Assembly (NCBI GenBank): GCA_038087875.1
Contig: CM075981.1
Location: forward strand, 72,168,001 to 72,232,000
Source: Malacoraja senta
Lineage: Eukaryota
Direction: 5' to 3'
DNA length: 64,000 nt
Shown here: positions 1 to 64,000 of the stretch, piece by piece
Numbering within the stretch: the stretch's first letter is position 1
How the letters are laid out: each line of letters opens with the position of its first letter
Translations under genes and position numbers: made by a program
Notes under the pieces: model-generated
Databases searched by the model: none
Seen by the model: only the letters and a program-made list of their open reading frames with translations
Told to the model about the DNA's origin: nothing

Positions 1-54
1 GTAAATCAATTCAACAAAAATCCAAACCGAAAAGAGAAAACAAAAACATTTCCT

Positions 55-358
55 TTACTTTAGAGATACAGCATGGAAACAGGCCCTTTGGCCCATCGAG
101 TCCTCGCTGACCAGCGATCACCCCCTACACTAGCACTATCCTACACACTAGGAACAATTTACAATTTTACCAAAGCCAATTATCCTATAAACCTGTACTT
201 CTTTGGACTGTGGCAAGAAACCGAAGCACCCGGAGAAAACCCACTTGGTCACACGGAGAACGTACAAACTCTATACAGACAGCACCCATAGTCAGGATCG
301 AACCTGAGTCTTTAGCGCTGTAAGGCAGCAACTCTACTGCTGCGCCACTGTGCCACCC
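55..358 (-). mobile_element. tRNA-derived V-SINE/HE1-like SINE
   Basis: A-box (TGGCGCAGCAG) and B-box (GGTTCGATCC) head, GTGGGTTTTCTCCGGGTGC core, CR1-like 3' tail. Related copies at ~2055-2330, 8345-8765, 11410-11520, 36203-36490 and 39400-39785 (-), and 38893-39160 and 60785-61090 (+). Confidence 0.8.
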
Positions 359-1172
359 TACAGAAATTTCTGTAGAGACTCCATAGCCTCAACATATTCC
401 AAAGTACATTCCAGCCAATTGAGTATTAATGAAGTGTAGTATCAAAAAGATAAGTCAAGTGCATTTGGGGTTATTGTTTTTAATTTGTTGAGAGAATTGA
501 AGTGTTTGAGACTTTTACTGCAGCAGCTGAAGAATACTCACCTCATGCTTGATTAAATTCATTAGTTCCCAGAGTGAGGTCTCCAACCCCAATCCAAATT
601 GAAAAGCTCTACTCCATATCAGCTCTGAGGAAACGTTACACTCATCTAATGAATGATGTACCTGCCCTGGGACAGTTTGATGGAACAAAAACCATCATGC
701 TCTTCTTGAATGGGAGAAAAGATTCAGATAGTACGTAGGGTGGTCACTCTATTTTAAATAAATAGAATATGCTGGAAAGAAAAACAGTCAATTTTCAGCT
801 CAAAGACCTTGAACTTTTGTTATTTATATTTTCTAGCATCTGCAGTTTCTAAAACTCTAATATTTACTCTATACCTTGTTTGATTACACCTGTTGCAGAA
901 TATTTCAGTATTATGGACATCTTGAAAATAATCTGTCCCATTGACTCAAGAGCTAACCTTCCACTGTAGAAACACGGAACTACAGATGCTGCTTTACAAA
1001 AAAAAATACAAAGTGCTGGAGCAACTCAGTGGGTCAGGCAGAGAACAAGTATAGGTGATGTTTCGGGTCGGGACCCTTCTTCTATTGTTGCACTGGTTGA
1101 GCCTTTGAACCAAACCAAATTCAATGCTTCTTCTGTACGTCACTGCCAATGGATTTTTCTGTATTTCCTCAG

Positions 1173-16561
<15,389 letters not shown>

Positions 16562-18577
16562 AGCAAGCTAATTTTAAGAGTATACGATTCAGACGCTCCA
16601 AAATGCATCAAATGTTGGAGTCATGGTTTGTAAATGTGACATTGAAGTTGTTTCAGACATCCTCAACATCTCGCCCAAAAGGGAGGGCAAAAGACAATTT
16701 GACCCAGTCCCAGTGCAATTTGACCCAGTGTGAAGCAATATTGTCGAGGTGCACGGACAAGAGGACAATATCTTGCTCCAGAATCATGCAGGGAAATAAT
16801 GATCCATTGCACAGGGATGATCGAGTGCAGTGGGGATAATATTGATCCATTGGTGTGGAGGTGATCCAGTGGTATGGCAGTGATAGGAATCCAGTGTAAT
16901 CGGGAACAAAACTGATCCAGTGCCAAGGTGGGGGGTGGGAAGGAAATGCAGTATTTATCCACTGCTATAGCATCTCACTGTCATCATTGTGAAAATAATG
17001 TAGTAGCTCCTAATCTCTTGCAGTTTTGAATACAATCTGGAGCTCCTTACCACTGTGTAGGCAGCCATTAGGGTGATGTAACTCCAATTTATTCCTATAG
17101 AATAGAAAATCAATGTTAAGTGTGTTTTTTTTTAAATGAAATTCAGTGACTTCTGTCTATTGCAGAGAAATGTGAAAAAATTGTGATAACTTGGTCCAAA
17201 ATTGTCAGATTTTTGTAATTGTAATTTTGTAAATGTTTAAAAGAATTATTCAAATGAAACTTTTTTTGGTCCTGTTGTGATTTTAAGCCAAGATCCTACC
17301 TCTGCATTCAGGTTGTTAAAAGTGCGTTGACTATAGGTGTAGCACAGTGCTTCTCCACACTCCTGCACACCAGTCCACATTTACCAATACCATATAATTT
17401 AACTGCTTCATTTTACTGTGAGCTGACTGGCTACATTTGTCCGAATCACAGCTATTGATTACATTCCCAACTAATTCAAAACGCACAAAGTCCCATCTAT
17501 AATTGCAAATTACCTGGGTTAAAGAACTGAGCAAATTAATGTGACCAGCAAGATTAACGTGAATGGACATTCAAGCTAGATTTTTAATCTATCTGATTCT
17601 GAACTAGAGATGAGTTGGAGGCACTCCAAAACAAAAAAAGATGGGGAAATAGTTTTTGCCATCAGAATGGGGTTGGTTTAACTGATAACGCAAAGAAATG
17701 CATAACCAAGTAAGGTAGAGCAAGAAAATTTACAGAAATTGCTTCTAAAAATGAGAACAATGTAAACTCCACGTGTGATGATAAGGATGAAGGTTGTTGG
17801 AAGGATAGCAGACTATTAATGCTTATAAAAGTCAAGAAGCTGCAGAAGCTGGAAATCTGAATCAAAGCAGAAAATGCTGAAAACGCACAGCATGTCAGCA
17901 GCATCTGTGGAAAGAGAAACGCCGGTTAAGGTTTCAGGTCAAACGCACTTTGTCAGAGCTCAGATACTTTGGTGTAGTCTACACAGATTTCTGTGTGGCT
18001 TTTGAAACCACAAGACAAGCTGGTCAAAAATATAAAGCACAAGGAAGTGCAAGAGAGTGTGGCAAATTGAAATCAAATTTGCCAGCATGTAATGGCTAAG
18101 GTTGAGGGATTGTTTTTTTCAGCTAGAAGAACATTTTCAGTGCAGTTCCACTGGGATCAGTGCCCCAGGTTGCTTGCTGTCTGTAGTATATACATTCATG
18201 ACACAGATGATTGAATATTGATACTGGTTGGGGGTTTGGCAATGGGTGACGAATGATAAAGAAATTTACAGATGACAAAAAATTACTTGCAGTTGGTCAT
18301 GACAAAAGAAAGCTTTATATATGACAATAAAACACCCTCAACTTATAATACATTAGAAAGGGAGGGAAATAAAGATTTAATTGGGGTGTATACAATTATT
18401 GATAAGCCTAAAATTAAATCGGAGAGATTACTTCCCATCACATTTTTTTCAGAGGGCAGTGGAGGACTGGAACACAGTTTGAAAAGGCTGGAAAAGCAAA
18501 AACCACAATAACATTAAAAATTCACGAGGCTGTTTGAAGTGTGTGCGGACGTGGCAAATGGTAAAAATATATTTAGC

Positions 18578-18583
18578 TTTATT
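18578..18583 (-). terminator. Candidate TSR3 polyadenylation signal AATAAA
   Basis: TTTATT on the + strand, about 1.7 kb downstream of the TSR3 stop. Confidence 0.4.
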
Positions 18584-20300
18584 CAAACTCTCCATTGCAA
18601 ATGTAAAGTACAAACACTCCAATGCGTGCATAACATTCAGCCCAACAAAGCATCAGTCTCAGTCAGCCTTGTTCTCCAAATCCTACATCCAAGGGTCCTG
18701 TTTTCTGAGTGTTCGCTCCAGATTCTCACTGCAATCCAGTTCTGTGATTCTAGGATCTGGTAGGGAGTTAAATCCTGCTTTCAAGAACCAACTATTCTGC
18801 CAGTTGTTGAGGCCCTGAATTCCATGGAAGATGTTTCAGAGAAGAGGCATTGTTTCTTAACTCTCTGCAACTAGATGACCGCTGTCTTCTTGTTTTCAAC
18901 TTAATAGTCCTCTGGGATCTTGAGTTCCAGCAAAGCTCGGCGACCTCACGATGGGAATGTTACTTTGCAGCGTCATTGCTTAATCTCTTTAAAATCTAGT
19001 CTTAATCTATAGTTCTGTTTATTTCACTGTTTAATTGCCAACGATGACTTCTCAAAACCTTCAAATGTTTATTCAAACTGAGATACTGTCCACTCTTTGT
19101 CGCTGCATGGTTGTTTTTAAGTAGTAACAAGGAACTGCAGATGCTGGTTTACACAAAAGGACATAAAGTGCTGGAGTTACTTCAGCGGGTCAGGAGCATC
19201 TCCGTTTGAATGACGTTTCGGGTTGGACCCTTCTTTAGCCTTGATGGTTTTTAACTTTTGACTGCTACACTATAGACCTCAGACATCATAATGAAAGGAG
19301 ACATTACGATGCTTTCTGTTTTTTTGATCACCAGAGACATGATGAGCTGAATAGTCTCTTTTAATCTCAAATGTTCATAACAAATTGATTCTCCACGTGT
19401 ATGTTGGGACCACAGCCATTCACCTCATTAAGCCACCATATGTTCAGGTTTGCCGAGATACAGACAGCATTGAAAGTAGTGTTGAAGGCAGCATTAAATT
19501 ATAATAACGTATCAATAAAGTGAATGAACAACTGTAACAAATGCATCCCAGTATAGAAGGCTGCTGATTTGGATCCCCCAAAAACAAAGCAGTATTTTCT
19601 AAATGACTAGAAATATTAGAGGTCTGTAGATTGTTATGGGTGCATGAAAACTGTTTCTTAATATCCTGTGTTAAAATAACAGCTACAGAAGTTAATGAAA
19701 ACAACCCATGAAATGCAGGTCTTTATACTTGGGAGATAAAATTATACAGGGAGATAAAATTATCCTCCAGCTTTACTGTGTACCATGTATTTGCATAAAA
19801 TTCTGTTGTGGAGCAAGTGCAGGGTTAATGTACCAGGACTAAGTTCTAAATCAGAGAGAAATTACAGAAACTAGGTACGTATTCTCTGGAATTCAGAAGG
19901 TTAAAGGGTGTTTTGAGCTTTAAAACATGACTACAAATTGGGCCAAGGTTATTCAAGACTATACTCGGAAATACATCTGCACCCATGATAGAAATTTGGA
20001 ATCCATAAATGCAAAAAGAAAGTGAGCTTTAAAAGAAAAGCAGATCACTGTAAACTCAGTGATCAGTAGATTAGGTTTGAGGGGCTAAATGGGCTTATTA
20101 TTCGTTGCATTGTGTAAGATACTGCAAAACGGCAAGCCCTTCTATTTGACCAAAAAAGCAATGCTCTATATAGAACCCAGCTATTAGTTATAAATAACTA
20201 TTTGGAACAGATTTAGAAAAGTTCTTTTTTAAGAAGTTGTCAAAACAGGGAGGAAGCCTCCAGCCAACTCTTGCAGAGTTCTTCACCATTACATTCACCC

Positions 20301-23300
20301 TCAGCTTTCTGCAATACCCGTCGTCTTTCCAGCAAGTTGCTCCTCCTCACTGCAGCCGGTTTGCTCTTCATGTTCACTGCAAACCTCTGCTTCATTTCCT
20401 TCATCTGGTTTACTATCTTTGTCTTCTTCCTCAGAATCTTCATCACTTCCTTCTTCAAACTCTACAGCTCTTAAATGACATTAAGGGAAAGATGTAAGGG
20501 AATGCAGCAAAGTTTTCTCAATTGTATCTGTACACTGTGGATGGCTCGATTGTAACCATGTATTATCTTTCCACTGACTGGTTAACAGGTGTACCTCGGT
20601 ACAGGTGATAAGCTAAACTCAACTCAATTCCTATGGGATTACAAATTAACAGGGGCCTTCACATAGCACTCAGTATTGCCTTGGGAAGTCACTCCCATTT
20701 CTGGAAACAAGTTCCTTTGACTAGACACAAGGTCAAGTACTATCTGCATCCACATGGCCCTCTTGAGATTCATAAGCAGAGAAACAAGTAGAGTTCAAGG
20801 ATAGATGCTCAAGGGATGCCATCAATAACAGTGCAGGTAGGACAGAAGCATTTTGATAGAATTTGATAAAATTATCCCCCAAGCAGAAGCCTCGGATGAA
20901 CCAGGAGATTTATAATCTGCTGAAGGCTAGATCTGTGCCATTTTGCACTGGGGATCCAGAGTCATATAAGTCGTCCAGTAATGACCTCTTAAGGAGGTTG
21001 TGAGCATAAAGAGACAATACTAGACCAAGCGTGAATCACTCACGAACACTCAACGGTTGAGGCTGGGCTTGAAAGTTATTATTTTCTACAAGGTAAAACT
21101 ACGTAGCATAAATGGCATCACTTCTAATTGAGCCAAATAGTTTTTATGTGTTGAAATGGAGAATGATAAAGCACCTACACAAGCCCCCAACAACCTTGCG
21201 ATCTCAGTCTCTGAGGCCAATTTCAGAACATCATTCATTGGGGGTGAATCCACACAAAATGTCTGGCCCAGACGACATATCGTCCCGATTGCTAAAGACC
21301 TATGTGGACCAACTGACTGGAGTATTCGAGGACCATCTTCAACCTCTTGCTTCTGGTGTCTGAGGTTCCCACCTCATTTAAAAGGGCCTCTCACACTGGT
21401 ACCCAATAAATGCAAGTTGACTGCCTTAATGGCCACTGTCCCGTGGCACGTATATGTATCATAATGAAGAGCTTAGAGTTTGGTTATGCCGCAAAACAAC
21501 TTCTGCTTCACAAATGACTTGGATCCACCAATATGCCTAGATCTACAGCAGATGCTATTTCACTGGCTCTCCACTCTGCTTTGGGCCATCTGGATAACAG
21601 GGACATAGACACAATGATTGATTACAGCTCAATGTTCAATATGTTCATCCCCTCCAAACTCATCACCAAGCTCCAGGACTTGGCCTCCATACCTCCCTTT
21701 GCAACTGGATCCTTGACTTCCTCATGACAGACCTCGATCAGTGAGTATCGGTAACATCTCCAGGGTGACCAAGGCTGGGAGCTGAACATCCAGGGATATT
21801 CAATATTCAGGAGGGATAGACAGAAATGAAAAGGAGGTGGGGTAGCGTTGCTGGTTAGAGAGGAGATTAACGCAATGGAAAGGAAGGATATTAGCTTGGA
21901 GGATGTGGAATCGATATGGGTAGAGCTACGAAACACTAAGGGGCAGAAAACGCTAGAGGGTGTTGTGTACAGGCCACCTAACAGTAGTAGTGGAGTTGGG
22001 GATGGCATCAAACAGGAAATTAGAAATGCGTGCAACAAAGGTAAAACAGTTATAATGGGTGACTTCAATCTACATATAGATTGGGTGAATCAAATTGGCA
22101 GGGGTGCTGAGGAAGAGGATTTCTTGGAATGTATGCGGCATAGTTTTCTAAACCAACATGTAGAGGAACCAACGAGAGAGCAGGCTATTCTAGACTGGGT
22201 ATTGAATAATGAGGAAGGGTTAGTTAGCAGTCTTGTTGTGCGTGGCCCCTTGGGCAAGAGTGACCATAATATGGTTGAGTTCTTCATTAGGATGGAGAGT
22301 GACATTGTTAATTCAGAAACAAGGGTTCTGAACTTAAAGAAAGGTAACTTTGAGGGTATGAAACGTGAATTGGCCAAGATTGACTGGAAATTGATTCTTA
22401 AAGGGTTGACGGTGGATATGCAATGGAAGGCATTTAAAGACTGCATGGATGAACTACAAAAAAATTTCATCCCAGTTTGGCAAAAGAATAAATCAGGGAA
22501 GGTAGTGCATCCGTGGATAACAAGGGAAATCAGGGATAGTATCAAAACAAAAGATGAAGCGTACAAATTAGCCAGAAAAAGCAGCCTACCAGAGGACTGG
22601 GAGAAATTCAGAGTCCAGCAGAGGAGGACAAAGGGCTTAATTAGGAAAGGGAAAATAGATTATGAAAGAAAACTGGCAGGGAACATAAAAACTGACTGCA
22701 AAAGTTTTTATAGATTGTGAAGAGAAAGAGATTAGTTAAAACAAATGTAGGTCCCTTGCAGTCAGAAACAGGTGAATTGATCATGGGGAACAAGGACATG
22801 GCAGATCAATTGAACAACTACTTTGGTTCTGTCTTCACTAAGGAAGACATACATAATCTGCCGGAAATAGCAGGGGACCGCGGGTCAAATGAGATAGAGG
22901 AACTGAGTGAAATCCAGGTTAGCCGGGAAGTGGTGTTAGGTAAATTGAATGGATTAAAGGCCGATAAATCCCCAGGGCCAGATAGGCTGCATCCCAGAGT
23001 AATTAAGGAAGTAGCCCCAGAAATAGTGGATGCATTAGTGATAATTTTTCAAAACTCCTTAGATTCTGGAGTAATTCCTGAGGATTGGAGGGTGGCAAAT
23101 TTTAAAAAGGGAGGGAGAGAGAAAACGGGGAATTACAGACCAGTCTAACATCGGTAGTGGGGAAACTGCTAGAGTCAGTTATTAAAGATGGGATAGCAGC
23201 ACATTTGGAAAGTGGTGAAATCATTGGACAAAGTCAGCATGGATTTACGAAAGGTAAATCATGTCTGACGAATCTTATAGAATTTTTCGAGGATGTAACT

Positions 23301-26300
23301 AGTAGAGTGGATAAGGGAGAACCAGTGGATGTGTTATATCTGGACTTTCAGAAGGCTTTCGACAAGGTCCCACATAAGAGATTAGTATACAAACTTAAAG
23401 CACACGGTATTGGGGGTTCAGTGTTGATGTGGATAGAGAACTGGCTGGCAAACAGGAAGCAAAGAGTAGGAGTAAACGGGTCCTTTTCACAATGGCAGGC
23501 AGTGACTAGTGGGGTACCGCAAGGCTCAGTGCTGGGACCCCACCTATTTACAATATATATTAATGATTTGGACGAGGGAATTCAATGCAACATCTCCAAG
23601 TTTGCGGATGACACGAAGCTGGAGGGCATTGTTAGCTGTGAGGAGGATGCTAGGAGGCTGCAAGGTGACTTGGATAGGCTGGGTGAGTGGGCAAATGCAT
23701 GGCAGATGCAGTATAATGTGGATAAATGTGAGGTTATCCACTTTGGTGGCAAAAACAGGAAAGTAGACTATTATCTAAATGGTGGCCGATTAGGAAAAGG
23801 GGAGATGCAACGAGACCTGGGTGTCATGGTACACCAGTCATTGAAAGTAGGCATGCAGGTGCAGCAGGCAGTGAAGAAAGCGAATGGTATGTTAGCATTC
23901 ATAGCAAAAGAATTTGAGTATAGGAGCAGGGAGGTTCTACTGCAGTTGTACAGGGTCTTGGTGAGACCACACCTGGAGTATTGCGTACAGTTTTGGTCTC
24001 CAAATCTGAGGAAAGACATTCTTGCCATAGAGGGAGTACAGAGAAGGTTCACCAGATTGATTCCTGGGATGTCAGGACTTTCATATGAAGAAAGACTGGA
24101 TAGACTCGGCTTGTACTCGCTAGAATTTAGAAGATTGAGGGGGGATCTTATAGAAACTTACAAAATTCTTAAGGGGTGGACAGGCTAGATGCAGGAAGAT
24201 TGTTCCCGATGTTGGGGAAGTCCAGGACAAGGGGTCACAGTTTAAGGATTAAGGGGAAATCCTTTAGGACTGAGATGAGAAAAACATTTTTCACACAGAG
24301 AGTGGTGAATCTCTGGAACTCTCTGCCACAGAAGGTAGTTGAGGCCAGTTCATTGGCTATATTTAAGAGGGAGTTAGATGTGGCCCTTTTGGCTAAAGGG
24401 ATCAGGGGGTATGGAGAGAAGGCAGGTACAGGATACTGAGTTGGATGATCAGCCATGATCATATTGAATGGCGGTGCAGGCTCGAAGGGCCGAATGGCCT
24501 ACTCCTGCACCTATTTTCTATGTTTCTATGTTTCTATCTCCTCAGTGACCAGGAACTTGAATTGACCTGCGAAACTCTAATTCTACCTCAGTTATAGATC
24601 ACTATGGACTACCATGGGGTTGTTTCCTAATTTTGCTTTTGCAATAATCTCTTGTTTTTTGTGCAATCTTTTACTTCTCGCTGTCTTGGATAATTTATAC
24701 ACAATCTCTATTTCTGTGTGTTGTCCAATGCTGCTACCTGTGCATGACAATAAATACATGCGACCTATTTCTGATGTAATTACCCACTCTGCCCCACACA
24801 ATGGAATTTTCTCCTTGGTACCATCCACCTCTCTTCGACCATAAAGCTAGAATTGCTTCTCTCCCATCAGTAATTAAACACCAGGATGCATTGTCTTACA
24901 TTAAAGCTGCTCTAATTGACTTTGTAAACAATAAAGGCACTTAGGTGCAACAGGATACTAAGGTATTACAACCCAGGGAACTATCAAAACACGTTGGTGG
25001 TATTGAAGGGCTAAGAGTTTCCGTAGGTAGACGTGAACATGGTTTAGCTTTCCCAACATCAAACCAGACAAAATATGACAACTTAGAATGTGTGTGCATG
25101 CTTTGCCCTTACCTTCCAAGGTGCGGCTTATTAAGATTACAGAACTCTTTTCCTGAATCGACATCAAATGGATCTGCAAAAGAAAAACTGCTTTAATAAT
25201 GGAACATATCTTCCAGTTACTTTACATTCATTCAACTTTCTCTTGAAGGTGCAAACTCTCACTAGGATTCACTGGTGCCCCAAGGGAAGGAGCACAGTTG
25301 ATGGTCACCATCTAGAAGCTACTGCTGAAACATGACCAAGCTTGTATGTTCTGTCAATACTCAGGACCACAGAGGCTGCACCTACATAAAGCAGAGAAAG
25401 CAAGAATTTTTACCTTCCAGTTCTTCTGGCTCTTCCTTTGCAGAAAGCCACTCCTCCTCAGCTTGATGGACCTCTGCCTCATTCTGGCATGCACTATACT
25501 TCTCCAGTGCTTCTTGGTTCAGTTCCAAGAACGTTTTCCCCCATTTGAATTTCTCTAGTAGAATCTCAGCCAGTTCTGGAAAACCTGCAAGAACCAAACA
25601 TCGTGACAAAGACAGATCAATCTTCCCCCCAAATTTCAGTGTCCTAGACCCATCTTTATATTCCCGTAACGTACCAACTCTTATATTCGCCCACTCCCAT
25701 ACCAGGACCCCTTGTTCAACCTCCAGTTACTGTGTCCCACAACTTTCCATTTACTTTAGAAAACACCACCAGCCATCTCCTCCACACCCAGGCCCCTTCA
25801 TTCCCACCCATTATGCCCTGCTCCAATATTCTACCCTCATTCCTCCATCATCTGTACTTCTTTCTACCTGCTTCCTGAGCACTGCATCCAATCTGTACAC
25901 AAACACAAACTTGGATCAGTCTAGAGGGAGCAGATTGCATCTGTAGAAAGGACATATCTCAAACATGGTCCAGACTGTTCCTCCAACTTACCCACAATGG
26001 CGAACGTGGCTGCAAATGCCTCAACACAGGAAAGCTTGCAGGGTCGCCCATAATTGACTGGATTAGCAGCAATGAGGTGGGGCAGCAGCCGGGGATGTCT
26101 GCCCTTCATCTTTGAGAACGGAGTGTCCGCTAATTTAGCCCAGGAACAATCAATGACAGCCACACCTCGTTGCTCCACGATCTCTCTGGAGAGGTAGAAA
26201 GTGCAGATTGAGGGTCTTAATTTGAATTTGAACTAAACATTGAGGACCAACTCAAATGGAATTCAAAAGTAAAACATTACATGAACTGGAACTCTGAAAA

Positions 26301-27900
26301 GCAGACATTCAGGAAATATCTATGGAGGGGGAAAAACAAAGTTACAGCTTCAGGTGGATATAAGAGCTATAGGCACAAAGGGGAGAGAGATATGGGGGGA
26401 GTGCAGGAATGTGATAAAGAGATAGAGGATCAGCCATGAAGGTACTCAACAGCGCAGTCTCAAAAAGGTCAGGTGACCAACTCCTTCTACGTTTCAATGT
26501 TCACACTTCATACATCATCAATGGAATAATCCCAGCGAGCTGTGATCTGACAAAAGGGAAACAGGACTCGCAAGATTTAATTCCACTACCATTTACAAGT
26601 TGTATAGCAGGCAAAACTCGCAGACTTTTGCAGCAGGGCGAGAGGAGAAATGCCCTATACCATTGCTCCACCCAAATTAACCGCTCAAGACCTGACATGG
26701 TAAAACAATACAATCACAAGAAGCGAATTGTAATTCCATTCCGACTGCAGCATTGCCCAATGACCATGGCACTGATTGACCTTCAATGGATAAGCAGTAG
26801 GCACAAACATTTTGTTAATCGATCTTATATTATTAAACATTTGTTTCATTTACCTGTCAGATGGGGAGACGTATTTTGTTCCTAAAGGAGTGAGAATGAT
26901 TCCATTGAATCTCTCGTTGATACGCATATTGCGGACAAACCCTTTGCGAACAAGTTTCCTGCCTGTGCATCTTTTTGGATCACAATGCCCAAGTTCCCAC
27001 ATGGCCAGCGGGCACGGGAAGTGGAATTTGGGGCATGTTACATCCTCAGATGGCCCATCACCAACAGCTGAAAATCAACCACACCCGCAGGTCAAAGACC
27101 AAACACCAGACACACACAAAATTAACACATGCATTGCCACCATTATCAACAAAGGACAAATTTGAAAATCAAAGCAGAGTAGGGTTAACTATTCAGCCTG
27201 ATTGCCTTCTGGTGCTTTACTAAGAAAGGATGCAGAAAATGAACTACTCTTCACTATAACACGCGTTTATCAGTGAAATCAAAACATAGAAATTGAAGGA
27301 AGATTCACTGCCTAAGGTATTGGTTGGGGCAATTAGGGACTCTACTTAAATGTAGAGTCAGGCAATGCAGAAGCTAGAACACTGCATTATCATGCTCAAT
27401 CACACACAAGATGCAAAGGGCTAAAACTAAGGGCAACAGTATTCCCAACCAAGTTTTGATCCTTACGGTGACACAGCAGTTGTTGCCCTACAGCGTCAGA
27501 GACCCAGGTTCGATCCTGACTATGGGTACTGTCTGCACAGAGTTTGTACATTCCCCCCGTGACCTGTGTGGGTTTTCTCTGGGATCTCCAGTTTTCTCTG
27601 ACCCGTACAGGTTTGTAGGTTAATTGGCTTGGTATAATTGTAAATTAGCCCTAGTGTGTAGGATAGTGTCAGTGTGTGGGGATCGTTGGTCGGTGCGGAC
27701 TCGGTGGCCGAAGGGCCTGTTTCCGTGCTGTATCTCTAAACCAAAACTAAACTAAAGTTATGACATGGTAACGCACCTTGCAGAGCATCATGAAGATCCT
27801 CTCCAAATGTCTCAAAGGATTGGCGCTTCTCTCTGTGATGGGCAACTTTCCATTTTGGACCAGCACGCTCTTTCTTCTGAAACTGTTTCTTCCGCCCCAT
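20301..27900 (-). CDS. TSR3: 18S rRNA aminocarboxypropyltransferase TSR3, complete, 310 aa
   Basis: Coding exons 27900-27777 (MGRKKQ..), 27067-26854 ([19 protein letters not shown]), 26185-25992 ([37 protein letters not shown]), 25584-25414 ([11 protein letters not shown]), 25173-25113 ([11 protein letters not shown]), 20469-20301 (acidic tail, TGA). 933 nt in total and the phases match. Confidence 0.96.
20790..21755 (+). mobile_element. Older decayed Rex/Babar-like LINE RT fragment, interrupted by the CR1
   Basis: Remnants [38 protein letters not shown] and GPDD; many stops. Confidence 0.7.
21762..24535 (+). mobile_element. CR1-clade LINE, 5'-truncated ORF2 (APE endonuclease + RT) with few disablements; antisense within a TSR3 intron
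   Basis: Motifs [37 protein letters not shown] and KFADD. 3' tail (TTTCTATG)n. ATCTCC flanks both ends (21756-21761, 24536-24541). Confidence 0.95.
27466..27756 (+). mobile_element. V-SINE/HE1-like SINE
   Basis: B-box GGTTCGATCC, same core as 55-358, (CTAAA)n tail. Confidence 0.8.
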
Positions 27901-28639
27901 CTGAACAAGAATGCCAGCAATGGAATTGAAGGTGTTGACAGTTCAATCGATGGCAACTGACTCAAGATTTCATGAAATAAAAACACGATAAATAAAAGCA
28001 GAAATTAGGCACATGTAACACCATGGATAAAATTACATCTGTATCACTTTGTGCACTAACACTGTGTCCTATTGTTCTCTTAATATCTAAACATCTATTG
28101 ATCTTACTTGAATGTAGAGTCATACAATACAGATGCAGGCTGTTCACCCTGTGTCCATGTTGACAATGAATTATCAATACTCTTCCCATTTTCCAGCACT
28201 TGGCCCATAACCTTCAATGCAATGGTACTTCAAACACTCTTCTAAATACATCTTAAAAGTTAGAGTAATTACCCCTACCAATACCTCAGGCAGTGAATTT
28301 CAAATTTCAACCATCTCTGGGCGAAAACAAAAATCTTCCTCAAATTTACTTTAAATCCCATACCCTTTACCTTAAGGTTGTTATAAACCTCACTGCTAAG
28401 AGAAAAAGGTCTCGCTGCCTATTCTATCTATTCTGTTCGGGTCGAGTAGAGAACTCCAAAGGCACATCACGACCACTGCAACGACCCTTTGGGTGTCTCA
28501 GGGCCCTGCTGCCCATGTTGCCCTGCAGCAACCACATGCTACACTACTCGCTCCATGGTTGCCTACCTTTACTTTACTAATTTACAACCGCGCGGAAACT
28601 TTTACCACAGCAACGCCAAACTAAAACCCTTGAAACCGA

Positions 28640-29673
28640 TCAAAATGCTGAAGTAACTCAGCGGGTCAGGCAGCATCTCTGGAGAGAAGGAAAGGGTGAT
28701 GTTTCGGGATGAAACCCTTCTTCAGATTGAGAGTCAGGGAAGAGGGAGACTAGAGATATGGAAGGGAAAGGTGTGAAAATGAGATCAAAGCAGACAATGA
28801 TGTAGCATGGTTCATTGTTGGCTGAGGGGGAGGGGACTACGAGGCATACAATCAGTAAAATTAATCCAGAGGACAATGAAACTAGTCGGAGAACTAGGGT
28901 GGGGGAGGGAAGGAGAGTGAGAGGGGATGTAAGGGATACGAAGTTAGAGAAATCAATATTCATTCCGCTGGATTGTAAGCTGCCCATGCTAAATTTGAGG
29001 TGCTGTTCCTCCAATTTGTGTTGGGTAGATAGGGATGAGTTAACCAGGGAGTTGCGTGGGGAATGGTCTCAGTGGAAAGGGGTGGAGATGGGAAGATGTG
29101 GCTAGTGGTGGGATCTTGCTAGAGGTGGCAAAACTATCGGAGGAATATGTGCTGCATGCGACGGCTGATGGGGTGAAAGGTGAGGACATGGGGGACTCTG
29201 TGTCCCTGTTGTGATGGGGGGAGGGGGAGCAAGAGCTTAGCTGCGGGATACCGAGGAGATCCGTCTGAGGGATTCATCTATATTGGGGGAGGGGAACCCT
29301 CGTTCCCCAAAGAACGAGGATGTCCTCGTTTGGAACACCTCATCTTGGGATAGACAGAGGAACTGGGAGTAGGGGATAGAATCTTTGCAGGAGGCAGGGT
29401 GGGAATAAGTGTTGTCTCGATAACTGTGGGAGTCAGTAGATTTATAATAGACGTCCGGCAATAGTCTATCTCCTGTGATGGAGACGGTGAAATCACGAAA
29501 CAGAAGGGAGATGGTTCAAGTGAATTTTTAGTACAGGACGGAAATTGCTAGTGAAGTTGATGAAGTCCGCGAGTTCTGCATGGGAGCAGGAGGTAGCACC
29601 GATGCAGTCGTCAATGTAAAGGAGATAGAGTTGGGGGTAGGGGCAGTGTACGCCTGGAACAACAGGGATTGTT
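28640..29673 (-). mobile_element. Penelope-like element fragment (RT C-terminal part, endonuclease tail, pLTR)
   Basis: Motifs YIDDCIG, DVYYKSTDSHSY, SHPASCKDSIPYSQFL, EEQHLKF..GMNIDFSNF; terminal repeat at 28640-28730. Confidence 0.85.
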
Positions 29674-29779
29674 GGTGTCTCAGGGCCCTGCAGCAACCAC
29701 ACTCCTTTACTTTACTTGGCCGATTTGCAGCCGTGGGGAAAGTTTTACCACAGCAAGGCCAAACTAAAGCTCCCCTTGC

Positions 29780-30080
29780 TCTGGCTGCTTGATCTTGAGC
29801 CTGGACGCCGGGCACCGGCCTCCCTCAGCCTGAAGCCGGCGAGCCCTCCCCACACGCCCGCCCACATTATCGGCGACCAGGCAGCTCCGTTCGCCACTGA
29901 CCGCCCCGATTCACCTGGCAGCTTCTACTTGCTTTTACCTGTCGACCAGCGGTTCGTGGAAATTTGCCCGTGGAAGTGTTCGCTTTTACCCAGGATCGCG
30001 GCACTTCCGGCGCGGTGCCCGGAACCGCGGCCTGGCCGTCGTTATGGCGATGGGCGGCCTGTGTCTCCTCTGGCTGCACT
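29780..30080. promoter_or_regulatory. CpG island / bidirectional promoter shared by TSR3 and GNPTG
   Basis: GC- and CpG-dense. ETS/GABPA-type motif CACTTCCGG at 30002-30010 and CCGGAA near 30019. GNPTG ATG at 30044. Minus-strand donor-like sites (CAG|GTAAAA at 29939/29938; GG|GTAAAA near 29990) could end a non-coding TSR3 exon 1. Confidence 0.8.
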
Positions 30081-33000
30081 GTGAGTCCCCCCCCCCCCCC
30101 CCCTCCTCCCTCCTCCCTCCTACCTCTGGCTGCATTGTGAGTCCCCGAACTCTCCCCCCCCTCCCCCCTACCTCTGGCTGCACTGTGAGTCCCCCAACTC
30201 CCCCCCCCCTCCCTCCCTCCCTCCTCCTCCTCCTACCTCTGGCTGCACTGTGAGTCCCCCCCCCCTCCTACCTCTGGCTGCACTGTGAGTCCCCCAACTC
30301 TCCCCCCCTCCCCCCTCTGGCTGCACTGTGAGTCCCCCAACTCTCCCCCCTACCTCTGGCTGCACTGTGAGACCCCCACTCCCCCCCCTCCTCCCACATC
30401 TGGCTGCACTGTGAGTCCCCCAACTCTCCCCCCCTCCTCCTCCTACCTCTGGCTGCACTGTGAGTCCCCCCCACCCTCCTACCTCTGGCTGCACTGTGAG
30501 TCCCCCAACTCTCCCCCCCCCCCAATCTGGCTGCACTGTCCCCCAACTCTCTCCCCCCCCCCCCTGGCTGCACTCAGTGTGAGTCCCCCCACTCCCCCCT
30601 TCACTTAGCTGCACTGCCTCCCCTCCTCTGGCAGCACTGTGAGTCTCTCCCCCCTCCTCTGGCTGCGCCGCAAGCCCCCCAATCCCCCTCCTCTGGCTAC
30701 ACAGTCCCCCAACTCTCCCCTCTGGCTGCACTGTGAGTCCCCCTCCTCTGGCTGCACTGTGAGTCCCCCTCCTCTGGCTGCACTGTGAATCCCCCTCCTC
30801 TGGCTGCATTGAACCCACCTTCTGGCTGCACTGTGAATCACTATCCCCCTCCTCTGGCTGCACTGTGAGTCTCCGTTCTCATCTCCCCGGCCCAGGCTGT
30901 TTGTACCAACACATCCCTCGATGCGGATATTTGACTAAGGGGTGACGGACATCATAGCTGTTTGTCCGGCCCTGGTCGGTCCAAGGTCAGGTTTGCTTCT
31001 GGTCAATGGCCGGAACGGGTTGCTGACCACTCAATGTACCCGACATCACAGTTGGATGCAGCGACCGGCCCAGCCAAGTCACTCTGACACACTGTGGTCC
31101 TGGGCTCCACAGTTCCTTCCCACACTTTATTGTCCGCAGCTTTTAATACCGTCCGACAACAAGCCGCTTCCATTTCTTCCAGTGCTTCTGGACTTGAACT
31201 CTGATATTAATAGATTTCATTTTCTTTCCCTTCTGCAGTTCTTGGCATCTCGGCTACTAAAATGAAAATTGTAGAAGAGCCCAACACCTACGGGTAAATA
31301 AATTCAAAAAATCGTTCTCCTTGGAGGGTCAGAGTGGTTGGAATCTTCCCAGATCAGGCAGTGATGAATAACTTAATTTCGCTATTTTTATTGGTTTAGT
31401 TGCTTCTCAAGCCACAGATTGTGGGTCAAATCCAACTCCAAAGGCCTTGGGCCAAATCCAGACTGATAGATACTCCAATGTGAATCTGTACTGGTGAACT
31501 GTAAGCCAAAAGCATGTTTTGCACCCCATGACACTGTTTAAAGTGTTCTTCCCAGTGTCCTGTAAATGTAATACAGTACTTAATATTATGATGTTGTTGT
31601 GAAAACATTGCTGTTTGTAGGTCTACAATAATACAAATTGCAGAGCCTAACATAACGACAGGGTAATACACTTTAAAAGTTATTCTTGGTATGTAAAGCA
31701 GTTTGGGATTTTCAGAAAACAGTGTATAAGACTTTGCATAAAATGGTGACAGGTTCTATACCATGGAATGAGGGTGGAAAATGTCCAGTACTGGGATTTA
31801 AAAGAAAGTATAGTTGGGTACTCAAGTTCCAGAAAGACCTCTTTGTCAGATGATAAGGTGGATATAACCTTGGGAACCAGGTTTCACCCAGAGCAAGTAC
31901 CTCAAGACAGAAGGTAGACACAAAATGCTGGAGTAACTCAGTGGGACAGGCAGCATCTCTGGAGAGAAGGAATGGGTGACGTTTCGGGTCGAGACCCTTC
32001 TTCAGACTTCTTCTGAAGAAGGGACTCGACCCGAAACGTCACCCATTCCTTCTCTCCAGAGATGCTGCCTGTCCTGCTGAGTTACAGTACTCCAGCATTT
32101 TATGTCTACCTTCGATTTAAACCAGCATCTGCAGTTCTTTCCTACACACCTCAAGACAGGATCGAGTACAATCTGGAATTGAGGCCTCTGAAATTACCCC
32201 ACAGATATGGAGGAAAAAAATAGAAATTTATGATTTATCAGCACTAATTCCCCACCTCAAACAATCAATAAAATGTGGTTATTTGTATTTCAGGTTGAAT
32301 AATCCTTTCCTGTCCCAAGTAACCCGGCTTCAACCAAAAATACGTCCTGCTGCCATTTCAGGTAATGGATAATGGGATTTTAGCCCTTCATTCTTTCCTG
32401 CCAGCACTTGCTCTCAACCATCACCCATCAGTTATATTTTCCACACCCACTTTCCCCAGACTAAATCCCCCTTGGCACTCTTCTTACTGCAATCTCTCCT
32501 TTTTACCACACCGCCTTCTCCCCATGCTACTCCTCACATGAGATCTATTGATCAAGTGACTCTGCCCACAAATGGGGCTGATAATTACCAATATATAATG
32601 TACATTGTTAAGTGTTTTTATTTCTTTCAGGCCCCCCACATCTGCACAAACTTGCTGGGAAATGCTTCAGTATGATTGAGGCTTCGTGAGTATTAATTTT
32701 ATTGACTGCAGTAACGATAATCTCCCAGATAGATGGATGGTGCATTTTTCTAGCATTTTGTTCAAAGATACACAGTGCTCATGAAATCTACAATTTCAAA
32801 GGGAAATTGTGTACATTCAGCCTTTCATTTTGGTTATGAACTGATAGTTGTGGAAACAACTTTGTAAATCTTTTATTTTGCATCCACTCCTGTACCTCCA
32901 TCCTTACACAATGGATCAAATAAAACTGTCTGTGGCTGGCAGTTCTGAAGGGAAATGCTGACATACTGCTGAAGTACAAACCCAGACTTGCACAGCCCCA

Positions 33001-36000
33001 CTAAGTCTGGAAAATCTAGGCCTGGATAGAGTGAATGTGGAGAGGATGTTTCCATTAGTGGGAGCGTCTAGGACCGGAGGCCATAGCCTCAGATTAAAAG
33101 AACGTACCTTTAGAAAGAAGGAATTTCTTTGGTCAGAGGGTGTTGAATCTGTGGAATTCATTGCCACAGATGGCTGTGGAGGCCGTCAATGGATATTTTT
33201 AAGCTGGAGATTGACAGATTCTTGATTGTCAGGGGTTATGGGGAGAAGGCAGGAGACTGGGGTTGAGAGGTAGAGATAGATCAGCCACGATTGAATAGCA
33301 GAGTAGACTTGATGGGCCGAATGGCGTAATTCTTCTCCTAGAATTTATGAACTCATGAAATTAAGTGATAGATTTAATTTTGCTTATTTCTACATGGTGT
33401 CCGTTGGCCAAACCCAGTCATGTTGGGGATTCGCCGACATGATCCTAACCCAGTTTGACGTGTTATGTGATTGTAATCTAGTGAACAAGGATTCTCGATT
33501 CAGAGATACGGATGTAAAAAAAGTTTCATTTTTCTTTTAATGTTTCTTGAGTCTTTTAATAATTAAAATTAAAATACTACTTTTGGGCAGTGGGCAGGTG
33601 CTATAGACCTGCACGGGAAGGTAGACGCTCCCGCCCCCACGAGTCTTGGGCAGATGGGGCTCGTCAGCCTGGGAAGGCAGTCCATCTAGGAGTGGGAAAA
33701 CTCTGATTTAAAACCTCCACTGCCTTGTGGCCATATCCAGTCATGGAAAAGGCTCCAGGAGTAAACCTCAAGAAAATTCGGAGTCCCTAAGGCAGTTCAT
33801 CGTTGTCTACAACCTCGCTCTGGCAGCTCCTGTGATGGCACTGGTGCCAAACTGTAACGGCCCTGCTGTTCCTTTGGATCGATCAGCGACGTGGAGAGGG
33901 GGGACGTGCTGCATGGGCTTGCATCCGACCAGGATGCATCACCCATGGTCAGTCATGACTGAGAGGGGCCTACTACTACTACTACTACTACTTAAGAGCA
34001 ATAATAATTTATTAATAACAATCTTAATAGCTCCCGACTCCTGGCATTTAAAACTTCTTTAAAAAGCAACCTTATCTGATCAGACAAGAGGTGATCCTTT
34101 GCCCAGCTTTGCCCAGTTTGTGCCCCTGTAAAGCAAGGGTGTTCTGGAGAGAGCCTAAATGGTACACTAATCCTCTACCGTCTGCTTCAAACTTTCGATT
34201 GGGAGGTCCAGGCAACAGGGACCTATGCATCCATATCTGGTCAGTATCTAAACATAAGACAGAGTAGCTTTGGAGGCGGTCCCAAGGAGGTTCACGAGGC
34301 CAATTCCTTGGATGAGAGGGTTGTTTTATCAAGAGTGGTTAATTAGCGAAAATTAGATGCTGGAAATCTAAAACAGAAACAGTTCTGACGAAAGGTCTCT
34401 GACCTAAAATGTTGACTCTGCTTCACCACCCACAGATGTGCCCTGACTTACTGAGCACTTCCAGCGTTTTCTGCTTTTGTTTGAGAGGTAGATAGTTTGG
34501 TTCTGTATTTCTTGGAGTTTAGGAGAATGAAGGTGACCTTATTCAAACATACAAGCTCCGAGGTGGGGGTTCGCAGGATAGTGTGTTACTTGACAGGTGG
34601 GTGAACCATGAACAAGGGAGGATAGTTACAGAATAAAGGTCTGTATCTGAAAACTGAGGTGTGGATACATTTCCTCTCTGGGGGTAGTGTATCTCTGGAA
34701 TTCTCTGCCCCCAAAGGTAGTGGAGGTCAGATCATTTGATATATTTAAAGTGGAGATAGATAATTATTTGAACGATTGAGGATTATGGAGAACTGGCACA
34801 GAAGTGGAATTGAGTCCGGCATAGTTCAGCTATGAATCAGACTTGAGACCACCTCCTATTTTCTTCTATTCTTGTATAAATGGAACGTGATTTGGCCCAA
34901 TGTGATGAGCATTTACAGTAAAATTCTAACCCAGCATGCTCCTGCTGTTGGTGATGCCAAACTGGTAGATTTTCAGGATGTTGAATGTTGGTTTTAATTA
35001 AAACATTTTTTAGATATTACTCACTAGATCAATACATTTTTCTAATGGACCTGGTAATCTTAAAAAGCACCTGGGGAAATGAGATAAGTTTGATGGGAAG
35101 CAGGTGAGTTTCAAGAAGGTGCAGGAACTCAGACCCTGGCAGGTAAGTGGGTGTGCCAGAATCAGCAATTAGTTTGACATAATTTCTCTACTTTTCAATT
35201 TTATTATGACTGATCTAGGTCACAACTCTTCATGTATTATATTCCTAGATCCATTTGTTTCTCTACCCAGCTTAGCTTTATTTTCCTAGCATTCTGTGAC
35301 CAGTTTTTTTCTTATCAAAATCCACTGATGCACTTGGATTAAAATTAATTTTCCAAATTTATTAATATACAGACCCCATCCACCAATTTAGTATGAATGC
35401 CAAATTTAGAATAAAAACAATTTCTAAATCGCTAATAAATTGTAATTTGCAGTAATCCCAGAAAGAATCCTTTTGGGACCCTGCTATTCATTTTCTCCCA
35501 CAATAAACGGCAATCGCTTTCCTCTAATTGGATTTTTTTTTAGTATAGCTGCTTTTCGCTTCCTGACTCTACATTTAACCTTATTCTCTAATCTGATTCA
35601 GTGGTCATGTTTGGCACTTTATCAAAGAGCTTTGGAAATCCACTACATTTTCACCGGTGCTCTCACTGGTGCCTTTGCCGCAGAATTCAGTAATTCATGG
35701 GGAAAATGTAGCAGGACTGTGGGTAAAGAGCAAGGTATTGACTGATCGAACAGCTCTACTAAAGAGCCAGCACAATGGTCATAGTGGACTCTTACTGATC
35801 CATCTGTGAATTTCATGCTGACATCTTGTTTCCTGCAGGTACAAATACGAATTCTGCCCTTTCCACAACATTACACAGCATGAGCAGTCATTTCGCTGGA
35901 ATGCGTACAGTGGGATCCTTGGGTATGTCCTTAATGGTGGAGCCAAAGGGGAGAGAGATAGTTGAAAGAAATGGCTGAAGCTGGAGTCCTGAAGAACATT

Positions 36001-39000
36001 GAGTATATTTTGTGAATCTCATGTCATTTTCTGGCAGGAGTCCAGCATTATTCCAATTAGTTTCACCCTGAATGTGATCCACAAAATCACCAAATCAAAA
36101 AAGCTCTTATGATTATCCTTTAAGGATGGAAATATTGTCAAAACATTTCTCCTGCTTCAAAATGTCAAAGAGTGAATGCAATAGATTGTTAAAACTTATG
36201 AAGTTTAGTTCAGAGATACAGCACGGAAACAGGCCCTTTGGCCCACCTAGTCCGCACCGACCAGCGATCCCCACACATTAACACTATCCTACACACACCA
36301 GGGACAATTTACACTTATACCAAGCCAATTAACATACATACCTGTGCGTCTTTGGAGTGTGGGAGGGAACCGAAGATCTCAGACAAAACCCATACGATCA
36401 CGGGGAGAACGTACAAGCTCCGTACAGACAGCAGCCGTAGTCGGGATCAAACCCGGGTGTCCGACGCTGTAAGGCAGCAACTCTACCACTGCCTTACACC
36501 AAGGCAGCGGTAGAGTCCCCTGATTGAACTGATGTCAGAATGTTACCTGTTACTTTAGTTTATCCCCATTAGAGCAGGTGGTGAGTGTAGTTGGGATGTG
36601 GATAGAAATTGGGTAAATTGTCATGCAGTTACATTCAAAGCGGGGCATGAACGTGGATGAATCAGGATTAAGGAAAAATAAATGGGTATCTGACTGTCTT
36701 TTATTCTGTAGAATATGGCAGGAATGGGAGATTGAAAACAACACCTTTGTGGGAATGTGGATGAAGGAGGGAGATTCTTGTGCCAGCAAGAACAGACAGA
36801 CCAAGGTAGGTGTTCCCTAGCACTTTGCTCAGTGTGCTGAATGTGAACTGTCACTACTTCAAGGCTCATTGGTGTGCAAGCTGAGGGAATAGGGAGCCGG
36901 AAACCAATATTTCCAAAACCCTCATTCCTGCTACCCAGTGTCAGATAAGCTAACAGCGAGAAAACAACATGGGCTCTGCGACAATGCACTCGGCCATTAG
37001 CAGCGGGTGTTGGTTTGCCTCACAAGGTGGTTAGTCTCTCACGGCTCCGGTCAGACCCTGGGTTCCTCGGGCAATGTGAAGTTAATAACTCTGCCACTCC
37101 TCTGCTCTACCAAATGAAACTCTTTTCTCTCATTCACAGGTCATTTTCACATGTGGAACCAGCCACAAACTGGCTCATGTTTCAGAGCCCAACACTTGCA
37201 TCTACTGGCTCACCTTCGAAACACCATTAGTCTGCCATCCCCAATCACTGCTGGGTGAGTAAGGAAGTCATTCCTCAGAATATGAGAGAGCTGAGGATGG
37301 CTTCAGGTAAAGTGACGTTATCACTCCCTCCTGGAATAGGGTCTGCAGTGCAACTGAATGATGCCTTCCCACATTAGAATTATAACATGCTTCCATCCAG
37401 CCAGGGTCTGGATGTGATATGGGTGTATTTTGTCAGAGAGGATGAGAGGCTGACATATTTGGGGGAACATAAAAGGTTTGAAGATGGGATGACGCGTTGT
37501 AAGGGACTGTGTTGTGATGAGGAGGTGGTGTTTTTGATGGGGTGCTCTGGAGTGGTGGAATGTGAGTGAAATTGTGTGTGGTGAGTGTTGGAATGGGGAA
37601 GACAGCCACACAACACCTGCTAAGATTTGTTTATTTCTGTAGTTTACCCTAATCTGAAGGAGGAGCTGCAGAAGAGATGGGACCAGGCTGAACAGTCACT
37701 TTATGATGGCCTCATTACTCAGCAAGTACGTTGTGTTCAGCTGGGGCTCAGTGTGAATGGATGCAAACTAATAATGAGATTAAAAGGATAACACCTGTGA
37801 TATCTGGTTTAAGGGTAAGGGAATGAAGGAGTTGTCTGAAGGAATTAAACACCAAAAAATTATCAGTATTACTAGAGAACAGTGGCATGGAAGCTGGAAA
37901 TCTAAAATCCCGTTTATGGGACCAGAATGTCTAGACTTGGGCGCAAGCACACTTCATCCAACATTTAATCATGCCAATAGAAAGCAAAATTCTGCCATCG
38001 TTGAAATCTAAAAGTCTAACAAAAATCTAAAATTATTTCGGGTGTTGGAGGTTTGATAAGCACTGGGAAAGTTGAGTTTTTAAAATACTGAGAAAGGGGT
38101 CAAAAGATAATATAATAATAAGGAACTGCAGATGCTGGTTTATACCAAAGATAAACACAAAATGCTGGAGTAACTCAGCAGGTCAGGCAGCATCTCTGGA
38201 GGTGATGTTTCGAATGGGGGCCCTACTTCAGACCAAGTCCAGTCAGGTCAAGAGAGGCAACTACAAAAGTTATGTGAAAAATGGGAAGCAGGAGAGATTC
38301 AATGACGAAAGGAATGTTGATACAAAGCAAGAAAAGATGGCAATAGACATCTGGAGGGTCAGTCTGGAAGAACTGTATATTCAGAACAATTGTGACTACC
38401 AGAGGCTGATGGATTGAATGCTGGAAATCGCAAATAATATATGATTATTTGAAATTGAACTTGCCAGGTTGTAGTATGTTTTGCTGGAAGATGCGTTTTT
38501 GCTTGAACTTGCATTAAGATTTGGATGGGAGAACTGAGGACAGTTGGAATGAGACAGAATTAAAAGAACAATTAACTGGAAGCACAGGTCACCATTGTGT
38601 TTCACAAAGCAGTCACCTAATCTGCTTGTGGTGTCCTCAATAAACATATTACCTTGAACATAGAAGTAAATCAGTGCTTCACTGAGGAGGAGGACGATGA
38701 GAAAGGAGGTAAAAGGACAGGAGTTGTATCTACTAGGAATGGAAATGTACTATGACAATAGAGACCGCAATCTACGCGTCTTAGAGAGAACCGTCCCTTT
38801 GTAATTCTAAAGGGGAAATAGAGGGAAAATTTCATTATTTTGGAGGTACAGGTATTGGAAATTTCAGAGGATAAAAAGATAATTGCGTACAATGGCGCAA
38901 CTGTTGAGTTGCTGCCGTAGATCCAGGTTCAATGCTGACTACAGTGCCATCTGTATGAAGTTTGTAAGTTCTCCCTGTGACCACGTGGGTTTCCTCCGGG

Positions 39001-42000
39001 TGCTCCCACATTCCAAAGACGTGTAGCTTTGTAGGTTAATTGACTTCTTTAAATTGTTCCTAGTGTGTAGGATAGAACTAGTGTATGGGTGATGATTGGT
39101 CGGTGTGGGCTTGGTGTGCTGAGGAGTCTATTTCCACACTGTATCTTTAAACTGATCTAAGTGCTCTTTTTGAATCTGAAAACCTGGATGAGGAGAGCTT
39201 TTTCTTGGTTTGAAAAAGTAGGGCTGGAGAAAGGGATAAGAGCAATGATGTGTGAAATGGATCTGACAAGGTGCAGACCTTTTCAACTGTGGTGAAAGGA
39301 AATTATGATGTCAAAAGACTTGCCCGTTGAAAGCGCTTGAATGAAAGTTATGGGGTGTGCTGGAGGAAATGGCAAGAAAATCAACTGACTTGCCACAGCA
39401 TCAAAGACATGCAACAAGGAAATGGTCCATTCAGTCCACAGACTGCATGCCGACCCTCAACATTCCATTTACACTAATCCTACTTAATTTTCAAAATTTG
39501 CCTCATTCTCACCAATTCCCTGCAGATTCCACTATTCAATTCAATTCAATTTTTATTTGTCTTTTGGACAAATTTGTCATTTGGACCCCTTGAGGTCCAA
39601 ACGAAATGTCGTTTCTGCAATAGACGCAATAGCAGTAACCTATCAAGCCACATTTTTGTATGTGGGATGAAATAGGAGAAAGCTCACACTGTCACAGTCC
39701 ACACAGACAGCACTTCAGGTCAGGATTAAACTTGGGTGTCTGAGCCCATGAGGTAGTGTGACTCTACTTGCTCTGCCACTCTGCCGTTTATCCAAGGTCC
39801 TAAGTTTTGTAACGTCACAGCTAGGATCAACCAGACAAGTGAAGGGAAACTCCAGCTGTCCTGAATCACATTGCTCCTCTCCAGTGCCACCAGTTCCAAT
39901 CTGAGTATTCTCTCACAGTGCACTGTTGATGGGTGATTACATGGGATCCAATGCAAATCACTATCTAGGTCCATTGATGTGTTGTGTATTTCAGGGTTAC
40001 AGGAAATTGCTTCAAGCAATATTTGAAGATGCGGGTTACTTGCAAACGGGTCAAGAGAAAATAGAAACCAAGGAACAAAATCACTCGCAAGAGGAGACAC
40101 TAAGTCGGTGCAACGAGGTAGGGTACGAGGGGATCGTGTGATTTGGTGTGGGAATATGGAACATAGTGATAAGGGGAGAGTTGATTTGGAGGAGGGTTGA
40201 CTTAAGGCAACTTCTGATTGATTGATTCTGTTTGAGATTTGACTCCCATAGATTGCTTGTTGGGTAGTGGGCAGAATGAAGAACGAGTGGAGCGGGTTTT
40301 TCTTCAGTCCATATTTCATAGCTGCATTGTTCTCTGGAGTGCCTCAGGAACCATCTCTTTCAATTTTATACCAGCATTTGATAATATATTTTGAAAACAC
40401 AAGGTTCCACGGAAAAATAAACAATCCTGTATATACTCAGCATGTCACATAGCTGCGAAGTGATCTGCAGCTCCTCTTTTGCAGTTTGAGAGGAACTGCA
40501 TTTGGACACACTTCATGAAAGTGTAGGTGTCAGGAACACTTAATTTCTCTCTGATCTCCCACATTTCAGATGGAACATACCACTCCTCCTCTGTACCTGT
40601 GCAAACGTTTTTAAAACATTAATAGTATCTGTCTCCACCACTTCCTGTTGGTTTATTTCATACAACCATCACCATCTTTCCCCTCAGATCTCATTTTAAA
40701 TTTCTCACCTGTCCCCTCAAATTTTAGATTTCCTTACTACTCAATGCCTTGGTCTACGGAGGAGAGCACGTGAAATACCTCACTGCTCTGTGTGACACCA
40801 ATTCAGGGAAATGTGAACTTGCACTTGCTCTGTACTTCTGAGGTCTCTGCCATTTACACTTGCCTGGATTAAATTCCATCTGCAACTGCTCCACCCAACT
40901 TTTCAGCTGATCTGTTTCTCAGTATCCTTAGGCAACCTCCTTCACTATCTAGACTTCAATACTTTTTGTGTCCTCAGCAAACTAAGATGACCTACGTTCT
41001 CGTACAAATCGTGTAACAAACAACAAAGGTTCCAGCACCAATCCTTGCAATACACCACTTGCTACAGACTTCCAGACCATTATCCTCTATCTCCTATCAC
41101 CAAGCCAATTTTGGATTCTGTTTGTGAACATGCTTTAGATTCCTTGTGGCTCAACGTTCTGGACAAGCTAACTCTGCAGGACCTTTTAAAAAGCCTTGTT
41201 AGTCCATGTAAACCTGCCTTGACTTGTCAATTTTCTTAGTTACTTGCTTTAAAAAAAAACTCAGACTGTGAAATCAATTTAATGCAACTCTTTTCATTCA
41301 CTGTTTCTTGAATTTGTTCCTTTGTCCCATTTTAGGAGCGGAATAAACTCTCAGAAGAGGTACAAATGTTGAAGGATATCCTGGCACGCCACAATATTTC
41401 CACGATCTTGCCTGGTCAGTATTTCTTGTTCATTGCAAGTCACTCCTTCCTTACAGGCCCAAAGGACGGTACTCATTGAGTGAGATCCAGAGTGCCTCCC
41501 TGATGCTGACAGTGTGATCTGATCTGGGTCAAGAAATCAGGTCTTGGGGTTTCCTGTTGCCCGAGGATAGAGAGCATGGCTGAGGGGAACAAGGTGTAAG
41601 TTATTGACCCATTATGTCTGATACCCAACCTGTTTCTTCTTCTTCTTCTTTCGTGTGGCGTGCACAGCCTAAAGTTGTTGGACAACTTGTTCTATTTGAT
41701 CTTCCGTTTGTGCACGTCGAGTTGATTGCATTAATCGAAACAGGACGGACCACGTGAAGGTTGCAATCTTCCACCCCCCGCCACCTGTTTGAATTCCCTG
41801 TTTAATCTCGCTTTTCTGCTGCATGAGCTGTTCATTCTGGCTATCATCAGAACATTACAATTAGAAAGGCTGTTCAGCCTCTCGTACCTCTTCCATCTTT
41901 CAATAATACTGTGGCTGAACCTTCAGTTCAGCACCAATTTCCTGAACATTCCCTTAATATAAAAGTACTTGGATAAATAAGAGATACTATGTCAATCCTT

Positions 42001-42626
42001 GATCCTCCCCAGAGCCACCAGTTAGAAGTTGCTTATAATGGATGCGTCTCTGACAGCCCTGTAGCTGGGCACAACCCAGTTCAATTTTGCATTTTGTGTC
42101 TTTCAGGGTTACAGGAAATAGTTGTAGGTGATATCTGAAGCTGCATATTACTTGAAAGCTGGTTGAATATACTGAGCAATTGAGCTCTTTGTCAGAAAGG
42201 TCCAGGGATTCGCCAGTCTTGATGAAAGAAAATTCTTCTCACCTGTTTTAGGTGTCCAACCCCTTATTTTGAGACGCCTCTTTTTAATATTTTTAATTAT
42301 TTATTGAAGAATTTGCTTCACATTTCACATTCTCCCTTTGCTGTTCAGTTGAATAACTGCTTAATGCCAGGGAATTTTGGGTGTGAGGATGGGTGAATTG
42401 TGGGGGCAACAAGGAGGTTTGTTTTTGCGACTTGAGAGGAGTGTGTTGGGAAAGTGGCTTATGAGAGAGGTTGGTGCAGAAGATTTCAGCTCTGTACCAG
42501 AGTCACAACTAAAATAATGTTCCTTGTTTCTCAGTGAGCGATAAAATGCCTGCATTGATTACATCTCAAATCCGGAGCGACAAACAGCGGCGGGGGGATC
42601 CTGGGGTTCGGAACGATTCGCTGTGA
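30044..42626 (+). CDS. GNPTG: N-acetylglucosamine-1-phosphotransferase gamma subunit (MRH domain), complete, 294 aa
   Basis: Exons 30044-30080 (signal peptide), 31239-31293 (KMKIVEEPN), 32294-32361 (LNNPFL), 32631-32685, 35839-35922 ([28 protein letters not shown]), 36712-36805, 37140-37254 ([19 protein letters not shown]), 37643-37725, 39995-40117, 41336-41414, 42535-42626 ([14 protein letters not shown]). 885 nt in total and the phases match. Confidence 0.96.
30066..30870 (+). repeat. C-rich minisatellite, core CTCTGGCTGCACTGTGAGT + poly-C spacer, ~22 copies
   Basis: Visible directly; the first copy is the GNPTG exon1/intron1 junction. Confidence 0.95.
31911..32147. mobile_element. Fold-back Penelope-pLTR-derived insertion with two hammerhead-like cores
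   Basis: Inverted arms of about 95 bp; 12-bp TSD ACCTCAAGACAG at 31899-31910 and 32148-32159. Confidence 0.85.
33583..33992 (+). mobile_element. Short RTE-type non-autonomous retroposon (5'UTR-like part + 3' end with (TAC)n tail)
   Basis: (TAC)n tail at 33971-33991; TACTACTT flanks both ends; no ORF. The internal motif GGCTCGTCAGCCTGGGAAGGCAG..GAAAACTCTG resembles RTE 5'UTRs (recalled). Confidence 0.55.
36203..36490 (-). mobile_element. V-SINE/HE1-like SINE
   Basis: Same family as 55-358. Confidence 0.75.
41636..41782 (-). mobile_element. Short unclassified retroposon with (AAG)n tail
   Basis: TSD ACCTGTTT at 41628-41635 and 41783-41790; the minus-strand 3' end reads CCACACGAAAGAAGAAGAAG. 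Confidence 0.6.
41998..42166 (+). pseudogene. Decayed duplicate of GNPTG intron-8 end + exon 9 (pseudoexon) in intron 10
   Basis: TTTCAG|GGTTACAGGAAA is identical to 39989-40006. Similarity continues downstream and upstream (TTGATCCTCCCCAGAGCCACCAGTT vs TTGCTCCTCTCCAGTGCCACCAGTT at 39871). Confidence 0.8.
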
Positions 42627-42739
42627 GCAGTAACTGGATGGTCAGAGTGGTCAGAGTCCGGACACAGGGGTTATGTAATTCAGAAAATGTTGTGGTTGTT
42701 GTAGAACTGTTAATACCCCCCCCCCCCTTTTTCAGGAGA

Positions 42740-42825
42740 ATTAAAGTGACTTTATTCTCATCACGGGTGGTCAGTATTTTTTTTAACTGGGTTGTTGATT
42801 TCTACTTTCACAGACGTGAAATAAA
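42740..42825 (+). terminator. Candidate GNPTG polyadenylation signals (ATTAAA 42740, AATAAA 42820)
   Basis: Hexamers lie 114 and 194 nt after the stop codon. Confidence 0.55.
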
Positions 42826-45800
42826 AGGCTCAGGATAGAGCAGGAACGAAAAAAGTGAAGTGCAAAGAAGTGAACTTTCAAAAGCAGAAACTGCAGATGA
42901 TGGGAATCCGAAATTAAAAAGACAAGAAACGTAGATGTTCAGCGCGGGAGGTAGCAGCGTGGAGTCGGGGACAGAGATAACGTTTCAGGTCGCTAGCCTT
43001 GTATCATGGTTAAACATTGATGGACTATCCTGTCCAGCTTCATAAAATTAAAATCAAATTTGAAACAAAATTGGATTAAAAAAATAATATTACTGGAGTA
43101 ATAAAGTTTGAGGGAGGCGTCCAGATTGCCATCGAGTGTCGATGCGGTAGCGGTGTCTGAACCATTATAAACCACAGCCGGACACAACGTGCCTTGGAGG
43201 GAGTGGACGGATACAACGTTGCGTTCTTAAAGTGAATAAAAGCCAGCTGTCATGTTTGTGTGCAACTCGGACCTCTTCCATCCCCGATTGCAGGACTTCT
43301 GTTGGCCATACAATGTTCAGTCAGACAGCGATCAGCAGTGCGGCATTGAAAGAAAAAACACACCATGCGGTGACCCCAGCCAGACATAACGGGCGACCGA
43401 AAGGCCGGGACCTAAAGAACCACATACCCTCTCCTCTCCCCCCCCTCCCTCCTCCCCAACTCCACGCAGTTATACTGCAACCTGCTGTGAATCAAAGATC
43501 TGTGAACGACTGCCTGCCCCTGCCACAAATAAAGCACATCCTCTCTCCAGCATAATCGTCGAATTGGACTGACTGGATGTGGCTCAAAGGCTTCCCTTTG
43601 AAGAACAATCTAATGATGGTGTAATCTGGACACGGCAGGTTGGAAACTATAAGGTACACAAAAATGCTGGAGAAACTCAGCCGGTGCAGCAGCATCTATG
43701 GAGCGAAGGAAATAGGCAACATTTCGGGCCGAAACCCTTCTTCAGACTGATAGGGGGTCAACTATTTTCTATTTTCAGTTGTAAATTCATTTTTTGGCTA
43801 AAAAAAATCACGGGATCCGTTGCCACGTTACTGTTTGTGAGAATTTGCTGTGTGCGATTTGGACGTTGCATTTCTTGCGAGTGTCTGCATTAACAAAAGT
43901 AATTCACAAGCTGCAGTTTTATGGACTATATCCCAAGGTGACATTCCATAGATGCAAGATAAGACATAAAATACTGGGGTAACTCAGCGGGACAGGCAGC
44001 ATCTCTGGAGAGAAAGAATGGGTAACGTTTGGGGTCGAGACCCTTCTTCAGATCTATTACATAGATGCACATTTGTTCCAGCGCAAACAAGCAAAATAAA
44101 GAAGTACACAACCATTCTGTCTTCCCTACGTCTATTATTCTATTTTATCTTTTTGTGGTACTCAATCGCAAGTTGAGCAAACTTTTATCACCTTGAAGGT
44201 TGGCGACGTCATCGGTGCATCTCAACGTTCGTCTCCGTCCCGTATTAGTGAAAATGACACTAAAAGGTATGGTATGTTTGACAGTGAGGATTGTTATCAA
44301 GAATTATAGCGAGTTCTTGAGCGGGGTAAGTGGGCTAAAGAATGACAAATGGTGTTTAATTCCATTGAGTGTTGCATTTTAGTAATTCGAATCAGGGCAG
44401 GGCACTTTACAGTAAATGGTGGAGACCCTGCAAGCGATGTAAAGGTGAGGGATTTAGGATTTGAAGTGCATAATTCCCTGAGTGACATTCCACGTAGATT
44501 AGAGTGGTGAAGGCAACTTTTGGCAGTTACAATTGTACAATATGCTGGTAACCCCACACTTGGAGCAGTGTTCAGTTTTGGCCAACTATAGAAATGTACA
44601 AAAATGATGAGGCAGAGATAAGGAGAATGCAGTCTTTTCACCCCAGGGTAGGGGAAATTAAGAACTAAAGGTCCAGTCTTACCCAGAATATCACCTATCC
44701 ATGTTCTCCAGCAATGCTACCTGAAGTTACTCCAGCACTTTGTTTCCATTTGCTCCAACCAGGATCTGCAGTTTGTTGTTTGAATGAATACATTATTGTC
44801 ACATGTGACAAGTCATAGTGAAATTCTGTGTTTTGCCTACCCAAGGTATGCTACTAGAAGGCATATGTTAGGTGAGAGGGGAATATATTAATAGGAATGG
44901 GAGGGGCAACTATCCACACAGGGAAGTTGGTATGTGGTACTGCCATAGAAAGTAGTTGAGGCAGGTATAATATATATTTAAAAGTAATTTGGACAAGTAG
45001 GTGGATAGGAAAGTTTAGAGGGATGTGGGCCAAATAAACCAAGCTATGACAGGGATAATGGTGAGCATGTACCAGAACTGAAAGGCCTGTTTCCATGCTG
45101 TATGATTGGCATAAAAAGTTTTTTTTTAGGATGTTAAGAGAATTTTCAGTATTTGCTCTTGTGCTACATATACCATTGCATCTACTTGCTTCATGGAACA
45201 GTCAATATGGTGTGCTACGGCCAAATGAATGGTTTCTACTGCATGGGAGAATGAACCACTGATGCGATCTTAATCTGCAACTCCAGACTGAAGATCTACC
45301 AGGGGGGGAAAAACACCCAACCATTTTTATGCTTATGTTAGCATCTCAACCCGAGTGCAGAACATGGTGCTACCAACATTGATGTGACATTGAAAACCCC
45401 CCAACTAACTTTCTTTTGGAAGCTGCTGTCACCTCCAATCTGGTTTAGTAGATTGAACTACTATATTGCAAAGCTATCTGCCTATATAGGTCAGCATTGA
45501 AAAATATACAAAATGGCATCAAGTGTAATTATACCAGTCCCCCAGTTTAGTTCTCTCTACGGCTAGCCTCAGTTTGCTGAAAGGACCACAATGAAAGGAG
45601 TTTATTGGATACACCAAGGTGATTACATATCAAGTTCTAAGTGCATAGAACTACACAATTCTTCATAGAAGTTTCATACTTGCAGCCCCTTCAAATTGAG
45701 GAATTTGACTTAAAGGAAACTTGTAAAGGTCATTCCCGCCCCCTCAGAATAGAATCGATGTATCAGAATAGCCAACCAAACTTATTTTGTCTTTAACCAT

Positions 45801-48800
45801 ACCAGATCACTTAAATGTTTTAACTAAGTTTGGCTCTGCATTAGATAAGGTACTCAATGACCCACTCACTAGACTTTAAAGAAAATAGCAGCCCAGTGAA
45901 CCCCAAATTTCAGCGCACACAGGCGGTTGGATAAAACGAGTGAAACAGGATGAAGTCGCACGGAATCTATTTCTTGTTTAAAAGTCTTAAGAATAAAAGG
46001 AGTCCAGAAGACACGATAATAGCAATTTGAGGATCAAAAATTATTTTAATTCCCATATTGATAATAAAAATAATTCCATGAATTCTGTAAACCACTGCAT
46101 AAATGCTATAGTGTAAAAATCTTAACAAGTGTTAACAATTTAAACAATGAACTAGAGTAAAATGATTATGCATTTATAAATACCTTATATAAGAACATTC
46201 CATTCAGATCGCCATTGTTTGTGTACACTCACCTAGACCGCATACAACAGGCTTCCATAAATTAATACACAAAATGAAAAAAATTCCCATAATATTCAAT
46301 TAAGGTCTTGCTTTGACCACAAAAATTAATATACCAAGACAATATTTCAGTAATATTTAGACACTAGTTAAGATATGAGCTATTCCACATCAATACATAA
46401 ATCACAGAGTCAGGGATATGTTACTACATTTTTGCCAGTAATGTCACTGAATTCTTGCACCTTACGATTTTCTCGAATGTCAAAATTCCAGAACACGATG
46501 GCTGAATTAATTATTTGTACAGATACAAAGTAACTATTCACTGGTTTAGCTGTATGCTACCCGTGTAAAGAAGTTCGAGACTGGTCAGTCTTGTATGCCC
46601 TCTTGATTTAAACAAAAATGCTGCAAGAGACATATACAATTATTTATGATTGGGGTAAAAATGGAAGGGGCTAATTGGGTATTTCATTTTCTATTAAGTG
46701 GTGATGTGCACAAAAACTAGCACAACTACCCACTTGCTGGATTTTTTTAACAGCCCATCATGCCTGTTACTCATGGCATATTATTCCCATTCAAAGAGCT
46801 TACAAAATAAACAGATCTAAAATTGCAGCTTGACAGCTACAGAATGGTTTACAGATTGTTCCTTATACCCTGAGAAAATGAGTTTTCCCCCTCCCATTTC
46901 ATTGCTCTTCCCAGGCTGAGGAACTTGCATATAAAGATTCTGAAAGTGTGTTCACATAGAAACTAATCCCATTCAGAAATTAAAATTTTGCTGTAAAATT
47001 ATGATCTTAAGACTGAAATCACTTTTACTCCATACGTTTACTTCAATGCAATTATTACTGTCAGGTCCAAGATGGCTAGTCTCAGACTCTGTCATTGGCC
47101 ATCTCACCACATCTGCCATGTGACAATTATGGGCTATCATACACCAAATCCAATTTCTTTCAATGAAAAATTCTGGCAGTTAAAAATTAAAAATACTAAG
47201 GTAAAGTAATACAAAATTAAAATGTTCACTATTTATTATTGATTCACTATTCCTGTCCATAATAATTTTTTTGTATAAATCAAAGCCGAGCACGTTAAAA
47301 TTTGTATTCTTGATTAGATGTAACAATTTAAATCATTTTACAAACCCTGCAGAAAATAGTTATTATTACTGCAACAGCCACAGAATGTAATACTTTTATT
47401 GAATGGCAGCAAATTTTTTCTGTACTGAAGCATGTGTTACAATAAGTGAGCCTTAAAACACAATTACTGAGGAGCAACAAAGCATATCACTCGTAGGGAG
47501 GATACAAGCATATTCACACTGAATTGCAGCACTTCTGCTGGGGGCTGACAGGAAAGTCTGTGAGCACAGCTAATGAATTCTACAAGGGATGTAATCAATG
47601 TGAAGGAACTACACTAATCTCATCCTCTTAACAGATAATGAACCAGTAGCAAAAGGTCCAAGTACAAAGAGGAAAGAGAAGTATCAAATAAAGGCAATGG
47701 CATGGAATATAATTGGGAATTAACTTTACCCTTCCTGTCTCAATAAAACTAAATTAGCCCGCTTGAAAAAATACAACTGGTAAATCACATCAACCATCCG
47801 AACTGAACTAAATATAATTGTAGATTGTTATAATTTTAAAACAATCGTAAAATAGTTGGTAATTCAGCCCATCATGATTGTGGTAATTGTAAAGTGTGAC
47901 CTCACCTAATCCTACCTTCTAAGCCTTTGGTACATATCCTTGCACTTCACAACTCTTGAAATATGTCATGCTGGTGCAGAATGCTAATTTATTCTGGAAA
48001 CATTGCACACTACAGTTAACCGTTTTATGGGGAAATAAGTTTGTATACCAACACACATTCAGTGACTTCACATGCCTGGGACAGATTAATTTCAACCATT
48101 GTACAACAAATGACAAGCTACTCACTATGGGAATTTCAGCAATTTGTTCGTTACCACACTGCATGCAACTGTACCACCTTCCTGGTCTTGAATGACTGAA
48201 CCCAAGATTATACTTAAGTCCATTCAATATAGAGGACAGCAGACAACGTTCAGATTTTTTTAATTCAAAATATTGTTGTGACATTGTTGGGACAATTTTT
48301 TAAATATAATTGGTTTCTTAGGGATGGGGGCATCTTAATTCGGCATTAAATGGTTGAGTGGCTCTTAAGGCAGTTTTGGCACTAAGTTACTTTCTAAATG
48401 CTCTTTGTTGATCATTTACACTTCCCTATCAATTTGGCACCATTAATGCAAACCATTTATTCCATGGGTTATTTCTGTGCATACTTCACATTTAACATCT
48501 AGTATAGAGTGTGCAGGCAAGAGAAAATTTACATTTAGTATGTACAATTACGTTTTACTATCAACAAGGAGCTAAGAAAAAGACTTGAACATTAGTTCAC
48601 TGTATTATTTGTGTTCCAAAGTTTCATGTTTCTGATTAAATGTTTTGCAACTGTAACTTTGGATTTCGAATTTTGCTTTAATGGGAAGTCATTTGGTTCT
48701 CACTTACACAGAAGTTACAATAGTGCTAAGTAGTGGGGTTAACAATAGGGCAAGTGGTCAGCTGGTGTTGTGAGGCAGTAGTTTATATTCTTTCACCGTC

Positions 48801-50786
48801 CCGGATCACTTGCTATCTCCCAAACCTAATGGAGCTGTCCAGGTCCCTGCCCCAATTTAGTCCCTTTCTTGCAGAGAATAAATGGGGGGGGAAGAAACAA
48901 TGGACGAATGGGCACTTTTAGGACCAACACTTCCACACTATTTTGTTTCTGCTGAATACATCTCCTTTGATTCGAAATACTGTAAAATATTGTCATTTAT
49001 AGCTTTGACAGGGATTAGGAAGAAAGATATAGAAATGAATTCTGCTTGGTTGATCCCCTGTGCTCTGTAGATTTAGAATGTGATTAAACTGTTCATTGCT
49101 GCAGTAATGCACAAGCTTTGGTACAAATCTGACATGGATGCAAAGAACAGAAAATGCAAAGTTAGATTTGACCGATAGCTGGTCAGACAAGAATTCAACT
49201 AGAACAGACCACTATCTCATGAAATTGTGTACAGCATCTGGGTGATAGTGCAAGTTCGGGTTGTTGACATAACTTTGAAACAAAGGTTTGCAAAACATTC
49301 CACTTTAGGAATTTTAAGCAAATCGATTGGGCTTTATGCATAACATTGTCATCTGTGGCAAAATTGACCTACAAGATTGAAGTGACGAAGGGCGAAAACA
49401 ATAAAACCAAGTAGTCTGGCATTCCTGTTATCTTTGCTGGTCTTTGGCAAAGGCAGCTAATGGATGTATTTTGAGAAGGCCGTTAAGAAATTGGCATCTC
49501 AATTTTAGACTTAATTGATAATCTTATTCTAACGTGACATTAATTCTTAATACTGATTTATATTAGCTCTCATTTTGCCTTCCACTTACTAGATCCTGGC
49601 CCAATTGTTACGTTTGTCTAAAGTGAGTGAATTCAAATATGCAATGGACACTACGCAGCATCCAGCCACAAAGTGAAAATAAATGGGGTTTGTTTTTCAA
49701 AATCATTGTTTTCTCATCGCAATGATGGCAGCGTACAGTTCATGCAGAAATGAACGAGTTTAGTTACATAGTTCCTCATGAATGCCAACAGTAGTGCACA
49801 AGCATTAATATGTAATAGGCTTAACCATTAACATGTATCAATACAAAAAACCCTACAAAATTCTTATAAGCAATTTAATTAAGCATTGATGCATATGGCC
49901 ACTATTTCTTTTGGGAAAAAAAAAACAAGCAACATTTTTCTTCACAATAATCTTGAATAGATGAAAGTAAACGTCAAATTCTGAACTGCTTCTGTGAAGC
50001 TGCTATATTTCCCCAAATACAACTTGTATTCGCAAGACTCCACACAATCTACATTATTTTTAAAGAAATGTTAGCAGTCTGTGATCAAAGAGCATTTCAT
50101 GTGATAAGCTTCATTTTTATACAAAAAGTGGAATCTTATTTCCCTTATTGATAACACGATACAGAATTAAAATTTCTAATTTTGGTCACTGTTTCAGCAA
50201 TTCTGCCTAGAACGAGCTACCGTTTAGTATATACATGTTAAAACTACAGATAATAAATTGCTATACAGAAAAGTTCTTTGGCAAAGACTACGTGTGATCC
50301 AGAAGTCCATTATAACACTTCACCAAAGTGCCAAGTGCTTGTTCGGTTTGTGCACATAGCCCAGATGTAGCCAATACCTGTCTTCTAGAGCTTGTAGAGG
50401 GGTTGAGGTTTAGGTAGATGGGGATTTTAAATGAATTTCACATGGTAAATTTGTATTACCTGAGATGCATTTCCCATTGTAACGTTAACATTGATGTGCA
50501 TACAAAATTTGTTCAGGGATAGAAATTCAAACCCGAGTTAAATGACACGATGAAAACAGTCTCCAAATCTAGTGTACCAGAGCACAATTTGCTTGGTTTA
50601 CTGCATACTTACAAATGCATTGAACGGTTAATGGCAGTGTGTTTCATGTGCTATGAAATTGGTCTTGAACAACTGCATTTAGTTCAAAGTACTATACAGA
50701 GTTAGGTCACTAGACTATCAACAATATACCCACCCTTGAAAGAGAATCGTAAACTTAAGTCCAAAAAGGAACATTTAAATAATTAA

Positions 50787-51313
50787 GATAGACACAAAGT
50801 GTTGGAGTAACTCAGCAGGTCAGGCAGCATCTCTGGAGTAAAGGAATGGGTGACGTTTTGGGTCGAAGTCCTTCTTCAGAATGAAACTAGGGGGTGGGGT
50901 GATAAAGAAATTACCTCAAGCAGGGTGGTGGCTGGTAGGCCACTGTTGCCAGGGAAGGCGTGATCTCAAGAGGGATACAATATGGTGAACCGTTGAACTG
51001 GTTAAACAACTAGGGTGGAGGAAGGGGGAAAAGGGGGGGGGGGGGGGGAAGTGAAGGTAGAAGTTACTTAAAATGAGAGAACTCAACTTTCATACCACTG
51101 GGTTGTAAGCTATTCAAGCAAAATTTGCTTGAGCAGCCGAAAACCCAGAGGTATGAACGCTGAATTCTCTAATCAGTTCCATAGTCTGAAGAAGGGCACC
51201 AATCCGAAACGTCACCCATCCTTTTATTCCAGAGATGCTGCTTGACCAGCTGAGTTATTCCAGCACTTTGTGTCTATCTTTTGTATGAACCAGCATCTTC
51301 AGTTCTTTGTTTT
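50787..51313. mobile_element. Fold-back Penelope-derived insertion in the predicted UNKL 3'UTR
   Basis: Inverted arms ~50787-50880 and ~51184-51278; TSD ACATTTA(A/T)ATAATTAA at 50771-50786 and 51314-51329. Confidence 0.8.
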
Positions 51314-52169
51314 ACATTTATATAATTAATTCTGACTGCTTTTAAGGTTTTTTTCCCCTTGTGTATGTTAATTCAATATTTAAAATACAATTGATATTCA
51401 TAGAAATTAAAGATTTTTGCATAAAGCCATAGTTATATAATAGACAAATGAGAATTAAAGTTGTGTTGATTACATGTTACTGTTAACATTATTAAAAATT
51501 GTTTTCAGCTCCTGCCTTAGTTCGAATTTCTTTTAAGCCAGCAAGCTGATCTGGTGTAAGTTTAAATAAGATTGGTTGTGACATTAGTTTTCAAGACTAT
51601 AACAATTCGCTTCTACTCAGAACTGGACTTTATCCATTTTTTATGGCACTCCCTAGGTTATGTCGCAAGGATATTCCAGCAAGGACCAGGGCTTCTCTCC
51701 ATTTGCACGTGGCGCTTAGCAATACTCACGTCCAGATTAAAAAAATACAGAGATCTGTACACAATTCATGAATGACAGCATTTCATGATCCATTCACTCA
51801 ACTACACTAGTTTCTGTGAACATCGCTGATCAGCATTTCAACACTTTGTTGGCAATATTATCAATGGACTTCTAATACAGAATGACAAGAAGTGACGACA
51901 AATAATTTAAATCAACACAGTAATAGGTCAGTTTTTTCATTCTTAATTATAATGTACAAACAATGCTGTTCAATCAAGTGACCAATGTAAAGGAGATGAC
52001 ATGTCTTAGCCCTCCAGTAACAAGTATACTCAAAAATCACAGAACAAGTGGTGGAAATTTCAAAACATCCACTATCAGTATGGTTTCATCCTGAATTGTA
52101 TGTACCTTACCTCTTTTCAGTTAAGAGAAAGCTGGTCTGTAGTTTCGCATTAATTATATATTTAAATAT

Positions 52170-52171
<2 letters not shown>

Positions 52172-52200
<29 letters not shown>
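52172..52200. repeat. (GT)n microsatellite
   Basis: Visible directly. Confidence 0.9.
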
Positions 52201-52204
<4 letters not shown>

Positions 52205-53437
52205 TGTGTATATATATAATCAGTGCAAAGATCTCACATCAAAGTACCTTTGCCTGTCTGACAAAAGTTGTCATTGCAATTTAGATTTAGGCAAGGCAGA
52301 AGGCACTTGGTAACAGTGGCCAGAAATTAGATAATCATTTAAAATACTTACAAGGCTAGGAGTTGCACCAACAGAGAAGAAAAGAAACAACTCATTAAAA
52401 ACTTTCATGATGCTAGCTACAAAATCTCCAACCACAAGCTGGTCAACACAGCTCACTTTGGAGAAAAAAAAAAGACTGGTTCATTTTATTATATAAAATA
52501 GCAAACTTCTCTTCAGACTATTTGTTTGCTTAGTTTAGCATATGTGCCTGTATGAAATTGCTGCTGGTTATCCTTTTAAGCATTAAAAGTTTGCATTTAA
52601 TTTATAAATTGAAAAATGTAAAAATCCTAGCAAGTTGCACAATACTAATATTTATAATTGTACTTAATTAGAATAGGAAATCTAACAATGTTCACTTTAC
52701 TATGATTTAACAGTAAGAATTGGAATACCAAATATCTATTAATAGGTTTCACAGTACACATACAAAGCTTTATATCATCACATATTCTGAAAAAAACTAC
52801 AAAGCAGCTTGAAAGCAATTTATTATAACCTCTAAACGGAAAAAAGACCCAGGTTAACAAAGTGCTTTACAGGAAATTAAACCTCTTCACATAACCTAGT
52901 CTTTTTTTTCTTTTAAAATTGTATATGTAAAATACTAGAACATAAAAATGCTAAAGCTGCAGTGCTGTGCATGCAGTATTCATTGGAAACACACAGCAAG
53001 TCGATCCTACACTAGAACTTGATATCTGAAGTGCCTAGAGTTTACTTCAATTTTTCTTTCTGAATGCATGCGGTAAGGGTCCAGTTGTAAACTCAGAAGT
53101 GATGGAAATGCAGCAACAGTCTAAAAAGCACGTCAGTCAGACTAAAGCAAACTGTATAGCTAAACGTGCTCAAGAAAAGACCAAATGAGTTACTGTGAAT
53201 AACTGGGTTACCAAGATGCATATTGCAAGTTTTCCCAGGGAAAAGAGAAGAGTTTATATGTATTAAAATAATTAGTAAATAAATACAGAAACAAATGCTG
53301 TATTTTGTAGGGTAGGATGTACTCACTGCGTAATTTTAAATATTTCCAATATGAAGGGGGGGCACTACAGCTTTGATTTGTTAGAATAGTGTAGTCGTTC
53401 TTCAAAAGGCTAGTTCCATGTACCTGGAATATATTCA

Positions 53438-56400
53438 TCACCAGTTCATTACTTTAGTTTTACAATAGGGACATTCAATTTTATTAGGTGCACAGTGCTC
53501 ACAGAGGACATAATGCTGGCAAGGCTGGAGTAATATAGAACGGTCACGTTCCTGGCATACAATGCATTTCTTCGACTGGAGTTGATATATTACCTGTATT
53601 GAATGAAAAATAAATTGTGATTTGAATATAGCAATTTCTTTGCCAAGCTTATAACATTCTACATAGTTTTTTAAGCTTGTAAAAAATAGATCAAAACTTT
53701 TGTTCACCATGCATTTAAGATGCAATAAATATTATTGTTCATTACAAGCTCAATATCTATTATTCCCATCCCCTCAACTTCCAGCAAGCTATCACAGTCC
53801 TATTATTAATGGAACCTGATGGCCTGAAGGTCTGGTCAAATAACATGTCTGATTTTCAGTTGATGGTACCCAGAATAAAATGCTTCATTGTTCAGGTTCC
53901 ACTTTCTGAGCACAAGGGAAAAGATGAGTAACTAATTACAAGGTTTTGGTCTAAAGCAGGATATTATCATTGCTTTACTCCACACAGGTTGCTAACTCTC
54001 ACTGTGGTGCAGTCCTTAAGACAGCATTCATTGGTTATTTCTTCACTGCCAAGGTTGCATTATTTGTGCAAGTGCTATTCAATACAGGACAAAATGTCAT
54101 ATATGCATGCACGCATGCAAATGAAACGCACACTTCCAACAATTGTATAGCAATATGGAGTGGGGACTCCATATGTTCTCTTCTGTCCCAGTACTGATAT
54201 GTTGACTAGAAATCAGCTAATTAATCCCAGATGAAACTGATGGTTTCCAGCTACGTAAAGAATCAGTCATACTTTGGATCCCGAATTCTTAGTTTGGTAA
54301 ATAAAGTAACGTACTTTCAAATTTAGAATGGATGAGTGCAGTAGGCTTTTTTTTTTTTTAAGGCGTATATACTTTACGGCTTTATTTTCTACATGCTAAA
54401 TACAAGTTCCAACTCACCCCATCTACAAGGTCCAAATCAGCACGTAATTGGCTTTGTATAGAATGAAGCTTAGGTAAAGGAAGCTTGTCTATGTCCCCAA
54501 AGTTTCTAAGAAGGGGAAAGTTTGGAGAATGACATAAAGCATCGAAATCCTCTTGAAGCTTTTTTAGTTGTTTATCCACTTCTTCCTTCTGTTGTATTAC
54601 TACTTGCCGGTCGGTATCAGCCACTTTCGCCCTTTCTTTGGCTTCCTGAGCTTCCTTTTGCCATGCATCACATGCCTGATTACAGAAACAATGTTATAAA
54701 ACAAGCAGAGGAAGAAAAACACAACTCTAATAAACTTTAATTCATCCTCAAAAGTAAACTGGTGACCTAACGCAACTGTATTTTTGAGAAATGCTGTATC
54801 CACAGCCCATCACTAATTCATGATCTTTCCATTCAATCTGGGATTGAAGAAGCAACATTTCACGAATGGAATTATTGGCTGAAGCAAAGCACTACCAATG
54901 CAAAGATCTCAGTGAGACACTTGCAGTAACACTAATGTAAAGTCAATCTCTGGTGTGATGGTATCAATGAGAATGATTGTTCAGTCATTGTCATTTAACT
55001 GTTCAGTTATAGCCATTTGACTACATGGTTTGTTACAAAGGATACCACATTTTAGTTTATTACATGTAATTGGAATCACGTAATAGCAACAGCACACATC
55101 CAAGATACACATGATCACAACTTAACAGATAAGCTAGATTGAGAAGACATTATGACTCACATAAACCCCATGCAAGTCTCTCTTAAGTATGAGCCATCCC
55201 ACCACTGACAACATTTCTACATTCTCTTACCAACATTCAGGCAAATCAAACACATCCATTATTAAATGTGCAATCTCATGACTTATTTCCTAGTAATTTG
55301 CAGCATATATCCATTATCTGGTTGGAAGGATAGCTCTAAAGAACTTGTTCCAAAGATTTGGAAATGCATGTCTACCCCCTTCACACCCACCTGCTTCACT
55401 TGCTGCCAAGAGTCTTCCCACTGTTTGATCTTCCGTTTTGCCTCCTCAAGTTCTCTCCGCACTCTGGTGAGCTCACTGTTGCTAGAGCCAGCAGTGGTGG
55501 TTGTGGCACTACTACTGAATACAGGGGATGGACTGGGAGAGAAATTACCACTAACAAAATGATCCCAGATGCTTCCAGAAACACCATTCAAACCTAATGG
55601 AAGGAAAACAGATTTCAAATGCACAGTTCAATGGGAAAGAGGGGCAATAAGATAACATGCAGGTTCTGATACTGGTGCCCCATCATCCACAAAACATGGC
55701 TCCGAAGGAAAATCAGCATGGCAGTAAAAGCTTCCTGCATTCATTCTCTACATTGCTAATGATATTAATGTGGCTAATTTCCCTAATTTTTTTATATTCA
55801 AGGCATTATGCCGTTTTGTCCTATTGAAGTCACAACCCTCTCACCCAGTACTGCACTCTCAAGCTCCTTAACCCAGTTCTGTGCTCTATTTCTCCCTTCA
55901 TCCAATTCCATGACTCAAGTATCAACATTAGCCAAATTTGAGAGAGTGTTTCTCCTATTAGACTAAGTCGGCAGGAGAACAGGTACCAGTATGCAGAAGG
56001 AAAAGTGAGGAACAAGTGACATAAGGGAGTGGAAGTGGCAGTTTGAATGACAGTGGGAAGTAGGAGTGTCTTGGGTTCGAGCAAATGAAGTGAGTCTACT
56101 GAGAAGACAATCGATGGTTTAGAAAGAATGTATAATGCACAAAGTGCGGCCAACACGGTTGGTGAGCTACATGCACAAATAGAGATGCGAGAAATGTGGT
56201 GCTGCAACAATAATTGACACAGGGTTTTGAAAAAAAAAAAAAAAAGTAGAATGGGTCATTTTAGAATTCTGGATACAGATGTGCAGAAAAGCAAGCAAGG
56301 TGATACCACTGAAACATAATTATAGAAGAGTTGTCACAATAACGCTGACAGGAGAGAGGGGTCACCCTTGAGCGGGTCAACGATGAGTTAAGGAAGAGGA

Positions 56401-59400
56401 CGAAATGAAGCTTTTGGGGATATTCTGTAAATGGCAAATCGTGAGAGGAAGCTAAAGGAAATCTCCAGAACAGATTGATGTGCATGTAAAGATATCACAA
56501 ATCTTCAATTACCAAGGCAGAGTAAAGGAGAAGTTACTAAGATTCGTTCAAGAGAACCTTCTTGATCCGTAGTTTTTTTAACCTAATATAGTGTATTGGT
56601 GGATCTATTTCCACGGAATTAATGGCTAGCTAGGTGGACGTGTGACTATAAGCAATATCAAAGGTTTTGATTATTTCTTACCCCCTCTCAAACTAAATCA
56701 TCTTGAATGGAGGAGGGCTAACCAATGGAACAAGGGGGAAATCTGGCCAAGTTCATGGGGCAGATAAAACAGGAATGGAAAATAAAATCGTTAAAGAGAT
56801 GCTTCGAGAAGAGGTTACTTACATTCCCACAAAGGTCAAAGCTAGGGGAACCAAAGCCAGAGCTCCCTGGATGACAAAGGAGGCAGAACATAGAGAATAA
56901 AACAAAAAAGGTGTATGATACATATCATTTAAAGAATTTAAGTGAGAACTGGGCAGAACACAGCAACTTGAAAGAGGTAAAAAGGAAAGTAAGATGGACA
57001 ATTGTAAATCACAGGATAATAATGCCAGTTGACATAAAAGTCAGTAAGTCTTAAGCAGATGAAGGGCATATAGGTCAGGACAACTTATGCAATGACAGAG
57101 GCAAAGCAGAAATATTGAAGATATATCAGTGCCGGAACAATGAGAGGGTTTCAAGGCAGAGATTCAAAGGTTTCAGAGCAAGCTGTTCTCACAAAGAAAA
57201 TGGGTGAGACTTCTTAATCTGGTGTCCCTGGATAAATGTGCACATAGAATATGTAGGAAGGAACTGCAGATTAAACTGAAGATGGACAAAAAGCTATAGT
57301 AACTCAATGGGTCAAACAGCATCTCTGGAGAAAAGGAATAGGTGACATTCGGGCTAAGACCCTTCTTTGGTCTGAGTCAGACATATATATCTCTTGTTCC
57401 CCCCCCCCCCCCCCCCGAGTCTCTATCGCTCGTTTCTCTTTCCCCTGACTCTCAGTCTAAAAGGTCTCGACCCAAAATGTCACGTATATCTTTTCTCCTG
57501 AGATGCTGCCTAACTCGCTGAGTTACTCCAGCTTTTGGTGCACATAGAATATATGGATTATCAGCAGGAACAAGGCAATTGGCCCCTTAAGCCTGCTCTG
57601 CCAGTCAATAAGATCACAGTTGATCTGATAGCAATCTCAAATATGTAATTCTGCCAATACCTAGTAACCTTATTCCCTCTTGCTTGTCAAGAATCTATCC
57701 ATCTCTGCCTTAAAAGTATTTGAACACTGCTTCCACCATTTGAGGGAGAGTTCCAAAACTTAAACCTCAGAAAAAAAATTGTGCTTCATCTGACTTGCTT
57801 GTGCAAATAGCGAGCTCTAGTTCTACATTCTCTTACTAGAGGAAACATTCTCTCCACATCCACCTCATCAAGTTCCCTCATGATAGTGTATCTTGCTGTA
57901 ATTTTCATATCCTCCGAGTTACAGAGTCGTGCCAGGTGAAGAGTGAGAAGTGAAATTTAAGAGAAATTATTAAGAGACTTATTTTGGCAGAGTCATTAGA
58001 GATAATGTAGACTAAAAGAACAGGTTTAAGGAGTGCAGGAACCCAAATCCTTGAAGGTGGTAGGACACATTCAGGGAGGGATTGAAGTATATCAGATCCT
58101 GGATGAAACAAAAAAATGCTGGAAACACACAGCAGTTCAGACAGCATTTGTGGAAAGAGAAACCGTTAATGTTGTCGGTCAGGAGACTTCATCAAGACTT
58201 CAATTCACTTTTTCTTTCCTCGAATGCTGCCCAAAAAGATAAGCATTTTCTGATTTTATGGCAGATTGCCAGTTTTTATTATAATTTTCACATGGGATCC
58301 TGGAATTCATATAGAGGCACGCAGCAGGAAAGTGTATTGGATCATCATAAAATACCAGTATCCAATATAATTATTGTCACCACACTTTAGGAAGCACGCG
58401 CAGGCCTAAAATGACACGGAAGAGATGTACTAGAATGGTCCCACGAATGAGAGATTTCAGATGTAAGATTAGATTGAGGAAAATGGGATCCTACTTGAAG
58501 CAAAGTTTTAAAGGAATTTTGACAAAGATGAACATCAGCATGATAAACGTAGAAAGGGCAAATGGGGAGAAGCGGTAACAATCAGCAGATGTTTGGAGAA
58601 GCAGGTGACATCAATTCAAAGTGACACCAAGGAGGGTGCAAGGAGTTTTCCTTCAATATACACTAGAGTATGGTTATGATTGGGAGCTCACCACTTGTAA
58701 GGATGGTGGTAATCAGGGTTTTCAAAGAAACCTTTATAGGGATCTGAGGTACAATATTTTTTCAGATCTATGAGAAAAGAACAGGGCAGAAGGACTGAAT
58801 AGATTACTCTATGAGAACATTAGGACATAATGGGAAAATTGCCACGACCACTGCAGGAACAATTCTGTGATTTTATAGACTATGATAACACTATAAGGAC
58901 CCAAGATCTAAATGCATGCTGATTTACACAGGATGTCATGGTTTGGTCCTCAAGGACTGTTCAGTACATTACACAAGCATTATTTGATAGACCACAAATA
59001 ATGAATAACAAGTATTACTGAAAAAATGCAAGAACTATTCTAAATATATTGGTAGATTTAAAACCATTGAAGTCAAAATGCATAAAAGAGATGCAGGAAA
59101 TGTTACAATAACTTACCCAAGGAACTGTGCGAGGAAGCTGAAGTACCCAGGAGAGTATGCTCAGACTTTGATTGCTGCTGCTGCTGTGGAGCCATGCTGG
59201 ATGAAAGGAAAGATTGGGAAAGGGAACCAAGTGGAGAGGCAGATAAGGATGAAGAAGAATGCAAAGAAGAAGAACGAGCAAGAGATCCTGGAATATTTAC
59301 AGGAGCCGAACTGCCCAATAGTCTCTGACCTGTGAATGCAAAATAAATGTATTGGAAAAAAATAATTTCAACGATGTCAGGGAGATACAATTCATTACAA

Positions 59401-60105
59401 AAGTTAATGCTTCCAACGAGCATTGTTATTTGATCCACAGCATAAGCTGCTCAGTGTTCAGTTAAGAATTGGAGCGCATGAGCACAACTACTTTGCCACT
59501 TTAACAGCTAATTAGGGATAGCCGGCATGGCTTTGTATGCGACAGGTCTCACTAACTTGATTGAGGTTTTTGAGATGATGAAAAAGAATGATGCAGGTAG
59601 GTCAGTGGATGTTCTATACATTGGATTTTTAGTAAGGCGCTTGATAAGTTCCCTCATGGTTGGCTGATCCAGAAGATTATGATGTACTGGATTCACAATG
59701 ACTTGGTTGTATGGATTCAGAACTGTCTTAGTCATGGAAGACAAGAATTTGTGATAGAAGGTATTCTAGCTGGAGTCTGCGACCAGTGGAATTCTGCACG
59801 GATTTGTATTGGGACCTCTGCTGTTTGTGATACATATAAATGACCTGGATGTAAATGTAAGGTACACAAAAATGCTGGAGAAACTCAGCGGGTGCAGCAG
59901 CATCTATGGAGCGAAGGAGATAGGCAACGTTTTGGGCCGAAACCCTTCTTCAGACTGAACCATGTAAATGTAAATGTGTTGGTGAGGGATGAAATTACTT
60001 TTCAATGATTACCTTTTAATCCTATGTCACTAGTATCTTGATCCTCTAATTCTTTATCAAGAGATGCAACATTTACGTCACCAAAATGAAGATCTAAAGC
60101 AGAAC
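53438..60105 (-). CDS. UNKL: Unkempt-like RING finger / RNA-binding protein, 3' part; the 5' exons lie beyond the window
   Basis: Exons 60105-60013 (SALDLHFGDVNVASLDKELE), 59329-59117 (SAPVNIPGSL), 55593-55391 (GSIWDHFVSGNFSPSPSP..WEDSWQQVKQ), 54675-54418 (ACDAWQKEAQEAKER..LHSIQSQLRADL), 53593-53438 (RING: CIVC..PCQHYVLCEHC..CPYC, TGA). Its position next to GNPTG favours UNKL over UNK. Confidence 0.92.
57253..57537. mobile_element. Fold-back Penelope-derived insertion
   Basis: 15-bp TSD GTGCACATAGAATAT at 57238-57252 and 57538-57552; degenerate inverted arms. Confidence 0.8.
59861..59961 (-). mobile_element. Single-arm Penelope-pLTR insertion inside a CR1 remnant
   Basis: TSD ATGTAAATGTAA at 59849-59860 and 59962-59973. 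Confidence 0.7.
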
Positions 60106-62182
60106 CTAAGGTAGGAAAATAAATTTGGTTAAATGAGTCAAATCGGAAAAGCACAGAGACAAGATAAATATGGAAATGTTGGAGCTCACATTCTATAGTC
60201 CCCCCCCCCCACCTCCCTCTGCTAATAGAACTTGCCAATCTCACTGCGAGTCTGAGAGTGGATACCACCGGAACTCTGCAATGATTTTGCTCTGTTGTCG
60301 GGACATTGATTGGGAAATGAGAAACTTCAAATATTAGATGAAACCTCAAAATGTTTAAAGAACGTGAGTGATAAAGAGCCAAAGTCACAAATTACTGCCG
60401 ATACTAATTCGCATGGTGGTTATAGTTAAGAGCACAATTTTGGAGGTCAGTTAGTAACATTAAATGTCAACAATTTCATATGTACTGTAAACAGAAACAT
60501 ACCAGAAAATTCTCAGAGATGAGAAAGGAGATATAACAAATAAAATCGAAACAGAATAGGTTCCTGCAATCATTTAATTCTGGTATCGCGAGACATATGG
60601 ACCAGAAAATTCCACTCAGAGTCTGTACAGACTTCATATTGGATGGTAGGGACTAGTGGAATTAGGCTTGACTCTAAACAAAAGGGAATCAGTGTTTGGT
60701 CAGTAGTTATTGACTATTATCTGCAACAATGGAGGGTCAGAAAATGTAGCCAATAGCTCAGAGGGAGATCAAGGAAGGAGTCACAGGGCAGAGCACTAGC
60801 AAACTGCTACCTCACTGCTCCAGCGGCCCAGGTTCAATTATCTGGTGCTGTGTGTGTGTGAGATTTGCATGTTTTCCATGTGACTGCACAAGTTTCCCTA
60901 GATCGCAAAGACGTACGGGCTAGTAGGTTAATTCACCAAGGTAAATTATTCCTACTACATAGCTGAGTGGCAAAGTTTGCGGGCGGGGAGGAGTGATGAT
61001 GAAAATGTGGAAAGAATAATAGTGTAAATGGGTGCTTGGTCTGTACAGACTCAAATGGGCCAAATACACTTTCCACGTATTACGACTCTACCACTGTGTC
61101 ACACTACTTAGCAAAAATAAATACAAGTTTTCATTCAAAGCAAATTTCACAGATTTTCATATATTGTTGCAAAAATTGCTCATTCTGCCCCTCGTAAGAA
61201 GGTACTATTGTCATGATACAATTCTGTTAATAGTTTGGGATTTTATTCTTATTGACAAGTGACCTTGACAACAAATTTTCATCAAATAACCACCTACATC
61301 CTTTTAGAATAGGAAGTGATATAAAACAAGACCTAAATAGAAAAGGGACTAACTTCATGAGCCTACAATCTTTCTAGTTGAGACAAACAAATTCAGAATA
61401 GGACGGGGAACAAAACCAGCACCTTCATTTATTTTTAAACTTCATTTTTGAAATCTGGATGTTGCTAACAGAATTTATTTCCCCAATCATAATTACCTTC
61501 TAAAGGAGTGGTGAATTCCTTCTTAACTGAATGGTTTGTTGGTGAGTTCAGAGGGCATGTAAGAGTCAGTCAAGTAGAGTGGGTCTGGTTGGATATTTGG
61601 GTCAGATGGGTGAGGATGGAAGATCTCTTTCCCTGAAGGACATCAATGAGGCAGATAGGTTTTTTTTTAAATTGACAATTCAGTATCTTACATGGTGATC
61701 ATTAACTAAAGGTAGGTTTTCTTTTCCTTGCACAAATTCCAGATTATTGAATGAATTTAAATTCCACAGCAGCCACGTTGAGATTTGAATGCACGCCTCA
61801 GAACTGTAAGACCTGCCAATTTAATTGCCAAACAGTTAAATTGTCTCCATATTTATATCCATTTTCTATACCGTTCCTAACCCAAGATCAGAGTTGCACT
61901 AGGTCAATTAGTGCATTTTAAATACATGAATGGGTACAATCAGGGTCCCAATGATTATTTGTGCCATTTATAATGAAAAAATATCATCCGTTAGCCGTGT
62001 ACGACGTCACGATGGGATCCCGAATATCATTTACATTTTTTTTAAAAAATAGCGATTAAAAAAAAAAGAATTGTTTTAATCAAATTCTTCCGTTTTCATT
62101 CACAGCTAACATTGTGTTAGGTTATTTTAAAGGAAAAATGCGATTTTCATTGAGAATTTTTTTTAAATCGTGATTTTCATTG

Positions 62183-62755
62183 TGGGGAGGTGAGGAGTGG
62201 GGGAGCAGGGGATAGAGGGAGAGAAGGGTAGGGAGGGAGAGGGAGGGGAAAGTGGGGGAGGTGAGGAGGGAGTGTGGGGGAGGAGGGGGGGATGGAGGGA
62301 GAGGAGGGGGCAGTGGGGGAGGTAGGGAGTGGGGGATAGAGGGAGGGCAGTGGGGAAGATGATGAGGGAGAGTGGGGGTGGGATAGGGAGGAGTGGGGGG
62401 CAGGAGGATAGAGGGAGAGGAGGGGGGTAGGGAGGGGAGAGAGGTTATGGACGGAGGGAGGGAGTGACTGAGTGTAGTGGAAAGGAGAGGGAGGGAGAGG
62501 TGAGGGAGGGAGTGGGGGAGGGGTGGAGGAGAGGGGAAAGAAGAGGGAGGGTGAAGAGGAGGGGGAGGGAGTGCTGGGGGATGAGGGGGAATGGAAGAGG
62601 ATAGGGGTAGGAAGAGGGATGGCGAGGTAATGGAGGAGGGGGGTAGAGGGAGGAGGGGAGGGAGGGGGTGAGGGGAGGAAGCAGAGGAGTTGATGGAGGG
62701 TGGGGAGAGGGAGGATAATGGAGGAGGGGAATAGGGGACTGAAGAGGAAGAGTGA
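62183..62755. repeat. G/A-rich low-complexity tract (GGA/GGGA)
   Basis: Almost pure purine + strand with many G-runs. Confidence 0.9.
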
Positions 62756-64000
62756 GATGCGTTCACATTGATCTTATTTTTTTACAAGTTATTGCCATTT
62801 TGAACTTCAAAAACGTCGCAATCGCGCTCCCTCTTGCCGGCCGCGCCTGCGCTGTTGGGGGAGGGTTGCCGTGACTTGCGTCACAACGGGGATCGCTGGC
62901 ATCACAACGGGAACCCGTTAGCTGCATCTGCACAGTTGGGGGCTATGGGTCAGTGGTGGAATATTGCCTTGGGTGACAGGCCCAACGGGTCTGCACCTGG
63001 TCTAGTGATACATAAAGGACAGAATGAGCATCAATTCTACATTATATTACAGTAAAATATCCAGATGAAAAAAAATGTTCAAATATTTTCGAGCAAACTG
63101 GGGTTGCTGACTATCAAATTTAATTCATTATTTCTAGCCATTGTCCCGAGGCATCACTGGTGTATATTTGCAAGCATGATGCCCACCCTCCTATCTCACC
63201 TACACCATGTTTATTTATTCAGATGCTTCAACAGCGAGTGCTGCAGGCCTGCCACATACTGCATATTTTGTCCCGTCTCACTCTACACACACCAAGTACA
63301 GTCCCCCATCTGTGACTTACACCGGGCCTTCCCCTTCAAACCACAAAGGCCTAATGTAGCAGCGCAAACAGCACTGGCATATTAGCTAACTCAGTCACTC
63401 ACTCTTCAGTACAACATTTTTGATGCAAAAATTAATTATAAAGATTTAATATGAAACTTTACATGTGGAAGATCCCTCACATTACTAAATAATGTTTGAC
63501 CAAAAAACAATACTTTCCGATATTTAAAATAATCTTTAAATATGTGGCTTGTTTGCAGAGTTCTAAACCTAATCTATTTATGTTATAGAACAGGTTACAT
63601 TCTTTCCTCAATCAACCATCTACACTCTTATCTATTTAAGCACTGTTCACGACACTTCCTAACAAGCCAAGACATTCAGACAGAATTATCCATATCCTCA
63701 TTGTGAATTTTCTTAAAATATCCATAAACCTCAAGAGAAAATCTTATCCAGCAACATAATACATTATAATGGCATGTGACTGCAACAGACCTTGGCAGTG
63801 GACACTGCGGGAACTTATGAATTCTTACAGTAAATATGCCCTCACCTCGGCTGTTCAGGACTCGTACTGGCCTTCTGACTGCTGAGTCACTCTGCACCAG
63901 CTTCTGATCCACACCCATTTCCAGTCAGACACACCACTCCCTCCCTCTTCACAAACTGACTAATCAAAGCAATTTGCATCACGTGCGCTCTGCAACCTAA

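What the first reader, a model, noticed from the sequence alone, without database searches (positions are those of the whole stretch)
30066..30870. Minisatellite made from the GNPTG exon-1 splice donor: an array of ~22 tandem 5' splice sites
Seen: exon 1 ends ..CTCTGGCTGCACT|GTGAGT (30080/30081), and phase 1 fits exon 2 (..[14 protein letters not shown]). That exact junction recurs ~22 times over 800 bp, about 13 with intact GTGAGT, separated by poly-C. In this assembly donors 2-4 (30137, 30185, 30250) are out of phase and all later ones lie beyond an in-frame TGA (30251). So only the most distal (first) donor gives protein, although identical donors lie closer to the acceptor. Inference: the array may act as a U1 snRNP sink or decoy, or as an unproductive-splicing rheostat tuned by copy number and C-run slippage. 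Its position beside a bidirectional promoter could also affect transcription directionality through U1 telescripting.
Basis: partly seen in the sequence, partly recalled or inferred. Interest (0 to 1): 0.75.

Follow-up and report, generated by a model that had tools for sequence, protein, structure and literature searches.

The report
Splice-donor minisatellite in skate GNPTG intron
The first intron of a skate's GNPTG gene begins with an 800-base tandem repeat that grew from a copy of the exon-1 splice donor; it is real, but it belongs to a kind of repeat already known from human genes such as F7, and comparison with other skates gives no sign that the extra donors are kept for a purpose.

Summary
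Window 30067-30870 holds 22 tandem units: the last 13-14 bases of GNPTG exon 1, then GTGAGT, then a C-rich spacer. Fourteen GTGAGT are intact, and only the first (30080|30081) is in phase with exon 2 ahead of the in-frame TGA at 30251.

RNA contigs and annotated proteins of related skates all join this first donor to exon 2. I found no RNA from the window's own species.

The array is skate-specific. It has about 5, 9, 23 and 22 units in Leucoraja, Amblyraja, Rhinoraja and the window. It is absent from sawfish and zebra shark, whose intron 1 is about 330 bases with one donor. The first and last units are orthologous across skates, and the interior turns over. Nine of the window's 13 extra donors lie in an expansion that Leucoraja lacks. 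The old shared interior units (window 13, 16 and 20) have lost GTGAGT in each skate where a counterpart was seen, and the donor hexamer decays faster than the core beside it.

This is therefore a junction-derived minisatellite of the known F7 IVS7 / IFI6 / CBS / LMNB2 type, where the most upstream donor wins. The U1-sink or rheostat idea is unsupported, though one Leucoraja contig does use a downstream array donor.

Earlier notes of this scan report two more such arrays in this genome (ZBTB16, FUT11).

The parts
30067..30870 (+). Minisatellite of 22 units (core CTCTGGCTGCACT + GTGAGT + C-rich spacer). Unit 1 is the end of exon 1 plus the working donor. Units 2-12 (30107-30603) are an expansion that Leucoraja lacks. 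Units 13, 16, 20 and 22 have orthologues in other skates.
30044..30080 (+). GNPTG exon 1 coding part ([12 protein letters not shown] + 1 base, phase 1); functional donor ACT|GTGAGT at 30080|30081.
   Evidence: RNA contigs of related skates end this exon exactly here. Annotated skate proteins start [20 protein letters not shown].
30081..31238 (+). GNPTG intron 1 (1158 bases). The first 790 bases are the array; the rest is unique sequence 83-86% identical to other skates.
31239..31293 (+). GNPTG exon 2 (55 bases, ..[19 protein letters not shown]).
29939..30043 (.). Shared promoter-proximal stretch: the GNPTG 5' UTR on the + strand (an RNA contig starts at 29972) and a non-coding TSR3 leader exon on the - strand. 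CpG-rich (observed/expected 1.05 over 29801-30066). A CACTTCCGG (ETS-like) motif and a GTTATGGCG (YY1-like) motif are conserved in the four skates; the YY1-like one differs by one base in sawfish, and the ETS-like one is not conserved there.
   Evidence: The motif names rest on my own knowledge.
27957..29938 (-). Intron in the TSR3 5' UTR, GT..AG on the minus strand (AG|GTAAAAGC ... TCAG|TTGCC), filled with transposon fragments.
27777..27956 (-). TSR3 exon carrying the start codon (ATG at 27900 on the minus strand).

Best explanation
This is a skate-lineage intronic minisatellite that arose by tandem duplication of the GNPTG exon-1/intron-1 junction. It has since grown, shrunk and turned over by slippage or unequal exchange. 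Its first unit is the real end of exon 1 and the real donor. The other units are intronic pseudo-donors that are normally removed with the intron. The spliceosome commits to the first, cap-proximal donor as the transcript emerges, as shown experimentally for the same kind of repeat in human F7 intron 7. Occasional splicing from a downstream unit gives an mRNA without the signal-peptide exon in frame. This may be why pseudo-donor hexamers are lost faster than the rest of the unit. The array itself is most likely a passenger without a selected function. Shown here: the anatomy, the origin from the junction, use of donor 1 in related skates, turnover between species, and the preferential decay of pseudo-donors. 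Inferred: the first-come or cap-proximal choice in skates, and neutrality.
For: Anatomy and chance test. Gene identity: PRKCSH domains in downstream exons and 74-89% identity to elasmobranch GNPTG. Donor 1 is joined to exon 2 in six RNA contigs (X3 record 1 and X4 record 9, inferred from piece ends and depth; L001, L008, L009 and L010, read directly). The N-termini of further RNA-contig proteins and of the annotated proteins of Leucoraja, Amblyraja and Rhinoraja agree. Origin: sawfish and zebra shark have the same junction (..CTCTGGTTACACG|GTGAGTCC and ..CTCTGGTTGCCGG|GTGAGTGT) once, in an intron of about 330 bases with no repeat. Turnover: about 5, 9, 23 and 22 units with 2, 6, 6 and 14 GTGAGT in Leucoraja, Amblyraja, Rhinoraja and the window. 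Both array ends are orthologous. Window 30107-30603 has no counterpart in Leucoraja. Decay: outside the first unit, the donor hexamer carries 108 mismatches in 300 sites against 41 in 300 for the neighbouring 6 bases of the core, in the same direction in all four species. A downstream array donor is used once: the first 41 bases of contig L006 match Leucoraja 8128-8168 exactly, the genome continues GTCAGT, and the contig continues with exon 2. Precedent: PMC1557585.
Against: No RNA from the window's own species was found, so the use of its 13 extra donors is untested. Assembled contigs drop rare isoforms, and nonsense-mediated decay would hide unproductive ones. The array has persisted at this spot since before the four skate genera split, which a strictly neutral repeat need not do. 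The decay statistic treats units as independent although they are copies of one another. Small deletions also shift the register: GTGAGT to GT looks like a slip between its two GT. So mutational bias could mimic selection.
Confidence: 0.75

Rival explanations
1. The array is a selected U1 snRNP sink or decoy, or an unproductive-splicing rheostat. Extra donors would bind U1 or divert a share of transcripts into frameshifted, degraded mRNAs, and copy number and C-run length would set GNPTG output.
For: There are 14 intact GTGAGT within 800 bases of the cap. All downstream donors are out of frame or lie behind a stop in all four skates. One Leucoraja contig uses a downstream array donor and codes only the isoform without the signal peptide. 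The array has been retained in four skate genera.
Against: The number of intact extra donors varies from 1 to 13 among skates with the same gene structure. Old orthologous interior units have lost the donor where a counterpart was seen, and the donor hexamer decays faster than the adjacent core. Most assembled transcripts use donor 1. In human F7, identical pseudo-sites are silent and do not compete (PMC1557585). The intron-retaining contigs L003-L005 explain the short isoform without any array donor.
Confidence: 0.1
2. The array works at the DNA or transcription level. It would be a C-rich/G-rich promoter-proximal element of the shared TSR3/GNPTG promoter, acting through G-quadruplex or i-motif formation, through Sp/KLF/MAZ-type sites, or through promoter-proximal 5' splice sites that boost initiation.
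For: The array starts about 100 bases downstream of the GNPTG start region and abuts the TSR3 leader exon. It is 51% C and 15% G, with 33 runs of four or more C and 6 canonical four-run motifs. The C-rich character is kept in all four skates.
Against: Sawfish and zebra shark run the same gene pair without it. Length differs four-fold among skates. No binding or expression data exist, and the motif assignments rest on my own knowledge only.
Confidence: 0.1
3. The array is an assembly artefact, or exon 1 has been placed wrongly.
For: Long homopolymer C runs are error-prone, and short-read depth inside the array is low (one internal contig at depth 4 against about 33 in the flanks).
Against: Short-read contigs match both ends and an internal piece with at most one difference. 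Three other skate assemblies have the array at the same position. RNA contigs place the exon-1 end exactly at 30080.
Confidence: 0.02

Closest known systems
Human F7 intron 7 minisatellite (37-bp VNTR, 5-9 copies; Borensztajn et al. 2006, PMC1557585)
   Same: The first monomer spans the exon-intron boundary, so the authentic donor is followed by identical pseudo-donors. Only the most upstream one is used. Copy number is variable.
   Different: F7's repeat follows an internal exon and has a regular 37-base unit and few copies. Here the repeat follows the first exon, close to the cap and to a shared promoter, and has 22 units of irregular length (21-65 bases) with C-run spacers. Many units have already lost the donor. 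Polymorphism within the species was not tested.
Human IFI6 (6-16) intron 2, CBS intron 13, LMNB2 and PDGF intron 4 minisatellites (as listed in PMC1557585)
   Same: They are junction-derived arrays of 10-25 reiterated donors. In IFI6 and CBS the two most upstream pseudo-sites are used besides the authentic donor; in LMNB2 and PDGF only the authentic donor is used. The Leucoraja contig that uses a downstream donor is loosely like the IFI6 and CBS pattern.
   Different: Here every alternative donor is non-productive. The donor seen in use in Leucoraja is a degenerate distal unit (GTCAGT), not the second or third copy.
Donor-derived minisatellites noted earlier in this same genome (ZBTB16 last intron, FUT11 intron 1; scan notes s1-197975 and s1-191407)
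   Same: Same genome and the same construction: an exon-intron junction amplified into tens of copies. Follow-up agents filed them under the same known class.
   Different: They are in other genes and positions, and I did not check them. Several of the FUT11 and ZBTB16 copies are reported as in frame, whereas here none is.

Membership tests
Exon-intron-junction minisatellite (F7 IVS7 type) | Tandem array of a 10-100-base unit, several to tens of copies | tested here: met
   22 units over 804 bases. TRF scores reach 413. There are 17 motif matches against 0.18 expected.
Exon-intron-junction minisatellite (F7 IVS7 type) | The first monomer spans the exon-intron boundary, so the authentic donor sequence is reiterated in the intron | tested here: met
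   Unit 1 is the last 13-14 bases of exon 1 plus GTGAGT, and 13 further GTGAGT follow. The outgroups have the junction once.
Exon-intron-junction minisatellite (F7 IVS7 type) | The most upstream donor is the one used in mature mRNA | tested here: met
   Met in related skates only: six RNA contigs, plus further contig-derived and annotated proteins, join donor 1 to exon 2. No RNA of the window's own species was available.
Exon-intron-junction minisatellite (F7 IVS7 type) | Copy number variable (VNTR) | tested here: inconclusive
   Copy number varies between species: about 5, 9, 23 and 22 units.
Exon-intron-junction minisatellite (F7 IVS7 type) | Pseudo-sites are competent and are activated when the upstream site is destroyed | not testable with these tools
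   This needs minigene mutagenesis. The only hint is one contig that uses a downstream array donor in Leucoraja.
U1 snRNP decoy or sponge element | The U1-complementary sites are maintained by selection | tested here: not met
   The donor hexamer is more decayed than the adjacent core (108/300 against 41/300 sites). Old orthologous interior units lack it, and counts of extra donors range from 1 to 13 among species.
U1 snRNP decoy or sponge element | U1 occupancy, and an effect on expression or polyadenylation | not testable with these tools
   This needs U1 CLIP or antisense blocking and reporter assays.
Bidirectional (head-to-head) promoter pair TSR3/GNPTG | Divergent genes whose transcription starts lie within about 1 kb of each other | tested here: met
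   TSR3 is on the minus strand and GNPTG on the plus strand. RNA contigs merge a TSR3 leader exon (29939 onward, spliced to 27956 by a minus-strand GT-AG intron) with GNPTG exon 1, so the two transcripts overlap by at least an assembler word. The exact start sites are not known.

The most novel reading that the evidence does not exclude
Skate genomes may be unusually prone to seeding minisatellites at 5' splice sites: three are now noted in this one genome (GNPTG, ZBTB16, FUT11). That would point to a lineage-specific link between splice-donor sequence or co-transcriptional events and tandem duplication. Alternatively, the promoter-proximal donor array could tune GNPTG/TSR3 output through U1 recruitment, with copy number acting as a heritable dial. 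Neither reading is excluded, because there are no genome-wide counts, no within-species length data, and no RNA from this species.
Probability: 0.1. Interest if true: 0.6.

Novelty: new member of a known kind. Interest (0 to 1): 0.3.

Why it matters
Taken alone it matters little. It is one more junction-derived minisatellite, a class described in human genes decades ago and dissected in F7.

Its value is comparative. The array can be followed through four skate genera against two outgroups without it. That shows how such arrays are born from a single donor, how they turn over while keeping their end units, and that reiterated donors are lost faster than the rest of the unit. This is the pattern expected if extra donors are mildly harmful rather than useful.

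It also offers a natural series of about 5, 9 and 22-23 units after a first exon. That series could be used to test the first-come or cap-proximal rule of 5' splice-site choice outside mammals. It corrects the local gene map too: TSR3 has a non-coding leader exon overlapping GNPTG exon 1.

Tried and rejected
I therefore inferred the exon 1 to exon 2 junction from contig piece ends and depth arithmetic (contig depth x 55/197 equals the depth of the bin holding exon 2). I then confirmed it on fetched RNA contigs.

2. I searched for proteins that read from exon 1 into the array, or from donors 2-4 into exon 2, using the 69-residue read-through ORF as query. Nothing scored. The length filter and low complexity make this blank weak.

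3. I looked for RNA from the window's own species. All 15 members of the protein cluster differ from the window's exons at the same few residues, so none comes from this species. The RNA runs that were laid are from related skates, with 3-4% differences in the TSR3 exon.

4. I asked whether RNA structure hides the pseudo-donors. Folding 29972-30300 gives a z-score of 0.30, no better than shuffles.

5. I asked whether the array belongs to a dispersed repeat family. The 17-mer occurs nowhere else in the window.

6. I tried further outgroups. Narcine is not on record and no DNA is served for Heterodontus.

7. My first decay test used anchors across the whole intron and was diluted by chance anchors. 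I replaced it with an array-bounded test.

8. The donor-strength figures (6.8 bits against 12.6 for the consensus) use a weight matrix typed from my own memory. They are only indicative.

Full report
**Observation.**
- GNPTG exon 1 starts at the ATG at 30044 and ends at 30080 (..CTCTGGCTGCACT), followed by GTGAGT.
- A fuzzy scan finds 22 copies of the core between 30067 and 30870, spaced 21-65 bases apart by C-rich tracts.
- Thirteen copies carry GTGAGT in register and one more carries it shifted, giving 14 GTGAGT in the intron.
- The 17-mer core-plus-donor matches 17 times at up to 3 mismatches, all within the array, against 0.18 expected.
- TRF sees the array at periods of 26 to 168, and it is the largest tandem array in the window.
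- The phases are as stated. The ORF from the ATG ends at the TGA at 30251. Donors at 30137 and 30185 are phase 0 and the donor at 30250 is phase 2. Later phase-1 donors lie behind the stop.
- Exon 2 is 31239-31293 and intron 1 is 30081-31238.

**Gene context.**
- Downstream exons carry PRKCSH-type domains. They match elasmobranch N-acetylglucosamine-1-phosphotransferase gamma subunits at 74-89%.
- Upstream on the minus strand lies TSR3 (Ribo_biogen_C and Fer4_RLI domains). Its start codon is at 27900, 2.1 kb from the GNPTG ATG.
- RNA contigs nevertheless join 27956 directly to 29939. On the minus strand this gap begins GT (AG|GTAAAAGC) and ends AG after a pyrimidine tract.
- TSR3 therefore has a non-coding leader exon that overlaps the GNPTG 5' UTR in antisense. 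The 2 kb of transposon debris between them is a TSR3 5'-UTR intron.
- The two genes share a CpG-rich promoter region (observed/expected 1.05). An ETS-like motif and a YY1-like motif are conserved in the four skates; the YY1-like one differs by one base in sawfish, and the ETS-like one is not conserved there (the motif names are my own knowledge).
- The array begins about 100 bases downstream of the GNPTG start region.

**RNA evidence.**
- The one reads call laid assembled contigs, not raw reads.
- Two RNA runs of related skates each have a contig whose exon-1 piece ends exactly at 30080 and continues. The depth over the bin holding exon 2 equals contig depth x 55/197, as expected if exon 2 follows.
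- Fetched RNA contigs confirm the junction base by base. In L001, L008, L009 and L010 the single core copy is followed directly by exon 2.
- All annotated GNPTG proteins of Leucoraja erinacea, Amblyraja radiata and Rhinoraja longicauda, and further RNA-contig proteins, begin [22 protein letters not shown].
- Three contigs (L003-L005) retain the 3' part of intron 1 and code only the short isoform that starts in exon 2.
- One contig is different. The first 41 bases of L006 match Leucoraja 8128-8168 exactly. This lies inside the distal part of the array, where the genome continues GTCAGT, and the contig continues with exon 2. A downstream, degenerate array donor is therefore used at least sometimes in Leucoraja, giving a non-productive 5' end.
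- None of these RNAs comes from the window's own species, and contigs hide rare isoforms.

**Comparative evidence.**
- Gene-body identity with the window is 92-93% for Leucoraja and Amblyraja, 89% for Rhinoraja and 71% for sawfish.

| Species | Units (approx.) | GTGAGT in intron 1 | Intron 1 |
|---|---|---|---|
| Window | 22 | 14 | 1158 bases |
| Rhinoraja longicauda | 23 | 6 | 1038 bases |
| Amblyraja radiata | 9 | 6 | 671 bases |
| Leucoraja erinacea | 5 | 2 | 624 bases |
| Pristis pectinata (sawfish) | none | 1 | about 330 bases |
| Stegostoma tigrinum (zebra shark) | none | 1 | about 330 bases |

  (Sources.)
- The two outgroups have the same junction once. The junction is therefore ancestral and the array derives from it.
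- Both ends of the array align across the four skates, so the array predates their split. The interior does not align.
- A gapped alignment places Leucoraja's units on window units 1, 13, 16, 20 and 22. It leaves window 30107-30603 (units 2-12) without a counterpart.
- Window units 17-21 match a 26-base subarray in Amblyraja at 91%.
- Rhinoraja expanded a different variant of the core (TCTGGCAGCACT).
- Nine of the window's 13 extra GTGAGT lie in the expansion that Leucoraja lacks. The shared interior units 13, 16 and 20 lack the donor in the window and in Leucoraja and Amblyraja. Unit-level orthology with Rhinoraja's interior was not resolved.

**Decay test.** I anchored units on TCTGGC within the array and left out the first unit. 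I then compared the next 6 bases (core) with the following 6 (donor).

| Species | Donor mismatches | Core mismatches |
|---|---|---|
| Window | 22/120 | 6/120 |
| Leucoraja | 19/24 | 11/24 |
| Amblyraja | 20/48 | 10/48 |
| Rhinoraja | 47/108 | 14/108 |
| Pooled | 108/300 | 41/300 |

(Source.)
- The units are not independent, and small deletions shift the register, so the p-values overstate the case.
- The direction is still consistent in all four species. It is the opposite of what selection to keep U1 sites would give.

**Mechanism.**
- The best reading is a junction-derived minisatellite that behaves like its human counterparts.
- PMC1557585 describes minisatellites whose first monomer spans an exon-intron boundary in F7, IFI6 (6-16), CBS, LMNB2 and PDGF.
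- Here the chosen site is also the cap-proximal one. From established knowledge, the cap-binding complex favours U1 recruitment there. This step is inferred, not shown.
- I found no RNA structure that would mask the other sites (z = 0.30).

- A U1 sink, a decoy or a copy-number rheostat is not excluded. It is not supported by the large differences in donor number between skates with identical gene structure, by the faster decay of donors, or by the concentration of the window's intact donors in the expansion that Leucoraja lacks.
- The telescripting argument loses force because the opposite direction is a real gene (TSR3) transcribed away from the array.
- A DNA-level role for the C-rich tract near the shared promoter (33 runs of four or more C, 6 canonical four-run motifs) is possible but untested. 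The outgroups do without it.

**Other arrays in this genome.** Earlier notes of this scan report two further donor-derived minisatellites in the same genome (ZBTB16 and FUT11), filed under the same known class. I did not check them. They raise the question of whether skates are prone to such arrays.

**Limits.**
- There is no RNA from this species and no within-species length data.
- The homopolymer lengths that set the phases of donors 2-4 come from a single assembly.
- Short-read contigs cover only the ends of the array and one internal piece.

Noticed in passing
window 27957-29938 (minus strand): The 2 kb between the TSR3 start-codon exon and GNPTG exon 1 is a TSR3 5'-UTR intron filled with repeat fragments. 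These include a minus-strand ORF with a reverse-transcriptase-like YIDDCIG motif (29493-29702) that has no Pfam hit. Read depth there is thousands-fold above unique sequence.
   Followed up: partly
L007 8440-8530 against window 31095-31125: A second small tandem repeat in the same intron: a 16-base unit (GGGCTCCACTGTTCCT) is present about 5 times in Leucoraja but only once or twice in the window and in Amblyraja. RNA contigs that retain the intron break there.
   Followed up: no
window 31343-31539: One RNA run of a related skate (X4) shows depth of about 50 over this stretch of intron 2, just after exon 2, while the other RNA run shows none. It could be a retained intron, another transcript end, or a repeat.
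   Followed up: no
window 31737-32327: Extremely high contig depth in all four runs (up to tens of millions).
   Followed up: no
window 30080|30081 against L002 6037|6038 and L013 4043|4044: The skate donor has T at position -1 (CACT|GTGAGT), whereas sawfish and zebra shark have G (ACG|GTGAGT and CGG|GTGAGT). The amplified donor is therefore a weakened form of the ancestral one, and the junction codon changes from Val to Phe.
   Followed up: partly
window 62194-62627: A purine-rich (GGA/GAG) tract with a 56-base tandem periodicity and long open frames rich in G, E and R. It looks like a low-complexity satellite.
   Followed up: no
window 23157-24188: A 343-residue plus-strand ORF with clear reverse-transcriptase motifs (a LINE-type element fragment) lies inside the TSR3 region.
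   Followed up: no
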